Source: Lama guanicoe
Lineage: Eukaryota
DNA: 64,000 nt
Direction: 5' to 3'
Assembly: GCA_013239625.1 (NCBI GenBank)
Contig: MU054526.1
Coordinates: 2,656,345 to 2,720,344, forward strand
Position numbers and translations under genes: made by a program. The notes beneath the pieces are model-generated. The model made no database searches, was not told where the DNA came from, and saw only the letters and a list, made by a program, of their open reading frames with translations. Each line of letters opens with the position of its first letter. Position 1 is the first letter of the stretch. Of the stretch, positions 1-64,000 are shown one piece after another.

Positions 1-64
1 CATTGTGAAAGAAAGGAAGGAAGGCAGAGTGTCGGTCAGGTCTCTACTCTCCCTGATGCACCAT

Positions 65-330
65 TTAACCTCGGGCCTCAGTTTCCCCTGTCTGGGCCTC
101 CTCCTCCGGGTCCCTGTAGATTAAAATCAGGATGAAGGATGTCAGGGATGAAGTGGAAGGAAGGTGGGCTTTGTAGCCTGACAGACCTCGCTCCAATCCC
201 AGCTCTGCCCCTTCCAGGCTGTGTGACTCTGGGCAAGAGCCTTGCCCTCTCTGGGCTTTAACTTTCAGCCACTGGAAAAGGCAGCAGTGTGAGAATTGAT
301 ACCCACCTTGCTGGGCTGTTCGGAGGATAG
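65..330. mobile_element. MIR SINE fragments
   Basis: MIR core-like motifs gggcctcagtttcccc...tgtag and tgtgtgactctgggcaag. Confidence 0.55.
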
Positions 331-1061
331 ACATTGTATATGTGCCTGATCTGGTCAAAGCAGACCTCCCTGTTGCTCTGACAGACCCCTCCCCAGGGGG
401 GTCAGTGGCACTCCTCCCCTCTCCCCAGAAACCTAGGAATATCCTTTTTGCCTCCTGTCCTTGTCCTCCACAACCACTCCTCCAACAAATTCTGACGGCC
501 CTTCTCCCGAGGCCCATCTGGACCCCCAGCACAGCTCATACTGTTACCGCCGCGGCCCTGGTCCTTGCCTGCGGCCCTGCGGGGACAGAGCTTTTCCCCT
601 GTCCCCTGCCTTCCGTCCTCCCCACAGCAGCCAGTAGCCCGCTGAGCCTTTTCCACACAATCTGATCAACTTCCTCCTCTGCTTAAAACCCTGCAGTGAG
701 CCCTGGGCGGATTAACGTCTTGGTGTTCCCCGCTCCATCCTGTTGGCGCCATCGCTGCTGTGGGGGCCCCAGGACTGCTTTCTGAACCTCCTCTCTCAGC
801 AGCTCATTCTTGTCTGAAATGACCTTCCGGGGCTCAGTTACTGAAGTTTCCCTGGTCTTTGGAACAGTGCCTGGCTGAGAGCAGGCCCCTGGCCAGTCCA
901 TGCTGAATGAATCAGAGCTGAGCGTCCAGGAAACGGTGGTTCTGCTGATTTGCAGGGATGACAGTAATGCCAGCTGGCGTCTACTGAGTGTGCTTTCCAT
1001 GCAGGGTGCAGTTCCAAGCTCATTGTGCTTCTAAGCCCTGTTCTCTGTGTTGCTCTAAGCC

Positions 1062-1250
1062 AGTGATTTTGCCCCAGGGGGTCTTTGGCAATGTGTGGAG
1101 ACACGTTTGGGTGTCACAGGTGGGGGAGGGGGTGCTACTAGCATCTACTGGGTGGAGACCAGGGATGCTGTTCAATTCCCTGCAGTGCACAGGGTGCCCC
1201 CACCCACACGTGATCTCGTCCCAGCATCAGTCATGTTCAGACTGGGAAGC
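1062..1250. mobile_element. MER20-like hAT DNA transposon relic
   Basis: gattttgcccc...ggcaatgtgtggagaca...tgctactagcatctactgggtggagaccagggatgctg matches the recalled MER20 consensus. Confidence 0.6.
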
Positions 1251-1492
1251 CCGGCACTGGATCCAGGCTGAGCTGCTGTGATGGCTGGGTGTGGGTTCCT
1301 GCTGTAGGGTGTGCTGAGGACAGCGACCACAGCCCCTGCTGTGCGCTGAGCTTCCTGTGGGCCAGGCCCTGTGCTGAGCACAGATGACAGGGGAGGAAAC
1401 TGAGGCACAGAGAGGCAGAGTGTCTTGTTCAGCGTTGCACAGCCAGATGTGTATCGCCCGCTGACGCCCTCCCCGTCCCCCCGCCCCCCCAG

Positions 1493-1967
1493 GATTACGG
1501 CGCGGCCCTGCGGGGCCTGTGCGAGGACGCCCTGGAGGGCCTGCTCTTCCTGCTGCTCTTCTCCCTCTTGTCCGCGGGGGCCCTGGCCGCCGCCCTCTGC
1601 AGCCTGCCCCGAGCCTGGGCCCTCTTCCCACCCAGGTCAGGAGGGGCGGGGCGGGGTCCTGGGGCAGGGGTGGGAGGGGACAACCCTCCAGCCACTGTTG
1701 GGGGGCAGCCTCCTGATGGCTACCCCATCCTGCCTCTCTGCCACTCCCCCTGTCACACCCCAGTGACGACTACGATGACACAGATGATGACGACCCTTTC
1801 AACCCTCAGGTACTGGACTCTGGGTCTGCGGGAGGAAGGGCTGGGGCTGGACCTCTGGGGCTGGGGGTCTGCACTGCAAAGCAAGATTTCCGCCTCATGC
1901 CCTCCTCCCGCCCCAAATCTCCCTGCAGGAATCCAAGCGCTTCGTGCAGTGGCAGTCATCTATCTGA
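1493..1967 (+). CDS. TTYH1: Tweety family member 1, last three coding exons (gene starts upstream of window)
   Basis: Exons 1493-1635, 1764-1809 and 1929-1967 (TGA 1965-1967), all AG/GT flanked. They splice in frame to DYGAALRGLCEDALEGLLFLLLFSLLSAGALAAALCSLPRAWALFPPSDDYDDTDDDDPFNPQESKRFVQWQSSI*, the TTYH1 C-terminus. Confidence 0.96.
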
Positions 1968-2485
1968 GCCCCTCTTCCAGGCCAGGCTGGAGCCTGTTCC
2001 CCGTCTCAGGTGAGCATTCGGAGTGGCATCCCAGCTCCCAGAGCTCGCCTCTGCTCTCCTCTCCCTTCCACTGGGCTCCCTGGCGGCCCTCCTGCCTCCA
2101 TCTGGTCCTGCCTCTGCCTCTCTCCGCAGTTCCTTCCTCCGCTGCTGGAGAAGACCCCACTGACCCAGCCTGACTGGGCTCCCACCACTAACAGCACCCT
2201 GGCCATGGACACCTTAAACAGGACTGTCTCCCCGCCCTGCCCCCTCTGCATCTCCTTGGCCCTGGAAGTATGCTGAGGGGGCAGGCCAGGGCCCGAGGCT
2301 GGCCGGGGAGGGGGCACACAGCCAGCCCCTGCACCCCCTCACCCCTGGCCACCAGCCACGTCCCCTGAAGGGATGTGACTGCCCCGTCCGCCGCACCCCA
2401 GTGGGTTAGGGCCCTGATCTCTATGTGCGGCACCTACTTGGGAATGGGTTGATTTGAAATAAAAGGGAAGACTTTATTTTACAAG
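1968..2485 (+). other. TTYH1: TTYH1 3' UTR with an intron (2010-2129) and terminal exon
   Basis: Donor CAG|gtgagc at 2009/2010, acceptor tctctccgcag| at 2129, AATAAA at 2458-2463 followed by a U-rich tract. Confidence 0.8.
2458..2463 (+). terminator. Polyadenylation signal of TTYH1
   Basis: AATAAA with downstream T-rich element (2495-2510). Confidence 0.8.
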
Positions 2486-2752
2486 CAGCTGGGTCCTTCT
2501 TTTTTCCCTTCCCACGTCTGGCCTCGTGGTTGGGAGGCGGAGACCCCTTCACCTCTGCTCCCGCCCTGGCCTCCTGGCTGCCAGGTATTTCTGCTCTTGT
2601 CTGGGCTCTGCAGCAGTTAAGAAGGATTGCTCTTAAAAAAAGAAAAAATCCCCTTCACCACCCCCTCTCCCCAGTCTAAAAGCAGCACACGTGTCCTGAC
2701 GCAGGAAGAGACAGCTATCCCTGGAGCAGAAGAGAGAGCCTAGAAATAGATC

Positions 2753-2759
2753 TGTGTGT

Positions 2760-2798
<39 letters not shown>
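2753..2798. repeat. (TG)n microsatellite
   Basis: Directly visible run of about 23 TG units with one interruption. Confidence 0.95.
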
Positions 2799-2799
<1 letters not shown>

Positions 2800-3560
2800 C
2801 AGAAGACAGACTTAAAGTCAGGGTGAAAAGGACCAGTTCCAAAGCAATGCTGACATGATTAGCTTTCCATCTGGAAGAAGACAGTCTACGTCTGATATGG
2901 GTAAAAAATCTAAACGTAGACAAGTAAGGGGACAGGTATTTCAAGAGAAAAGAGACTTTTGTATGTTGTATACCATACATGTTTGAAGGAAAGGATTTTA
3001 AGCAAGATAGCCTAAAGACAAAGGAAAGATACCTTATTTGGCAAATTGTGGAATGAAAAAAATACCACAAAGTCAAGAGGCAAATTGATAGTCTGGGGGA
3101 AATTTTTTTTTTAAAAATACATAGTGTAAAGAAACAGGTAATTAATATGTATGCATAATCTACAAAGCTTCCACAAATAAGAAAGAGACAGCCCTATTCA
3201 AAAACAAGACACTAAGATGAACATTCAATGAATGAAAACCCCAGTGCCAGCAGACAGACCAAAAGGCACTCAAACCCAAATAATTAGGAAGTGTACTTTG
3301 AAACAGCCAGAAACTCTTCTTTTCTTCCATCAAAAAAAAAATTAAAGGAGTTGCTAATATTCCCAGTTATCAAAAAAATTAAAGGCATGCTAATATTCTC
3401 TGCTGGCAAGGATGTGGAGGGACAATTCACACACTGCCCCCAAGGATGAACTGCAATCCTGTGAAAAAAAATAATGTGCTCATGCGTGTTAAATCCAAGC
3501 TGTGTAGACCCTCTGACCGACAGTCCTACTCTGGGGAATCCATCTGTGGCTGCAGCAATA
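2800..3560 (+). mobile_element. Old LINE-1 (L1M) fragments
   Basis: A-rich strand bias with L1 3'-region motifs (tgctggcaaggatgtggagg..., cagcaat). Confidence 0.5.
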
Positions 3561-5040
3561 CTCGGATGGGCCGACCTCTGGAAACAAGTTCGCAGAAGGA
3601 AAAGCCCAATAAATCTCCGAGCAGCGGGGCTCCCTGGAGCCCGGCAGCTCCCGGCTGGGTTTGGACTTTCAGGAGAAAACCTGAGAGAGGAGAGATTTGA
3701 GGCAGGGGTGACAGACAATGGTAGCCAAGTGGACGAATGCAGAGGGGCCGGGGCTAAGGGCCCAGGCGTGTTCCTGACCACCAGACGGACGCAGGTGGTC
3801 GCTGGACTTGTTGGACCACGCCTGCCATCTTTGACATCCATCAGAGGGGAGTCAAAGACAGCGATTCCAAAATCCAAAGAACCCTGTTAGACCTGAACTC
3901 TTCCCCTAACTCACTGGACGGCAAAGCCTGGCCTGACCTGGCGTGTGGTTACTTACAAACCATCTCCCTGCCTGTGGGAACGTTCAGCCAGTTCTCTGCA
4001 GAAACTGCTCCCCAGGGCTGTGCAGGCTCCTGAGGGAAGGTGTGCTCTGTGGAATGGAAACCACGTTCTCCCTAGAAAGCCTGAGAAACCCTGAATCCCA
4101 AAATACAGAAACAGCCCCGAGGGTTTCCAGCTCGGGGCTTGTGAGCCCGGGGAGCCAGGTGTCTGGAGTCCAGTGTGGGGCCTGCAAGGGGGGAACCGCT
4201 GCATGCTCGCTCATCATGTCCATCTCGCACACTGCAAGGAAAGTTCACCGAAGCCTTCTTTGTGTGGGTCTGAAGCTGGGAAAGAGAAATGGACCGTGGT
4301 TCTCAGTGAGCGGCACTGGGGCCACCTGCATGGACTCACGTTCTTCTCAGGACCCCAGAGCTGTCTGACCCTGGGCGAGCCCTGCTGCTCTGGCCACTCT
4401 GCTCTCCAATGCTGCCCTCTAGCGACTCTGGGTCCACGTCCAGATATTCACAAAGTTCCCTGAGATGTGATCTCCTGCCAAGGGACCTGGGAGTGAGCTT
4501 TAATTAGGAAGCCCTAACCAAGACAAAACATTTTCCCTGACCTTTACAAAAGGTAAATCTACTTTTATTTTAAAATGATACATACGAGGACTTCGCCTTC
4601 TGAACAAGATGGAGTAACAGGGACTGGATTCGCTCTCCTTCCTGAAACAGCCAAAAAGCCAGATCAAATACGTGTGAAACTGTGGTTCCCAAGACAACAT
4701 CAGGCAAGGAAGGAGGAGGGAGAGTGACCCCTGATAGATGGACATCAAAGTGACCCCTGAAATCGCCATAGCCTATGGTCATGAGTTTCTGACCGTGGGA
4801 CAGGGGAGGGGAATTGAGGCAAAGCACCTCCCAAAGGCTCCCCCTAAAACTGCTCCAAAAAACAAAGTCTATTTTTTTAAAGAAGGCTCAAAATGAAAAG
4901 TAGGCAGCAAAAGAAGGCAGAAAAAGAGGAAAAGGGGAACAAACAAAGATGGAACAAATAGAAACCAAACAAAATGACAATAGATTTTTAAATTTTTTAA
5001 ATTATTTTTTTAACATTTACTGAACCCTGCTCTATTTTTT

Positions 5041-5160
5041 GGAGGGGGAGGTAATTAGGTTTGTTTATTTAGTTATTATTATTTTTTAATGGAGGTACTG
5101 GGGGTTGAACCTAGGACCTCATGCATGCTAAGCATGTGCCACTTGAGCTATATCCTCCCC
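5041..5160 (-). mobile_element. Vic-1-like tRNA-derived SINE (camelid)
   Basis: Reverse complement reads ggggaggatatagctcaagtgg..cttagcatgcatgaggtcctaggttcaacccccagtacctcc + A-rich spacer + cctaattacctccccc. Confidence 0.85.
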
Positions 5161-5217
5161 TCAAGACAACAGATTTAAAGATAACCATACCAATAGTCAC
5201 ATTAAAATACAATTATA

Positions 5218-5345
5218 GGGGAAGGGTATAGCTCCGGGGAAGAGCACTTGCTTAGCATGCTCAAGGTCCTGGGTTCAATCCCCAGTACCTCCATTAAAAA
5301 TAAATAAGTAAACCTAGTTACCCCCTGAAAAGATTTAAAAATAAG
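5218..5345 (+). mobile_element. Vic-1-like tRNA-derived SINE (camelid)
   Basis: ggggaagggtatagctcc...cttagcatgctcaaggtcctgggttcaatccccagtacctcc + A-rich tail; Pol III A/B box-like head. Confidence 0.85.
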
Positions 5346-6029
5346 AAAGACTAAAAATATATAGAGTTACAAACACCTATTTTAAAAGACAGAGGTTGTA
5401 CACTTGGGTAAAAAGAAAGATCCAACTATATGCTGTTGACCAGAAATCCATCCCTTTAAAAGCAAAGGGTTACTAAACGCAATGGGGTACCCTGGATCGG
5501 ACTCCGGTACATAAAGGAGACATTAGTGGGGAAAGTGGCGAAATTCAAATAAAGTCTGCAGTTAACAGTAACGTGCCAATGTTGGTGTCTCAGTTTTGAC
5601 ACACATACTACATGAATGTCAGACGATAGCATTAGGGGAAACTGAGTGTAGGGTAGGCAGGACACTACACATCTTTGCAACATTTTTGTAAGCCTAACAT
5701 TATTCTAAGAAACAAAAAGTTTAATGGGCAAAAAGAGTAAAAAGATGGGAAAAGGTGAGCAGTGCTAACAGTAACAAAATGATCCGCAGTTATCAGCAAA
5801 AAAATTTACAGTAATATAAGATTGGAAGGAAATTGCTGCTTCTCAAATACCACCTACTGTGATGATTACGGTGACCGGTCCCTGAACTGGACTGCTTAAT
5901 TTTATAAGAGCCCTGTTTGGAAACTGTTGGCACACTCAAAGGGTCACTTGCAAGGAGTTTGAAGGAAGGTTTATTTACGGAGATGGCCCCAATTCCTCAG
6001 CCAGACATCAGTGCCCTTTCAGGCTCTGT

Positions 6030-6850
6030 ACTTGCGAACCCTGCCGCGCGTGGCCCCTCGGGGCTACCATCCCCACCCAGTCTTCCGGCTTCCACTAAAA
6101 TTCCCACTGCGTCATTGCGTAGGCTGGAGGGCGGGCTCAAGTTGAACTCGCGGCGTCTACTGGCTGTCCAGGGTCGAGGGAGGCGGGGCGAGGCCTCCGC
6201 GTGACGTAAAGACGCCGCGGTCAGGACGTAGAAGCGCAAGGAAGACGAGAGTCAGCCGGCTCGCGAGCAGTCCTGCTGCCGTGTTGCTATCGCCTTAAGC
6301 CGTGGTTGGTGCATTCGGGGTCGTGCGGCCGAGGTGAGTGTGGATAGCGGCGGCGGGTAGGCGGCGGACGGGCGGAGACGGCGTTTCTTTTCGGCCTTAG
6401 GCCCCGCGGACCCCGAGGCCTTTGCGGCAGTCGCACCAACGGACGCCGCGCGAGAGCGACGGCAGGGTGTGGCGGGCACAGGCCACTGCGCTTGCGCATG
6501 AGGGGTGGGGAGCGCAGCTGCGCACCTTCGCGCCTGCGCCGTCGGCCTCCGCTCTCCGCCCCCGCCCTCGGAATTCCTGGGCCCCGCGTACTCCGTTCTT
6601 CGACCCCCATTGATCCGCCGTTCCAGCGGGAGGACGACGTTGCCCCAGGCGACGGGCGGTCCTTGTGCAGCTTTCTATCCCTGAGGACGTGGTGCGCACG
6701 CGGCGCGGCCGGGGCGGTGGCTCCGGGGCCAGAGACCAGGATCTGGGCGGTCTCTTCCTCCACCGGGCGCCCTCCTATGCCTTCCCCGGGCCTGCGGTAC
6801 GGCTCGGTGCCCCTCTCCGCCCTTCAGACCCGCCTAGAAACCTCCAGGGT
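6030..6850 (+). promoter_or_regulatory. LENG8: CpG-island promoter and non-coding exon 1 of LENG8
   Basis: CpG-dense; GC boxes near 6128 and 6182; CRE-like TGACGTAA 6202-6209; NRF1-like TGCGCTTGCGCA 6487-6498; exon-1 donor GAG|gtgagt at 6333/6334. Confidence 0.85.
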
Positions 6851-8058
6851 CCCCTACACCTTGCCACCAATCTCTTTCCTGTCCCGCCCCCCTCCCACTA
6901 CCCCTACTCGTGACCCTCTACCCCCACGCCCCATCCCCGGCTCCGTTCTGTCTTCTCTTTAAGACCTTTCTTGTCTAGGGCTCTTCCCAGCTCCGGACCT
7001 TTGTTTCTGTTCTCCCACTTCTTGTGGGACTTTCGGGTTCTCCAGCGGGACTCGCCTTTGAATCCACCTACACTTCTCAATTATCCCCTGAAGTCTAGTC
7101 CCCCTCGCCGTCCCCCGCACAATCCTTGCCCCCAAACACCCCTTCGCTTTCTTGCGTTTCTCTCCCCCCAATCGCTTAACTTCCTAAAGATAATTTGGGC
7201 TTCTTCAGGCATCCCCAAAGCTTTCTCTCCAGACCCCCACCCGAGGCAGTTGCCTCTTCTTTCTCCCAGGCCTACCCCTGCTTCTAGGAACCTCGCTTAG
7301 GGTTAGTCTCTGTTCTTTGGGGATTTTCCTGAAGTCGGTCTCTTAAGAGTTTTCTAAGAATTCATTTCTTTGTTTCTGGTTCCTCTCTGACACCCTCAAC
7401 TTCTTCCTGCTTTCAGGGATAACTTCCAGAAATCCCCTTTCCTCCCAGATTTTGTTCCTCCATTCTCCAGTGTTTTCTCTCAAGACATCCTCAGATGCTT
7501 CCTCTTTACAGACTTCCCCTCAGAAGTCTCTCAAGGTCTCCCCAGTCTCCGGGTTCACTTAGCCCTTGCTCATTAGGGCGTCATCTCTTCTGCTTCCTCT
7601 CAGAAGCTGGCTTCCTTCTTACCTCTTGACTGAGGTCCCCCGACCCTGTCCTCTGATCCTTCTCCTGTCTGTCTCAGGGTTTCTTTTGAACTCTTCCCTT
7701 TCTTCATATGGGTTTCAGATCCTTTTCTTTCCCTTTGGGAAATTCCTTCAGACTTCCCTGTGTTCGAGTCCTTCATTTTCCACCTGGAACACTGCACAGA
7801 GGCCGCGGCCTTCCCTCAGGCTGTAGCCCTTTCATTCCGCACTCGGAGTTGTCTTCAGATTGTTTACCCCAGTGGCTCCTCCTTTCTCAGACTCCCCTTT
7901 TCTGTCTGGCTACTCCTGAGTCCACCTACTTCCTTTCCCTACTTCATGACATGTTTCTTTCTCCTTTTTAAATCCCCCTAGCTCATTTTTTTTTTTTTGG
8001 CAGACAGTGAAAAAGCAGCCTGGCTCCCGAGGTCCACCCCTTACACCCCAGGGTCCAG

Positions 8059-11000
8059 ATGGCGGCCAACGTGGGTGATCAACGTAGCACGGATTGGTTA
8101 GTGGAGCTAAAGGGACAGGGGCAAGAGAAGAGGGCAAGAGGAAGCAAGATCCAGTGTTGTCCTGGATGGCCCCTACACAGCACGTGTGGGGAGTGATGCA
8201 GCGGCCCCTGGTGTAGGGGTGGGGATGAGGAGCTCCTCTTAGCTTTTGTTTCTCATAGTACAGTGCTTGCTTTACACAATTGTGATGATTCATTCAGTGA
8301 ACTGTGATTACGGGACAGCCTATGATAACCTGATTGTAGTGGTATCTCACAGAATTCATGGATTCATAAAACATTTTGACCTCCTGGGCATCAGGTTCTG
8401 CGTTATGTTCTGTGAATATTGGTAATCTTTTTGTTTGAGTTTTAACAAGTGTTGTGTATCAGGCACCTGGGAAAGTACCTTGAGTAGACAGTCACATTGA
8501 TCACTCAGAAAACTGTGGAGCAAAACCTGGCTGGCCGCATGTTACCTGTAGGTCAGAAAACTTAGGCTCCAAGAGGTGGTGAGAGGGAGCGCTGGGGTTT
8601 GACCCTTGGTGTCTGCCTGCCCCCATGTTGCCCGCCGTGTGCTGTGGGGAGGACGGACTGACTTGGCATCCCCGCTCTGCAGGTCCTCTCAGTACAGCGT
8701 GGTGGCCGGGGCGGGCAGAGAGAACGGCATGGAGACTCCCACACATGAGAACCCGGAGTGGGAGAAGGCCCGCCAGGCCCTGGCCAGCATCAGCAAGGCG
8801 GGAGCCGCTGGCAGCTCCGCCAAGGCCGGCAGCAGTGGGCCTGTGGCCAGCGCACAAGTGAGAAGGCTGCATGGGGCCTGGGCGGAAATGGGGGGCCCGG
8901 GGCAAGTGGGTACCCACTGGGTGTCCACTCATCTCAGGACAGAGTGCTCTGAAGATGTTCTAGGAGCCCTTGGGTTGGGGAGGCATGGTCTGTTTCCTTG
9001 AGTCTAGGGCACTGTGTGGTCCTTGGGAATCCAGCCCAAAGAGAAAGACGTGCTCAAGGTCCCTGAGGGGCCCGAGTCCCCTGGTAGAGGTGGTGGCTCT
9101 CTGGGGAGATGAGGACCCAGTTCCGTCCCTTGGCAGTTAACCACCAGTAAGCAGCCCTGCCCCGTGGGGCCCGGGGGTTCCTGCTGCCAGCACTGACGGC
9201 GCGTGGCCCCCTCCCCGCAGTATGTGTCCCAGGCGGAGGCGTCTGCCCTGCAGCAGCAGCAGTACTACCAGTGGTACCAGCAGTACAACTACGCCTACCC
9301 GTACAGCTACTACTACCCGGTGGTGAGTGCCCAGCGCGCCACGGGGCGGGGCCGGCGGCGTGGGGCCGGCGCTGGCTGGTGGGCTGAACGCAGCCGAGGG
9401 GGCTGCTGAAAACCCTTCAATAGCTGATGGCCCGCGAGGTCAATTCCCAGGTCCCTCTGTGGCCACCCTTTCCCCTCCTGGTGCTCATGTGGCCACAGAG
9501 ACACCTCCAGCTCAGCACGCATCAGGTCCCCTCCGTCACAGCCCCCGCTTCCCGTGCTCCCACGCTTGCCCCGTCCTCGCCCCTCGTGGGCCGCCTGGAC
9601 GGCGCCTTTAGAGAGCCCTGTCCTCTGATGGGTGACGTTCCCACCCCGCCACTCCGCAGCTCTGCTTGGCCTCCTTTCCCACTGCTGGCTGTGTTGCATG
9701 TCTACGGCTGTGTGTGTTTTGAGTGCAGTTCGTTAGCGCTTGGGTTTTTTGTCTTACGTTGTGTTCTTTTGTGTTTAGGTGGGCTGGACTAAGGAAGTCG
9801 TTATTGAATAGAATGGAATGTGGGGTAGACTGAGGTTTTACTTTATAATTTTTTTTAGCGTAAGCTAATTTGGTGCCTTTGCACAGGGGACAGAGGAATG
9901 AGGGAGAGGTAGCGGGTCCCAGATCATAAGCAGCAGGAGAGGCAGGTCTAGACTGTGAGGGGAGAGATGGGGCCTGCCGCTAACCCATGCCTTCCTGTGC
10001 CTCTGGCAGAGCATGTACCAGAGCTACAGCTCCCCCTCCCAGTATGGGATGGCCAGTTCCTACGGCTCAGCCACACCCCAGCAGCCGTCCGCACCCCAGC
10101 ACCAAGGGACTCTCAACCAGGTAATGCCCTAGTCCTGCTCTGTGTTGTGTCCGAGCAGGGGATGCAGCAGGGACGCTTGAGTGAGCTAGGCTGCTCCTCT
10201 CCACCCGTTTTTCCCTCCTGCCAAGCAGTTTCTGAAACTAGGCCGGGTTTAGGGCTTGGGTAAGGCCAGGGGGCTGGAGTGCTAGGGTGATGGTGGGAGC
10301 ACTTTGTAGTGTGGCAGCCTTTCTTCTGTGTTTTCCCTCAAGCACGTGTACACAGTCTTTCACTCACTCACTCACACAGTCTAGCCTTGCACTTAGTGTG
10401 CAGCCTGGAGGAGTCGTGGAGCTAGTGCCAGGGAGGTGGGTAGATGTTGGTTTGAATCCCAGCCGCCATCACCCCCACCCCCACCCCCATGGTGAAGCTG
10501 ATCCTGTGAGGTGGGAAGGGATGTCACTTTATCACAGGGTGCTTGGAGTGCGTGTCTTGACGAGCTCGTGGTACGATCTCAGGTGCACGTGCTGTTGGGC
10601 AGCTCTCACCGGGAGGCACACTTCGGTGTTTTAAACACCGGCAGCTGCCACTCAGCTGCTGGGAGCTGTGGGAAAGTATCTTGAAGTCTGAGCCTGAGTC
10701 TTAGCTGTGGAAAGAGGGATTAATAGGAAGCCACACCTCCGAGAGTTACTCTGAGGGCTCGAGGTGGTGGGGTGTCTGACGGTCTTGAGGGTGGAGGGCT
10801 GAGTGACGTGACGGAGGGGAGAGTGAGGGCCAGCCTGGGGCGCTGTGCTCCTGCCCTCAGCGCCCACTTCCTCCGACAGCCCCCGGTCCCTGGCATGGAT
10901 GAGAGCATGTCCTACCAGGCCCCCCCCCAGCAACTGCCGACGGCCCAGCCCCCTCAGCCCTCCAACCCCCCGCACGGGGCTCATCCTCTGAGCAGCGGCC

Positions 11001-14000
11001 CCCAGCCTGGGACAGCCCCAGCCACCCAGCACAGCCAGGTGGGGCCCGCCTCGGGCCAGGCCTATGGGCAGCATACCTACCCTGAGCCTGCCAAGCCCAA
11101 GAAGGGCCAGCAGCTGTGGAACCGCATGAAACGTAAGCGGCCTGGGGCTGTGGAGAGGAGAGGGGCTCGGGGGTGGGGACCTCACACGACTCCTGGGTGT
11201 GAGTCATGTGGGGTGCGAGGCCCTTAGTTCTGGGTGTTGGGACCTCCCAAGGCTGTGTGGGTGCAGCTGCCTGGGGCCGGAGCCCTTCACCTCTCCTGGT
11301 CCTGGGGAGAGGCAGCCCTGGGTGGGCCTGGGGAAGGGCCTAACCCTGGCTTCTGCTGTCCTTACAGCAGCCCCTGGGACTGGTGGTCTCAAGTTCAACA
11401 TTCAGAAACGGCCTTTTACCGTCTCCAGCCAGAGCTTCAGCTCTACTTCAGAGAGCCAGCACAGCAGCTTCGGCCCCCAGCCCAGCCCCGAGAAAGCCCA
11501 GAACCACAGGTGCTGGCCACCCCCGGCCCTGCCACAGCCCCTCTGTGTGGAAGTGAAGAGAGGGAACAGGCGTCCGCTCAGGGAGGGTGGCGCTGAGGGT
11601 CTTCTCCCGGTCGTGGGGTGCCCCCCAACCGGGTATCCACACCTGCCCTTTGCCAGGGGGAGCCTGTCCGGGAAGCCAGACGACTGGCCGCAGGACATGA
11701 AGGAGTATGTGGAGCGCTGCTTCACCGCCTGCGAGTCAGAGGAGGACAAGGACCGGACGGAGAAGCTGCTGAAGGAGGTGCTGCAGGCCCGGCTCCAGGA
11801 CGGCTCGGCCTACACCATCGACTGGAGCCGGGAGCCCCTTCCAGGGTGAGTCGGGGCGGGAGACACTGGGGAGGGAGCCTGGGCGCTGAACTTGGAGACC
11901 CTCGGCTGGGAGGTGCGTGCTGCTCAGGGGCCTCTAGACACAGAAAGCCTTGGGCTCGCCTCCTGCTGGTTCATCGTCCTAGCTGAGGCGCCTGGTGAGT
12001 GCCCTTCCTCCCAGCTCGTGTACCCCCGGGACAAGTTGGCAGACATTGGGGACATTGGGGGGTACTGGGTTGGTGATGCCCTGCCCTGCTGTATCCTCAG
12101 GCTGACTCGGGAGCCTGTGGCTGAGAGCCCCAAGAAGAAGCGGTGGGAGGCCCCTAGCAGCCTTCACCCTCCCAGGGGGGCAGGCTCAGCGACAAGGGGC
12201 GGGGGTGCCCAGTCCCAGCGAGGGACGCCCGGGGCTGGGGGTGCTGGCCGAGCCCGGGGCAGCAGCTTCGCCAAGTTCGGCAACCGCAATGTCTTCATGA
12301 AGGACCACAGCTCCTCCTCCAGCACCGACTCGCGCTCCCGCTCCTCCTCCCGGTCCCCGACCCGCCACTTCCGCCGCAGGTGCAAAGGCTCCAAGGGGGG
12401 TGTGGGGGGGGACAGAGGGGAGGAGCCATTTCAGGCCTAACCTTTCTGCTACTCCTTGCAGTGACTCCCACTCGGATTCTGACAGTTCCTACTCAGGGAA
12501 TGAGTGTCACCCTGTGGGTCGCAGAAACCCACCCCCCAAGGGCCGGGGAGGCCGGGGAGCCCACATGGACCGGGGCCGAGGCAGGGCACAGCGTGGGAAG
12601 AGGTGAGACTTTGGGTGGCCAGGGAGGGGGGCCAGTATCGGGGCTCCCAGGGAGAGGAGCACTGGAGAGGGAGGTGGCCGACCGCTGTTGTGGCTCAGAC
12701 CAGGGGAAGAGGGGCAGCTGGACACCTGCCCCCTTTACAGCCCCCTCCTCCCCCCAGGCATGATCTGGCGCCCACCAAGCGCAGCCGCAAGAAGATGGCG
12801 GCCCTGGAGTGTGAGGACCCTGAGCGAGAGCTGAAGAAGCAGAAGCGGGCTGCGCGCTTCCAGCATGGCCACTCCCGCCGCCTGCGCCTCGAGCCCCTGG
12901 TGCTGCACATGGGCAGCCTGGAGAGTGGCGGGGCCGACCCCGACTGGCAGGAGCTGCAGATCGTGGGCACCTGCCCCGACATCACCAAGCACTACCTGCG
13001 GCTCACCTGCGCCCCCGACCCATCCACTGTTCGCCCCGTGGCAGTAAGTACCCCCGGCAGTCAGGACAGGTCCTCCCCGCAAGGCCAGGGCTGCACCAGG
13101 CCCGCGGGGCCACGACAGCAGGGGCAGCGTAGGAGGAGGTGGTGCACCTGCGGTGACCAGGGACGTGAGGCCCGGGCCACCCTGAGCTGAACTGAGCCCA
13201 GGACTCGTGCTTCCAAGTCAAGTCCAGGGTGTGTGGCTTCGTGGGGAGGCTTGGCAGCCCTTGAGCCTCCATCTCCTACATCCAGGACAGGGAGGAGGAA
13301 GCCGCCTTCCCAGGCCGGTGCCTGCAAGACGGTGGAACCACCACGCTCCAGTGTCCCCCAAGACCAGGAGCGGGGCTCACATGGCTCCTGGGCCGCACAC
13401 GGGGCTGTGTGGATGTGGAGACCCCGAGGCTCGGACGTGTCCCCTCTTGCTGTTCTGGGTTCTTTTTACCGTGGTTTTGATGTTGCAATTCTTGTTTTAG
13501 AACAATTCGGGGAACTGTCGCGGGTTTCAGTATGTCCTTTCTGTCCCTGTGTAAGTTCTCCTGAGCCTTGATTCAACTCCTGTCCCAGGTCTTGAAGAAG
13601 TCGCTGTGCATGGTCAAGTCCCACTGGAAGGAGAAGCAGGATTATGCCTTTGCCTGCGAGCAGATGAAGTCCATCCGGCAGGACCTGACGGTGAGGCGGG
13701 CGCCTGGGGGGCTGCGCTGGTGGGTGCTGCCCTGCTCCGGGGTGACATCTGCTCTGCTGCCCAGGTGCAAGGTGTGCGCACGGAGTTCACAGTGGAGGTG
13801 TATGAGACCCACGCCCGCATCGCCTTGGAGAAGGTGAGGGGGGGGGCCCGGGGGGCCCGGCCCCCAGCCCCGGCCCCCGGGCTGGCTCTCCTGACCTCAC
13901 TCCGCTCCCCACACGCCTCTGCCCTCCAGGGCGACCACGAGGAGTTCAACCAGTGCCAGACGCAGCTCAAGTCGCTGTACGCCGAGAACTTGCCGGGCAA

Positions 14001-16200
14001 CGTGGGCGAGTTCACTGCCTACCGGGTCCTCTACTACATCTTCACCAAGAACTCAGGAGGTGAGAAGCGCCGTCCCACAGGCCGGAGCAGCTCCGGGCCC
14101 ACCGGGTTGGGCCCTGCTGACCTTTTGTCTCTGGCCCCAGACATCACCACAGAGCTGGCCTACCTGACACGGGAGCTGAAGGCAGACCCCTGCGTGGCCC
14201 ACGCCCTGGCGCTGCGGGCGGCCTGGGCTCTGGGCAACTACCACCGCTTCTTCCGGCTCTACTCCTGCGCACCCTGCATGTCCGGCTACCTCGTGGACAA
14301 GTTTGCAGACCGCGAGCGCAAGGCCGCCCTCAAGGCGATGATCAAAACGTATGTGAAGCCGGGCTCTCCACTGCCCCCCGCTCTGCGGCCTTGCCGCCGC
14401 CCCCCTCTGCCCCCCACTCTGCACATTCCCAGGCCTTCAGGCCTCCAGCCCCCCTCCTGTGGGCTCCTCCCTCGTGTCCTGGTTTTCTTTTCCCATCTCA
14501 GCCCTCCCCCTTTCTTTCGCCCAGCCTGCCCTCCGTCTCTCCCTCTCACTGCTCTGAGGTCCCCTTGCTTTTCTTCCTCCTGCTCACATCACCCTGGACC
14601 CCAGTCTGCCTTCTTGCTCTGGGCTCCCCTCCCTCCGGGGCCTCTGCTCACCTTTCCTCGGCTCTCCTGTCGCTGAGCTCCTTCTCTGGGGAGAAGCAGT
14701 AAAGCCGGCCCTGCCCTTCACAGCTGTGGTCTGAGGGACAAGGCCTCACTCCCACTTGAGCTCCTGGGAGAGCACAGACTTGTTTAGTGGGCAGGCGAGT
14801 CCGTGACAGTACTCAAAAGAGCATGCCCACCGTTCGGCAGATGAGGAGTGTGCCTGCTCAGTTGGGAGGGAGACGCCCCGGGTCAGTCTTGCTGAGGTTG
14901 GGAGCCCCTGGTCAGAGGTCAGTTAGCTTGGGAGCCATGGGGATGGTGTGGAGCTGGGGAGGGACACTCACCCTGAAGGTTAAGACTTCCTAGGATCCAG
15001 TTGGGTCAAGAGTATTTAAAGGGGGGGATAAAGAATATTTAAGGGAGAGGTGGAGCCAGAGCAGGGGCCGAGGACATAGAGGGGAGAGGTGGGGCAGAAA
15101 CAGGAGGTGGGTGCACAGGACAGGCCGTGGGCCTGGAGGGCCCTGCAGGGCTGCCCGAGTTTGCTCTTGGGCAGTTCCTCAGCTCCCATGCTGTCCCAGG
15201 GCTGTAGGGTAGGTTACTGTCTCCCCTCTTGCTTAGCCTTACATGTGCTTGGCCTGGGGGACAGACCCTGGCCTCTTGCTCTCCAGGTACCCTCCCAGTT
15301 GTAAAGGTGGCACCGCCTTTCTTTGACAGACACATCCCTCCCAGAGCCAATTGGGTCCAGACCAGCCCCGCCCCCTCCCCAGTCATTCAGGGCCACGATG
15401 AAGCTTGGGCTTGAGGCAACACTGGTTCCAGTACTTTCTACCACTTCTTCCCTAGGGGGACACTGGCCCAGTGGCTCTGCCTCTTGGGCTGTGCTGTCCT
15501 CAGTGCGTGTTAGAGGGTAGGGCGACATTGCTTACAGGAGGGAATTCAGTGAGTTGGAAGAGCTATTTCCTGGCACAGGCCAGGTCTATTAGCAGCCAGA
15601 AGTCTCACCCAGGTCAGAGCAGGTTCTCCGGAGTAGCCGGCACTCCTGCCATCCCACACCCGCCCCCATGTGTCGCTCCCTCTGCCTGGCGCCTGCCCCT
15701 CGGCCACAGTGGGCCCTCTTCTGAGGGTCTGCTCAGGCCCCAAGCCAGCAGAGGAGCCAGCTGGGCCCTTCCCTCCTATCCCCTCTCCTCCCGGTCCCTT
15801 GCACAGGTAAGTGAGGGCTAGGCGGGGCACAGCTGGGGTTGGGGCCCCCAACCCCACCCCGGGCCCCCCCAAGCCCTGAGGTGGGGAGGCTGGGGGGGTT
15901 GGGGAGGGCTTCAGCAGGCCACATGCTGAGGATCTTAACCTTTTGGGTGCCGGAATGGGGGGCACCCACTTCCTGCTCGTGGGGCCCTCCACTGTCCGCC
16001 GCCCGCCTCATCGCCTTCTCCTNNNNNNNNNNNNNNNNNNNNNNNNNNNNNNNNNNNNNNNNNNNNNNNNNNNNNNNNNNNNNNNNNNNNNNNNNNNNNN
16101 NNNNNNNNNNNNNNNNNNNNNNNNNNNNNNNNNNNNNNNNNNNNNNNNNNNNNNNNNNNNNNNNNNNNNNNNNNNNNNNNNNNNNNNNNNNNNNNNNNNN
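8059..16200 (+). CDS. LENG8: Leukocyte receptor cluster member 8 (SAC3/GANP-family PCI protein)
   Basis: Coding exons 8059-8096, 8683-8857, 9221-9322, 10010-10120, 10880-11132, 11368-11509, 11657-11845, 12101-12379, 12462-12602, 12758-13043, 13589-13690, 13765-13833, 13930-14059 and 14141-14348. All are GT-AG with consistent phases (2225 nt): [13 protein letters not shown]...[14 protein letters not shown]...[16 protein letters not shown]...[18 protein letters not shown]. The last coding exon is inferred to lie in gap 16023-16202, so the end coordinate is approximate. Confidence 0.95.
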
Positions 16201-16202
16201 NN
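16023..16202. other. Assembly gap (others: 17079-17325, 20539-20678, 51352-51529, 51639-51772)
   Basis: Runs of N. Confidence 1.
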
Positions 16203-17078
16203 CAGCGCCGACGGGGCAGGGGCGGGGGTGGCGCTGCGGCCCCAGCACCGCCTTGGCAGATTTTGTTTTTGAGCCATGGACTTGGGTTGTAAATTTGTCG
16301 GGGAGTGGGCTCCAGGAAGAGCCACCACCCCAGCCCCCGTTTTCCCACCGGGGAGTCTGTACAGAGATTTTTTCTACGTTTTTATTTTTTGTCTCAGAGG
16401 GATGGGCTCGGGGGAGGACGGGTGGGACAGCGGAGGGTTGGGGGCGTGGTCTGTAGGATCGTCAGTGTCCACCCTGCACCTCCACTAATGCTGTCTCAGT
16501 GTTTTTTCTCTCTCTCTCTCGAGCTTGTACTGCGGTACCGACCCAGCACCCTGGCCCATCCCATGCCGGGGGTGCCAGTGGAAGAAGACAGGCCGCTCCG
16601 CCCGCGCCCGCCTGCGGCGGGGGCACCAGCACGCCCGCCCGCCGCCCGCCCTGCCTCATCACAGACTCTTGTTGCCCAGCCCTCCGGGGCCTCAGTGTTC
16701 GGGGCGAGGGGAGCCGTGTAGAGACTGAGCCTGCCCTCGGCCCCCGACCCCAGAAATGCCAGCGCCTCGCCGCCTCCGATCCACGCCGCCATCCTGCCCT
16801 GAGGACTCCGGAGGCCATCGCGGGACCTCGACGGCCGGCCTCGTCTGCAGTTGTATTAAGTTGTCTCCGTGTCCCCTCCTCCCTCCACCCCCAATGTTTC
16901 TTCTGGTTTTTTTTTCTCCTTTCCGTCCTTCCTCCCCCTGCTCCCCCTCCCTTGGTTCAGCACAGGTAAACCGGTTACCCCTCCCTCCCGCCTGCCTCAT
17001 GGATCACCAGCTCACGTCATGTTTCCTTCTCTTTTCTTTTTGTGTGTGTTTAAGTTATTTTTTCTTCCTCCCCTTTTC
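16203..17078 (+). other. LENG8: LENG8 3' UTR (runs into the second gap)
   Basis: Follows the gap that should hold the terminal coding exon; U-rich blocks; no + strand AATAAA seen before gap 17079-17325. Confidence 0.65.
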
Positions 17079-17364
17079 NNNNNNNNNNNNNNNNNNNNNN
17101 NNNNNNNNNNNNNNNNNNNNNNNNNNNNNNNNNNNNNNNNNNNNNNNNNNNNNNNNNNNNNNNNNNNNNNNNNNNNNNNNNNNNNNNNNNNNNNNNNNNN
17201 NNNNNNNNNNNNNNNNNNNNNNNNNNNNNNNNNNNNNNNNNNNNNNNNNNNNNNNNNNNNNNNNNNNNNNNNNNNNNNNNNNNNNNNNNNNNNNNNNNNN
17301 NNNNNNNNNNNNNNNNNNNNNNNNNTCTGCTTGGACCAGCTGTCCCCGAGTTGGGTACTGGCCC

Positions 17365-19720
<2,356 letters not shown>

Positions 19721-20276
19721 TGCCTGCAGTTTCAGACTGAACTTCGTATCTCGGACGCCACTGTCGCTCTCGGTCTGACATCTCTGGGACGTCCCTTCTC
19801 CACGGGGTCCACCCCTCTTCCTGGCCATTTTCCTGTGCAGCCACTCCTGGGGTTAAAGGCAGCTCGCCTGAGTGGGTTCCACTGGAGACGCGGAGTTCCC
19901 TGGGCCACGACCCTCGCCCGGGGCCCGGACCGCGTTCGGCAGGCGGCTGCGCGCAGCTAACACTGACGGTGAAGCAGGCTGTGGGAGCGGCCAGGTCCGG
20001 ACCCCGCCCCTGGGAGGGGCACCACCTAGCCAGGTCCCTGGCTCTTAGTGGGGCCTCATCCCCTTACGCTAGACCAGTCCTTCGACCTCCACCTGGTTGG
20101 GGCCACAACTCTAGGTGACACACCTAGCTCTTAAAGGCGCCGGGACCCCATCACCCCCTCCCTGTCCCCTCTTCCCACGTGCAAAGCGAGCAGACAAAAC
20201 CAGGGGCACAGACTTTGTCGGTTTATGTATAAAGAAGTGGGGCGCTGGACGGTAAGGGCGCAGGGAACGCGGGTGC

Positions 20277-20673
20277 CTACAAGCCGATGACGTCGTCCAG
20301 CTCGAGGTCCGCGTTGGGGCAGCAGCGGGCCCTGGGGTGCTGCGCCCCGGAGCCGGGGTCCACGTCAGGTTTGGCGGCAGCGGCGCCCGGGCGTTCCGCG
20401 TCCATGACGCCCAACACCGCGTCCAGCATGGAGGGGCCCAAATCCAGGTGGAAGGACAGCAGCGGGTCGGCGGGCGCGGGGGGGCGCAGGGCGAGGCTCG
20501 GGGGGCGGCCCGCCGCCGTGGCGGCTCAGGAACGACGTNNNNNNNNNNNNNNNNNNNNNNNNNNNNNNNNNNNNNNNNNNNNNNNNNNNNNNNNNNNNNN
20601 NNNNNNNNNNNNNNNNNNNNNNNNNNNNNNNNNNNNNNNNNNNNNNNNNNNNNNNNNNNNNNNNNNNNNNNNN
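20277..20673 (-). CDS. CDC42EP5: CDC42 effector protein 5 (BORG3); N-terminal CRIB region in gap, apparent +1 frameshift
   Basis: The minus strand reads TSFLSRHGGGPPPEPR from 20538 and, one frame over, PADPLLSFHLDLGPSMLDAVLGVMD...NADLELDDVIGL* (TAG 20277-20279). The start is inferred in gap 20539-20678, downstream of a ctgac branch point and pyrimidine tract. Confidence 0.9.
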
Positions 20674-21789
20674 NNNNNGGATAGGGACGAGTCAGCTCGG
20701 CCTTCCGTGTTCCCTCCTCCCAGCTCTGGGCCTAGACCGCCATCCAAAGGATGCTCTCCATAAAATGATGGTGGTGGGATTACTCCCATTTTACAGGTGG
20801 GGAGACTGAGATTCCCTGAGGCCTGAGGTCATAGCTGTTTGATTCAAACCTCAGACTCAACCTGAGGTCTGCCCATAACCACCACGCTATCCTCATTCCA
20901 TTAAGAACTAACGTTTGAGCTCCCCGTAGGCCAGCAAGCGAGCAAACAACATGCTCTACCAAGCCTTCGGACGGCTACCCAAACCTGACAGAAACTCCAG
21001 CTTGTCCATCCCGTCCACCCTGAAGACAGGGGTGACCCTGTCCTTTGGGTGCAGCAGGCAGTGCCCAGGGGCCGCCACACTGCTAGAGGCCGGCACAAAT
21101 GCTTAAGTGTTTTCTTTTACAAAGTCAGCCTTATGCTTGTCTTTATACCAACGCAGTCATAAAATACAATTATATTAAACATGTTATTTCTATGAAATTT
21201 TTGCCTAGGACACAAAAAGTCATAGTGTAAGCTGGCCTGAAGATTCTCATTTGGGAGGTTTAGGGTGGACCTGAGAAATCTAGATTTGCACAGCATTTTA
21301 TAATTTGAATTATCTGGTTTTGAAAGAAACAACATAATGGTTTACTTTTTGGAAAATGACAGCAACAGTAATAACCATGCAAATTCCCCTTTGTTAAAAC
21401 ATGACGAAAATGACGTAAATCCCAAGCTGGTGACACACGAACGTGAACTAGGTACCCTATAGCCACGTGACTGCACCACACGATGGTAAATAGATGTACC
21501 TGCCAACCTTTGCTCATATCCTGGAACCTGGCTGTTTCTATGGAACTTCTGGGAGGGACTTCAGTGACCTTGTACTTTTGTTTTAACAGTCACTGTTACT
21601 ACAATAATAATGAAAAAAACTTCTATTTGAATTGCAGCCCCACCTTCTGCCAGCTGTATGAATTGGGATAAATTATGTGATCTCTCTGTTTGTTTTCTAT
21701 CTGTAAAATGGATAAAATAATACTACCTTCCTTGCAGGGCACACAGGAAAACCCCATCAAAGGAAAGTATATTTGTAACGGTGCCCTCT

Positions 21790-21790
21790 A

Positions 21791-21835
<45 letters not shown>

Positions 21836-21836
21836 G
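21790..21836. repeat. (CT)n(CA)n compound microsatellite
   Basis: Directly visible. Confidence 0.95.
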
Positions 21837-22199
21837 CATACGCACAAGCTCGTTTTCTAGGAAAACCAGTCTTGATTTACCACCTCTGTAGAGTTTCTCA
21901 AAATTCTCTGACCTCAACTTAGCTGAATAAATATATTTTTCTTACAGTCTGGCGTACAACCACCATTCCTTCCCCACTTGCACCCTGCCCCCTACATAAA
22001 AGAAACAAAAAATTTATGAAATGAGACTTTTATCACATGCTAGGCACTCAGGTATATTCAATTCTAATCTATGTTATTATTTTACTTTTTAATGCCAACC
22101 TCTCCTCATTAATGAATCTCAATCCATGCTTTACAAAAAAAAATCCTGTCTCAGGGCTAGCAGTGCCCATTTTTACTCAGCACTGGATTATAGGTGAAA

Positions 22200-23060
22200 A
22201 GGTTAGAACTCAGAAAGCCAACAGCCCAGATTTGGATCTGGCTGTGCCCATTGCTGTGTGGCTTTGGGCAAATTACTTAACCTTCCTGAGCTCATTTCCT
22301 CATCTCAAAAATGGAATGGTACTCATATAATACTTTGTAGTCTCTTTGCAAGAATTGGTGAGACATTGCCCGTGAAAGGTCTTCGCACAGTACCCAGCAC
22401 ATGCTTAACAGATGCTCAGTGGAGTCCCATCCTGGATTATTCTCCCCTGTCCCAGAGAAAGAGACACCCAGAGAGGATCTGTGAGTTGCCCAAGGCCACA
22501 AAGCCAGCTCTGCAAGACTCCAGAGCTCAGAGTGATTGCTGCCACTGCCTGCTTCCCTTGAACCTGCCCCTCCCCGGACAGCTCTCAGCTACTCTCTTCC
22601 CCCCTCCCTGCCCCCAGCTTGCCCCCACCCTGGCCTATTGCCCTACAAGGTGACATCACCCCCACTTTCCAGCACTTAGCAGCATCTTAAGATCTTGGGT
22701 TTCTGACCTCAGACACACCTGGGCTGCTATTTCCTTTCTGTGGGCCCCTGAGGACCTCAACCATAAACTTCAGTTTACTCCTCTGAAAAACAGGAATCAG
22801 AAAACCTGTTTCCAAGGGGTTGATATAGAGTATACACACGATGTGACATTTTATATCCCAAGCACTTATTCTGGGCCAGGCAGGGGCTTCACACAAATGA
22901 ACAAACTCATTCAATCTTGAGAACAACCCAGTGAGGGGAGGCCATTATTATTACACCCATTTTACACATGTGGTGCCTGAGGCACAGAGAGGTCAAGTAA
23001 CTTGCCCTGGGTCACACAGTAGCAAATGTTGGTGGCCAGATTTGGAACCCAGGCAGATGA
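22200..23060. mobile_element. Cluster of MIR SINEs
   Basis: tgtgtggctttgggcaaattacttaacc...tcatttcctcatct and cccattttaca...gaggcacagagaggtcaagtaacttgcc. Confidence 0.7.
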
Positions 23061-24059
23061 ACTCCGGAGTCAAAGGATGCTATTATATTGCTCACAGCCC
23101 CCATAGGACAGGGCGTGCGGACCCATGGAAAAAATAATGTTTTGCTATAAAGCCCAGGGATTTCCAACACCCCTGACCGTGTTTGTTTGCTTGTTTTGCT
23201 CTGCTTTTATCTATTCCAGATGAGAACGATGAGTTCAAAATTGTTTTTGAAAGCCACTGCTTCTCCTCACTAACTCTGACACCTCGGGGCAAGTCACTCC
23301 ATTTCCCCCAGCCTCGGTGTCCTCTTATACACAAGGCTCCAGTCTCCCTTGTTGGGCCCTTGATGCAGTGAGGTCATGCTCGGAAAAAGTCCATCACAGG
23401 GCCAAGTCCACACAGAGGGACTGTTGTTTGTGACAAACACAAAGCAGGCAGAGGGCAGGAGTGAGCATGAGACCCCGGGACGCGGTGACCTCGCGCTCGG
23501 CTAAGCGGCCCTCCTCCTGCCTCCATCTGCCCCCTCTCTTTCCTGCCGAGGCTCCAGCTGCAGGGGTGGGGGGCACAGCTGGCTCACCTCTGTCCTCCGG
23601 GGGCCCCAGCCCTGCCAAGACGGAAAAAACAACCCGCTTCAGATCCAGCTCGACTGGTTCTCAGCCCTTTGGGAGAGGCTTCGCGGTGGGTGGGGCCCAG
23701 ACGGGGCAGGGGGACCCGGGGGCCCGGGAGTCGGAGACCCCTGGACCCCTTTGAGACTCTGCTGCGCGCTTCCTGAGGCCACGTGGCTGCGGCCCGGGTT
23801 TCAGGGTCTGCTGTCTCTTTGGTCCTCTGTCCCGCTTCCCTCCGGACTTGTCCTGGGACCCTGGGCCACCACTGTCCCTTACCTCGTGGTCCTCGCTAGC
23901 CCCGGCAGGCGCGCTCTCTGGGGCTCCAGCTCAAGCTGGGACAACCCCGTCTTCAGGGTTGGGAGCCTGCCTCCGCCTCCGACTCCCAGGCCCTCACCTT
24001 CTTCCTTCTTCCTCCGGGCGGGATCTTACCTGGCAAAGGAAGTGTCATGTGGAACCTCG

Positions 24060-24350
24060 AGGGGGACCCAGGACCCAGGACCCAGGCGTCTGCGTCCACA
24101 GTGCCACCTTCTCAGCCTTCCTCCTCTCTTAGGCTCCAGGAGTCCTGGCTCCTACCTCTCTTACTTCTTAGCCCCGGAAGGCCGGGGTCTCTGTCCTCTC
24201 CTCCCGTGGACCGAGGAGTCCAGACCCCTAGTCCTCCTCCCTCAGCCTCTGAAGTCAGGGCTCCCAACCCCCACCTCCCTCGGACCCAGAAATCCAGGCC
24301 TCCACCCCTCCCCCCAGGCCTTGGGGGGAGTCTGAGTCCCACCCCCAGCA
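24060..24350 (+). repeat. Degenerate ~37-bp MSR1-like minisatellite
   Basis: Recurrent ccaggagtcc(a/t)g...cctcctccctc(a/g)g(a)cc units. Confidence 0.6.
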
Positions 24351-24799
24351 GACCTTGGCATCAGTCCCTTCTTTACCTGCTCTGGGAACTGAAGTGTCAG
24401 CCCCTCTTGGGGGCCATGGTAGGAGCCCAAACAGGCGCAGAGTCGCCACCCAGCCCAGCTCAGTCCGTCTGGGGCAGAGAGGGTTAAGGCGTAGGCCCCT
24501 CCCAGCCTTCCTTATCTCACCCCTACCTCCAAAAAAAGTTTGCCTCCAGGATTTAAGGGACTAGAAAGCAGCGGTGGAGGAGCTGAGGCCCCTCTGGGCT
24601 GAGTGCGGGGGCGGCGGGGCCGGACCGGGATGCAGGCAGGCCGCACGCACGGGGCTGGGGGATGGAGGGCAGGGCGGCCCCTAGCCCCGCCCCTCCCCCT
24701 GCCAGCTTGGAATTTCCTGAAACTGGGGAAGTCTGGCTGTTTAGGAGAGTAATTTCTTCCAGATTGCAGCTGTTGGGGGAGTGTGTGTGAGGATTGAGG

Positions 24800-24836
<37 letters not shown>

Positions 24837-24856
24837 GGCGGGGGGGGGGGGGGGGG
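24800..24856. repeat. (GA)n plus poly-G tract
   Basis: Directly visible. Confidence 0.95.
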
Positions 24857-25636
24857 AGACCAGGTCGGGCAGTGAGAGCAGCAGGAGGCCGGAGGTGACC
24901 TAGGAGGGCGCTCCCACCCTGCTGTGGGGAGTTCCCTGGCTGAATGGCCCTGCCAGGAGCCATTTATCCATAGGAAGGTCATTACATCACTGAGTGCCTG
25001 TGCCTAGCGGGGGTCAGTGTCATATGTGGGTGTTAGGGAGCTCCCTCAGGGGCCAATGTGAGGGAGGGGCTGACGTGGAGAGCAGGGTCCCCAGGGAGAA
25101 GGCTGGCTGGGGAGCAGGAGGCAGCGGCCCTGGGAAGGGGCAGGAGCTGGGGCTGGAGAGGAGAGTTAGTATAACAGATAGGGAGGAAGTGTGACTTGAA
25201 CTGAATCTTGAAGGAGTGGGAGTTTATGGCCATCTGAGGAGAGGAGGAAGGATACTGAGAGCCGGCTGGGATACCAGGTGGAGTCCAGGGCACCAAGGCT
25301 CGGTGCAGTTTGGTTTGCCTGGAGGGCAACTTGAAAGCCACTGGGAGTTTAGCCCCTGTCCTTTGTCCAGGGCAGGGTGCTGAGCAGGAATGACAGGTTC
25401 AGAGCCAGGTGGGCCACAGACTGAAGCGAGGCTGGGTCTCACAGCCAGAGCAAAATTTACGGTGGGGGGCTGGAGTGGGTCACCCCAAACTCAGGAACTA
25501 AGAGAAATATTTAAACATATTTCTATTAGTGTTTGAGTCGCAAACCATGGAATTAACCATTTACTGTGGCATCTAGAACATTCACAGTATTGTGCAACTA
25601 TCACATCTCTCGCTAGTTCCAGAAGACTTCCATCGC

Positions 25637-25765
25637 GGGGTGGGGGTATAACTCAGAGGTACACTGTGGGCAAAGCATGCCCCAGGTCCTGGGTTTAATT
25701 CCCAGGACCTCCATGTAAAACATAAGTAAGTAAACAAACACAATTACCTCCCCCAAATCAAACAA
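25637..25765 (+). mobile_element. Vic-1-like SINE with target-site duplication
   Basis: tRNA-like head and caattacctccccc tail; acttccatc repeated at 25626-25634 and 25768-25776. Confidence 0.8.
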
Positions 25766-25809
25766 ACACTTCCATCACCCCCCCCAAACCCACTGTACCC
25801 ACTGAGCTG

Positions 25810-26880
25810 TCAGAGGCAGGCTGGTGGGCTCGGAGAGGCTGCCTGAGGCCCTCTGGTGCTTCCTCTGTGGCTCCTCTCCAGGCAACAGTGTGTTGAGTCT
25901 GTCTTCTGCTTCAAACCTCCCTGATCTGCAGGCCTGCTCCATCCCCTTCCTGCCTCCAGCCAGGGAAGGTCCTCTGCTTTGGGGGCTCCTGTGATTAGAC
26001 TTGATCCACCCAGAAAAGACGTTTTTTATATATCACCATTGGTAATGGATATGCATTAATGTATCACTCAGTAATCAGTACAAGCTAAATATAGAAATGT
26101 ATATATTTCAAGGAATGGGATTTTGCAGTGCTAAGGGCTGGCAAGCCTGAATTCCGTAGGGCACAGTGGAAACGCTCAGGCAGGACGTGATGCTGCAGTC
26201 CTCAGGCAGAATTTCTTCCCCAGGGAAACCTTCATTTTTTGCTGTTAAAGCCTCTCAACTGATTGGATAAGGCCCACCCACATCCTCAAAGGTCATCTTC
26301 ACTTAGAGTCAGCTGGTGGTAGATGTTAGCCCCACTTGCGTGTCTCCCCAGCCATAGCGAGACTAGCGTTTGGTTGACGAACCAGCTACTACTGCCTGGC
26401 CAAGTGGACACTTCAAACTAACCATTGTGCCAGGATAATCTCCCTATTTTAAGGGCCCTAAATTCATTTTATTTTTTATTTATTTTTTTTATTGAAATAT
26501 AGTTGATTTAACATGCTGTGTTAGTTTCAGGTGTACAGCATAGCTAGATACATATATTCATTCTTTATTCAGATTCTTTTCCATTATAGTTTATTACAGG
26601 ATACTGAATTAAGGTTCCTAACTTTTTCTTGTTTTGAAGTATAATCCGTTTACAATGTTGTGTAAATTTCTGGTGCAGGGCATCATGTCCCAGTCATACA
26701 CACACATACATATATTTGTTCTCATATTCTTTTTCATGAAAGGTTATTACAAGATGTTGGCTATAGTTCCCTGTTAAGTTTCCTAACTTGAAGCACATCT
26801 GCGGATCCCTTTGCTACTGATACAGTACACTCACAGGTTTCAGGGGTTCATGCCTGGGCATCTTTAGAGATGCATTCTGT
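25810..26880 (-). mobile_element. Nested MLT1/MLT2 LTR fragments with L1 3' ends inserted (about 26465-26775)
   Basis: caactgattggataaggcccacccacat (MLT2-like); ccaggataatctccctattttaag (MLT1-like); T-rich L1 tails with ttagtttcaggtgtacagca. Confidence 0.6.
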
Positions 26881-27447
26881 CAACCCCGGAAGGCAAGCTG
26901 TGGGGGATGCTGGGAGCACGACCAAGCTGGAGAGCCTGAGAGGAGGAGCAGGCAGACAAGAGACATGGGAAACCACACCAGGAAGAGAGGGAAGCAGGGG
27001 CAGCTTGGAGTGTAAGTGGCCTGTGCAGTCACTTGGGGGCCCCATGCTCAGAAGGGCGCTGCAGTTGGTTCAATGATTTCCTGTGATTATCTTGAAACTA
27101 GTAATACTTTTGAATAAGGGACCCCCACGTTTTCATTTCAATGTACCCCACAAACTACTAGCTGGTTCTGGGTTGAAGTGCAGAAGGAGCAGAGGCGTGG
27201 GATAAAGCAGCTGAGAAGGGTGGTACTGAGAGCTAAGAAGACGGGGAGGAACTTGGACCAGGTCTCCAGCAACAGCCACCGGTGGCCCGAGTGAGAGCTG
27301 CCCGAGAAGGCTGGGCAGGCAGAAGCCAGATTGTGGCGGAGGAGGTGAGGGAAAGTGTGAGGAGGTGAGAAAGCGCAGAGAAGTCCGGAGCTGGTTGTGA
27401 AGGGGAGGAGAAAGAGATAGGCTATCCGGAGGGAGAGGTGCGAGTCA

Positions 27448-27800
27448 GAGAAGGAGCTTTGTTTCTTTGCTTGGTTTGGATACGTGTACTGCTATTTTGT
27501 TTCTTTTTTGAAAAAGTAGTTCTTGGTTACAGAAGTGATACCTGAACACAACCTCCTGGGAAAGAGAGAGTTTAAAATAACACTAACTGGTAAGGTTTTG
27601 GTGACCTCGTCCAATCCAATCCCCATGAAGTTAGTTGGCAATATACGCCTTCCTGCCGGGCTGGGCTCTTACAAGCACAGGGACCAGGGTTTCTGCACCT
27701 CGGAGCTGTTGCCATTTGGGGCTGCGTCACTCTGTGGCGGGGACCGTCCTGTGCGCTGTAGGAGGCTCAGCAGTGCCAGGGCTCCACCCACTAGAAGCCA
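27448..27800 (+). repeat. Local direct duplication, copy 1 (includes MER20-like part)
   Basis: Aligns by eye with 29983-30330. Confidence 0.9.
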
Positions 27801-28494
27801 GGGACACCCCTCTCCCTGCAGTTTAGAAACCCACAGTTTCCAAATGGCCCCTGTAGGGGGTGCTATTGCCCCTGGTTGAGAACCGCTGATCTAGAGAGTG
27901 CTCTAAGAAAACACATTTTATGGTAAATACATATTTTAAACACACAAACGAATTTTTAGTGCGTGATCTGGGGCTACCAGTTTTTTTTCCCACGTAGCAG
28001 TTCCTTTGGGGAATCATCCATTATTTCCGCATACAGATTTAAAAAGGAGGCTTGAGTTTCTTTCCGCGTTTTGCAGAAAGTGCGTAACAAGAGCAGCAGC
28101 TAACATTTACCCAGTGCTGAGCGTTTCCTAGGAGCACTGACTCTATGGACAAGGGGAGGTTGGTATTATTATTCCCATTTTGCTGACAGAGAAACTGAGG
28201 CACGGGGAGGGTTTTGTGGTTTGTTTGTTTGTTTTAGTTTTTAGGGAACTTAGCTAATGCAGCTATAAAGTCATGCAGGTGACTTTGAACCTTTGAACTC
28301 AGGCAGGCTGACCCCTTCAGAGGAGAGATGGAAGACACAGGAGAGATATGTCCCATGATAGACAGGACCCCCAAGAGCAGGAAGGAAAAATATCAGCCCA
28401 AGAGAACTTTCTGGAATGATGCGAATGTCCAGTACAGTAGTTAGGCTGTTGGGCACTTGAGATGTGACTGTAGTGGGACTGAGAAACTGCGATT

Positions 28495-29045
28495 TTTTAA
28501 ACTGAAGTAGAGTTGCTTTGTAATGTTGTGTTAGTTTCAGGTGTACAGCAAAGTGATTTAGTTATATATATATATATGCACACACACACATATTCTTTTT
28601 ACTATAGGTTATTACAAGCTATTGAATATAATTCCCTGTGCTATCAGTAGGACCTTGTTGTTTATTTTGTATATAATGGTGTGTATTTGTTAATCCCAAA
28701 CTTCTAATTTATCCCTTCCTCCACCCTTCCCCTTTGATGACCGTAGTTTCTTTTCTATGTCTGTGAGTCTGTTTCTATTTTGTAAGTTTATTTATCTACA
28801 TATAAATGACATCATGTGGTATTTGTCTTTCCCTGCCTGACTTACTTTACTGAGTCTGATTATCTCCAGATCCATCCATGTTGCTGCAAGTGGCATTATT
28901 TTATTGTTTTTAATGGCTAAGTAGTATTCCATTGTATAAATATACCACGACTCCTTTATTGAGTCATCTATTGATGGACATCTGTGTTGCTCCCATGTCT
29001 CGGCTATTGTAAACAGTGCTGCTGTGAACACTGGGGTGCTTGTAT
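28495..29045 (-). mobile_element. LINE-1 3' end
   Basis: Minus-strand ORF MFTAALFTIAETWEQHRCPSIDD..WYIYTMEYY, the L1 ORF2 C-terminus/3' UTR signature. Confidence 0.9.
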
Positions 29046-29982
29046 TTAATTTTTTTTAATGGAAATAGCCACTGGGGGCCAGTGGTCCAGGTATTGGGTA
29101 GCCCAGGTCCAGAGCACTTGAGGTGGGTTTAGCCCAGGGCAGTGGGAGCTGCCTCCCGAAGGAGTAGGAGGAAGGGTGGCAGGGAGACTGCAGCCTGGGC
29201 AGGTGTACAGGTGGGGCGATGCTTGTGAGGATCAACCCCATTGGCCTGGGTCTGGGTGAGGAGGAGTCGGGGGCGGGGGTGGAGGAGGTGAGGTGCTGGC
29301 TTTGCTGTGCTGGCGAGGAAGGGGAAGCTGGTTCAGGCCTGAGCCCCAGAAGAACTGCAGGACCACTTCTACTGAGCACTCGTGTGTGCAGGCCCGGTTC
29401 CAAGCACTTCTCACATATTATCTCCCTTAGGCCTTGTGTCAACCTACATCCGAGGCAGGTACTGCTATGATGTCCATTGAGCAGATGGAGAAACTGAGTC
29501 AGCATGGCAGGGCCTATACCGGAGGCCATGGAGAGTCGCTGGCTGGAAGCATGGTGACCTACGCATGGGCTTGTGGGAATTTCCCCAGCAGATCGGGGGC
29601 GGGGCCGGAGCAGAGGATGCTGACAGGGGAGCCACCCAGAGTTTGAGTTTTACTATTAGGAAGAATTTCCAGCAACCAAGAGGATTTTGCAGGAGCCACA
29701 TCTAGATTCAGAGGAAGCGAGGAGAGAGCCAGAGAGGGTAGGGACAGGGTTAGAGTGAAAGCAATGGAGGGAGTGGGAGGGAGACAGAGACAGAGAGACA
29801 GAGACAACAGAGAGATGCAGAGGAAGAAGAGGGAGAAAGGATCTGTGCCAACAGAAGGAGCCCTGGGACTGTAGCTAGTCCCTGCCTGAGCTCTGCCTCT
29901 GGAGCTCCGGGTTGTGTGAATCTCAGCTCCCTCCTTGCGGCTGAGCCATCTCCCAGTGCCCCCTCCCCCTGCCCCGCAGCTC

Positions 29983-30330
29983 AGAAGGAACTTTGTTTCT
30001 TTGCTTGGCTTGGATACATTTGCTGCTATTTTGTTTCTTTTTGGAAAAGTAATTCTTAGTTACAGAAGTGATACCTGAACACAACCTTGGAAAGAGAGAG
30101 AAAAAAATAACACTAATTGGTAAGGTTTTGGTGACCTCGTCCAATCCAGTCCCTGTGAAGTTAGTTGGCAGTGTACACCTTCCAGCTGGGCTGGGCTCTT
30201 ACAAACACGTGGACCAGGGTTTCTGCACCTTGGAGCTGTTCCCATTTGGGGCTGGGTCACCCTTTGTGGCGAGGACCGTCCTGTGCGCTGTAGGAGGCTC
30301 AGCAGTGCCAGGGCTCCACCTGCTGGATGC
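29983..30330 (+). repeat. Local direct duplication, copy 2
   Basis: Aligns by eye with 27448-27800. Confidence 0.9.
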
Positions 30331-31589
30331 TGGTAGCTCCCTTTGCCCATGGTTTGAACAATCAAGGTTTCCAAATGACCAGGTGTGGTTCCCTCCTCCT
30401 CTGCCCTCAACCCCACCAGGTAAAATTCTTGGGATTTACTGCAGGTTCTGAGAAGGAAAGGATTATTTTGGTACAATTCTCCAAGCTGAGGAAATAGGGA
30501 AGGACCAAGAGAAAACTGCTGCAAACTCCTGGCCAACATATTCTGAGCCTGGATCTTCCATCTGGTAGTGGGAGTGGGGGATTCCTAAGGTTACTCCTGC
30601 CTTGCCCCTAAATGTGGGCAGGTGGGATCATGGCAAAAGCCCATGCCTTGGTGTCAGGCAGCCCCGGCTTGGAGTCCCAGTTCCAACTCTCGCCTGTGCG
30701 GTCCCAGGCAAGTCACTTTTAAACTCTTAGCTTAATTTTCTTCATCTGTGTCACACGTCTAAAGAACCTAACAGAAATCCTAGTCAAAATTCATAAAAGC
30801 AGCTATCATTATCAAATACAAGCAGTTTCTCAGGCTGTGTCTAGGCACGTGACGAGGATGATAATATGACAGTAGTAACAGCAGGAGCACCTCACGCTCC
30901 TGAACAAGGGCTCAGGAAACATCAGGCACTCTTCTCCACACATCCGTCTACACACTTTTTAGTTTCTCACCAAAGCCCTATGAAGCAGGTGCTAGCATTA
31001 TCCTGATTTAATAGACGACAAAGTAGAGGCTTGTGAGTGACTCTCCCCAGCTCACGTAGTTAATTAAAAGGTAGAAATATGATCACACCCCACGATGCCT
31101 GGCTCCACATCCTGCCCTCCTAGCTACACTGCTTGCCTCCTGTAAGAAACAGAACATAGTAATCTCTTACCAGCAAGCCTCCAAACATTCTTGTGACGCA
31201 GACACCATTAGTATTGCCATTTTACAGAAAAGCGAAGTGAGCCTCCGAGAGGCGAAATGACATTGCCCAGCACACAGAGCTCGGAAGAATCAGATCTAGG
31301 ATTTGAAACGAGCTTGGTGTGACCCCAGTCTGTTACCTTTTGGTTATGCCCGATAGCTGGTATCCGGAGCCTGGTCTGGTTCTGAAGCAGGTAGGGGAGA
31401 ACTAACATTGTATAACACCCTGGGCTGTTCCCGTGCTCGTGATGCTGCATGTGGGACCAACGTCCCGAACTTCTGAAGTTTATCGCTATTCGGGATGCAG
31501 ATTGTGAAGGGAGTTTGAATCATTGTCACTTTCTGCCATCCCATGTATTTTTCCAACTTGCCTTCAGGCTCTGACTGAATGTCTTTTAT

Positions 31590-32945
31590 TTGACTCCTGC
31601 ATGATGATTATATAGGTGGACCAAAGATGGGGACTCAGCTGATGCTAACTTGCCAGCTGGGTTATCAGAAAAAGGTGGAGGCTGTGTTGCCCTCATAGAC
31701 TCTAACCATGGTGCTGAAACTAGACTCATCCGTCACATCCCAATCAGCACCGTGGACAGCAACAGCAGACCCCACCTTCCTGGGGTTGGGTCCTGATGGG
31801 TGAAAGGGGAAGAGCGTCTAGATGGAGCTGCGGGGGTGTTAGGGCCACCCAGAGAAGGATCCGGCATCGTTTAGGAGGCTGGGAACTCAATATGAAGACG
31901 AGAATCCAACTGACCACAGAATGCTGTCATCTGGAGAAGATAATGTGTTTTCTCCTCGACACTGGGGGAGGCAGAGAGGCAGCAAACCTGGAAGCACCCT
32001 AGGACTTGGCTTGGCCATAATGTTGTCTTTTGTGAATGTATATGGTGAGTGCAGTGAGAATGTATGCATGAAACGTCAGTTGTGTTATCTGCTTTACAAG
32101 CATTACATCATTATTTTTTTTCCTATTGCAGAAAATTTTTGCTAGTGGGGCACTAAGAGTAATAGTGAGTGGTGCCACTCCCATTTCCAGCCCTTGATTC
32201 TTGGACCCATGAATCCCGGCCATGTGAGAGAAAACAGCAACATATACTGGCTGCTGATTCAGAGTCTATGTAGCCTTCTGAAGGACCTTGCCCAGGCCTG
32301 CGAGGTATTGCTACTTAGCTGATACTGTAACTGAGCTGTCAAAAGGCCACTCCTTCATTCTATCACTCCGGTTGCCCCAAGATGGTGAGGAACATGGAAA
32401 GGCCAGTGAATTCCATGAGCATGAGCCCGTTGCCACACTTCTTTCACTGTGAAGTGAGTTCCTTGGTCAGAATACTGTGTGGGATACCATGATAGTGGAT
32501 ATAGCATTCTGTAAGTCCACAGACAGTAGTTTTAGCAGAAGATAAGGCAAGTTTGGAGGCACAGTAAGTGTCAACTGCAGTAGAAACAAGACGCTCCTTC
32601 CAGGAGGGAGTGGTCCAGCCTATCAAACCTGCCACCAGGTAGCCAGCTGCTCACCCTGGGAAACAGTGCCACATCAGGGATGGTGTTGGGTTCTGCTGTT
32701 GACAGTTCAGACTCTCAGCAGTGGCTGTAGCCAGGTCAGCCTGCACCTGCTCCAGATCCACTGGGGTTGCTAAAGCTGTCACCCCACTCAGTCCTCAAGG
32801 AGTGAAAACAGGGTTTGTTCCCAGCCAGGATGGCTATGGAGTGGGGAGCATCCTGCCACTGTCCTGGGAAGTAAGAAGCGCCTCGTTTAGTCTTGAATTT
32901 TGCCTTCACAGAAATCACCTAGATAAGAGAAAGGAGAAAACTTAA
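31590..32945 (-). mobile_element. ERV-L internal (pol/integrase) relic
   Basis: Degenerate peptide ..VDTY....TTVCGLTECYIHYHGIPHSI.. (32444-32635) and GSKNQGLEMGVAPLTIT (31999-32223) resemble ERV-L pol. Confidence 0.7.
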
Positions 32946-32964
32946 TTGTTCCATGACGGACTGC

Positions 32965-33210
32965 AATTTTCTTCTTCTTTTCTTTTCTTTTTTTTCCTGT
33001 CCAACTCTTTTATTTTTATTTTTCAATTTTTAGATTTTTTCTAGGGAGAGGTAATTAGGTTTCAAGTGGTAGAGTTTGTGCTTAGCATGCATGAGGTCCT
33101 GGGCTCAATCCCCAGTGCTTCCATTAATAAATAAATAAATAAACCCAATTACCTTCCATCCCAAAAAAACAAAAACCAACAAAAATAAAAATAAACAAAG
33201 CATAAAAAAA
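32965..33210. mobile_element. Fused Vic-1-like SINE pieces (minus-strand tail + 5'-truncated plus-strand copy)
   Basis: T-rich tract + ggagaggtaattaggttt (to 33062) joined to agtggtagag..cttagcatgcatgaggtcctgggctcaatcccc + A tail. Confidence 0.8.
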
Positions 33211-33389
33211 TAGTTGGTCAGAATCCTACAGTGCACAAGACAGCCCTCACCACAGAGAATAATGCAGCTCAAAACATCAATAGTGCCCAGGTTGAGAGAC
33301 CCTCGCTTATATCCCGGCCCCAACGCCTCTAACCAGGTAATGATTCTGGCCTCTTTTCTTGTCATACTCTCACACTAAAGTTTTGCTCT

Positions 33390-34037
33390 AGATACACAGA
33401 ATTTAAAGCAAATGCATGGAGGAACTCTAATTTGAAAAGAGACAAGCTCCCCAGTGTTCATAGCGGCACTACTTACAGCAGCCAAGGCATGGAATCAGCC
33501 TTAATGTCCATGGACTGATGACTGGATAACGAAGTCATGGTATATTTATACAACAGAATACTACTCAGCTACAAAAAAACAATAAAATAATGCCATTTGC
33601 AGCAACATGAATGGATCTGGAGATTGTCATTCTAAGTGAAGTAAGCCAGAAAGAGAAGGGAAAATACCATATGATGTCAGTCATATGTGGAATCTTATAA
33701 AAAAAAAAAAGAAAAAAGAGGACACTAACGAACTCACCTACAAAACAGAAACAGACTCACAGACATAGTAAACAGTCTTACAGTTACTGGGGGAGATGGC
33801 GCGGGAGGGATAAATTTGGAAAATTGAGATTTATAAATGTTACCCACTATATATAAAAATAGATAAAAAGCAAGTTTCTTTGTATAGCACAGGGAACTCT
33901 ATTCAACAGTGTATAATAACTTCTAATGAAAAAAAATGAGAATGAATGTATGTACATATATGCATACCTGGGACATTGTGCTGGACACCAGAAATGGACA
34001 TGCTGTAACTGACTGTACTTCAACAAATAAATAAAGC
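33390..34037 (+). mobile_element. LINE-1 3' end (relatively young)
   Basis: tgttcatagcggcactacttaca...tgccatttgcagcaacatg..gtatagcacagggaact...aataaa tail. Confidence 0.9.
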
Positions 34038-34399
34038 AAATGCAATGTAATTCTTCATAGTTTACCCAACTCAGAACTAGTTGTGTTTGCTCAGAATCCA
34101 TGTTCAAAAAAAAAAAATCCCCCTTCATATTACCATCAGGCTGAATCCCTGGTTTACTACCAGCATTGCCATTTGAGGAATATCGGTTGCTGTCTCTCAC
34201 CCATCTGGCCCCAAGCCCGGGGCCGGCTTCCAGGCCACTCAATCCCTTTAGGATTTTGCATATGCTGCTGCACCAGCCTGCCCTTCCCTGGTTCCAATGC
34301 CACTAGGGGGAGATGGGAAGACAACCCATGTAGCAGGTTATTTTAAATGCACTCAACAGCTTGCTGCAAATGTAAAAGATACCATAGTATTAAATACTT

Positions 34400-34814
34400 G
34401 GAGGGGGATCAGGGACTTCCCATTATAAATATGAGGAAATGTTGGCATTAAGTGGTGCAATGCTTTGCCCAAGAACGGACGGTTGTTGTGTGGAGCTGAG
34501 ACTGACAGTCAAGTCAGCTTGCCGCACAAACCCACGTTCTGCTTGTCCCGTAGGTTGAGAATGAGGCTCCCCGTCAGGCGGTGCGTCAGGAGATGAGTTC
34601 AAGCTCCTGATTTGGAAGCCAGGTCTCCCCTCTGTCTCATCAGTGGGAAGTGTGGAAAGGAGGGGAGAGGGAGCTCTTCCCCTTTGTGTGAGGCAGCTGA
34701 TCTGGAAACTCCACGAAGGGCCCCCGGCCAGCACACCCTCTTCTCTTGTGTCATCTGGAGGCTCTGTCCTTCCTCCACAAATGCCAGGACGGCGCCGGCT
34801 GCAGGGGCTGAGCC
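34400..34814 (+). promoter_or_regulatory. Putative promoter of the LAIR-like gene
   Basis: kB-like GGGACTTCCC 34412-34421 next to PU.1/ETS core GAGGAA 34433-34438; further GGAA cores before the ATG. Confidence 0.4.
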
Positions 34815-37333
34815 ATGTCCCTCCATCCCACCGGCCTCCTGGGCCTCGGTGAGTCCTGGAGCGGAGGGGCAGGATTCCGGGGAGAAAGGGATCTGCCTCC
34901 CAGCTCAGTGCTGACTCCAGCCCAGGAGATGCCAGGACCCTCGGGGAGCAGGTGGAGCCCCCAGGTCTGTCCCTTAGCTCTGGCCAAGACGGAAGTCTGA
35001 CCACGGAAGGTTCAGTCCTAGAAATGGGTACCTGGGTGTGGGGTTGAGTTTTCAGACTGCGAGGGGCTGGGAGAGGGGGGAAGACGCCTGCTTGAAAGCG
35101 GGGTTTGGGGGGTTACGTTGAAGCTGTCTCAGAGGGAGGAGAAGGCTTGTACTCAGGTGTAATGTGAGGGAGGGGGGCTGGAAGTTATGGGAAGGTGGCC
35201 CCCGTTTCCTCCCCGAGCCCTCTGTGACTGCAGCCCCAGGAGGAACCCGGGCGGAGGGTGTTTTTCTCATTGGACCTTCCCTTCCAGTGCTCTGTCTGGG
35301 CCAGATGATCTGCGCACAGGAGGGTGAGTCTTCTCCCCGACCACCCCCCTACCCCGCACCCAGGACAGATCCAGATGGTAGACGGGAGTGTGTGCTGATC
35401 CTGGGGAGGGGGCTGGGGACCCTGACCTAGACCCTGAATTGCACATAACCCTCCCCCAGGCCCCTCCCCCATTCTCCACCTCCGCGCCCTATGGTCCCAC
35501 GGAGACAGTTCCGGTCCCTCAGGACCAGGCTGAGCCCACGAGCTGTCCCCACACAAGCCCGGACCCCCCTCGGCAGCCCCTGGGCCGAGGACACGACCTC
35601 GCCAGGGCAGAACCTGAGACTCGTCCTTAACCCCGTCTTCTCCATCCTCCCGGACACAACACAGCCCCGGGGATGCGGTGTGAAATGATCGTTTTAAAGT
35701 TTTGCTTACATTTTACCCCATGTATACTTTTTACTTTCATTTTCCTGAGAGTCCCCTCACAGCTGATCTGCAGGCAGACTGAGACCCAGGCCTCTCTCTT
35801 TGCTCTGCGTCTGTCTGTCCCCACGAGCTCAGGCCCACTTCTCTCTCACATCTCGGTTTTCTTTCACTTTGTAAATGCCGTCTGCCCACTCAGCTCCGGG
35901 CCTCCTCACAGGCCGACTTCTCCACCTTGAGTGCCCGCTTGTCCCCCAGCCCTCAGCTCGGCTGATTCGCACCCGACCTCTGACCTCCCAGAGGCGGGCA
36001 GCCCTGCCTCCCGCCGGCCCCGCGATGCCCACGCTCGCCTGAGGGCACGTTGCACGCTTGTACCCGTGGACTCACACACTTTCAGCCCCAGGACGGCGGG
36101 GACCCGGGGGTGTTTCTCGTATCTGAAGCCAGCGGCGCAGGGAGGCACCTGCACGTGGATGGACGGGAACTGAGACGTGGCTGGAGGAGACGACGAGTGA
36201 ATGAAGGAGGGAGTGGGCGAGTGAGCGGCCCTCCAGCTCCCTGCCCCTACCGGGGGTTTTGCTGACTGCGAGGCCAAGTTCCTGTTTCAGGGCTTCAGAC
36301 CCTCTCTCCCCCCACCGCCTCCAGCCTGGTTGAGACAGATGGCGTTTCCAGAGCCTCAGTCACAGGAAACGGAAACAAGCTGAGACGAGGGTAGAAAATA
36401 CAGAGAGAGCCCAGGGATGGCTGCTGGCTGCCCTGAGGACTCGCTCTGGAGACGGGGCTCCTCGCCTGCTGGGGTCTGCGCTCCGCTCCTCCTCACCCAC
36501 TGCCCGCACTTCAGCTGTGGCTTTGCAGCCTGAGCCCCACACCCCTCACGGTGCCCCCCACCCCGGGACTGGCAGCTGCCCTCCAAACCCAGCCCGGGTC
36601 ATTCCTGCCGCCCAGCCTCCCGCTTCCTTGTCCCAGGAACAACCCTGTCATTCCTGTCCTGTGCGGCCCTCCCTGCCCTCGCTGTCCCCCTAGAGTGGCT
36701 GTGGGCTGGGAGGGAGCCGCCCCCTGGGCAGACATGCCTGGGACCCAGCCTGCTCTCAACCCTCCCATGTCACCCTGAGCAAGATGTGACCAAGACTCGG
36801 TCGTTAAGTCAAGTGCGGGAAGTAACTCTGCAGTGATGGGAATTCATGTGCTCATAGAATGGGCAAGGGGGGGGGTCTTTTGTGGAGGATGATGGAAATG
36901 TTATAGAATTGGGTTGTGGTGATGGTGGTTGCACAGCTTTGCAAGGTTCCTTAAAAAAAAAAAAGGTGACCTGACCCAGTAAAACAGGTGAATTGTGTGA
37001 TGTGATCATTTCCATGTCTCGGCCCTCCTAGGGATGCTGCCCAGACCCTCCATCTCAGCTGAGCCAGACTCTGTGATCCCCAGGGGCCGGCCTGTGACCA
37101 TCGTGTGCCAGGGCCCTGCTGGGGTTGCGACATTTCGCTTGGAGAATGAGGAGGATACAAATGACTTCAAGGATATGCGTGCCAGCTCTCCACTTGGTCC
37201 CCACCAGACAGAGGCCAGATTCCGCATCCTGGCTGTGAGTGAAGGCACTGGCACGCACTACCGCTGCCGCTACATAAAAGAGCATGTCTGGTCTGAGCTC
37301 ATGGTGGTGAGTCCCTGGAGCTGGTGGTGACAG
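34815..37333 (+). pseudogene. LAIR-like (LAIR1/LAIR2 family) Ig receptor gene, frameshifted at the end of the Ig exon
   Basis: Exons 34815-34848, 35288-35323 and 37032-37333 give MSLHPTGLLGLVLCLGQMICAQEGMLPRPSISAEPDSVIPRGRPVTIVCQGPAGVATFRLE...EARFRILAVSEGTGTHYRCRY..WSE, close to LAIR1. Extra TGGTG at 37302-37306 leads to TGA at 37328-37330. Confidence 0.8.
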
Positions 37334-38701
37334 GTGAGGTCCTCTCTGCTGCCCTCAGACTTGCCCAGGTCCCTGGTCCCTGTCCCCAGCTGTGTCCTCT
37401 GTCTGTAGACTCCCCCGCCCTCCTGTTGGCCCATCAAACCCTCTGCTTCCCTCTCCCCTCTGCACACACGTCCCTCTGCCTTCACACCTGGCTCAGGTCC
37501 CTGGACCCTGGTCTCAGCTGGACACAGCCCCAGCAGCAGGGTGGGCACAGAGCTGGCCCTGCGGGGCTGGTGGGGAGTGGGCCTCCAGAGATGGGGTGGG
37601 ACAGAGCCCCCTCAAGGAACCCGTGTCTTGGTCCCCAGGATGGTGTTCCACTGGGCAGGATCTGTGTGGTCCCAGGAGGTGTGTCTCTGTGATGTGGTCC
37701 ATCCTCTGCTGGGCAAGCCACATGGTCGAGGGCAGCTCTGACCAGGGCTGCATGGTTCTTTGGGGGTCTTTGGGGATGAGGTCATCCCTGTCCCTGTGTG
37801 TGATCAGCCTCCAAGATGTCCCACAGTCAGGATCCACGGGGATCCCCTTAGGGCGGGACGGAGGGAGAGAAGGAGGCAGGCCTTCTCCCCTTAAAGCCTG
37901 TGTTTCCTCTCCCATTTTTCTTTATTCTGCTGTGACATACAGATGCCATAAATAAGATGCCCAGTGGCCCCTGCTCCAGGCTTGGGCGTATCCACCTAGG
38001 TAATGTGACTCTGTGAGACCCCCCACCGACCTGGGGGAAGCTACAGGTGCACAGTGGCCCCTGTAGGTGAAGTCAGCCCTCGGAACCCTTGAGCCCGTGG
38101 CCACGTGAGGTGGCTCTGCCCACACCGTTTTCCATGCCCCTGAGATCAGCTGCTTGGTGCTAAGGCAGCGAGTGGGGCAGGAGGTTCTGAGGGAGTGTGC
38201 AGCCGCCCATAGGAGAGGAAGCAGAGACAGTGCCAGCCTGAGCCCCCCAGTGTCTCCCTGTCCCCCTTCCCAGAGTCTACACTTTAGAGGTGGAGAGACA
38301 GAAGCAGCTGGGCTGACGCTGGGGGAGGGGAGGGACCAGGCTCATGGGACAGAGCGAGGGGCTTGGGCTCAGTGCTCCTACCGCCCGTTCACAGGAGTCC
38401 CTGGACCTCAGCGCCCCACAGGGGGCCCCCTTGTCGGCTGGAGAACAGCCAATCTCAGCCTGGGACGTCCCCTCCTAGGGGCTTGGCTGGGGAGTGGGCA
38501 GTGGGGTGGCCCCTCAGCCTGATCTGTTTGCAGGCAGGCCTGGGTTTGGGGGTCAGGGACTGACAGTCTCTGAGTATTAGGCCCAGACTCATTGTCCCAG
38601 CTCAGCACACCAGACAGGATGTGTGGACCCTCAAGGAAGGGGTTTCCTGGGGGGAGACCCAGAGACAGTGACAGCATCAGAGAGAAGCTGCATCCAGGCG
38701 G

Positions 38702-38800
38702 AGTGTGTGTGTGTGTATGTGTGTGTGTGTGTTTCTGTGTGTCTGTATCTGTAGATAGATAGACAGACAGACAGATGGATGGATAGATACATATGTATAA
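38702..38800. repeat. (TG)n / (GATA,GACA,GATG)n compound microsatellite
   Basis: Directly visible. Confidence 0.9.
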
Positions 38801-40385
38801 TATGTGGGTATGGTTTCAAAATATGTTGAACTCCATGAGGACCACCATGATATGATTATATGTTGAGGGCATCCTCTAAGGAGACACAGGCCGTGGCTGC
38901 GCACCCTTGATGGGCTGTGGGTCATGCACCCTGCATCCCCTGAGCGGATGCTGCCTCATGCGGGTACAGGTGCTGTGGATGAGAACCAGCAGAGCCGAGT
39001 CCCCAGCCTGTCGGACTGACCTGCCACCTGTCTGCCTGTCAGTGTGACAGTGACAGCAGTCCAGCGGCCCCCACTGTCTGCACCTCAGTTTGTCCAGCTG
39101 TCTGACTAGATTCCTATGTCATCTTCTGTGTCTGGTACTTGAATGGGACCTTCCAGGAGAAGAAGAGCCCAGCGTGAGGCCTCCTGGACCTCCCATCCTC
39201 CCCGCCCTGTCCCCAAGCTCCTGAGGGCCGTGGTCCTGCCTCAGTTTGTCAATGTCTGTGAGGATCAAGGCTCTGACCTGAGAGGGAGGCAACTTCCCCA
39301 TGTGCCTGTCCCCCGAGGTCTTAGCAGGACTTCCAGATCCTGGAGTTCTGACCATCACCACCCTCACAGGAGGCAGGCACCCAGGGTCCCGCTGGAACTG
39401 GGGACTCTTGCACAGGACCCCGTCCCAGCCCTTTGAGCTCCTGAGGTCTTCACTGAATTCTCCCAGCCATGGCCCAGGGGACCCTGGATGTTGAGAAGGA
39501 GGAGACTTTGCAGGGCAAGGTGAGCTGAATTGAACTTCCCCTCTTAGGAGTGCAAACCCAGGGGTCGGCCTCCCTTTGTTCCACTCCCTGGCCCTTCCCC
39601 AAGAGGCCCAGATGCTCCTGAAGCTACAAGTGGAGGCAAGGGGGGAAGCACAAAAGTGGACCAGGCAGTGAAGGCGGTGAAGGCTCTGGGCTGAGGTGGG
39701 CACAGCAGAGGCATCTCCGCCCCCCCTGCAAGCTCAGGATCCCGGGAAGTCGCAGCCCCTCACCTCAGAGCCAGGTCTGCAAGCTCAGGGCTGGCGGCCC
39801 GGGAGGGACAGTGGGCAACACAGAGGTCCCAGCGTTCAGCCCCTGCCGCTTCTCCCAGTTGGCGGAGCGGACACTCACCGGCAGTGAAATCTCCTTGCAT
39901 CCTCCTCCAGCAGAAGAACTTTCACTCCCGGGGGCTTGAGATCCAGGAAGGGGGAGACTCTCACTAGATCCCTGATCCAAGTTCCATCAAAGGCAGGTCT
40001 GAATTTTCCAGCTTTGCCCCGCCCTCGGGGCCTCTGGCTGTGAGACCTGAGGGGCCAGGTAGAAGGGATCCAGGGAAGACAGGGCCTGCATTTCCCCAGT
40101 GCAGGGAGGGTCTCGGGAGGGCTCAAGATGCTGAGGTCAGCCTGAGAAGGGGGGAGGCTGCCCCGGACTGTCATCAGCTCTCTCCGACTCCTAGGTGCCC
40201 CCAGTGAAAGCAGCCCCCACCCCCGACTCTGTCTCCCAGACAGATATGTCCCTTGGGGCCGTGCCTAGGGAAGTGCTGGCTGGGGACAGGCCCTCCAGCC
40301 ACGTGGGGACATGCTCCTCTCGGTGGCCCTGGGCAGGGCTGGGTCTTGTCCACCTGTCAGTGACGCCCCCGTCCTCTGCTTCCAG

Positions 40386-40530
40386 CCCCCACCTCTAGGA
40401 TCACACAGTGGAGAACTGTGTCTGCACAGGTGTGGCCAGTGTGGTCTTGCTGATCCTGGAGGCGATTCTGGCAGAAGCTGGGCACAGCAAGTGCAGGTCC
40501 CGGCACGGACCGCAGGGATGGAGACAGGAG
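40386..40530 (+). pseudogene. LILRA-type (activating) transmembrane exon remnant
   Basis: DHTVENCVCTGVASVVLLILEAILAEAGHS from 40399 resembles LILRA DYTVENLIRMGVAGLVL...EAQHS. In-frame TAG at 40396-40398; Arg replaced by Cys. Confidence 0.75.
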
Positions 40531-41594
40531 AGCACCCAGCAGAGGGACCAGACCCCAGTGTCGGAGGGACACTCCCTCGGAGGCTGGAGGCTGTGGAGAC
40601 CCAGTGCCCAACACAGGCTGCGCCCTCCACGGGGAACCCCGTCAGGAGCTGCCCTGCGAGACCACAGCGCCGTCCTCAGAAGCACCTGGGCTGCGGGGGT
40701 GATGCACCCGGGGCCCTCCTGGGTTTGTTAGTTCCCAGTCTCCAGGATTCACCTCCACAACTGACGTTTACAATCACGGCCCCTCGCCCCACTCCTTCCT
40801 GGTCCCCCTTTCCTCCAGGTTACGTGACAGGACCCCCTGCCCCTCCAGCCTCTGCCTCCTCCTCCTCCTACCGCATTTCAGAAGCTCCACTTGGCCTCAG
40901 AAGCTCAAGCCACTTCCCCAGAGTCCCCTGCTCTCCCACTGGTGACGTCAGCATCTGGGGTTTCCTTCAACATCCGAGCACACGACTCCCACGCTGGAGT
41001 TTCCCACCTCCCTCCCTCCTTCTGGAGCCCCCACCTGCCCAACTGCCTCTGGGAACCTGGAACGTGTGGCTCCAGACCCTGGCTGCCAGCGACCCCTGTC
41101 ACCTGCCTTACCCGGGGAGGCGCGAACCACACCTGCCCTGGGCCTCCCCGCGTCCTGGAATGGCCTCTGCCTTCCCTGGTCTGTAGCCTCCTGGTGTCTC
41201 CACTGTTTTGGGTCAAAAGTCCAGGAAAGAAATGCACATCAAAACCGCAGTAAATCATCCCCAAACAGTCATTAGGACAAAGGGGAAATAACAAGTGTTG
41301 GAAAGGACGTGGAGCAATCAAAACCCTCGTGTGGTGTTGGTGGGAATGCAAAGTGGTGCGGCCTCTGTGGAAAGTGATAACGGCGGTTTCTCATAACTGA
41401 GCCGCAGCATCACTACACGGTCCAGCAACCCCACTCATACGCGTGCCAAAAAGAAGAGGAAAGAGGGCGGGGTGCCAGCACAGCCTCGTATCCTCGGATC
41501 ACAGGCACGTCGCTCACGGTAGCGAACGTGACCACAAGCCTCCTCACGCTGGGACTGGCAGTAGAAGCATCAGTGTCGGGGAGAGGCACCCGGC

Positions 41595-42030
41595 GGTGCT
41601 GGCTTCGAAGGTGGGGGAAGAGGCCCAGGGCAAGGGATGCTGGAAAAGGCACCTACGTGGATGCCTTCACCCTCCTGCGCCTCCAGGAGTGAACGCAGCC
41701 CTGCAGGTGCCTTGGTGTCAGCCCACGAGACCCATTTCCAACTTCCGACCTCCAGAAGCGGGAGGGGAGAGATCTGAGCTGTAAGGCAGCATGTTTGTGC
41801 TAACTTGTTGCAAGGTGCTGGCTTCGAAGGTGGGGAAGAGGCCCAGGGCAAGGGATGCTGGAAAAGGCACCTACGTGGATGCCTTCACCCTCCTGCGCCT
41901 CCAGGAGTGAACGCAGCCCTGCAGGTGCCTTGGTGTCAGCCCACGAGACCCATTTCCAACTTCCGACCTCCAGAAGCGGGAGGGGAGAGATCTGAGCTGT
42001 AAGGCAGCATGTTTGTGCTAACTTGTTGCA
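41595..42030 (+). repeat. Near-perfect tandem duplication (218 + 217 bp) of an MLT1-like fragment
   Basis: 41595-41812 and 41814-42030 are identical by eye except for one G in a G-run. Confidence 0.95.
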
Positions 42031-42744
42031 GCAGAATCTCACCACCTGCTGTCCCACGCTCTGCGGTGTCAGGAGGCCCTCCAGCTTCTGGAATCTGACG
42101 TCAGTGCAGAGCTTCCCTATAAGCTGACTCACCAGCGATCTTTCTTCGGAAACCTCTGACCGGCAGGGTCAGCCTGGACGACGGGCTTCCTCTGGGAGGC
42201 CCTGCGGTGGTGGTGGCGGGGTGGGGGGGGCGGTTCAGCACGACATCCCAGTGTGGCCGGGATGCAGGAGTCCCACTAAATCCTCCGTGTCAGGCAGGGC
42301 CGAGCCGGACGGTTCTCCCCGCCCTCCCCTTCCTCGGCAGACAAGTGGATGGTGAGGCGAAGGCTCGCTTTGCTTAGATGCGAAGCTGCTCCTCTTCAGG
42401 CACTGAGCCCCGAGCCTGCCTTTCTGCTCCTCTGACTGTGTGTCAGTCTCAGGGAGCAAAGGGGGCTCCCAGCATGTGTGCTGCCTGCAATGGCCCCCTG
42501 CCTCCTCGGCGAAGTGGGGAGTGTCCTCCTGTAATTCTTGGCGCCCAGCTTCCCAGACTTGGCCATCAGAGGCCCTTTCAAGCTGCCTGCTGTGCTTTCA
42601 GAGGGGCACTTTTTCCCTACTTGGCCACTGTCTTGCTTGCTAGCAACGCTGTCCCAGGCATATGGTGTATTCCTCCCGCCCTAACCAGGAATTCCCCCTT
42701 TTCTGAAAGCGTCCTTGGGAAATATTCAGAAAACAAGATCTGAC

Positions 42745-43100
42745 GGTTAAGTGACTTCAAGGGGTTGATCTGAAACAGAGTCTGCCAGAACTCTCTCCAG
42801 CAGAGATGGGTTTATTCAGGAGAGACAGAGAATTACACTTTGGTGTCTGTAGCCGTGGCGAGTCACGTGACGTTCCAAGTGGGCGAGGGAGGGAGGAAGA
42901 TGCTTTGACAGAGGGGCAAGGGGACTGGGGGGGGTGCAGTAAACAAAGAGTCCGTGCTTTCCACTGGCTGAATCCTTGCCAGGGAAGCAGGGGAACCCTT
43001 CACCCTCCTGTTGGGCAATGTTACCGATTCCAGGACGTGAGAGCTCCTCTTGCTGGTCCTCTGACTCTAATTGAGGTTCCTGTTGATTATTTTTCACAAA
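42745..43100 (-). mobile_element. Probable solo ERV LTR
   Basis: Minus strand begins TGTGAAAAATAA near 43098 and has AATAAA at about 42811; family not identified. Confidence 0.4.
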
Positions 43101-44224
43101 GCCTAGAAGATTTTGTTCCTTATGGACCACTTAGTATTCAGGGAGGAGGCAAAGTGCAAATTCATACAGATATGTCCAACCCTCATGTAACATTATTACC
43201 TTTCAATGTCATTCTTGTGTCTCATATTTAAAACCCCAACTCCTAGTAAGTTAACATGCTTTTTTTCTTTTTTTCTTTTTTCTTGCTTTTCCATGGGTCA
43301 CTGTTGTTCACTGGGTATTGGTGGGTTTTTGTTCTCTGTTTATTTTCATGTCGGGGGTGCTCTCCCCACCTTGTTGGATTTAGCTGTGTGTTTTGGAATG
43401 TGTATCATATTTACATGTTTTAGAATTGAAAACTCTGCTGGGAAACGAGTGCTGGGCAACAAACAGCTAGAAAAGAAGCCACTACGAACTTTCCACGAGC
43501 TTAATGAAGTATTACGTCCACGCTTGCTTGCTTAAAGTGCACGTGCTGGCTTTGTTTTCATGTTTTGCGCAGGAGATGGTCTGTAGCGCATATTATGCTA
43601 AAGAAGCTGTGTGGTGAGCAATCCTGACATTGAGCATAAGGGCACGAAGGAGGCAGATGTGTCCTTAGGGTGAAACAGCGGGCGGGCCTGGAAAGCCCGA
43701 TCGTCCATGAACAGACCTTTCTCTGGCAGGAAAGCATGCTGCTGAAGCCAGGGCAAGAATCTGCTATGTTGAGACGTCCCGGAGGCAGTGACACGATAGA
43801 CTCAGAAGTGATGCAAACGCCGAGGAGGGTGACTGTTCCTGGAACGGACGGGCCTGAAATTAATCAGCTAAGCATCCAGCAGAACCTTGCGCTTCTCGCC
43901 TGGAATATCTGAAGCCCCAGCTCCTTGATCGCATTTTTTTCTGAGCTGTGTACTCCTAATAAATATGACATCGACCAGGCTTCCGGGGCTCAAGATCTAC
44001 GAGATTGTGAGTCCTCTGGTCCCATCTTTGCTCTTTACTTTGTCTCTTTGTTTCTTAAGTCCTGTGTCACCTGATCCCGAGCTGTGCCGGATGCAGCAAA
44101 ACTGTATAAAACCAGAAATTCAGACATGGCCCACTTCATCCTGTCCCCTTCATCCTATCCCCCCACGTATGGGAGGTAACTAGTTTTGTTAGTTTATGGT
44201 TTTCAGAATGAAAATTAATACGTG

Positions 44225-44456
44225 GTGGGGGGAAGGTACAGCTCAGTGCTAGAGTGTGTGCTTAGCATGCACGAGGTCCTGGGCTCAATCTCCAGCATCT
44301 CCATTCAAAAGAATAAGTAAAAAACTAAATAAACCTAATTACCTTCCCCCTTCAAAAAATAAATAAAATAAAAATAAATAAATCTATTAAAAATGGTTTA
44401 AAAAGTAAGCATGCAAACTAACAAAAAATAAAGCTGAAAAGAAAAAAATTTAAAAA
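44225..44456 (+). mobile_element. Vic-1-like SINE with long A-rich tail and 15-bp TSD
   Basis: tRNA-like head; gaaaattaatacgtg (44210-44224) vs gaaaattgatatgtg (44457-44471). Confidence 0.9.
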
Positions 44457-44559
44457 GAAAATTGATATGTGAAAAATATGTAAACCCACATAATCTTATT
44501 TTACCTACTTTCTTAAAAACAGCACATTGTACCCTTTGCTCTGTACCTTGCTTTCTGCA

Positions 44560-45010
44560 TGTCTAGTTTCCTGTTCCTGCTGCAACAAAGTGTCACAAAC
44601 TTCGTGCATTGAAACAGCTCATGTTTATGGTCCGGCTGTGCCGTAGCTTGGAATTGTGACACGGGTCCCTTTGTGCTGAAGTGAAGTGTCCACAGGGCTG
44701 TGCTCCTGCTGGGGGCCTCGCCTTTCCCAGCGTCCACAGGCTGCGGACATTCCTCCGATCACGGCTCCTCCTCCGTCTCCAAAGGTGACAGTGGCAGGTC
44801 AATTTTTCATGTTACGTCTCGCTGACCCCATTTTCAACATCACATCTCTTTCTCTGACCCTCAGCCTCCCGTCTCCTCTCCCACGTTCAAGGGCCCTGGT
44901 GCTCACACTTGGGGTCCACTTGGAGAATCCAAGACACTCTCCTCTCAAGATGCTTGATTTAATCAGCAGTCTCTTCTGCCAGGTGGGGAAAGCGGTCACA
45001 GCCCCTGGAG
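44560..45010 (-). mobile_element. MLT1 (MaLR) LTR
   Basis: tagtttcctgtt.ctgctgcaacaaagtgtcacaaactt...tggagaatccaagacactctcctctcaagatgcttgatttaatca. Confidence 0.65.
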
Positions 45011-46082
45011 GCTCGGGCACCCCCGCGCCCGTCCCCCTCTGTGTTCTGGAAGTCAGGGCACAGCGGCTCGTGTCAATCCTCATCACTATGTTTGTGGATG
45101 CTTTGTCTCTCAGGGGCCTGCCCAAAATGGTTTCCTTTCTTTGGTTTTGACAAACAGAGTTTTGATGACACAAATGACACCAACGTCCCTCGGTCTTGGT
45201 CAGCACATCTTCACACAGATTCCTCGAGAGAAAGTGGGTGAGCATATAGTTCAGTGGTTTTACGGAACTCGTGCTGTTCCCTTTTTCCAGTCCTGCCAGC
45301 CACGTGGGAGAAGGCTGTCCCCACCCCCTTCCCGGCAGGACTTGTGGTCAACTTTCAGAGCAGCCCCAGCTCACAGAAGAGAAACGCTATCTCTGTGCAT
45401 CTTTCAACTGAACTTCTCGTATCAACGGCCTGAGCATCTGTTCTTATGACTAAACGCCGTCTGTGTATCACTGATCTGAACTTTTCCTTGAGGTCTTTTC
45501 ATTCGCTTCAGAGTTTCACTTTATGGTAACAGCTGTATCGAGGCAGACATACAGCTCACCCCCTTCAAAGCGTACGAGTCAATGTTTCAAGCACTCACAG
45601 ACTTGCACAGCCACCACCTCCACGATCCATCTTAGACCATTTCCATCAGCCCCGAAGGAAGTCCCCGTCCATCGGCACTCGCTCCTGTTTGCCCCCGTCC
45701 CTGGGCAGCCGCTCGCCTCTCTGTGTCTGCAGACTTGCCTGTGCTTCATAAGCCGTATCGGTGGAACCATAACCACACGTGGTCTCGTGTGACTGGTCCC
45801 TGTCACTCAGCAAAGTGCTTTCACGGCTATGTTGTAAGCACGTGTCAGTGCTGTTCATTTCTGTTGCTGGTGGACATTCCACACTCTGCACAGACCGCAT
45901 TGTATTCATCCATTCGTGATTTTATCCACTATTTTCAGAGGTAATAGGTTTTGCCCATTTGTTTTCTGTTCTACTATCATATTGGTGGTTGCCAAGGGCA
46001 GGGGGGGAAGGACCAATGGAGATGACCGCTTAACGGGTTTGGGATTTCCTTTTGGGGTGGTTAAAAAGACTCAGAGGGTGGT

Positions 46083-46235
46083 GGGGAGGGTATAGCTCAG
46101 GGGTAGAGCAGGTGTTAAGCATGCACGAGGTCCTGGGTTCAGTCCCCAATAACTTGGTTAAATAAAAAGTAATAGTAATAAGTAAATAAATCTAACTACC
46201 TCCCCCCCCAAAAAACTCCAAATAATAAACTTTTT
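46083..46235 (+). mobile_element. Vic-1-like SINE
   Basis: ggggagggtatagctcaggggtagagc...gcatgcacgaggtcctgggttcagtcccc + A-rich tail + ctacctccccc. Confidence 0.9.
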
Positions 46236-48495
46236 AAAGTCTTGGAACAAGATAAAGGTGTGGGTGGCACAGGATTCTGAATATACTCAATGCTGTGAAT
46301 GTAATAAAAATTATCCATTTTATGTGAATTTTATCTGTAATGAGACAAAACATCCTTCTCTCACTGAACAAGATGAGAGTACGTGCTTTAGTGTAACACC
46401 CACCGTCACTTGACTCAATTATCTTTCCCAGCTACGTGAAAAGAGCTCAGTCATGGACACGACTCCACATCTGGGGAAGATCTGTCCCAGTCTGAAGGCC
46501 CTGCCAGCGACCGCCCTGTTCCATCCTGTCTTTCCCGCCCCCGCCCTGCTTGGATTCCAGGCACTGCCTCCTCCCATGGGGCGCCTGTTCCCATAAGTGG
46601 AATTCATCATCACCAAAAATGCCCACGTCTTTCCTCCTCCCTCCCCCCTTTTGAATGGCAATGCTCTCATGTGGCACGAACATGAAACACTTTGCAGGCG
46701 TGCACAGGAAGACTGCATCACGTTTCAATCTGTCACCACTGGCTCCATCCCCCGGTCCCCACACCCAAAGCCAACCACTGACCACACTCTTCTATCTGTT
46801 CCCCGAATATTCAGGGTGGTCCTGTACACTTATCTCCTCTGGGTAGACAGTTATCAACATCTTGTAGATGCCGCTCTGAACCATTCTTTTTAGAAACGAA
46901 TTAATCCATTGTAGAGAGTGCTCTGGGAGCGGTGTGTGTAAATCCATCTTAGACTTTTCAGCATAGTGCTCCCCTGCTTCAGAGTGTCCTCGTGGACCTC
47001 TTCAGGGCTCTGTAACCTGGTGTTGTGTTAATTTCCAGACTTGCGACATTTCAAACCTCTCTGTGACAAATACCCTTACACACACACACCTAATGCACAG
47101 GGCTACGGGGGAACAATTACTCCTTTTCTTCTGGTAAGAGTTTGAGAACAGAACAGCTCAGGCAGAGCTCGCGGGCGTGGAGTTTGCGGTAAATGTTGGC
47201 GATCCCTCTTCACGTGGGTCGCTCCTCTTCACCCTTTGGGGTTTGATTTTAAGTCCTTCTCCAGATAAAGCCTTGACCGGTGACCCTACTCAAACAGGTC
47301 CTGTCCCGTTAACATCTATTATAATTGTTCAAAGTGTTTAACCAATCCTTAGTGCGCTACAGATTTTTCTATTCCTACCTCTAACTTATCTGTCATACTT
47401 TTTACTCCTTAATCATTGGTCTCCCCACCAGACAACACATTCTTTGAAAGCAGAGGTTGAACACTTATCTTTTACCATCCTTACCGACACGCACAGGCAC
47501 GCACGTGCACACACACACACTCCGCCACATTCCTGCACACATGTGTGTCTCCACACAGGTCAGAATATACTTATACACAAATATAACCTGTAAAATAAAC
47601 TATGTGTATAATATGCACATTATAGATGTGTCACACAATGTATTCTCTGCATATTAGATAAACATGTAACATGGCACGTGCATACATGATGCGTGTGACC
47701 CGTGTACACTAATGTGCATAAGTAGGCAGACAGCCTGTACCTGCTGGGAAGGTGAGGGAATGAATGAAATAGCAAAGGAAAGGCAGCTGAAGGTTCTTGA
47801 AGCAGACTCCGGTGAGGGAGGGAACTGGCCAAGGGCGGGCAACGACGGGAGCCCCAGGTTTCCACTCCTTTGTGTTTCTGACCCTCGGGAACCCCTGGGT
47901 ACCAACCTCTCATCTGTGGCCCAGGATGCCCAGCTGAGGTGGGACTCAGTCAGGGCTCTGCTTTCCAGGAGATTAGGCTCGGCTTGGGCCATTGCTCCAG
48001 GCTGGTAAGAGAGCAAGAAAGAGCTAAACTTCAAGGGTTTCCAAAGACGTTCCCCCTCAGCTTGTGACACGGGGTGTGGCCAAACCCTTTCCTGTTATTA
48101 AGACCGCAAAGCTAAGTCTAAATACAAGGAAATCAGAGCCACGAGGGCTGCTGCCTCACCTGCATTTGCAGAAGCAGTTGTTATGAATGCAGATAAAAGC
48201 ACTGGCATGGGGGGAGCGACTGAACAGCGCAGACCCTCAGGGACATGCCGGGCTGACAGGCTTTCGGCTGCTCGCCTTCTCTGCTGCCTGATGCCCAGGG
48301 GCCCTGGTACCAGCACCCATCAGCGCAGACTCCAGACTCCACGAGGGATCAGTAAGCTGTCCTGCTCCTCTTGGGGAGCACACGGGGCCTATGATCCGTT
48401 CGGGGGGAGGGTGTCTGGCCCCCTGGTCTGGCCGCTGTGTTGACTACGACCTGCCCCCCACCTGCTGCATGACCTCTCCGTCCCATCGTCCCCAG

Positions 48496-48610
48496 GGCCC
48501 CAACTCCAGGTTACACAGTGGAGACTCTCATCCACGTGGGTCCATCTGGGTTGGTCCCAGCGGCGCTGGGGGCTCAGGCGTGGCGCAGTCAGGGCAGGTC
48601 CCAAGGCTGA
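48496..48610 (+). pseudogene. Orphan LILRA-type transmembrane exon remnant
   Basis: After ccccag|: PGYTVETLIHVGPSGLVPAALGAQAWRSQGRSQG*. YTVExLI motif, Arg replaced by His, TM shortened; no Ig exon recognised upstream. Confidence 0.65.
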
Positions 48611-51059
48611 ACCAAGAGGTAAACAGAAGGGAGACGCACACTTCTCGGGGTTTGCAGAACCTTAGGACAGAGTCACACAGACAAGGTTGTGATGACAAAG
48701 GAGGTGCTGAAGAGCTGCAGGCAGGAGCTGTGCGAGCCCTGCTGAGGGCCTAAGGGCGGGGAAACTACCGTTGGTGCAGGAGGCAACGAGGCGGCGGGGA
48801 GCGGCCCCTGGAAGAGGCTCCTCCACCCAAACCTTGTCCCGCAGCCTGGTGCCTCCTCCGAGGCTGGATCCTCTTACTTCCCCACCCCACTCTGTCCCCA
48901 TGAAGAGTCTATCCCTCGGCCCACTCTGTCTCCCACTCTGTCCCAACGCTGCGTGTCACAGAGGTCTTCTCTGTAACACCCACATCCCGCTGTGAGCCGC
49001 CAGGTCTCCGTGCCCCCAGCCCTGAGCGCGCACACTCGGGTACTGTGGTTCAGCAACTCAGTCAATGGACCAAATGTAGGTCCAGCCTGGAAGGCGCAGC
49101 CCAGGATGGTGTCTCAACACCTCGCCTGCGTTCTGCAGGCTCCTCTCTTCACCAGCGGCTTCCTGCGTGTCTCCTCCCACAGCGCCTGGAATCAGCACTC
49201 TCCTGCACGACCTCGAGCAAGTGACAGCTGGTCTGTGAGGCTCTGTTGCTTTCCCATGTGAGGTGGTGACAACGCCTCGTTCAGGGCTGTGGTGTGGATT
49301 AAATGGGATTAACTTCAAGGTGATGAACACATATCTGTTGTCACTGATTCTTTGTTTTAATTTAAATATCCACTGTTGGACAGAGGATGGAGCAAGCGGC
49401 CTCTCACACACTAGTAGGTGTACAACGGCCTCGGCCAATTTGAGGAGCAGCCTGGACTTTTCTGGTTAAGGGGAAGGGATGTGCAGCTGTGGTCGGGCCG
49501 TCTTCCTCCGGGAGATTTGGCCCAGGGGGCCCGGCGCGCTTATGCCTGAGGACACAGGCTTGGGAAGTGGGAGAGGGGCACTGTTTCCATGGGCCGAAAC
49601 TACAAACAACAAAATCCTACCCGCTGAAGAAGGAGTAAGTGTGTTTGTGTTACCTTTCTACAATGGAGTATCACACAGCAGTTAAGAATTCATGAACTAG
49701 GACTACAAACCAAAACGCAAAAACAATGCAGATCAATCTTACCAACATAACGGTGAGTGAAAGAAGCCAAAAAGAATGCGCATGTTATTGCCTTGCCAGG
49801 AAAAAAAATGTAAGTTTTGAAGCATGCAAAGGCATGAAAGTGATGAAAAAGGGATGAAAGGATTGACCTGATGTCTCGCGATGGTCCCAGTACAGATCAC
49901 AGGAGACCCGCGAGGCCGCTGCAGCGCTGGCCGCCTCGTGAACTTGCCTTTGGTCACACCTGCGTTTGAGTGTAGTTACTATTTATAGTTGATGTTGTTT
50001 AATACTCTTTCTGCATGTTTTAGCCTTCTCAATAAATAATTCAAAAACCACAGAGATGCACGCGTGCAACTTCAGCACGCAGCAGCGGGGGGTCATCACC
50101 ATGGACGTTACAGCTGGAAACTGCCCGGGACGGCAGGGGGTCCGAGACCTCGACCCAGGCTCAGGTCTGGAGACAATCCAGTGACCTGGCTGGACCTTTA
50201 GTACCAATGGCCTGGGCTTGCTAGGGTGCACTTCTGACCTTTACACTCTCACAGGAAGGGTCAGAGGTCAAGCACTTCACCTCGGTGGTCCGCCACTGTG
50301 TGCTGGTACCGAGACCCACGGGCTACTCTCTGGGAACTCTGAGAAAGATCCTTCAACTGAGTATTTCACATTCGACACTCATTAAACTGGGATGGCAGGG
50401 TCGCTACCCTTACAAACCTGCTGCTCCGTGTACACAGGCAATGTGTCCACAACGCCGACCCTGACACCGGTTGTCACGCCCCTGCTCAGTGGTGGAGGGA
50501 TTTGCACTCGCTGGACACATGCGTCTGGTGTCTGGCCGGCCAAGTCCTACTGCAGACATCTGGTGCTTTGGTCTCCATACTGCCTTGGGTGACGGAGCGC
50601 AGAGCGGGTGGGGTGGTCAGAGAGCTCATGAAATACGCACAGAATAAAATGGATACCAAGGAAGCCAGCCTGTCCCCCAGAAACCTGGAGATCCTCGGTG
50701 CTTTGGAAACGTGGTGTGTGTGGGAAAAAACAGACCAGCTGATGATCAAACAGCATTTTGATGGGAAACTGAATCCTTTGCTTTCCTAACCCCCAGAAGG
50801 CAACCTTAGAACGCGGAGTACTTTTTTAAAAACATGCGGAAGTTCTAGAGCAAATTCACACATTGTCTTTCAGGCAATCCTAGCTGAACATCTTCTTGAT
50901 CATCTTGTCAACCCAACCTGTCACTGGGCACACAATGAGCACCTTGTAAATGAAGGAAAACAATGTTAAAACACAGAATTTCCCTGTTCAAGGGCCAACA
51001 GCCTTTCAACTAAAGGAATTTAAAATAGTCTGTGCTCCATCATCAAACATTGTACAAAT

Positions 51060-52213
51060 AAAAGAGGCTGGGGAGGGTGTGGCGAGAAGGGACCCCTCCT
51101 GCACTGCTGATGGGAATATAATTTGGTGCAGCCACTATGAAGAACAGCATGGAGAGTCCTTAGAAAACTAAAAATAGTTACCATATGACCCAGCAGTCCC
51201 ACTGCCAGGCAACTGTCCAGAGGGAACCTTACTTCAAAAAGTTACCTGCACCCCGGTGTCCACAGCAGCACTATTTACAGTAGTCAGGACATGGGAGCAG
51301 CCTAAAGCCCACCGACACACGGATGGATAAAAACAATGTGGTATATACGTGNNNNNNNNNNNNNNNNNNNNNNNNNNNNNNNNNNNNNNNNNNNNNNNNN
51401 NNNNNNNNNNNNNNNNNNNNNNNNNNNNNNNNNNNNNNNNNNNNNNNNNNNNNNNNNNNNNNNNNNNNNNNNNNNNNNNNNNNNNNNNNNNNNNNNNNNN
51501 NNNNNNNNNNNNNNNNNNNNNNNNNNNNNACACACAGACACACATATGCACATACATACACACATATACAAACACATATGTACACACACGTACACACATA
51601 TACAAACACACATACATACACAGACGTACACACACACANNNNNNNNNNNNNNNNNNNNNNNNNNNNNNNNNNNNNNNNNNNNNNNNNNNNNNNNNNNNNN
51701 NNNNNNNNNNNNNNNNNNNNNNNNNNNNNNNNNNNNNNNNNNNNNNNNNNNNNNNNNNNNNNNNNNNNNNNNGGAATGAACAATGCCATGTGCAGCTACA
51801 GGGATGTAGCGATGCAGAGATGATCATACGAAGCACGTCGGACAGAGAAAGATAAATCTCGTGTGCTGTCACTCACATGTGGAATCTTTAAAAAATACTA
51901 CAAAGGAACTTACTTACAAAACAGAAAACAAACTTACAGCTCCCAAAGGGGAAACATAAGGGAGGGGTAAACGGGCATTTGTTTATTTATCACCAGGGAC
52001 GCACTGTTACATACGAAACAGATAAACAGCAAGGCCCTACTCCGGAGCACAGGGCGCTGTATTCAGTACCTTATAATAACCTCTAATGGAAAGGAACCTG
52101 AAAAAGAACACACGCACATGTGCGTGTATAGATATCTGAATCACTTTGTTGTACACTTGAAACTAAGACAACATTGTGAGCCAAATATATTTCAACAAAA
52201 ACAAATAAATAAA
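51060..52213 (+). mobile_element. LINE-1 3' region with internal (CA/TA)n expansion and two gaps
   Basis: aagggacccctcctgcactgctgatggg...ccatatgacccagcagtcccact...tgtacacttgaaacta...aataaa. Confidence 0.85.
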
Positions 52214-53549
52214 ATGGCGTGTGCAGCAGCGAGCCTCATGCGCTCTGACGCTCACACGCTGGGCGTGGGACGGTCAGCCTAGACTAGAAGGTCCCGTCTC
52301 CTGTGGGGTCCAGTGCAGTTAAGGAATGGTTTTGAATCAAGCCTAGAATGTATTCTACTCTGAGACAACTTTCCTTTCTGTGCCACTTGACTGACAGTCT
52401 GAAGACAGGAGCGAGGACACCACGCAGACAGGGGAGAAAGCCAGAGACCGGGACGGCTCGGAGCGCCCCAGCTGCAGGGAAAGATGTCCACACAGAGAGG
52501 CTTCCGCAAGCTGGCATTCTGGGGTTCCCCGTGGCACAGTAAACTGGGGCTGACGCTGTTCCACTCAAGGTCCTGAGCCCCACATGTGGGAACCACAGGG
52601 GCATCCTTGAGGGGGGCACTGTCCAGGTGATTTTCAGACCCACAGCGCTGCCAGCCAGAGCTGCCAGGAAATCAGCAGGTCACCCAGAGACATGTGAACA
52701 GTGGCCAACTTCATGGGCCGGAAAGCCTAGATTCAGGGGGTTCAATGCGGCTTCTGCTACCTTGACTCCGGCCCACCTGAAAGCCTCCAGGGTCTGAAGA
52801 CAGCTAACTTCACATCCGCGTCAGTCCCCGCTTCCTCGCTCCCTGCCCATCCTGAGCTTCAGCTCTGAGGTTAGAAGGTCCTCTCACCCTTTTAAGGAGG
52901 TCAGCGCTGAACAGTGGTTAGTCACCTCCTACATCAGGCCACCAGTCCCGATCACTTCAGGCCACACCTATTAGAAGTGCTGGGACTCTGGCTGCACGTG
53001 GAGCCTGGACGTACTTCTCACGTCAGCTGTCTAACAGAGGAACCCACGGCCGGCGTGTGACGTCCGCTGCCCGAGGGAGGAGGCGTAAGAAACGGCCCTC
53101 GCTGCTCCTGTACCTTTCTGCACCTGCTCGGGGACCGCAGAGCTCAGAGGAGAGGGGCCTGGAGTGGAGGTGGCTGTGGTACAGGAGGAGACACGCAAGA
53201 ATGCTCTGGAAGGCCAAAGAAAGACGGGCAACAACCAAAGGGCCTCCGGCCCTAGATGTCAACTGGTTCCATCAGCTCTTAAGGAAACTTCCAGAAATCC
53301 TGGCCTCGGAGAAAGAATTTATTCCTACTGTGTTTTCTGCCTGTTACGTGCTTTCAGATTCTCATTTCGTAGTGTCATGGGCTCTCCAAATTGCACATAT
53401 CTTTACAATTCTTGCGTTTACACAAAATTAACACTGTTCTCTACGGGTTAGCAAATCAAGGGAGTTGCCGCCGCCCCCCACCCCGCCAGGAGGGGTGGGA
53501 TGTTATGACTCAGAATGGACCGGAGCCAGCCTGCCTGGTTTTGCTGTCA

Positions 53550-54850
53550 CTGAGCTTTGGCAGTGCAGGGGCCTGCCCTCACACGCATGGCGGTTGTCCT
53601 GCTCCGCCAGGGACGCTGAGAGGAGGGCAGCGCGGGAAGGCGGGCCGAGCCAGCTCTCCGGAGGCCGTGACCCCGGGAGAACGGGCGTGCGCGGACCTCG
53701 GGGAGCCGCGCAGACACGGGTGCGGGGGGAGGCGGACCGGGAAGCCCGAGAGACTCCAGGGCGAGGGTCGCTCAGCAGGAAAGAGAGCGGCTAAGAAGCT
53801 GCTATGAAAGCCACTTACGGGAACCCACCGCTTCCATAGGCACGAGCGAGTCCCCACCTGCGCTCGAACAGCGACAGCGACAACAGAGAGCAACCCTGCG
53901 GAATGAACGCAGCGAGCAACGTGCAACACCCAGCCCCCGCGAGCGCACGTCTCTCAGACGTTTCCGAAGGCTGCGAAACGCAGGCGGGAGCGACTCGAGG
54001 CCTGCCGTCCGCGGGCGGCGCTGGGGCTCAGCATCGTGAGCGCGGCAGCCCTCCCGAGGCGGCGCTGCGGGCGCACGTCCGTCCCCAGAGTCCACCCACA
54101 GCTCTTCGCCTGGAACTGGACGAGTTGGCACGAGCTCCCCGCGGAGAAGTAAGACGTGAGCCTAGCTAGGGAGACGGCGCAAGAGCAGAGCCGTGCGGGC
54201 GGCGGGGACCAGCGCGCCCCGGGCCCTCGGAGGCCCGGGGAGACGGAGCCCGCGCGCGGCGGGAGAAGCGCGAGGACCGGCCGCGCTTCGCAGGCGGCTC
54301 CAGGCGGTGCGCGTCACGGACCCTGTGACTCACCTGCGACCGCGCGCTCCCGGCAGCGGGGAGGCGGCGGCGGCCACCGCGCAGGCTCAGCAGCTGCTGG
54401 AATTGCTCAGCGGAAGTGTCACGAGGAACATGCTACGCGCACGCGCTCCCAGTTCTGCCCACAAACCGATGCCGAGTTACGAAGGGCAAGTAACAGCTTC
54501 ACGGTGCAGAACCCCGGGCCCGCCGAGTCAGCCCAGTCCGGAGCCCAGGTCCCCAGCGAGGAGGAACAGGGACGGTGTGGCTGGAGGGGCGTCCGCCCCA
54601 GATAGCTGGGAAGCGGTTTGGGCAAACCTTCCCTCCTGGTGCGTCCTGCTCTCTGTCTCCCCGGAGTCCCCCCCTCATCCCCCCGGGCCCCGCTCTCATC
54701 ACCAGCGTGACCAAGGCTGTAAGGAAGGCGCCCAGGGGCTCCGTTCCTGCGCTCGTAACTGTCATTAATCCAAACAGGCTTCCGTGACCCAGGAGGGTCA
54801 GCAAACCGCTGACGTGTGGGAGAGGCGCTGAGCTTGCAGTAGGTAACCTC
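53550..54850. promoter_or_regulatory. CpG island / bidirectional promoter-like element not assignable to any recognised gene
   Basis: High CpG density; ETS CGGAAGTG 54411-54418; NRF1-like GCGCACGCGC 54437-54446; minus-strand donor at 54334/54333 and plus-strand donor TAG|gtaacc at 54842/54843. Confidence 0.65.
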
Positions 54851-55344
54851 TTTTTCGTGTTGTTAGCTTACTTTACCTGCAGCTCTTCTAATATAAACTG
54901 ACTATAAATGCTGATGCTGACAAACAGTAGGCAGACTCGTTGGCAGGTGTCAGAACACCGCGCCTTCCCGTCCATCCCCACGGACTTCTCACCAAGTGCC
55001 AGAAGCTGGACCACAAAGTAAACTGTGAATCTTCTGGCCGTCCAGCTCTAAACCCGGCATCGGGCTCTCTTCACTTGTTGGCACATTTGGACAACGTGTG
55101 GAGCACAGAAGCGGGGTTCATGACAGGCAGAAACTGTTTTCTGGAAAAGCAGAAATTGCCCTTCGTAACTCGGCATCGGTTTGTGGGCAGAACTGGGAGC
55201 GCGTGCGCGTAGCATGTTCCTCATGACACTTCCGCTGAGCAATTCCAGCAGCTGCTGAGCCTGCGCGGTGGCCGCCGCCGCCTCCCCGCTGCCAGGAGCG
55301 CCCGTTCGCAGGTGAGTCACAGGATCTGTGACACGCACTGCCTG
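54301..55344. repeat. 189-bp inverted repeat (54301-54489 / 55156-55344), 666-bp spacer
   Basis: Manual alignment: 8 mismatches, no indels. The same peptide appears in ORFs 54193(+) and 55338(-). Confidence 0.97.
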
Positions 55345-55616
55345 ATGACAAGCTAACCAATAATGGATATTAGTCTTCTCAGCGGCATGTTATCAATTTA
55401 TTAATATATAGTTAAAATAAGCAATAATCAACTAAGCAGTTACAGCTTATTAAAATGTAATTTTCATTATGCAGTGTGCATTTATTGTGTTCTATGAGCT
55501 GGAATGCAGTCTAAGAAGTGCTGATGACTTGACAGCGAGAAGATGTGGCTTATAATTTCATGGGCCCTTTTATTTGCTTCACTATTTGTTTATTCTACCG
55601 AATCTTGATGACAAAT

Positions 55617-56438
55617 TGTGAAAAATACTCCCTTCCCTATCAGGGACAATTATTTGTTTGGACATTGAATACGCAGGTAGCATAAACCTGGTCTGAAATG
55701 CAGAACAAGCCACTTCCTTGAAGGTCCTGCATACAAGGTGGGAAGACTCTGCTGGGGTCTGCAGGTGAGGCTTTGGGGAGGTGGGTGCTCAGGAGAGGGT
55801 CAAGGCTGAGACAGGAGTGGCGACTCACCACCACACCTGAAACAGAGGAGAAATTCCTTATGAGAGAATTGGGGATGAGGCGTTCCCCTCAACACAGCCA
55901 TTTATCCAGGGAGGAGAGAGAGCCATAAACTGTGTACATTTCTGCAGAGAACGATACTGCTTTTGTGAAACAGCTTCTGAGTTGTTACTGGCGATGAGGA
56001 AAAATAATGAATTTCTCTATAGCAGGACAGTCAAACTAAGTCAAAATCAAAACACGTATAACATGCCCCAAACACGTCCCCGTACAGACCTCCTCAGGGC
56101 AGCGAGAGGTAATCAACCTCTGGGGAAAATGGTCCCTTTCTTCTGACACCAGCATTGTAAGTTTTAAGATTACTATTTCTTTCTCCTCCTGCACAGGGCA
56201 TCACAGGGACCTAAAGGCTCACCCTGTAAATGCATCAATGTCTCTCATACATTTTAGGTAGAACGTTAACCTGTCAATAAGATACATGATTCTTTGTATC
56301 AAAAATGTGTCAAACTGCATCCCATGGCACAGTTCTCAGAACTTCTGAGAGTCTGTCTCCCCGGTTACAATCCCAAGTTTGCCTCGAATAAAATTCTATT
56401 TGTTTCTTCTTAGCTTGATAACTGAATTTTCGTTGACA
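55617..56438 (+). mobile_element. Probable ERV LTR
   Basis: TG...CA ends and AATAAA at 56387-56392 near the 3' end; no TSD found and left boundary uncertain. Confidence 0.45.
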
Positions 56439-56614
56439 CGGGCTCCAGTGCAGACTGAATGCTTGGCCACAGCAGCCAAGTCTGTACATGGCATGAGATG
56501 CCCGTCATGGCCCAGGAGCCGGCTGCCCACCGAGCCTGACACAGGTCTCCCCAGCAGCACCCCGTCTTCAGATGGAAGTGGTTTACATGGGATGTGGTCA
56601 CCAAGTTCCTGAAG

Positions 56615-57105
56615 GCAAGCAGTAAGCAGAATAATGACCCCGTAAAGACGTGCACATCCAGTCCTCGGACTCTGAGAACGTGTCACCTCGCATGGCAAAG
56701 GGACTTTGCAGATGTGAGTAAGCTGAGGCTCTGGAGATGGGGAGACGCCCTAGTTTATCCAGGAGGTATCTTGTGTTACCACCTTATAAGACAAAGAGGG
56801 AGTCAGAGGAGTCAGAGCCAAAGAGCATGTACGTTGAAAGCAGTGGTTAGAGAGATGTGCTCTGAAGACGGAGGTTGGGGGGAGAAGCCATGGGACACGG
56901 CAGCCTGTGGAAGTTTGAAAGGCAAGGGAACGGATTCCTCCCCGAAGCCCTCAGGAGGAACACAGCCTGAAGGCAAGTCGGTTTTAATCCAGGGGTTTCC
57001 AGCTTGGACTTCTGCCCTCCAGAACTGCAAGGTAGTAACTTTGCGTGGCTTTACCCCACCGGCCGGCGGTACCGGTGCAACAGAAACAGGAAACAATAAA
57101 GACAG
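56615..57105 (+). mobile_element. MLT1 (MaLR) LTR
   Basis: cagaataatgacccc...catggcaaagggactttgcagatgtg...ctggagatggggag...ctccagaactg. Confidence 0.75.
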
Positions 57106-57495
57106 ATTTTTTTTTCCCCTAATCTGATCTCTCAAGCGCAGGGTTTGAATCTCTTACGTCCAGGGATGTCCCTCCAGGCACACGGCAAACATCCAGTATG
57201 TATGTGTTGATGCCTGGATGTAAAAGGGCTTCAGGCCAGGAAGTCAGCAGCTGATGGGTCAAGCCAGGCCTCAGATGTGGTCAGAACATGTGCAGAGGCC
57301 TGCTGCCCGCCCCAGCCCTGAGGAGAGGAGGGCTTGTCTCCCGGGGAGGGGCTGGTTCCCTTCCCGTGGGGCTGCTGACGTGACAGCCCCTTGACGGGAA
57401 AACCAGCCTCCCCGCGGACACACCCTGTGGGTCTCCGTGCTGAGGGCACCGTGTTTCCTCCATCTGCACAGCCTGCACCACAGGGAGGAGGCGCC

Positions 57496-60400
57496 ATGAC
57501 CCCCACGCTCACGGCCCTGCTCTGTCTCGGTGAGATTGAGGAGGGGAGGGCGGTCCTGGTCGGGGAGGGACCCTCCCACAGCCAGGCCTGCTCTGTCAGG
57601 AGACCCCACGGCTCAGGACGGTCGGGGGAGGGGCGGTTCTGCTCAGGGTTCAGGGCGACTCTCTCACAGGGACCTCTCTTCCAGGGCTGAGTGTGGGCAT
57701 GAGGGCCCAGGTGCAGGCAGGTGAGTCTGTGCCCAGATGTCCCCGCTCCCCCCTCCTCATTGTGGGGAAGGGCCAGCCCCTCCCCTGGCAACGGGGGTGG
57801 GGAACAGCAGCTCTGGGCTGAAGGACGGGGAGGCTGGGGGCTGTGGGGCTGAGAGCTGGGGGATGGGGGAAGGGGAATGTCTTGTGACCCAGGCCTCTGA
57901 TTTCCTTCCAGGGACCCTCCCCAAACCCACCATCTGGGCTGAGCCAGGCTCTGTGATCCCCTGGTGGAGGCCCGTGACAATCTGGTGTCAGGGGACCCTG
58001 GGGGCCCGGGGGTTCCGTCTGGATAAAGAGGGAAGCCAACGCCCCTGGGACACACAGCCCCCACTGGAGCCCGGGCACAAGGCCAAGTTCTCCATCCCAC
58101 ACATGAAAGAGAACAACACAGGGAGATACCGCTGTTACTATCACAGCCGCACTGGCTGGTCAGAGCGCAGTGACCCCCTAGTGCTGCGGATGTCAGGTGA
58201 GGAGCCAGCGGGTCAGTCAGGGACCCAGAAACTGCACAGGCCCTGCTGGGGGAGCCCCAGGGGTGATGCTGGATCAGGGGGTGGGGTCCCCAGGGAGGGA
58301 GAGGCAGGGAGAGACACGGTATGGGCAGGAGATGAGGGTCCTCCGACAGGCGCTGAGTCTCAGCTCAGAACCAGGTGGGCCGGCAGCCCCTCACACCCCC
58401 TTCTCTCTCTAGGATGGCTGCGTGACACCCCCTCCCTCTCGGTGCAGCCGGGCCCCACGGTGGCCTCAGGACCGAGTGTGACCCTGCTGTGTCAGTCAAG
58501 GCTCTACAGAGACACCTTCCTTCTGTTCAAGGAGGGGGCAGCCCATCCCCTACTGCTTCTTAAATCAAAGTCCCAAGGTGGGCAGTACCGGGCCGAATTC
58601 TCCCTGAGTCCTGTGACCGCAGCCCACTGGGGGACCTACAGGTGCTACAGCTCACTCAGCAGTGACCCCTACCTGCTGTCACAGCCCAGTAACCCCCTGA
58701 AGCTCCCGGTCTCAGGTGAGGGGCCCCAGCCTTGTCCTCTCTGTGTGCCGATGGTCAGCTCTGAAGGAGACCCCCTTTCGAGGATGGGAGTGAGGGGGGC
58801 TCCAAAGGAGGGTCAACCCAGGAGGGATTCGCCCTTCAGAGGGACGGAGGGAAACAGGGCCTTCCCACCCTGCCCTTCCCACGTCCCTGTCACCAGGCCT
58901 CAGGTGGGAGGAGGGAGGAAGCTGGGGTGGCCCCAGGGCAGGTACAGCAGAAGAGTGTGAGCAGAGATGGGGTCCCTGGGGAAGCTCCAGCCCCTCACTC
59001 AAGGACAGGCCTTTTACCCAGGATCCTCTGGGAACCCCCAGCCCCACCCAAGGGCCCAACTGCACACGGGAGAGTCCCTGGGGCCTCTGCCCAGTGAGTG
59101 GACACCTCGCTCCAGGCCTGTCTCTCGAGGTCCTCACTGATCTGACTCCTGCTCTCAGTCTCAGCACAGCTTGTGTCCCCGGGGGTATGGGGCTGGGAGC
59201 CGGGCAGAGATGCGGGGGGACCACAGGGCTCCGGGGGCTCTCAGGCCGTGTGGATGAAGGGTGGGGGTCATGGAGAGGGAGATGTTGGGTCCAGCCTGGG
59301 AGAGAAGTAGCCCCCGGCCCTCACCCCTGTCCTGACCCCCACGAGGCCCTGAGAACCGGCTCCTCCCTCCCATGAAGTCAGGCCCATAGACACGTAAGTG
59401 AGGGTCTCCGTGGGAGGTGGTGGTGGGTACTTGGGGGGCAGGGCTGAGTGATGCCCTCAGTTCAGGCACCTCTGGAGACGCGGACTTGGAGACCCCCTTC
59501 CCCTGCCTGGGCCTCAGTTTCCCCATGTGTAAAAGATGAGAACTGGCTCAGAGCTTATATTTCCTTCAGTTCTCACTTCTGGCTGTGACCCCCCGGGAGG
59601 GGCGGCCTCACAGGGAGGCCCCAGGATGTGACCTAACGGGTCTGTCCCCTCTGCAGCGGTGACGCTGACACTGTACTGGGGAGAGGGAAGGGGCAGGACA
59701 GTGGTCTGGGGCGTCCAGCCCTTTCCCTTCAGCTCAGGGAGCTCAGCCCGAGGGGAAGGGGCACGGGCTGGAGTCAGACCCCGGGTCGAGTCCCAGCTCT
59801 GCTGCTCCTGCCGTGCGACCCGGGCAGGTGGCTTCTGCATCTCGGGTTCATGGTCTGTGGGCTCCCTGGTCCCACCGTGCTCACAGGCTGCTGTGACATG
59901 AGGTGAAAGACGGCCTGGGCTTCCCAATGCTGCAGCGGGGAGGGGCGGGTAACAAGGAAGGACCCTCAGCTCCCGAAGAGACTCTCCAGGCCCCCCCACT
60001 GATGAGGAGCCCCCAGAAATGAAGCTGGTGTCCACCTGGGGGACAGCACAAGGGGGGTTCATGGAGCCCCAGTCTTGGGATCAAGCCAGTGCTGCCACAC
60101 CAAGGCTGGGTGGCCCATGTCTTGTGACTCTCCTCTCTGTGCCTCAGTTTCCTCATCTGCACAGGGGTGGGGTGGGGGTGATGGTGACGGGGGATGGGGA
60201 GGGGTTGCATGATTGTTCTGAGGGTTAGAGATGATTGTGTGGACTATAGCACACGTCTGGGACACAGTACGTGCTGAATTAAATGGCACTGTTGGCTCAT
60301 TCATGATGTCCCCCAGGAGGTGCCCCAGGTCTCGGGTGGCATGTGAACGTTCCGATCACAGGCTCAGTGGCCTTCGTTGTCATCGTCCTCCTCCTCTTCC

Positions 60401-62637
60401 TCCTCATCCGCTATCTGTGTCAGGAAAGACGCAGGAAGTCAGGTGAGTAGGGAACGGGGGGACCCTGGCCACTGGAGGAGGTGGGCTTAGGGCACCAGCC
60501 AAAGGAGAACCAGAGGTGGGCAAGGTCAGCTTAGAAAATTGGTTTTTCCACAGTATGGAGTTTTCTCAAAAACTAAAAATAGAACTACCATATGATACAG
60601 CAATTCCACTGCTGGTATATATCTGAAGAAAAGGAAAACACTAATTTAAAAAGAAGCTTACACTCCAATATTCATATAACCCATAGCCAATGTATGTGAG
60701 CAACCCAAGTGGCCATCAGCAGATCAATGGATAAAGAAGATGTGGTGTCCATGTATTCCATGGAATATTACTCAGCCGTAAAAAAGAATGAACTTCTGCC
60801 ACTTGCAACAACGCGCATGGACCTAGACAATGTTATGCTTAGTGAAATAAGTCAGAGAAAAACAAGCGCTCTATCTTATCACTTATTGTGGAATCTATAA
60901 AATAATACAAATGAATGTTTATGCAGAACAGTAATTGACTCACACGTATAGAAAACTAGTGGCTGCCAGTGGGGAGAGGGAAGGGGGCCAAATTAGGGAT
61001 GTGGGATTAGCAGATGCAAGCTGCTATGTATAAAACAGATAAGCAACAAAGATACACTGTATCAAATAGGGAATTACAGCCATTATTTGGTTTAGATGGA
61101 GTATAAATCTATAAAAATACCGGATCACTATGCTTATACACCTGAAACTAATATAATCCTGTAAATGAGCTATATACTCCATTTAAAAAAATTAGAGTCT
61201 CAGATCTGAAAATCTAGAAAGAAAACACCTAATGTCAGCTCACATGCACAAATGTACGGTGTTTTCATCTTTTTCAATCTCATGAAACACTGAAACACAT
61301 ATGCCCCTTCTGGGTGCAGGCGGGGGCTCCACCCCTGAGAGATCTCAGGGAATGCGAGCAAGCGTCACACCCCCTGTTCTGCCCCAGCAGATGCCGCCGT
61401 GAACGACACACAGCCTGCGGAGGAGGTGCAGCTAGACCATTGGGTGAGACCCCTGCTCCCGTCCAGGCCACCAAAGACTTGCTTGTTGCCAAACTTAGTC
61501 CAACGGACACTCCTCTGTCTTCACATCTCAGCTCCCAGCAGCTCCCACACTGACCTCTCCTGAACTGCCTGGTCATGTTCTGCTCTGACTCCACGCCTCC
61601 ACTTTCCTCGTGACCTCATGGCCCCTCCTTCAGGGTCCCCTTTATTGGCTCCTTGTCCTCTGTCTGACCTTCTGCTGTTGGAGCGTAGCCCCAGGTCTCA
61701 AGAGGATGCATGAATAAGTGAACCTCCCCAGACCCCCTAGGCGCCCCTTCATTCATTCACCCAGCAAAGGTGCACAGGGCGAGCACTAGCCCCCCGGCTC
61801 CCTGGCGGTGCTGCAGGTGCAGCCGTGAGCACACTGTGTCCACACTCCTCGAGCTCACCTGGTGGGTGAGGGAGACTATATGCAAATTAGCAGGCAGTGT
61901 CCTAGAATGCAAGGCCCTGATAGGGAAAGTAAAGCAAGAGAAGGAGACAGAGAGCATGGGAGGAGGGGCAGCAAGTGCAAAGGCAGGGACATGCTTTTGC
62001 AGGAAGATGGGCCATGTGGCTGGAGCCAAATGAGCAAGAGATAACGTGTTAACACAGAAATCAGAACCGTAGAGAGCAGCCAGAGACGCCAAGTTGTCAG
62101 GAAGCCCCTGGAGATTCCGTCAGGAAAGCGACCTGATCTCATCTAAGGTTTTAAAGCATCACTCTGGCAACAGAGTGGAAAACTCACTGGAGGAGATCCC
62201 AGTGGGTCCAGGAGGTGCTGCTCCTGTCTCACTGTCTCCCTCCAGCAGAACAGGCCGGATGGAGGCCCCCGGGGTGGGACGCACCCTCAGGGAGGGACGT
62301 ACGCCCAGGTGAACCACTCAAGATCAAGCCTAGGGTGAGGAATTGCCACCTGTCTTTCTCCCCTGTCGGGGGGACTGCTTGACACAAAGGACAGACAAGC
62401 AGAAGAGGACACGCAGAGGGACAGTCAAGCGGGTCCCATCCTCTCCAGCCCTCTGGCTCCCCCCCCAACCCAACCACACACCTTACCTCTCTCCCCCTAC
62501 TGCAGGCTGCCCCATCTACATGCCCCCAGGATGTGACCCACTCGACTCTCAGATGGGAGACTACTGCAGCCCCTCCCTCCTGGTCGGGGAAGCCCCCGGC
62601 AGAGCCCACCTTGTACACCACGCTCACCATCCACTAG
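57496..62637 (+). pseudogene. Two-Ig LILRB-like (inhibitory-type) receptor gene with disabled stalk and tail exons
   Basis: Leader 57496-57529 and 57685-57720 (MTPTLTALLCLGLSVGMRAQVQA); Ig 57912-58196 and 58413-58715 (both open); stalks 59022-59069 (donor GA) and 59346-59393 (TAG 59387). TM 60329-60442 (uncharged); tail 61391-61443, 62246-62428 (TGA 62336; GC donor) and 62506-62637 (..PTLYTTLTIH*). Confidence 0.85.
60545..61190 (+). mobile_element. LINE-1 3' end in LILR intron
   Basis: aaaactaaaaatagaactaccatatgat.cagcaattccact...MEYYSAVKKNELLPLATT. Confidence 0.9.
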
Positions 62638-62819
62638 CCCAGGGGACCCAGAGCCCGCGCTCCAGGCAGGGGACTGCAGGGACGCCGGAAGGCACAGGAC
62701 CTGCCTGCAGTGGACACCACCTGATGGCCACCAGCCGACCTGGACTCCTAATACAGACCGCAGGAGCTCCTGGGGCCCTTTGGGAGTCACCTGATTCTAC
62801 CATCAAACATAGTTAATAC

Positions 62820-64000
62820 CTTTACATGGTGGAAATAATTCAAAAGACTTCTCGGTTATCAATGTGCGAATTAAAAGCAAAACTAAAGTGAGATGACGTG
62901 TCCAATGAATGATGACATAACATCACACATCCCACCTGTCAGTCAAGGAAGCTAAGAACCAGGAATGAACACGTTAGGAAAGCCTTTGTAAGATCAGTGA
63001 CCTAACGTATCATGACACAAATTTAGGGAAAGAACAGCAAATTATTCCAAATGAAGGTAGAAGGAGCGGATTCATAACGACAAGAGTAGCTAATAACGAA
63101 GACAGACAGAAAGTAGAGAGAAATCAGTTAAAGCAAAATAATTCATTCTTGGAAACTTTAATGACGTTTATAAACCCTAAGCACAATGGCCAAGGGAAAG
63201 GCCAGATGGCGCTCGTTCACCGTGTCAGGGAAGATGCAGCACCACCACCCGGAGACTTGTGAAGACAGTAACAGAACATAGAAACCATGTGATGCCCAGT
63301 GTGCAGAACATGTAGATGAAATGGGCATCTTTAAATGTACAATGTACTAAATGGACGTAAGAATAAATGGAAAATCTGTCATCATTATACGTCCAGTAAA
63401 TACATTGACTCTAGCCAATAATTGCCCCACAACTGAGCTACATAGAATCTTAAGAAGTCAAACTGAGAGAGAGGTTAGAAAGGTGGTTACTGGGGTTGCA
63501 GCAAGCGGGAAGGGGAGGTGTTGGTCAGGGCGTGCAAAGTTCCAGTTACGAAACAAGTAAGTTCAGGGACTTAATGTACAGCCTGGTGATTAGAGCTGAC
63601 AGCACTGTATCCTATTCTTGAGCGTCGTGAAGAGAGTGGACGTTAAATGTTCTCACCACAAAAAAGAAATGGCAACTATGTGACGGGATGGAGGTGTTAA
63701 GTGATGCTACGCTGTTGATCATTCTGCAGCGTGTAAGCGTTCAGGACGCTTCATCTGTGGTTGCTTCCAAACACCTGTGCACCTACGAAACACCCCACCG
63801 CCTGCGCGTGCGCACACGTGCGCGCGTGCGCACACACACACACACACACACACACTCCAAAACTGCACAAATCTCTCCTGAGAATAGAGAAAGAAGAAAT
63901 ACATGGCAACACATTTTATCAGGCCAGGAACATATTCACACCAAAACCTGGTAAGGGATTGAGAAAACAGGAAAGTCACGGGGAGATTTCTCATGTGAGC
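62820..64000 (+). mobile_element. Old LINE-1 fragments with (CG)n(CA)n microsatellite at about 63805-63855
   Basis: A-rich strand; gagagtggacgttaaatgttctcaccacaaaaaa (L1MA/MB 3' motif). Confidence 0.6.

What the first reader, a model, noticed from the sequence alone, without database searches (positions are those of the whole stretch)
54301..57500. Inverted duplication of a promoter + first exon + donor cassette aims a CpG promoter at the LILR gene
Seen: 189-bp arms (54301-54489 and 55156-55344; 181/189 identical). Each holds an NRF1-like site, an ETS CGGAAGTG, a short GC-rich exon-like stretch and GCAG|GTGAGT, with both donors facing outward. Five of the 8 differences are CpG transitions in the right arm, marking it as the derived copy. 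Its donor (55311/2) is on the + strand 2.2 kb before the LILR ATG (57496), which is preceded by a good acceptor, tttcctccatctgcacag (57471). Inference: promoter capture could give this receptor a new, broadly active 5' exon, and the arms could also form a dsRNA stem or an invertible 666-bp segment. Caveat: an LTR AATAAA at 56387 lies in between.
Basis: partly seen in the sequence, partly recalled or inferred. Interest (0 to 1): 0.75.

Follow-up and report, generated by a model that had tools for sequence, protein, structure and literature searches.

The report
Inverted copy of a CpG promoter core
A 189-base piece of a CpG-island promoter has been copied backwards 666 bases away so that it points at a neighbouring immune-receptor (LILR) gene, but nothing yet shows that the copy drives that gene, so it is best read as an ordinary small inverted duplication with an untested regulatory possibility.

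Summary
Arms 54301-54489 and 55156-55344 are 181/189 identical in inverted orientation with a 666-nt spacer, and the window holds no other copy. Each arm carries the island's only NRF1-like palindrome, its only CGGAAGT site and a perfect CAG|GTGAGT donor. Only 5 such donors occur in the window on both strands.

The left arm sits inside an orphan, apparently non-coding CpG island between a LAIR-like gene and an intact 2-Ig LILRB4-like gene of a llama/alpaca-type genome. The right arm is the secondary copy: all 6 lost CpGs are in it, 5 of them in its outer 51 nt. Its inner 138 nt differ from the left arm at one base, which points to arm-to-arm gene conversion or protection from methylation.

Capture of the LILR gene is untested. 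The sequence allows a 55311-to-57472 splice, but two poly(A) hexamers and 7 other acceptor-like sites lie between. Outward-facing promoters would not make dsRNA, and cruciform extrusion or inversion look unlikely.

The scan's unchecked notes list other short inverted duplications in this genome, none of this sequence. Interest is low to moderate.

The parts
53500..54600 (.). Core of an orphan CpG island (200-nt windows with CpG o/e 0.71-1.19, apart from a dip to 0.57 in the last window, and GC 0.62-0.81). CpG o/e stays at 0.57 or more out to 55345 and then falls to 0.09-0.55.
   Evidence: profile; none of the 5 ORFs from the island and arms matches a Pfam family; no LILR/KIR-like coding remnant between 40.6 and 56.6 kb
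54301..54489 (-). Left arm, the resident copy of the core promoter: 24 CpGs, o/e 1.09.
54328..54336 (-). Perfect donor CAG|GTGAGT of the left arm; last exon base 54334, intron running towards lower coordinates.
54411..54446 (.). Left-arm motif pair: CGGAAGTG at 54411-54418 and the NRF1-like palindrome GCGCACGCGC at 54437-54446.
54490..55155 (.). 666-nt spacer, upstream of both copies. It has no AATAAA or ATTAAA on the + strand, and its CpG o/e is 0.57-0.84.
55156..55344 (+). Right arm, the secondary inverted copy: 18 CpGs, o/e 0.92. Its outer 51 nt (55294-55344) carry 7 of the 8 differences.
55199..55234 (.). Right-arm motif pair: NRF1-like palindrome at 55199-55208 and ETS site (CACTTCCG on +) at 55227-55234, both intact.
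55309..55317 (+). Perfect donor CAG|GTGAGT of the right arm; last exon base 55311, pointing at the LILR gene.
55449..55454 (+). ATTAAA, the first + strand poly(A) hexamer after the donor (137 nt downstream).
55644..55764 (+). Candidate cryptic exon between the donor and the LILR gene: acceptor-like site ending at 55643 (13 of 16 pyrimidines) and an 8/9 donor at 55764. Inference only.
56387..56392 (+). LTR identity not checked.
57454..57471 (+). Acceptor-like site gtttcctccatctgcacag| 25 nt before the ATG (12 of 16 pyrimidines). It is one of 8 such sites between 55345 and 57500.
57496..62634 (+). 2-Ig LILRB4-like receptor gene: ATG 57496, signal exon 1 to 57529, exon 2 at 57685-57720, Ig exons about 57911-58195 and 58430-58726, TM exon 60316-60442, last exon 62503-62634.

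Best explanation
This is a real local inverted duplication, millions of years old, of the 189-nt core of an orphan CpG-island promoter. The core holds an NRF1-like and an ETS motif, a short non-coding first exon and a consensus 5' splice site. The island lies between a LAIR-like gene and an LILRB4-like gene in the leukocyte receptor complex of a llama/alpaca-type camelid.

The left arm is the resident promoter. It most likely starts a minus-strand non-coding transcript (inferred). The right arm is a fragment of it inserted backwards 666 nt upstream, probably by break repair or template switching with blunt joins (inferred). It sits at the edge of the CpG-retaining domain, and its outer end has been losing CpGs. 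Its inner 138 nt, which hold the motifs and most of the exon, are kept almost identical to the left arm, by arm-to-arm gene conversion or by protection from methylation.

The most likely consequence is none, or a weak plus-strand non-coding transcript that ends or splices within the 2.2 kb before the LILR gene. Feeding the LILR gene is possible but not shown.
For: Shown:
- One inverted pair, 181/189 identical, no indels and no extension of homology; no third copy in the window.
- The left arm is continuous with the island, which extends about 800 nt on its donor side. The right arm abuts AT-rich, CpG-poor sequence.
- All 6 CpG losses are in the right arm, none in the left. Of 9 outer CpGs 5 are lost, against 1 of 15 inner (Fisher P=0.015). 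Seven of the 8 differences fall in the outer 51 nt (P=6e-4). All 3 differences that are not CpG transitions are also there (P=0.02), which favours conversion or constraint over methylation alone.
- The only GCGCNNGCGC and CGGAAGT sites between 53400 and 55350 are in the arms. Only 5 perfect donors occur in the window on both strands, and 2 of them are the arms.
- The island's ORFs match no Pfam family, and there are no LILR/KIR remnants nearby.

Base rate (unchecked AI notes, a lead only): other 170-460-nt local inverted duplications are noted elsewhere in this genome.
Against: Several features suggest more than a dead relic. The right arm keeps both motifs, 18 CpGs (o/e 0.92) and an untouched donor core: an 18-nt identical block around the donor, with 7 differences beside it in the outer 51 nt. 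The whole module 53500-55345 keeps raised CpG content, so the right arm may be hypomethylated and bound by factors in the germ line. The + strand has no AATAAA or ATTAAA from 53400 to 55448, and the first strong U1 site in that direction is the right arm's donor, which is favourable for productive transcription towards the LILR gene.

Two runs on record as RNA-Seq hold about 0.15 of the sampled words of 53000-58900. Which part they hold is unknown.
Confidence: 0.58

Rival explanations
1. Promoter capture. The right arm is an active CpG-type promoter whose short non-coding exon splices from 55311 to the acceptor at 57471/57472, giving the LILRB4-like receptor an alternative, broadly active 5' exon. 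This would parallel the distal promoter of human LILRB1.
For: The motif pair and the perfect donor are intact in the right arm. It retains 18 CpGs, and the inner 138 nt are nearly unchanged. An acceptor-like site lies 25 nt before the ATG. The receptor gene looks whole. Precedent: human LILRB1 uses a 5' distal promoter in lymphoid cells and a proximal one in myeloid cells (review passage in PMC7944505).
Against: Five of the 9 CpGs at the donor end are lost, which suggests germ-line methylation there. ATTAAA at 55449 and AATAAA at 56387 lie on the way. Seven other acceptor-like sites, three with more pyrimidines, precede 57471, including a candidate cryptic exon at 55644-55764. The isolated 189-nt islet is far shorter than usual island promoters.
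Confidence: 0.12
2. U1-site donation. The right arm matters less as a promoter than as a strong 5' splice site placed in the upstream-antisense direction of the left-arm promoter. It would turn a unidirectional island into a productively bidirectional one and yield a stable plus-strand non-coding RNA, with or without occasional splicing into the LILR gene.
For: There is no + strand AATAAA or ATTAAA between 53400 and 55448, and the first donor matching at least 8 of 9 positions in that direction is 55311. Principle: antisense transcripts are ended early by nearby poly(A) signals, while U1 sites on the sense side permit elongation (passages of PMC3826338 describing Almada et al. 2013).
Against: Entirely inferential. 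The start sites are unknown. The donor lies about 800-900 nt from the left-arm motifs, far for a typical upstream antisense RNA (recalled). ATTAAA follows 137 nt after the donor.
Confidence: 0.2
3. Structural element. The arms act as a hairpin or cruciform, a dsRNA source or an invertible switch for the 666-nt spacer.
For: The arms can pair: RNA duplex energy is -422 kcal/mol for the two + strand arm sequences.
Against: Outward-facing promoters give same-sense exons, not complementary ones, so a hairpin needs a read-through transcript for which there is no evidence. A 666-nt spacer is far beyond what cruciform extrusion tolerates, and the longest perfect identity tracts are 70 and 67 nt, below the lengths usually needed for efficient homologous exchange (both thresholds recalled, not tested).
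Confidence: 0.04
4. Artefact or mobile element: a fold-back assembly error, or the terminal inverted repeats of a DNA transposon.
For: Inverted arms with a short interior resemble both at first sight. The arms begin CAGG, as some hAT-type ends do (recalled).
Against: The arms differ by 8 substitutions with CpG bias and no indel, unlike read errors. Six non-RNA rows from at least two studies hold 0.75-0.79 of the words of the 5.9-kb stretch, though that is not specific to the arms. There is no target-site duplication: the flanks ggcggctc and atgacaag differ. There is no other copy in the window. The left arm is continuous with the island.
Confidence: 0.04

Closest known systems
Distal (lymphoid) promoter and non-coding first exon of human LILRB1
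   Same: An LILR gene with a second promoter far upstream of the proximal myeloid one, whose leader changes expression (review passage in PMC7944505; promoter SNPs mentioned in PMC12812672). Here too a donor lies upstream and an acceptor-like site lies just before the ATG.
   Different: The human case has transcript evidence; this one has none. The candidate here is a duplicated CpG-island core 2.2 kb upstream. Homology to the human distal exon was not tested, because no human sequence was used. The primary paper (Lamar et al. 2010) is not held; I saw only its title in reference lists.
Small templated or fold-back inverted duplications made at DNA breaks or stalled forks
   Same: A short segment copied in inverted orientation within about 1 kb of its source, with a unique spacer. 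I saw only the search listing and the start of the abstracts of PMC11724301 and PMC3907307.
   Different: Those papers concern yeast breaks (5-34 bp) or very large human duplications. Here the copy is 189 nt, and I found no microhomology at either junction by eye, though the junctions may have mutated since.
Palindromes whose arms are homogenised by gene conversion (e.g. sex-chromosome palindromes; recalled)
   Same: Inverted arms with very high identity over part of their length. Differences cluster at one end (7 of 8 in the outer 51 nt), as expected for a conversion tract.
   Different: The arms are only 189 nt, against kilobases to megabases. Conversion is inferred from the pattern, not shown, and protection from methylation could explain part of it.
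U1-PAS control of promoter directionality
   Same: The right arm puts a consensus U1 site, with no earlier poly(A) hexamer, on the upstream-antisense side of a CpG promoter. The principle comes from passages of PMC3826338.
   Different: No transcription data here. The principle is statistical across promoters, not a rule for a single locus.

Membership tests
CpG-island promoter with first exon (left arm) | CpG island by composition (200 nt or more, GC > 0.5, o/e > 0.6) | tested here: met
   In 53500-54600 all 200-nt windows but the last (o/e 0.57) have o/e 0.71-1.19 and GC 0.62-0.81.
CpG-island promoter with first exon (left arm) | Housekeeping-type factor motifs close to a 5' splice site | tested here: met
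   The only GCGCNNGCGC and CGGAAGT sites of the island lie 77-112 nt from a 9/9 donor. Only 5 such donors occur in the window on both strands.
CpG-island promoter with first exon (left arm) | Mapped transcription start and spliced transcript | not testable with these tools
No annotated mammalian genome or cDNA collection is on hand.
Alternative distal promoter of an LILR gene (right arm) | Splice junction from the upstream exon to the ATG-bearing exon | not testable with these tools
   No reads were laid. Only site strengths are known: donor 9/9, acceptor 12 of 16 pyrimidines, 7 competing sites.
Alternative distal promoter of an LILR gene (right arm) | Promoter kept free of germ-line methylation (CpGs retained) | tested here: inconclusive
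   Inner part: 14 of 15 CpGs retained. Outer part: 4 of 9 retained. Conversion from the left arm could mimic protection.
DNA transposon with terminal inverted repeats | Target-site duplication flanking the arms | tested here: not met
   The 8-nt flanks differ (ggcggctc against atgacaag) and no shorter direct repeat is seen.
DNA transposon with terminal inverted repeats | Multiple copies in the genome | tested here: inconclusive
No further copy in this 64-kb window.
Palindrome with arm-to-arm gene conversion | Uneven divergence along the arms, not explained by CpG decay alone | tested here: met
   Seven of 8 differences lie in the outer 51 nt (P=6e-4). All 3 differences that are not CpG transitions also lie there (P=0.02).
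Palindrome with arm-to-arm gene conversion | Shared derived changes in both arms relative to an outgroup | not testable with these tools
   No other camelid genome could be searched.
Assembly artefact (fold-back chimera) | Arms identical or differing by random errors or indels; absent from independent data | tested here: not met
   Eight substitutions, 6 at CpGs, 0 indels. Rows from at least two studies hold 0.75-0.79 of the words of the stretch, though not specifically the arms.

The most novel reading that the evidence does not exclude
In llamas and alpacas, a backwards copy of a housekeeping-type CpG promoter core supplies an inhibitory LILRB4-like receptor with a new upstream non-coding exon. 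It would do so either by firing itself or by giving the neighbouring island's antisense transcription a strong U1 site. The result would be a normally myeloid-restricted receptor with a second, broadly active or germ-line-active promoter, a lineage-specific re-invention of the two-promoter design known for human LILRB1. Selection or gene conversion would then explain why the motifs, exon and donor core are kept intact while the flanks decay.
Probability: 0.12. Interest if true: 0.55.

Novelty: new member of a known kind. Interest (0 to 1): 0.3.

Why it matters
If the right arm is active, this would be a clean natural example of how a very small DNA-level rearrangement (189 nt) can re-aim a ubiquitous promoter at a tissue-restricted immune receptor. 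It would also show how a duplicated 5' splice site can alter promoter directionality. If it is inert, as I think more likely, it is still a tidy illustration of three things. A promoter fragment outside its island loses CpGs from the edge inwards. Short inverted repeats can stay homogenised over part of their length. And 'promoter-like' cassettes can arise by neutral duplication. It also locates an orphan, apparently non-coding CpG island in the camelid leukocyte receptor complex. The passages I read of the camel LRC paper (PMC6614441; passages only) do not mention that island.

Tried and rejected
The 0.15 shares cannot be assigned to any part of the stretch.

2. Search for the source of the island. 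blastn of 53400-55800 against the rest of the window found only the arms. Five ORFs of the island and arms have no Pfam match. tblastn with five camelid LILR proteins found only the LAIR-like Ig exon (37031-37321) and a TM-like match (40399-40503) between 20.8 and 56.6 kb. The idea that the island is a relic first exon of a coding gene, or aims at an LILR/KIR pseudogene on the minus strand, therefore found no support. I also considered that it is a far-upstream promoter of CDC42EP5, and could not test that.

3. Transposon reading: rejected (no target-site duplication, no other copy, arm continuous with the island).

4. Assembly artefact: rejected on the substitution pattern.

5. Microhomology at the two junctions of the right arm: none seen by eye.

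6. Rfam: no family in or near the arms. There were only two borderline tRNA-like hits, at 5090-5157 and 44232-44303.

7. Literature. The primary paper on the LILRB1 distal promoter (PMC2858479) is not held, and two other papers yielded only its reference entry. No search of mine addressed whether this camelid duplication is in print, beyond the passages of PMC6614441. Supplementary files were not opened.

8. The LTR identity of the AATAAA at 56387 and the repeat content of 55345-57470 were not determined, because no repeat library is on hand.

9. Exons were never joined into a spliced model. uORFs and sites were looked at exon by exon only.

Full report
**Observation**

The window holds one inverted repeat in 53000-58500. 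Its arms are 54301-54489 and 55156-55344, 189 nt each, 96% complementary, with 666 nt between them. Base by base, 181 of 189 positions agree, there are 8 substitutions and no indel. A gapped local alignment of the wider flanks returns exactly the same block, so the duplication is 189 nt and no more.

**Context**

- The window carries LENG8 exons (about 10-15 kb, +) and LENG9 (17365-19188, -); I recognised both from the ORF translations.
- A LAIR-like Ig exon lies at 37031-37321, with a TM-like match at 40399-40503 (compare the scan note s1-861157).
- A complete 2-Ig LILR gene follows. Its ATG is at 57496, signal exons are 57496-57529 and 57685-57720, Ig exons are about 57911-58195 and 58430-58726, the TM exon is 60316-60442 and the last exon is 62503-62634.
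- The first Ig exon of this gene is 98% identical to alpaca 'LILRB4 isoform X1' and 78-83% identical to Camelus LILRs. The genome is therefore of llama/alpaca type, as the scan's own notes also say.
- The passages I read of the camel LRC paper describe a two-Ig inhibitory LILRB4 in the LILR cluster next to LAIR1 (PMC6614441).
- Between 40.6 and 56.6 kb there is no LILR/KIR-like coding remnant.

**What the arms are**

A CpG island occupies about 53500-54600, with o/e 0.71-1.19 (dipping to 0.57 in the last 200-nt window) and GC up to 0.81. The left arm lies on its right shoulder. Five ORFs from the island and arms match no Pfam family, so the island looks non-coding.

Between 53400 and 55350 the only GCGCNNGCGC palindromes (54437, 55199) and the only CGGAAGT sites (54411, 55228) are those in the arms. 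Each arm also ends in CAG|GTGAGT. Across the whole window and both strands there are only 5 such 9/9 donors. Two are the arms. Of the others, 57720 ends LILR signal exon 2 and 60442 ends the TM exon.

The island extends about 800 nt on the donor side of the left arm and only about 100-350 nt on the other side. That is the usual asymmetry around a start site (recalled).

I therefore accept 'core promoter + short non-coding exon + donor' as the best reading of the left arm. It would transcribe towards lower coordinates. This reading is inferred from sequence only, and there is no ATG-led ORF of note in the exon-like stretch.

**Which arm is the copy, and what has happened since**

All 6 CpGs that differ are present in the left arm and lost in the right: five by transition and one by transversion. 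None is lost in the left arm. Together with the left arm's continuity with the island, this makes the right arm the secondary copy. I put that at roughly 85%.

The differences are strikingly uneven:

- Seven of the 8 differences lie in the outer 51 nt, which cover the last 20 nt of the exon, the donor and 33 nt of intron (P=6e-4).
- Five of 9 outer CpGs are lost, against 1 of 15 inner (Fisher P=0.015).
- All 3 changes that are not CpG transitions are also in the outer part (P=0.02).

Methylation at the edge of the island explains the CpG part. The clustering of the other changes points to gene conversion from the left arm, or to constraint, over the inner 138 nt. Within the outer part, an 18-nt block around the donor is unchanged. 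That could be chance: about 0.05 for a block chosen beforehand, by my own arithmetic.

CpG o/e remains at 0.57 or more all the way from 53500 to 55345 and then drops to 0.09-0.55. The right arm therefore marks the edge of a roughly 1.9-kb CpG-retaining domain and is not an islet in fully methylated DNA.

Overall K2P distance is 0.044. With conversion in play, this gives only a loose age of millions of years.

**Does it feed the LILR gene?**

The decisive test was reads. The look-up of sequencing runs listed two RNA-Seq runs and twelve guessed-RNA runs holding 0.14-0.16 of the sampled words of 53000-58900, and six non-RNA holders at 0.75-0.79. I therefore have no junctions, starts or depth, and I kept that stretch out of every later call.

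From sequence alone, the picture is mixed.

- In favour: the donor at 55311 is perfect, and the acceptor-like site ending at 57471 is fair (12 of 16 pyrimidines).
- Against: seven other acceptor-like sites lie in between. Three of them have more pyrimidines (55643, 56196, 56413). One of them, with the 8/9 donor at 55764, could define a cryptic 121-nt exon.
- Against: ATTAAA at 55449 and AATAAA at 56387 are on the + strand.
- In favour: the + strand has no poly(A) hexamer from 53400 to 55448, and its first strong U1 site is the right arm's donor. By the U1-PAS principle (passages of PMC3826338), this favours elongation in the direction of the LILR gene.
- Precedent: human LILRB1 is known to use a distal promoter in lymphoid cells (review passage in PMC7944505).

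I put direct capture at about 0.12, a non-coding plus-strand transcript helped by the donated U1 site at about 0.2, and 'no consequence or nearly none' as the remainder of the best explanation.

The two arms can pair strongly as RNA (-422 kcal/mol). But if both copies fire outward, their first exons have the same sense and are not complementary. A hairpin needs a transcript that reads through both arms, for which there is no evidence.

The longest perfect identity tracts are 70 and 67 nt, and the spacer is 666 nt. By recalled rules of thumb this makes efficient inversion and cruciform extrusion unlikely. The evidence for conversion, however, shows that the arms do interact occasionally.

**Rejected readings**

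- Transposon ends: there is no target-site duplication, no other copy, and the arm is continuous with the island.
- Assembly fold-back: the arms differ by CpG-biased substitutions without indels.

**Base rate**

The scan's unchecked notes list several other 170-460-nt local inverted duplications in this genome, one of them with an arm in a CpG island. I take this only as a hint that such events are common and mostly neutral.

**Verdict**

The thing is a new instance of a known kind: a small local inverted duplication, here of a promoter core. The regulatory possibility is attractive but untested. Interest 0.3.

Noticed in passing
window 57618-57620: The alpaca protein closest to this gene (P0026, 'LILRB4 isoform X1') starts MVGGGAVLL..., which is read from the 3' part of intron 1. 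Its start codon corresponds here to ACG, not ATG. This window instead has the canonical signal exon MTPTLTALLCLG at 57496. The public alpaca model may therefore be a mis-start, or a CpG variant may create a new ATG.
   Followed up: partly
window 62503-62634 (last LILR exon; P0026 residues 290-333): The tail of this 2-Ig receptor reads ...VTHSTL... and ...TLYTTL..., where dromedary paralogues have VTYAQL and SVYATL. The first ITIM tyrosine is gone and the second motif has T at -2 (ITSM-like, recalled), so its inhibitory signalling may be altered.
   Followed up: no
window 53500-54600: An orphan CpG island between the LAIR-like and LILR genes, with no coding potential detected. It is not mentioned in the passages read of the camel LRC paper. 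It may be the promoter of an unannotated minus-strand lncRNA or a far-upstream exon of a minus-strand gene such as CDC42EP5 (untested).
   Followed up: partly
window 5090-5157 (-) and 44232-44303 (+): Two tRNA-like Rfam hits barely above the gathering score (30.3 against 29 bits). They are probably tRNA-derived SINE heads and not genes.
   Followed up: no
window 55397-55589 (-): Four AATAAA hexamers on the minus strand within 200 nt, immediately outside the right arm, in a 32-38% GC stretch. This may be a repeat fragment and could explain the abrupt end of the CpG-retaining domain.
   Followed up: no
window 63804 and 63822: Two more GCGCNNGCGC palindromes near the window's end, in a 1-kb bin with CpG o/e 0.67. 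Not examined.
   Followed up: no
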